From IMG/VR virus record IMGVR_UViG_3300032236_000404, positions 3,449 to 67,448 of that record: DNA of 64,000 nt; one strand, written 5' to 3'. A model generated the notes under the pieces. The model saw only the letters and a program-made list of their open reading frames with translations. It was not told the DNA's origin and searched no databases. Origin of the DNA: a virus. Position 1 is the stretch's first letter. Each line of letters opens with the position of its first letter. Below are positions 1 to 64,000 of the stretch, piece after piece. A program made the position numbers and the translations under genes.

Positions 1-1
1 T

Positions 2-496
2 TCATTCTCCTTGGCGGTTTTCCGCTTTTAACTGCTTTGGACGCCAAAATACATGATGCCCCACTACAGCAGTCTTATGAACTTTCTTTGTATGTCTATA
101 ATATTTACGATTACGAAAACTCAAAGCACCATTGCTCAGGTCATATGTCTTGCCTGATAATACTAATGTGGCGATTTGTTGACTAGTTTCCCATCGTTTA
201 CCGTCTGGTAATTTACGTTTTCTACAGGTCCAACCAAATTGGCATTTGTTGGCGTCCACCTGATGTACCACTTTACATATTGTTTGTGGATAAATTCCAC
301 TTTGGGTACGATTTAAAATCACATGTCCTACAGCAATTTTGCCTTCACGTGATTCTGATCCCGATTCATAGTAGATAGCCTCTGCTAAACACTTATGATC
401 TTGAGTAGTTGCATTTACTACTATTTTTCCTTCTGCTGTTGCACAACCTACTAATGCTAAAGATGCGACAACTGCTGTCGTTGTTATAATATTCAA
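2..496 (-). CDS. Cell wall hydrolase, SleB/Hydrolase_2 family
   Basis: CLAEAIYYES.SE...G..AV..VILNR, YP.TIC.VV.Q, QF.W and G.H.F motifs; hydrophobic N-terminus. Start moved from 589 (inside the tmRNA) to the TTG at 496 after a GGAGAG RBS. Confidence 0.85.
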   Translation of the reverse strand: MNIITTTAVVASLALVGCATAEGKIVVNATTQDHKCLAEAIYYESGSESREGKIAVGHVILNRTQSGIYPQTICKVVHQVDANKCQFGWTCRKRKLPDGKRWETSQQIATLVLSGKTYDLSNGALSFRNRKYYRHTKKVHKTAVVGHHVFWRPKQLKAENRQGE

Positions 497-549
497 TACA
501 CTCTCCGTTTTAGAATAGGGTTGCCAAGCCCTAGACATTCTCCTCAAAT

Positions 550-873
550 AAAAGTGGGGGATTCTGTTTCCAAGCTCCCCCGAGCTCATTTATGCTGCTA
601 GAGCATAAGAAGTAACGAAGTTGTCGTTAGCATCTATAAGTTTTATTGCGTTAACCGAGCTTTCGCCGGACTATCTACTTCAATCTTTACAGCACCAATC
701 GAAACCTATTTCGCCCCCATCAAAGATACATAGTCCCTTTAACCGCAAGTGTCCATTAGTCCCTTTCGGGTGTCCTTGAACGATAGGAATCGAACCTATT
801 ATGTATCCATGGTGGAGGCGGGGAGATTCGCACTCCCGTCTTGCCGCCTTATTCCATTGCTATCAACAATAGT
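550..873 (-). ncRNA. ssrA: tmRNA, circularly permuted two-piece form (acceptor piece ~873-810, intervening segment 809-719, coding piece 718-~550)
   Basis: The acceptor 3' end GGGAGTGCGAATCTCCC-CGCCTCCACCA (ends at 810) lies upstream of the 5' end GGGGGCGAAATAGGTTTCGA (starts at 718). The 7-bp acceptor stem has G3:U70. Tag frame 631-590 reads ANDNFVTSYALAA*. Outer ends approximate. Confidence 0.95.
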
Positions 874-877
874 AATA

Positions 878-908
878 TATTTATACTACTTTTGCCCTAG
901 AATGTCAA
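878..908 (-). promoter_or_regulatory. tmRNA promoter: sigma70-like TTGACA-17bp-TATAAA overlapping a T4-late-like TATAAATA
   Basis: TTGACA at 908-903, 17-bp spacer, TATAAATA at 885-878, directly before the acceptor piece. Confidence 0.75.
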
Positions 909-3900
909 ATCTTATATGGATTTGCACCAGGTCCTGAATCACCCCATACTGCTGGGTCATTTCTACTGTTGCCTGTATCATAAAGGCTTCTTCTAGTACC
1001 AAACTTAGCAAGTAACTTGCTTAATAATCCGCCTGCAATAAGTCCGCCGGTAATAGTACGCATAAGTGCTTCTATATTTTGATTGGTTACCTGTGCCAAT
1101 AACTCTAATACACCAAATATCATTTGATCTGTGTTAAATGGATTTGTATATTTTGTAGTGGAAATATCCCCATATAATGACTTATTGACAATCTGCATCA
1201 TAGTTGCAACAAAATATTCATTGTTTAATAAGATTAATCCATTACTCACTACTTTACCAAATGGCACAGATTCGCCATTTAGATTAACAATCAACAAGTC
1301 AGCACCCATGATCTTATTATCCTGAAGAACAATTGGGTTACCCTGAGCATCAGTAATTTGATTTGGTGTCAATGCATTTCCGCCGCCAACCACTAATCCA
1401 TGATTATTCATTGGCAGGATCGTTCCGCTAGGACCACTGGGATTACTTGTGATAGTATTATTTGCATTTCCAGGCTGTCCAGGAATAACAGTACCTAATA
1501 GATCATTCCCAGTATTAGTGTTTCCAGTTGTTACATTACCGGGAAAAGTTGTTCCCGGGGAAATGGTATTGCCAATAATATTTGTGCTTGGTACAACTGT
1601 ACCAGGAGTAGTTACATTACCTGTAATTGGATTGAAAGTTCCATAATTGATAGTTCTGCCTAAACTGGTAAATGAACCAACTGCTGGTGTTTGATACGAT
1701 CCAATAACAGTTCCGTTGTCAACAATTAACACATATTTGTCAATGGCATCTTTTACTACTTGACGTCCAATACCTTCTGCTATTGTAGTAGGAACATCAG
1801 TCCACTGAGTATCAACATACAATTCATCTTTCTGAGGAGATGTTAAAGGTATGTCATTATAAGGTGTTAATGTTTTATTTCTTACATAATTATAAACATC
1901 GCCTGGTTGAGCAGGATATACAGGTGTTGCTCTAAACTGAGGTTTAGCAGGCATATTTCCTGTATATAAATTTTGATAAAACTGTTCGGGATTTCTATAA
2001 TACTGACTCTGTGGCAATTTATATTGGTCAACATTAATGCCTAAATCTGCTAGTGCGGCAGCATTTCTTGCTTGACGCATAACATATTTTATCGAATCGC
2101 CATATAGATCGTTACTGGCTACACGCTCAATATATTCTGCTGGTTGTCCATATCCAGTTTGTAGTCCTAATGTTTCTAAACTGTCCATAAACATTTGAGC
2201 ATCACTAGGTTCAGATGGAGTTTCGTCGAACAAATTAATATTATGAGTATATAAATTATTTGCTTCTCTAACTAATTGAGCACAACTTGCATTATATGCA
2301 ACTGTTAATTTTTGTATATGATCTTGTAATGCAGGATCAGTTGACGCTAATAGTGCTGACTGTTGTGCTTCAATCAGCGGAACAAAAGTTAATACTGCAT
2401 CGTCGAGAGAACTAAAAGTTCCAACTCCAGGAACTGTAATACTTGCTGCTACAGATGGCACGCCGTTTGCATCATCGCCTGGAGTTCCAACATCTGTGTA
2501 TTTTCCATTTAGAGTATCGGTTAATTTAAGAGTTAAATCTTTTAGTGTTGCTGCATCAGGATGATTCATGATATATTCAGTAGAAGAAGTAATTACTGGA
2601 ATAGTATCTGTATGTACGTAACCAGCAGCAGTACCAATAAAATCTGCCATTGTTTGTTCGCCAAACGTGCCACCACCATAGCCATAAACACCCATTAAGT
2701 TTTGACCTACTTGAGTCACAGTGTCACTAGTAACAGTACTGATATGATTTAAATCAGTTCCAGTTTCAATCTTACTAAATGCCATACCAATGGCTCTCAT
2801 ATTTGTATCAGTGTTAATTCCAATAATTGAGAATTGTATACCCAATTCTCTAAAATTATGCACTGGAAGATAAGTTTTACTAGTGGGCATCATAACTTGT
2901 AGATTAGTAAGATCTCCCAATGAAGTGATATCAGTAGTCATATTAAATGCAGATTTAATAAATGATATTGTTTCAGGATCATTTAAGTTTGATAATGCTT
3001 TTTGAGATAGCCCATCAAATAACGGATTGTTGATCCCTGCTACAGGTAGTTTCAATTCTAATAATTGTTGAGTTAAACCTGTATGTTCGCCCAATCCTTT
3101 ATCTAGTATTTGTTGGCAAACATACCCAGGTTGCATTAGTCTCATTGGTTCACTTGCATTCCAAGTTCCCATTGCAATTAAATCAGCAGAAATTGCAGAA
3201 ATATTTTGACCTAGAGTAGTGACACTAAATGTCATGGCATCCTGCATATTTTTGGCTTTTGCACCATAACCACCATTAACAGGACCAAATTTCATTGCCA
3301 TTGCTTCGCTAATAGCACCTACTACTTCTTTATTCCCACTTACTGACGAAGAAACAGTACCAATTAGATTAGTAAATTTTAATTGAGCATTTACTTGTAC
3401 ACCGCCACTGTTTAAGTTTGGAAGATTTCCATTAATTGCACCTGCTGCAACTGAACCCAATACAGATCCTGCTGCATAATTACCAGTCATATTACCAACA
3501 TATGAACTAATAGCCCCTGATAGACCACCAGCAATTGCAAACTGCATAGCAGCGCCTTTAGGAGCATTACTTCCCATAGAACCTAATGCTGAGGTTAATC
3601 CATTAATTGCGGCTGATGCAATTTGAGGTGGCATAACTCCACTAAGTGCTGGAATCAAATTACCGCCCATACTGCTTAATGCACCAAATGCTGCACCTGT
3701 TAGTGCTTGAACTGGACTTTTTCCAGCGACTATTGCACCTAATGCACCGCCTAATGTCTGCCCTACTATTTGTCCTGCTGCTCCGCCTAAATCATATCCC
3801 AATGCATTACCAAATGCACCTGCTGCTGATCCAAGACCTGCACCCAATGCACCCTGTATGCCACCACCACTTAATAGTGCCATGCCCGCACTCATTGCAG

Positions 3901-4546
3901 CATTAGCAGCAACGCCGCCAAGATTTTGCATTAGTCCAGCCATTCCTAACATCTTAGGAATATCTAAGCCACCGCCCATACAACCAGCGCCGCCGGGTGC
4001 TCCTGCTACTGCACCTGCTGCACCACCGGCGCCTGCGGCGGCACCCCCTGCTCCTGTTCCAGATCCACCTGCACCATCACCAGTTGCACCACCTGGTGCT
4101 GCATTAGCATCAGGTGGATTTGGATTAGTTCCGCCATCACCTCTAGCACCAACGTCATAAATTCCTCCAACGTGCCGATCTGCGGTTAGATCTACATTGC
4201 TGACTTCAACCGAAGTGCCATTACCTGAGTGTACGATTGCAGTTCCGTCAGGATTAAATCCTGTAATAACACCCACGTGACCCGTAGTACCAGAACTATA
4301 AGGAGTAAAATATACAGTATCGCCAACTTGTGCTTGTGCAGGGCTGACAGAATTTCCAAAATCTTTATAACTAACTGCCAAGGTATTAGCATCAGGGGTA
4401 TTAATGCCATTTGCTTTTAATACCGCAGTTGTTGTTTCAGCACATATAAACCCAGGATGATAAGCAACACCTTGAGAAGTAATAAACTGCTGTAACTGTG
4501 CAGGACTATAACCTTGTATTTGTTTCCAGGTATCAGCAACTGCCAT
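905..4546 (-). CDS. Large virion/baseplate-hub protein with N-terminal CHAP/NlpC-like amidase domain and Gly/Ala-rich region
   Basis: 1213 aa. FICAE...GDTVYF...GHVGVI gives a Cys/His dyad; long hydrophobic G/A-rich stretch; lies near the PAAR gene. Confidence 0.6.
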   Translation of the reverse strand: MAVADTWKQIQGYSPAQLQQFITSQGVAYHPGFICAETTTAVLKANGINTPDANTLAVSYKDFGNSVSPAQAQVGDTVYFTPYSSGTTGHVGVITGFNPDGTAIVHSGNGTSVEVSNVDLTADRHVGGIYDVGARGDGGTNPNPPDANAAPGGATGDGAGGSGTGAGGAAAGAGGAAGAVAGAPGGAGCMGGGLDIPKMLGMAGLMQNLGGVAANAAMSAGMALLSGGGIQGALGAGLGSAAGAFGNALGYDLGGAAGQIVGQTLGGALGAIVAGKSPVQALTGAAFGALSSMGGNLIPALSGVMPPQIASAAINGLTSALGSMGSNAPKGAAMQFAIAGGLSGAISSYVGNMTGNYAAGSVLGSVAAGAINGNLPNLNSGGVQVNAQLKFTNLIGTVSSSVSGNKEVVGAISEAMAMKFGPVNGGYGAKAKNMQDAMTFSVTTLGQNISAISADLIAMGTWNASEPMRLMQPGYVCQQILDKGLGEHTGLTQQLLELKLPVAGINNPLFDGLSQKALSNLNDPETISFIKSAFNMTTDITSLGDLTNLQVMMPTSKTYLPVHNFRELGIQFSIIGINTDTNMRAIGMAFSKIETGTDLNHISTVTSDTVTQVGQNLMGVYGYGGGTFGEQTMADFIGTAAGYVHTDTIPVITSSTEYIMNHPDAATLKDLTLKLTDTLNGKYTDVGTPGDDANGVPSVAASITVPGVGTFSSLDDAVLTFVPLIEAQQSALLASTDPALQDHIQKLTVAYNASCAQLVREANNLYTHNINLFDETPSEPSDAQMFMDSLETLGLQTGYGQPAEYIERVASNDLYGDSIKYVMRQARNAAALADLGINVDQYKLPQSQYYRNPEQFYQNLYTGNMPAKPQFRATPVYPAQPGDVYNYVRNKTLTPYNDIPLTSPQKDELYVDTQWTDVPTTIAEGIGRQVVKDAIDKYVLIVDNGTVIGSYQTPAVGSFTSLGRTINYGTFNPITGNVTTPGTVVPSTNIIGNTISPGTTFPGNVTTGNTNTGNDLLGTVIPGQPGNANNTITSNPSGPSGTILPMNNHGLVVGGGNALTPNQITDAQGNPIVLQDNKIMGADLLIVNLNGESVPFGKVVSNGLILLNNEYFVATMMQIVNKSLYGDISTTKYTNPFNTDQMIFGVLELLAQVTNQNIEALMRTITGGLIAGGLLSKLLAKFGTRRSLYDTGNSRNDPAVWGDSGPGANPYKI

Positions 4547-4549
4547 ATT

Positions 4550-6097
4550 TTAAAACTCCTTGGGCGGTGGTACATTCAGCGGGCTAGGTGGTAAATCAGG
4601 ATTGTACAAACCATCACCAAATAATTCTTTATAATAAGATGGATAGTATTTAGGAACTACATATTTTCTGTTAGCAGGATTTTCATCCTGTAATATTACA
4701 TTTAATTGTCCAGGGACACATGCTGGTGCACCAGTTAGTACCAACTTCTTCGCAGTATCAGGTGTAAATTGTAATGCTTCAGGTGCTCTTGCAGCAAGGT
4801 CTGCTTTTTGACTATCACTTAGTGAGTCTGCATTATCTGCTGATGCAAAATAGTCTTTAGCATCTTGAAGAGAGTTTATGATTCTTCCAGTTGGTGGTTG
4901 ATTTGCTAATAATGCTAGTGTGTCTGAAGGAGTGTTAAACATAGAACTGAAAACAGGATAGTTTACAACATAAACTACGTTTGCAGAAGGTCCTTGATAC
5001 TTAATAAATGGAGGATCAATTGTTCCATAATTATCTGCTTTAGTAAATCCAAGCGGAACAGTGTCAACTAAAATACCAGGTATTGCCGCAACAGCAGCAT
5101 TTCCTAATATACTATTGGATAATGATTTCAATTCAATTTGAAATTGTTCCTCAGTCATTGTGGGATCGGATACTATTTTTCTCAATGCAGTGTTAAATGG
5201 AATTGAATCTATTGCCTTGTTTAGACTTGAACCGACAATACCATGTTCCGAGTTAAATGCTGTTACAACACCATTAATTTGATTAAAGTTGCTATCAGTA
5301 GCAGAATCTAAATGGTTGATGCTTACATTTGCAACATTCGCGAAAAATCCTGTTGTATATACGGATGCAGGAAAACTGACAGGTATACCAGTGACTGGAT
5401 CAGGTATTGGTGGATGATAACTTTTTACTTGAGATAAGTTTTGTATTAGTCCACTCCTACTCCACTCTATCAATGATTGATTTAAAACATGATTCTGTGG
5501 ACTAAAAATGTTTGAAGTTTTTTTGGTTGTAGGATTGAAAAATTGATACTGTATATTTGTAGCATTTACAGCAGAAACAGTCGTAAATTCTGCTCTTGTA
5601 TTACTTGTGATTGATTTTATCACTCCTAATAAATTTGGTGTTTTAAAATCAGTATTATCAAAAATTTGATAACCTAAATCCAATTGAGTTTTAAAAGTTG
5701 TTCCAGAACCTATTACAGCACTATTTGTTGTATATACACTAATAGTACCGTTACCAACTGGAGATAATTCATTTGTAATAATTGATTGCGAATAACTTTG
5801 ATACTTGTAATTTGTAGCATTGTCAGATGTATTAACAGGAATACCAGTTGCTGCTGGGGAATATAAAGTTACGGTTGTTCCAATTTTACTTTTAATTGTA
5901 CCAACATATGTATTAGTATAAGTTCTAATAACATAATTGTTACCTAGTAGTCCAACATCGCCAGTTACTGATTTAGAACCAGAAGAAACTACAATATTTC
6001 CTGTTCCATATATATTTCCGCTCCACGAAGCAGTTACAGGTGTTTTGTATACTGCCCCGTTAGCGTAAACTACATTTGCAATGATTTGAACAGCCAT
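4550..6097 (-). CDS. Putative virion structural (tail/baseplate) protein
   Basis: 515 aa; S/T/G/N-rich beta-like duplicated N-terminal module (G.G.I.V...S..V.G); abuts PAAR gene. Confidence 0.5.
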   Translation of the reverse strand: MAVQIIANVVYANGAVYKTPVTASWSGNIYGTGNIVVSSGSKSVTGDVGLLGNNYVIRTYTNTYVGTIKSKIGTTVTLYSPAATGIPVNTSDNATNYKYQSYSQSIITNELSPVGNGTISVYTTNSAVIGSGTTFKTQLDLGYQIFDNTDFKTPNLLGVIKSITSNTRAEFTTVSAVNATNIQYQFFNPTTKKTSNIFSPQNHVLNQSLIEWSRSGLIQNLSQVKSYHPPIPDPVTGIPVSFPASVYTTGFFANVANVSINHLDSATDSNFNQINGVVTAFNSEHGIVGSSLNKAIDSIPFNTALRKIVSDPTMTEEQFQIELKSLSNSILGNAAVAAIPGILVDTVPLGFTKADNYGTIDPPFIKYQGPSANVVYVVNYPVFSSMFNTPSDTLALLANQPPTGRIINSLQDAKDYFASADNADSLSDSQKADLAARAPEALQFTPDTAKKLVLTGAPACVPGQLNVILQDENPANRKYVVPKYYPSYYKELFGDGLYNPDLPPSPLNVPPPKEF

Positions 6098-6399
6098 TAG
6101 CCCATCTTCCCTTCACATAAAACATCATCGCTACCTTTGATCATTTTATGTTTACATTTGTCAGGGACTGTTAGAAAGGCTAATTTAGCACCATTCACAA
6201 GAACTGTTTCACATCCTTTAGCAATGGGATTCTTAGGATGTTTTCCTTTTCCAGGCTTAGGATGTTCTTTCACAAAACTTTTGCCTTTGAGGGCAACTTG
6301 TTTAGCATTAACTAGAACATCTGTACTTGTACCTGCTTTAATGACAGGGGATTTCATTTGATTTAAATCACCCTGTCTAACAATTTTCATTCCACTCAA
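6097..6399 (-). CDS. PAAR-like baseplate spike tip protein (gp5.4-like)
   Basis: IVRQGD, repeated S..VLVN motifs, His/Cys Zn ligands (H...H, CKH). Confidence 0.75.
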   Translation of the reverse strand: MSGMKIVRQGDLNQMKSPVIKAGTSTDVLVNAKQVALKGKSFVKEHPKPGKGKHPKNPIAKGCETVLVNGAKLAFLTVPDKCKHKMIKGSDDVLCEGKMG

Positions 6400-6408
6400 A
6401 TTCGTTCC

Positions 6409-6726
6409 TTAAATTATACCCTTGCCCATAGTTACCAATCCAGTAGTCTTTTCCATATACTGGCTGGCTAACTCCTTTTCACACTTAGTATGAAAAGCAA
6501 CTGCATGTTTATTTAACACTACAGGATCGCTGTGGTTAGCAGCAATTGGTATTGGCATCATTCCAAGTCCACCATTTGGAGTATTGATCAATGCCATTGG
6601 TTTGATTAAAATAAATTCATCGTCTCTATCTTCTGAGATACGTGCAAGTATCTCTTCGCCGCTTGTTAACTTAATATCAATTACATCGCCGTTATTATAG
6701 TTGAAAGTTGTTTTTACCATTAGCAT
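6409..6726 (-). CDS. Hypothetical phage protein (possible Sm-like fold)
   Basis: IKLTSGEEILAR motif; coupled to the glutaredoxin gene. Confidence 0.55.
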   Translation of the reverse strand: MLMVKTTFNYNNGDVIDIKLTSGEEILARISEDRDDEFILIKPMALINTPNGGLGMMPIPIAANHSDPVVLNKHAVAFHTKCEKELASQYMEKTTGLVTMGKGII

Positions 6727-6973
6727 ATTGTTGAATCCGTAAAGTTAATTCGTTTGGTTGAAGTGCTTTTAGACCGTCATAGCCGCCTTCAACTAAAATT
6801 CTATTTTCTAAGTATATTTGAGGAACAGTCTTATGTCCCTTGCTTTTAATAAAATCCAATGCCTTAGCATCTTCAGTTACATCAATTTTTTTAAACGCAA
6901 AGTTGTTTCTTTTTAGATAATCTTCTGCTCTGTCACAATAGGGGCAGGCGGGCTTGCTATAAAGTGTAATCAT
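6695..6973 (-). CDS. Glutaredoxin
   Basis: CPYC active site, TVPQI and GGY motifs; next to nrdB. Confidence 0.95.
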   Translation of the reverse strand: MITLYSKPACPYCDRAEDYLKRNNFAFKKIDVTEDAKALDFIKSKGHKTVPQIYLENRILVEGGYDGLKALQPNELTLRIQQYANGKNNFQL

Positions 6974-6992
6974 TGCTGTTCCTTATTAGTTA

Positions 6993-8081
6993 TTAGAGTT
7001 TGAACCCAGCAAAAGAATTTTGATCAACATCTTGTTTTGTGCCACCACTGATATAAGAACTAAGTTCAACTTCTTGTGGTGCTACTTGAACATCTCCACC
7101 AGCAATCCACTTTTGAGTCCATGGCAACGGATTGCTTGCTGTCTTGTAAGGGCATAGTAGCCCAATTGCTGTCATACGTTTGTGAGCAATAAATTCAATA
7201 TATTCGCTTAGTAGTTGTTCATTCAGTCCTATCATGCTACCATCTTTGAATAGATAATTGGCCCATTTCTTTTCTTGTTCAACTGCATCTATAAACAACT
7301 TAACACAGTCGTCTTTTGTTTCCTCTGCAATAGTAACAAAGTCAGGATCATCTTTTGGTAGTATCTTGAGTAGTGTCTGTGTGCCTGCTAGATGTACGTT
7401 TTCATCACGGGCAATGAACTTGATGATCTTAGCATTGCCTTCCATCTTCTTAACTTCAGCAAATGCCCAACTGCAAGCAAAACTTACATAGAATCGAATA
7501 CCTTCAAGCACATTCACTGACATAAGAGCCATCCACAATGCCTTCTTATGTTCATATGAATTTATATCTTGATTACTAGCAAGTAAGTTATTCAATAGAA
7601 TTAATTCATCATAATACTTGCTGATATCACCTGCACAATCAACGATTGCAGCAATATCCATTAACTCATCAAAAACTTTAGAAGGGTTTGAATAGATATT
7701 ACGAATAATATGTGTGTAACTACGACTATGAATTGTTTCACTAAATGTCCAAGTGGTGAACCAAGTTTCAAGTTCTGGCAAACTACAAATGGGCCCAAAC
7801 GCTGCTGTTGGTGCTCTGCCCTGTACTGAATCAAGTAGTATCTGTCTCTTTAGATTACTTGTAAAGATATGCTTTTCATGCTCTGTTAAATCTTTAAAGT
7901 CCTTTGCGTCTCTGAGGATATCAACTTCCTCAGGACGCCAAAAGAATCCCAACTGCCGATCAGTCAGTTTATCAAACTGGCGATACTTCATGGTGTCGTA
8001 ACGCTGTATGGTTACTGGTTCATCAAAGAAGGCTCTTGCCTTAGTATGATCCTGACGACTCTTCGTATCAAATACACTCAT
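6993..8081 (-). CDS. nrdB: Ribonucleotide reductase class Ia, beta subunit
   Basis: FFWRPEEVD, LDSVQGR, ETIHSRSY, LEGIRFYVSF, DENVH and VAPQE motifs. Confidence 0.98.
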   Translation of the reverse strand: MSVFDTKSRQDHTKARAFFDEPVTIQRYDTMKYRQFDKLTDRQLGFFWRPEEVDILRDAKDFKDLTEHEKHIFTSNLKRQILLDSVQGRAPTAAFGPICSLPELETWFTTWTFSETIHSRSYTHIIRNIYSNPSKVFDELMDIAAIVDCAGDISKYYDELILLNNLLASNQDINSYEHKKALWMALMSVNVLEGIRFYVSFACSWAFAEVKKMEGNAKIIKFIARDENVHLAGTQTLLKILPKDDPDFVTIAEETKDDCVKLFIDAVEQEKKWANYLFKDGSMIGLNEQLLSEYIEFIAHKRMTAIGLLCPYKTASNPLPWTQKWIAGGDVQVAPQEVELSSYISGGTKQDVDQNSFAGFKL

Positions 8082-8126
8082 CCCAATTCTCCTGTTGTTT
8101 AATTATACAATTTTTTTAAAGAATAA

Positions 8127-64000: not shown

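What the first reader, a model, noticed from the sequence alone, without database searches (positions are those of the whole stretch)
719..809. Structured 91-nt RNA inside the tmRNA intervening segment (second T-arm, GNRA hairpin, repeated ANGGA)
Seen on the minus strand: a 9-bp closing stem (GGATACATA/TATGTATCT), a perfect T-arm ATAGG-TTCGATT-CCTAT, a CCC-GAAA-GGG tetraloop hairpin, two copies of GGACAC...AAGGGACTA, and five ANGGA motifs (one uses the A at 810). The tmRNA's own T-loop is non-canonical (UGCGAAU). Known: the Caulobacter spacer is only about 14 nt and is discarded; ANGGA is the CsrA/RsmA binding motif. Inference: tmRNA processing could release a separate small RNA acting as a tRNA mimic, nuclease decoy or protein sponge. 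CsrA is uncommon in Alphaproteobacteria, so the ligand is open.
Basis: partly seen in the sequence, partly recalled or inferred. Interest (0 to 1): 0.8.

Follow-up and report, generated by a model that had tools for sequence, protein, structure and literature searches.

The report
tRNA-like RNA inside phage tmRNA spacer
The stretch that is cut out of this phage's two-piece tmRNA is not junk spacer but one copy of a conserved, tRNA-shaped small RNA that other phages carry in the same slot or among their tRNA genes, so it is probably a new kind of phage tRNA mimic whose job is still unknown.

Summary

Folding the one sequence is not significant (z = -1.1). Comparison decides it. The segment belongs to a family of 10 distinct ~90-nt sequences at 13 places:
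- 7 lie in tmRNA IVSs, of both alpha-type and beta-type permuted tmRNAs.
- 2 lie in phage tRNA arrays.
- 1 stands alone between genes.

All share a four-way junction: closing stem, canonical T-arm, a stem capped by a GNRA hairpin, and a short GG-containing D-like hairpin. On the model-fitted alignment 98% of cells pair, 16 of 25 pairs change on both sides, and 0 of 500 shuffles reach this.

The order T-arm, capped stem, D-arm is that of the tRNA-like domain of bacterial YrlA Y RNAs. The Ro60-binding motif and a Ro60 gene are absent, and no Rfam family matches.

The CsrA idea fails: 2 of the 5 ANGGA motifs are conserved, and both lie partly in helices.

Most likely this is a tRNA-mimic RNA freed by tRNA-type processing. 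Its release, stability and target are inferred, not shown. More broadly, the IVS of these phage tmRNAs is a variable cargo slot closed by a conserved helix.

The parts
880..908 (-). Promoter-like site for the tmRNA gene: TTGACA (908-903), 17-nt spacer, TATAAA (885-880)
   Evidence: Read. The consensus scan listed no promoter here, because its rule needs T at position 6 of the second hexamer. Inference only.
810..873 (-). tmRNA acceptor piece, ending in CCA (812-810); its T-arm is GGGAG-UGCGAAU-CUCCC
   Evidence: RF04321 and RF01849 alignments; ARAGORN.
719..809 (-). Intervening segment, which is the tRNA-like module (91 nt)
   Evidence: Boundaries. Scores 86.6 bits with model R1 and 85.8 with R2.
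800..808 (-). P1 5' strand, GGAUACAUA. With one U-U mismatch (809 opposite 723) the helix can go on to C811-G721 and A810-U722, that is into the CCA.
   Evidence: P1 covaries: 6 of 7 pairs change on both sides.
783..799 (-). T-arm: stem 799-795 with 787-783, loop UUCGAUU 794-788
   Evidence: 3 of 5 pairs change on both sides; the loop UUCGA is invariant.
744..782 (-). Acceptor-like (AS) arm: P3a 782-781 with 745-744; UU bulge 780-779; P3b 778-775 with 749-746; internal loop GACA 774-771 opposite 760-750; P4 770-768 with 763-761; GNRA loop GAAA 767-764
   Evidence: P3a changes on both sides in 2 of 2 pairs and P3b in 1 of 4. The loop is GAAA, GCGA or GCAA in relatives.
733..743 (-). D-like hairpin: stem 743-741 with 735-733 (G-C, U-A, U-G), loop with GG
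   Evidence: In relatives the stem is 3-5 pairs, and 4 of 4 modelled pairs change on both sides. This is the weakest helix in the window's own copy.
724..732 (-). P1 3' strand, UAUGUAUCU
719..723 (-). Tail UUGAU, just before G1 of the coding piece (the expected RNase P site)
   Evidence: 110 of 112 related IVSs end in UG plus 2 nt, and 103 end in UGAU.
553..718 (-). tmRNA coding piece. The tag reading frame is 631-593, with stop UAA at 592-590.
   Evidence: The 3' end is uncertain: Rfam ends at 553, ARAGORN at 499.

Best explanation
What it is. The 91-nt IVS is one copy of a conserved family of ~90-nt phage RNAs. They fold as a four-way junction shaped like a tRNA opened at the anticodon loop:
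- P1 takes the place of the anticodon stem.
- A canonical T-arm follows directly.
- Next comes an acceptor-like arm closed by a GNRA hairpin, with a strongly conserved internal loop.
- Last is a short D-like hairpin whose loop holds GG.

Where it sits. It rides as cargo in the IVS slot of the phage's two-piece tmRNA gene.

How it would work (inferred steps).
1. The pre-tmRNA is cut by tRNA-processing enzymes: RNase P at G718, and 3'-end maturation at CCA 810.
2. These cuts free the module with a short 3' tail.
3. The compact tRNA-like fold, with a T-loop/D-loop elbow, keeps it stable.
4. It then acts in trans as a tRNA mimic that occupies a factor which recognises the tRNA elbow and acceptor end. 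The factor is unknown: a host tRNA-directed enzyme or defence nuclease, or an exoribonuclease as with Y RNAs.

Shown here: the family, its helices, its covariation, and its places in genomes.
Inferred: the cleavage sites (by homology with permuted tmRNAs), the release and stability, the elbow contact, and the trans action.
For: 1. Family.
- The core 19-mer, or a degenerate form of it, recovers the module at 12 further places. That gives 10 distinct sequences including the window.
- Model R1 scores members at 80-94 bits. The best non-member among 372 loci plus the window scores 29.3 bits and is an ordinary tRNA T-arm.

2. Structure (alignment A3, 10 sequences, 25 pairs).
- 98.0% of cells pair, against 78.8% in shuffles and 25-48% when partners are slid by 1-3 columns.
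- 16 of 25 pairs change on both sides; 0 of 500 shuffles reach any of the five measures.
- By helix, pairs with changes on both sides: P1 6 of 7, T 3 of 5, P3a 2 of 2, P3b 1 of 4, D 4 of 4.
- The P4 loop varies only within GNRA: GAAA, GCGA, GCAA.

3. tRNA-likeness.
- The T-loop is UUCGA-N-N closed by G-C in all 10.
- GG is present in every D-like loop or at its edge.
- The order T, AS, D between a terminal stem is the one described for YrlA (PMC4201824, section 6).

4. Independence from tmRNA.
- The host tmRNAs are alpha-type (window, L369, L363), beta-type (L361, L362, L364), or called only by the general permuted model (L192).
- L367 and L374 lie in tRNA arrays. L367 ends 4 nt before tRNA-Ser.
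- L373 (identical to L375 over the stretch printed) is intergenic, with no tRNA or tmRNA called.

5. Dispensable for tmRNA.
- Related tmRNAs have IVSs of 10-12 nt, or quite different cargo.
- The L002/L007 acceptor piece is 97% identical to the window's over 65 nt, yet carries another IVS.

6. Processing. PMC11915505 (passages read) states that permuted transcripts are cleaved by tRNA-processing enzymes.
Against: - No RNA data show the excised piece. The one RNA-run contig laid covers only part of a relative's coding piece.
- There are only 10 distinct sequences. They were found through an invariant 19-mer or a near form of it, so the conservation of the AS arm is partly ascertainment, and P4 never varies.
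- Alignment A3 was fitted to the model, which leans towards the structure.
- The comparative fold of the window's copy is 4.7 kcal/mol worse than its MFE (-16.0 against -20.7). P3b and the D stem have pair probabilities of about 0.05.
- The junction has almost no linkers: no variable loop, and 0-1 nt where a tRNA has U8 and N9. The D-loop is short. An L-shape with an elbow is therefore plausible but not assured.
- The window's D stem has only 3 pairs, one of them U-G.
- There is no partner protein: no TROVE/Ro60 in the window's record or in five other records. All six are fragments, 8-28% complete.
- No isolated phage in the GenBank phage collection carries the module.
Confidence: 0.55

Rival explanations
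1. Cis-acting processing or folding element. The module works only within the precursor. Its closing helix, which can pair with the CA of the upstream CCA, and its tRNA-like body would guide or insulate the cuts that make the CCA 3' end and the downstream 5' end. It would be degraded afterwards.
For: - In 9 of the 10 distinct sequences the module follows a CCA within 0-3 nt: 7 tmRNA acceptor pieces, tRNA-Leu in L374, and an ACCA in L373. P1 can extend over CA with UG.
- In L373 and L374 P1 reaches 15 and 13 pairs.
- 110 of 112 related IVSs end in UG plus 2 nt.
- The module ends 4-5 nt before an RNase P site in the tmRNAs and in L367.
Against: - L367 lies about 85 nt downstream of the nearest tRNA, with no CCA beside it.
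- L373 has no tRNA or tmRNA on either side.
- Most related tmRNAs manage with other cargo or with 10-12-nt IVSs, and only 3 of 112 IVSs hold a strict T-arm. The module is therefore not needed for processing.
- The strongest conservation is in the AS internal loop, far from either cut site.
Confidence: 0.2
2. Selfish or neutral cassette. The IVS with its closing helix is a swappable, perhaps mobile, DNA or RNA cassette that spreads between tRNA-like genes. It is kept because it is harmless there, and has no role for the phage.
For: - The same module sits in alpha-type and beta-type tmRNAs and in tRNA arrays.
- More than 100 distinct cargos share similar closing helices.
- The L002/L007 acceptor piece is 97% identical to the window's but carries another IVS.
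- Contigs of lake metagenome runs join positions 730 and 801 around other content (table 5; what lies between is not known).
Against: - Compensatory changes in five helices, and a loop kept as GNRA, show selection on the RNA fold and not only on terminal repeats.
- No transposase, integrase or homing endonuclease was seen in or beside the IVS, which is 91 nt. This was not searched for systematically.
Confidence: 0.1
3. CsrA/RsmA-type protein sponge acting through repeated ANGGA motifs.
For: The window has five ANGGA in 92 nt against 0.37 expected.
Against: - The other members have 2-3. Only AAGGA (777) and AGGGA (764) are kept in all 10, and their G's lie in helices P3b and P4, not in hairpin loops.
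- The GGA enrichment follows from the conserved G-rich helices.
Confidence: 0.03
4. New self-cleaving ribozyme that cuts itself out of tRNA/tmRNA precursors.
For: A compact junction with a highly conserved internal loop next to a GNRA hairpin, always at processing sites.
Against: - No known ribozyme family matches, even at E up to 10.
- From general knowledge of small ribozymes: self-cleavage would leave a 2',3'-cyclic phosphate on the CCA end, which would block charging of the tmRNA.
Confidence: 0.04

Closest known systems
YrlA / bacterial Y RNA tRNA-like domain (Chen et al. 2014, PMC4201824; sections 5 and 6 and passages read)
   Same: - A terminal stem, then a T stem-loop, an acceptor-like stem-loop closed by a loop, and a D stem-loop, in that order. 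This is a tRNA opened at the anticodon end.
- A canonical T-loop, and GG in the D-loop.
- Also encoded by phages.
   Different: - No GNCGAAN0-1G Ro60-binding motif in any P1 5' strand.
- No TROVE gene in the 67-kb record or in five other records.
- No V arm.
- Here the AS arm is the most conserved part and the D arm varies, which is the reverse of YrlA.
- It lies inside a tmRNA IVS or a tRNA array, not beside Ro60.
- No Rfam family matches at E up to 10. That Rfam holds a YrlA model is recalled, not checked.
Intervening segment of permuted (two-piece) tmRNA genes (RF04321, RF01849, RF01850; PMC11915505, passages read)
   Same: It has the same position, between the CCA of the acceptor piece and G1 of the coding piece. 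It is removed by tRNA-processing enzymes, according to that paper.
   Different: The IVS is usually treated as discarded spacer, and the Rfam models leave it unstructured. That paper notes one permuted tmRNA with an intact tRNA-Ala gene in its IVS as 'a unique feature', and one with a repetitive element. A conserved tRNA-like non-tRNA module shared by several tmRNA types is not mentioned in the passages read.
tRNA-like RNAs released by RNase P from longer transcripts (mascRNA of MALAT1), and the small stable RNAs of the phage T4 tRNA gene cluster (species 1 and 2). Both are recalled; no paper was read.
   Same: A small structured RNA that owes its ends to tRNA processing, and that sits among or next to tRNA-type genes.
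   Different: No sequence or structural comparison was made here. mascRNA is a cloverleaf in the normal order; this module is permuted.

Membership tests
Permuted (two-piece) tmRNA | Covariance-model score over the curated threshold | tested here: met
   RF04321 111.9 bits (threshold 47); RF01849 106.3 bits (threshold 50).
Permuted (two-piece) tmRNA | Gene order: acceptor piece with CCA, then IVS, then coding piece with a tag reading frame | tested here: met
   CCA 812-810; IVS 809-719; G1 at 718; tag ANDNFVTSYALAA.
Permuted (two-piece) tmRNA | Mature RNA in two pieces, with the IVS removed | not testable with these tools
   No RNA reads over the IVS.
YrlA / bacterial Y RNA | T stem-loop, acceptor-like stem-loop and D stem-loop, in this order, closed by a terminal stem | tested here: met
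   Helices parsed in all 10 sequences. Covariation. Definition from PMC4201824, section 6.
YrlA / bacterial Y RNA | GNCGAAN0-1G motif near the 5' end (Ro60/Rsr binding) | tested here: not met
   None of the ten P1 5' strands or their upstream 8 nt shows it, by reading.
YrlA / bacterial Y RNA | Encoded within about 4 kb of a Ro60 (TROVE) gene on the same strand | tested here: not met
   PF05731 gives 0 matches in G000 (67,448 bases), which covers more than 4 kb on both sides. It also gives 0 of 5 in the records of L364, L362, L192, L374 and L375. A Ro60 gene elsewhere in these incomplete genomes is not excluded.
YrlA / bacterial Y RNA | Bound by Ro60; T-loop pseudouridine and D-loop dihydrouridine | not testable with these tools
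   Needs experiments.
tRNA | Cloverleaf in the normal order, with an anticodon arm | tested here: not met
   ARAGORN and RF00005 call nothing in 809-719. The helix order is permuted and there is no anticodon loop.
CsrA/RsmA sponge RNAs | Several conserved GGA motifs exposed in loops or single strands | tested here: not met
   Only 2 of the window's 5 ANGGA are conserved, and both lie partly in helices P3b and P4.
Known self-cleaving ribozymes and other Rfam families | Match to a curated covariance model | tested here: not met
   Within 830-700 at E up to 10 there are only tmRNA models and two chance-level hits. Nothing lies on the L367 copy at E up to 1.

The most novel reading that the evidence does not exclude
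Phage tmRNA genes use their intervening segment as a general expression slot: a conserved closing helix next to two tRNA-type cut sites, which delivers varied cargo. This cargo is a new, Ro60-independent class of permuted tRNA mimic. After release it would act as a decoy or adaptor for a host factor that reads the tRNA elbow and acceptor end, for instance a tRNA-directed defence enzyme. That would give large phages a tRNA-based counter-measure that needs no anticodon.
Probability: 0.25. Interest if true: 0.8.

Novelty: new variant of a known kind. Interest (0 to 1): 0.65.

Why it matters
- If the module is released and active, it adds a new family to the short list of natural tRNA mimics (tmRNA, Y RNA-like RNAs, viral tRNA-like structures).
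- It would show that the 'discarded' piece of two-piece tmRNAs can be a gene in its own right.
- It makes a concrete question testable: what reads a tRNA elbow joined to a capped acceptor arm during infection by large phages?
- The wider pattern matters for annotation. More than 100 different cargos, some with small reading frames, lie behind one conserved closing helix, and IVSs are currently ignored.
- The same pattern suggests a natural, RNase P-dependent way of expressing small RNAs.
- The module is absent from Rfam and from isolated phages in GenBank, so it would otherwise stay unseen.

Tried and rejected
Single-sequence folding gave no significant signal and did not predict the T-arm. 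It was not used as evidence for or against.

The exact T-arm 17-mer hit more than 118 viral loci. Those examined are ordinary phage tRNA T-arms, so this scan says nothing about the IVS.

One search was a scan with a mistyped pattern (one base too many). It found 0 loci and was wasted. One search is the corrected pattern.

a looser pattern, gave 16 new loci:
- 0 of the 16 match model R2 at E up to 0.001.
- By reading they are tRNA-tRNA junctions or coding sequence.

Genome scan: 3 hits of the 19-mer, none in a module context. No bacterial copy was found at this exact-match sensitivity.

Two of the five metagenome hits (L366, L368) are also unrelated contexts.

GenBank phages: only 22-nt T-arm matches in Streptomyces phages for the window's copy, and no match for the L374 copy.

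Pair counts were therefore made on A3, after adding the D stem to the model.

An error of my own: I mis-indexed P1 by one, which gave a meaningless positive energy. One search is the corrected version.

SmpB (PF01668) and CCA-adding enzyme (PF01743) were sought in the window's record: 0 matches each. The record is 19% complete, so this says little.

RNA evidence:
- The look-up of sequencing runs listed one RNA run, holding 0.06 of the words.
- Laid on the stretch, it gave one 207-nt contig on 555-702 with 11 differences. That is a relative's coding piece and says nothing about the IVS.
- Parts without cover are not interpreted.

I did not re-permute the module and score it as a tRNA, because that needs a joined, altered sequence.

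Supplements of PMC4201824 (YrlA alignments and phage tables) and of PMC11915505 (tmRNA tables) could not be seen. They may list phage YrlA-like RNAs or IVS contents that bear on novelty.

Searches behind the claim that this is not in print. No listed paper describes a conserved tRNA-like module in tmRNA IVSs. Only listings, abstracts and the passages named were read.

Full report
**Setting.**
The window is a fragment of an uncultivated virus record of 67,448 bases, which CheckV rates 19% complete. This suggests a large phage. Its genes fit that reading:
- a tail sheath protein
- both ribonucleotide reductase chains
- a helicase
- cell-wall hydrolases
- one tRNA-Ala

G+C is 34-42%.

A permuted, two-piece tmRNA gene lies on the minus strand at the left end. 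It matches RF01849 (912-553, 106.3 bits) and RF04321 (873-590, 111.9 bits). ARAGORN with tag ANDNFVTSYALAA. A near-consensus TTGACA-17-TATAAA stands at 908-880; I read this, and the scan did not list it. The gene lies between a 1213-aa protein with a weak CHAP match and a cell-wall hydrolase.

**The observation.**
The CCA of the acceptor piece is 812-810 and the coding piece begins at G718. All listed features are present:
- the 9-pair closing stem (808-800 with 732-724)
- the T-arm AUAGG-UUCGAUU-CCUAU (799-783)
- CCC-GAAA-GGG (770-761)
- the two GGACAC and two AAGGGACUA
- five ANGGA

The five ANGGA are far more than the 0.37 expected. Only 60 of 127,816 windows of 92 nt hold as many. The fold of the single sequence, however, is no better than shuffles (z = -1.11).

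**Relatives of the tmRNA, and the IVS as a slot.**
- 112 of the 151 have a closing helix of at least 7 contiguous pairs, usually 10-14. The other 39 are very short IVSs or chance matches to the loose pattern.
- The helix sequence differs between lineages while staying complementary. There are forty different 5' octamers, among them UGGAUACA, UAGAUACA, UAAACACA and UAAGCACU.
- 110 of the 112 end in UG plus two bases, and 103 end in UGAU. The CA of the CCA can therefore join the helix, either directly (29 cases) or across one mismatch (80 cases; the window is of this kind).

Between the two strands the content is unrelated from one lineage to the next.
- Some relatives have only 10-12 nt.
- Some long IVSs hold small reading frames behind GGAG-like sites. 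One is a 55-codon hydrophobic frame conserved between L022 and L019.
- The acceptor piece of L002/L007 is 97% identical to the window's over 65 nt but is followed by a different 71-nt IVS with another closing helix.
- Contigs of two lake metagenome runs join 730 to 801 around other content (table 5).

The IVS thus behaves as an exchangeable cassette in a fixed slot.

**The window's cargo is a family.**
One of those IVSs, L192, shares the window's interior: 24 and 14 identical bases, next to a T-arm with two compensatory pair changes. Scans with the core 19-mer and a degenerate form of it found more members.

| Context | Distinct sequences | Loci |
|---|---|---|
| tmRNA IVS | 7 | window, L192 (= L365), L361, L362, L363, L364, L369 |
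| Phage tRNA array | 2 | L367, L374 |
| Stand-alone, intergenic | 1 | L373 (= L375) |

- L367 lies between tRNA-Thr and tRNA-Ser and ends 4 nt before tRNA-Ser.
- L374 lies between tRNA-Leu and tRNA-Tyr.
- L373 has no tRNA or tmRNA called nearby.

The host tmRNAs are of different kinds:
- alpha-type: window, L369, L363
- beta-type: L361, L362 and L364 (RF01850, 99.5-123 bits)
- L192 is called only by the general permuted model

Their tags all differ.

A covariance model built from eight members scores members at 80-94 bits. Nothing else in 372 loci plus the window scores above 29.3 bits, and the weak hits examined are tRNA T-arms. None of the other ~140 IVS types matches. No bacterial genome holds the core in a module context, and no GenBank phage holds the module.

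**Structure.**
All ten sequences parse into the same six helices:
- P1
- directly after it, a 4-5-pair T-stem with loop UUCGA-N-N
- directly after that, P3a (2 pairs), a bulge of 2-5 nt, and P3b (CAAG/CUUG; GAAG/CUUC in L369)
- an internal loop, GACA opposite AC(N)AA-NNN-ACA
- P4, CCC/GGG, capped by GAAA, GCGA or GCAA
- a 3-5-pair hairpin whose loop holds GG, then the P1 3' strand

Results on the model-fitted alignment A3:
- 98.0% of 247 cells pair, against 78.8 ± 1.5% in shuffles and 25.5-48.5% when partners are slid by 1-3 columns.
- 16 of 25 pairs change on both sides.
- 0 of 500 shuffles reach any of the five measures.
- P4 never varies and says nothing either way.

Caveats: there are ten sequences, the alignment is fitted to the structure, and the members were found through the AS-arm sequence.

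In the window's copy the comparative fold costs -16.0 kcal/mol against an MFE of -20.7, and the D stem has only three pairs. Thermodynamic prediction missing a tRNA-like fold is not unusual, but it means the window's copy alone would not have revealed the fold.

**What it resembles.**
The helix order is that of a tRNA opened at the anticodon loop:
- P1 stands for the anticodon stem.
- The T-arm runs straight into the 5' strand of P3, as a tRNA T-arm runs into the acceptor 3' strand.
- P3 is closed by a hairpin where the tRNA ends would be.
- The D-like hairpin runs straight into the P1 3' strand, as the D-arm runs into the anticodon stem.

This is the arrangement described for the tRNA-like domain of YrlA, the bacterial Y RNA: T, then an acceptor-like stem-loop, then D (PMC4201824, section 6). 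YrlA-like RNAs are also known from phages (PMC4201824, section 5; PMC12135203, passages).

Membership fails on the defining points:
- No GNCGAAN0-1G motif.
- No TROVE gene in the window's whole 67-kb record or in five other records.
- The conservation pattern is reversed: here the AS arm is conserved and the D arm varies.
- No Rfam model matches.

I therefore file it as working like a YrlA-type tRNA mimic, not as a YrlA.

**Mechanism proposed.**
- Shown: the conserved fold; the position of the module directly after a CCA in 9 of 10 distinct sequences; and its end 4-5 nt before an expected RNase P site in the tmRNAs and in L367.
- From the literature: permuted tmRNA transcripts are cut by tRNA-processing enzymes (PMC11915505, passage).
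- Inferred: RNase P cuts at 719/718; maturation of the CCA end frees the 5' side; exonucleases trim the tail back to P1; the compact fold protects the rest; and the RNA then acts in trans on something that reads the tRNA elbow and acceptor end.

The most conserved part, the internal loop of the AS arm, lies about 11-12 pairs from the T-loop. That is where a tRNA's acceptor end would be, which is why I favour a factor that reads that end. Which factor it is remains open.

Rivals, with rough odds:
- a purely cis-acting processing element (0.2)
- a selfish cassette (0.1)
- a new ribozyme (0.04)
- a CsrA sponge (0.03)

The CsrA reading fails because only two ANGGA are kept and both sit partly in helices. 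The module occurs in tmRNAs whose T-loops read GGTTCGA.

**Novelty and limits.**
Six literature searches and the passages read found no description of such a module. The tmRNA database paper notes a single IVS with a whole tRNA-Ala gene as unique.

No RNA data bear on the IVS. The family is small and known only from metagenomic phage fragments.

I rate it a new variant of a known kind: a tRNA-like non-coding RNA of the permuted, YrlA-like type. It is of good interest because it is well supported as a structure, unexpected in its place, and testable.

Noticed in passing
L002-L039 and L158-L360 (IVSs listed): The IVS of these phage tmRNAs is a hypervariable slot. There are 151 distinct IVSs of 10-293 nt, and 112 have a closing helix of 7 or more pairs whose sequence covaries between lineages. 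110 of the 112 end in UG plus 2 nt, so the CA of the CCA can pair.
   Followed up: partly
L022, L025 and L019 (IVS 174-175 nt); also L355, L034, L161, L180: Small reading frames sit inside long IVSs, behind GGAG-like sites. L022 and L019 share a 55-codon hydrophobic frame that runs into the first bases of the tmRNA coding piece. L355 holds a frame of 97 or more codons.
   Followed up: partly
L164, L306, L307, L199, L343, L220, L321, L263 (IVS 86-91 nt): This is a second recurrent cargo family. By eye, an inner hairpin changes from CCAA...UUGG to CUAC...GUAG between members, which looks compensatory. Other cargos may therefore also be structured RNAs.
   Followed up: no
L376 1487-1805 (Caulobacter phage CcrRogue JX100814.1, about 102,546-102,864): A cultivated Caulobacter phage has a permuted tmRNA (RF04321, 88.2 bits) with an IVS of about 104 nt and G+C-rich closing pairs. 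The record annotates nothing there, and ARAGORN does not call it.
   Followed up: partly
L197 (IVS 76 nt): A different IVS carries a T-arm (ACGG-UUCGAAU-CCGU) in the normal tRNA position, 2 nt before the 3' strand of an 8-pair closing stem. That makes 8 + 4 = 12 pairs, like a tRNA minihelix.
   Followed up: no
L373 7773-7860 and L374 339-426: In the copies outside tmRNA genes the closing helix is 15 and 13 pairs long. It includes ACCA (L373) or the CA of the upstream tRNA-Leu (L374).
   Followed up: partly
L002 and L007 compared with window 875-810: Their acceptor piece is 97% identical to the window's over 65 nt. The coding piece is only 75% identical, and the IVS and its closing stem are different. 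This points to cassette exchange or recombination within the gene.
   Followed up: partly
window 880-908 (minus strand): A near-consensus promoter, TTGACA-17-TATAAA, overlaps the stop codon of the upstream 1213-aa gene. The tmRNA gene therefore probably has its own start near 873.
   Followed up: no
runs X2, X3, X14 laid on window 540-920: Contigs of lake and freshwater metagenome runs carry pieces of this tmRNA at 99% or more. One short, deep contig follows the window's module from 818 to 760 and then continues with a variant of the AS arm. Close relatives of the module are therefore present in those runs.
   Followed up: partly
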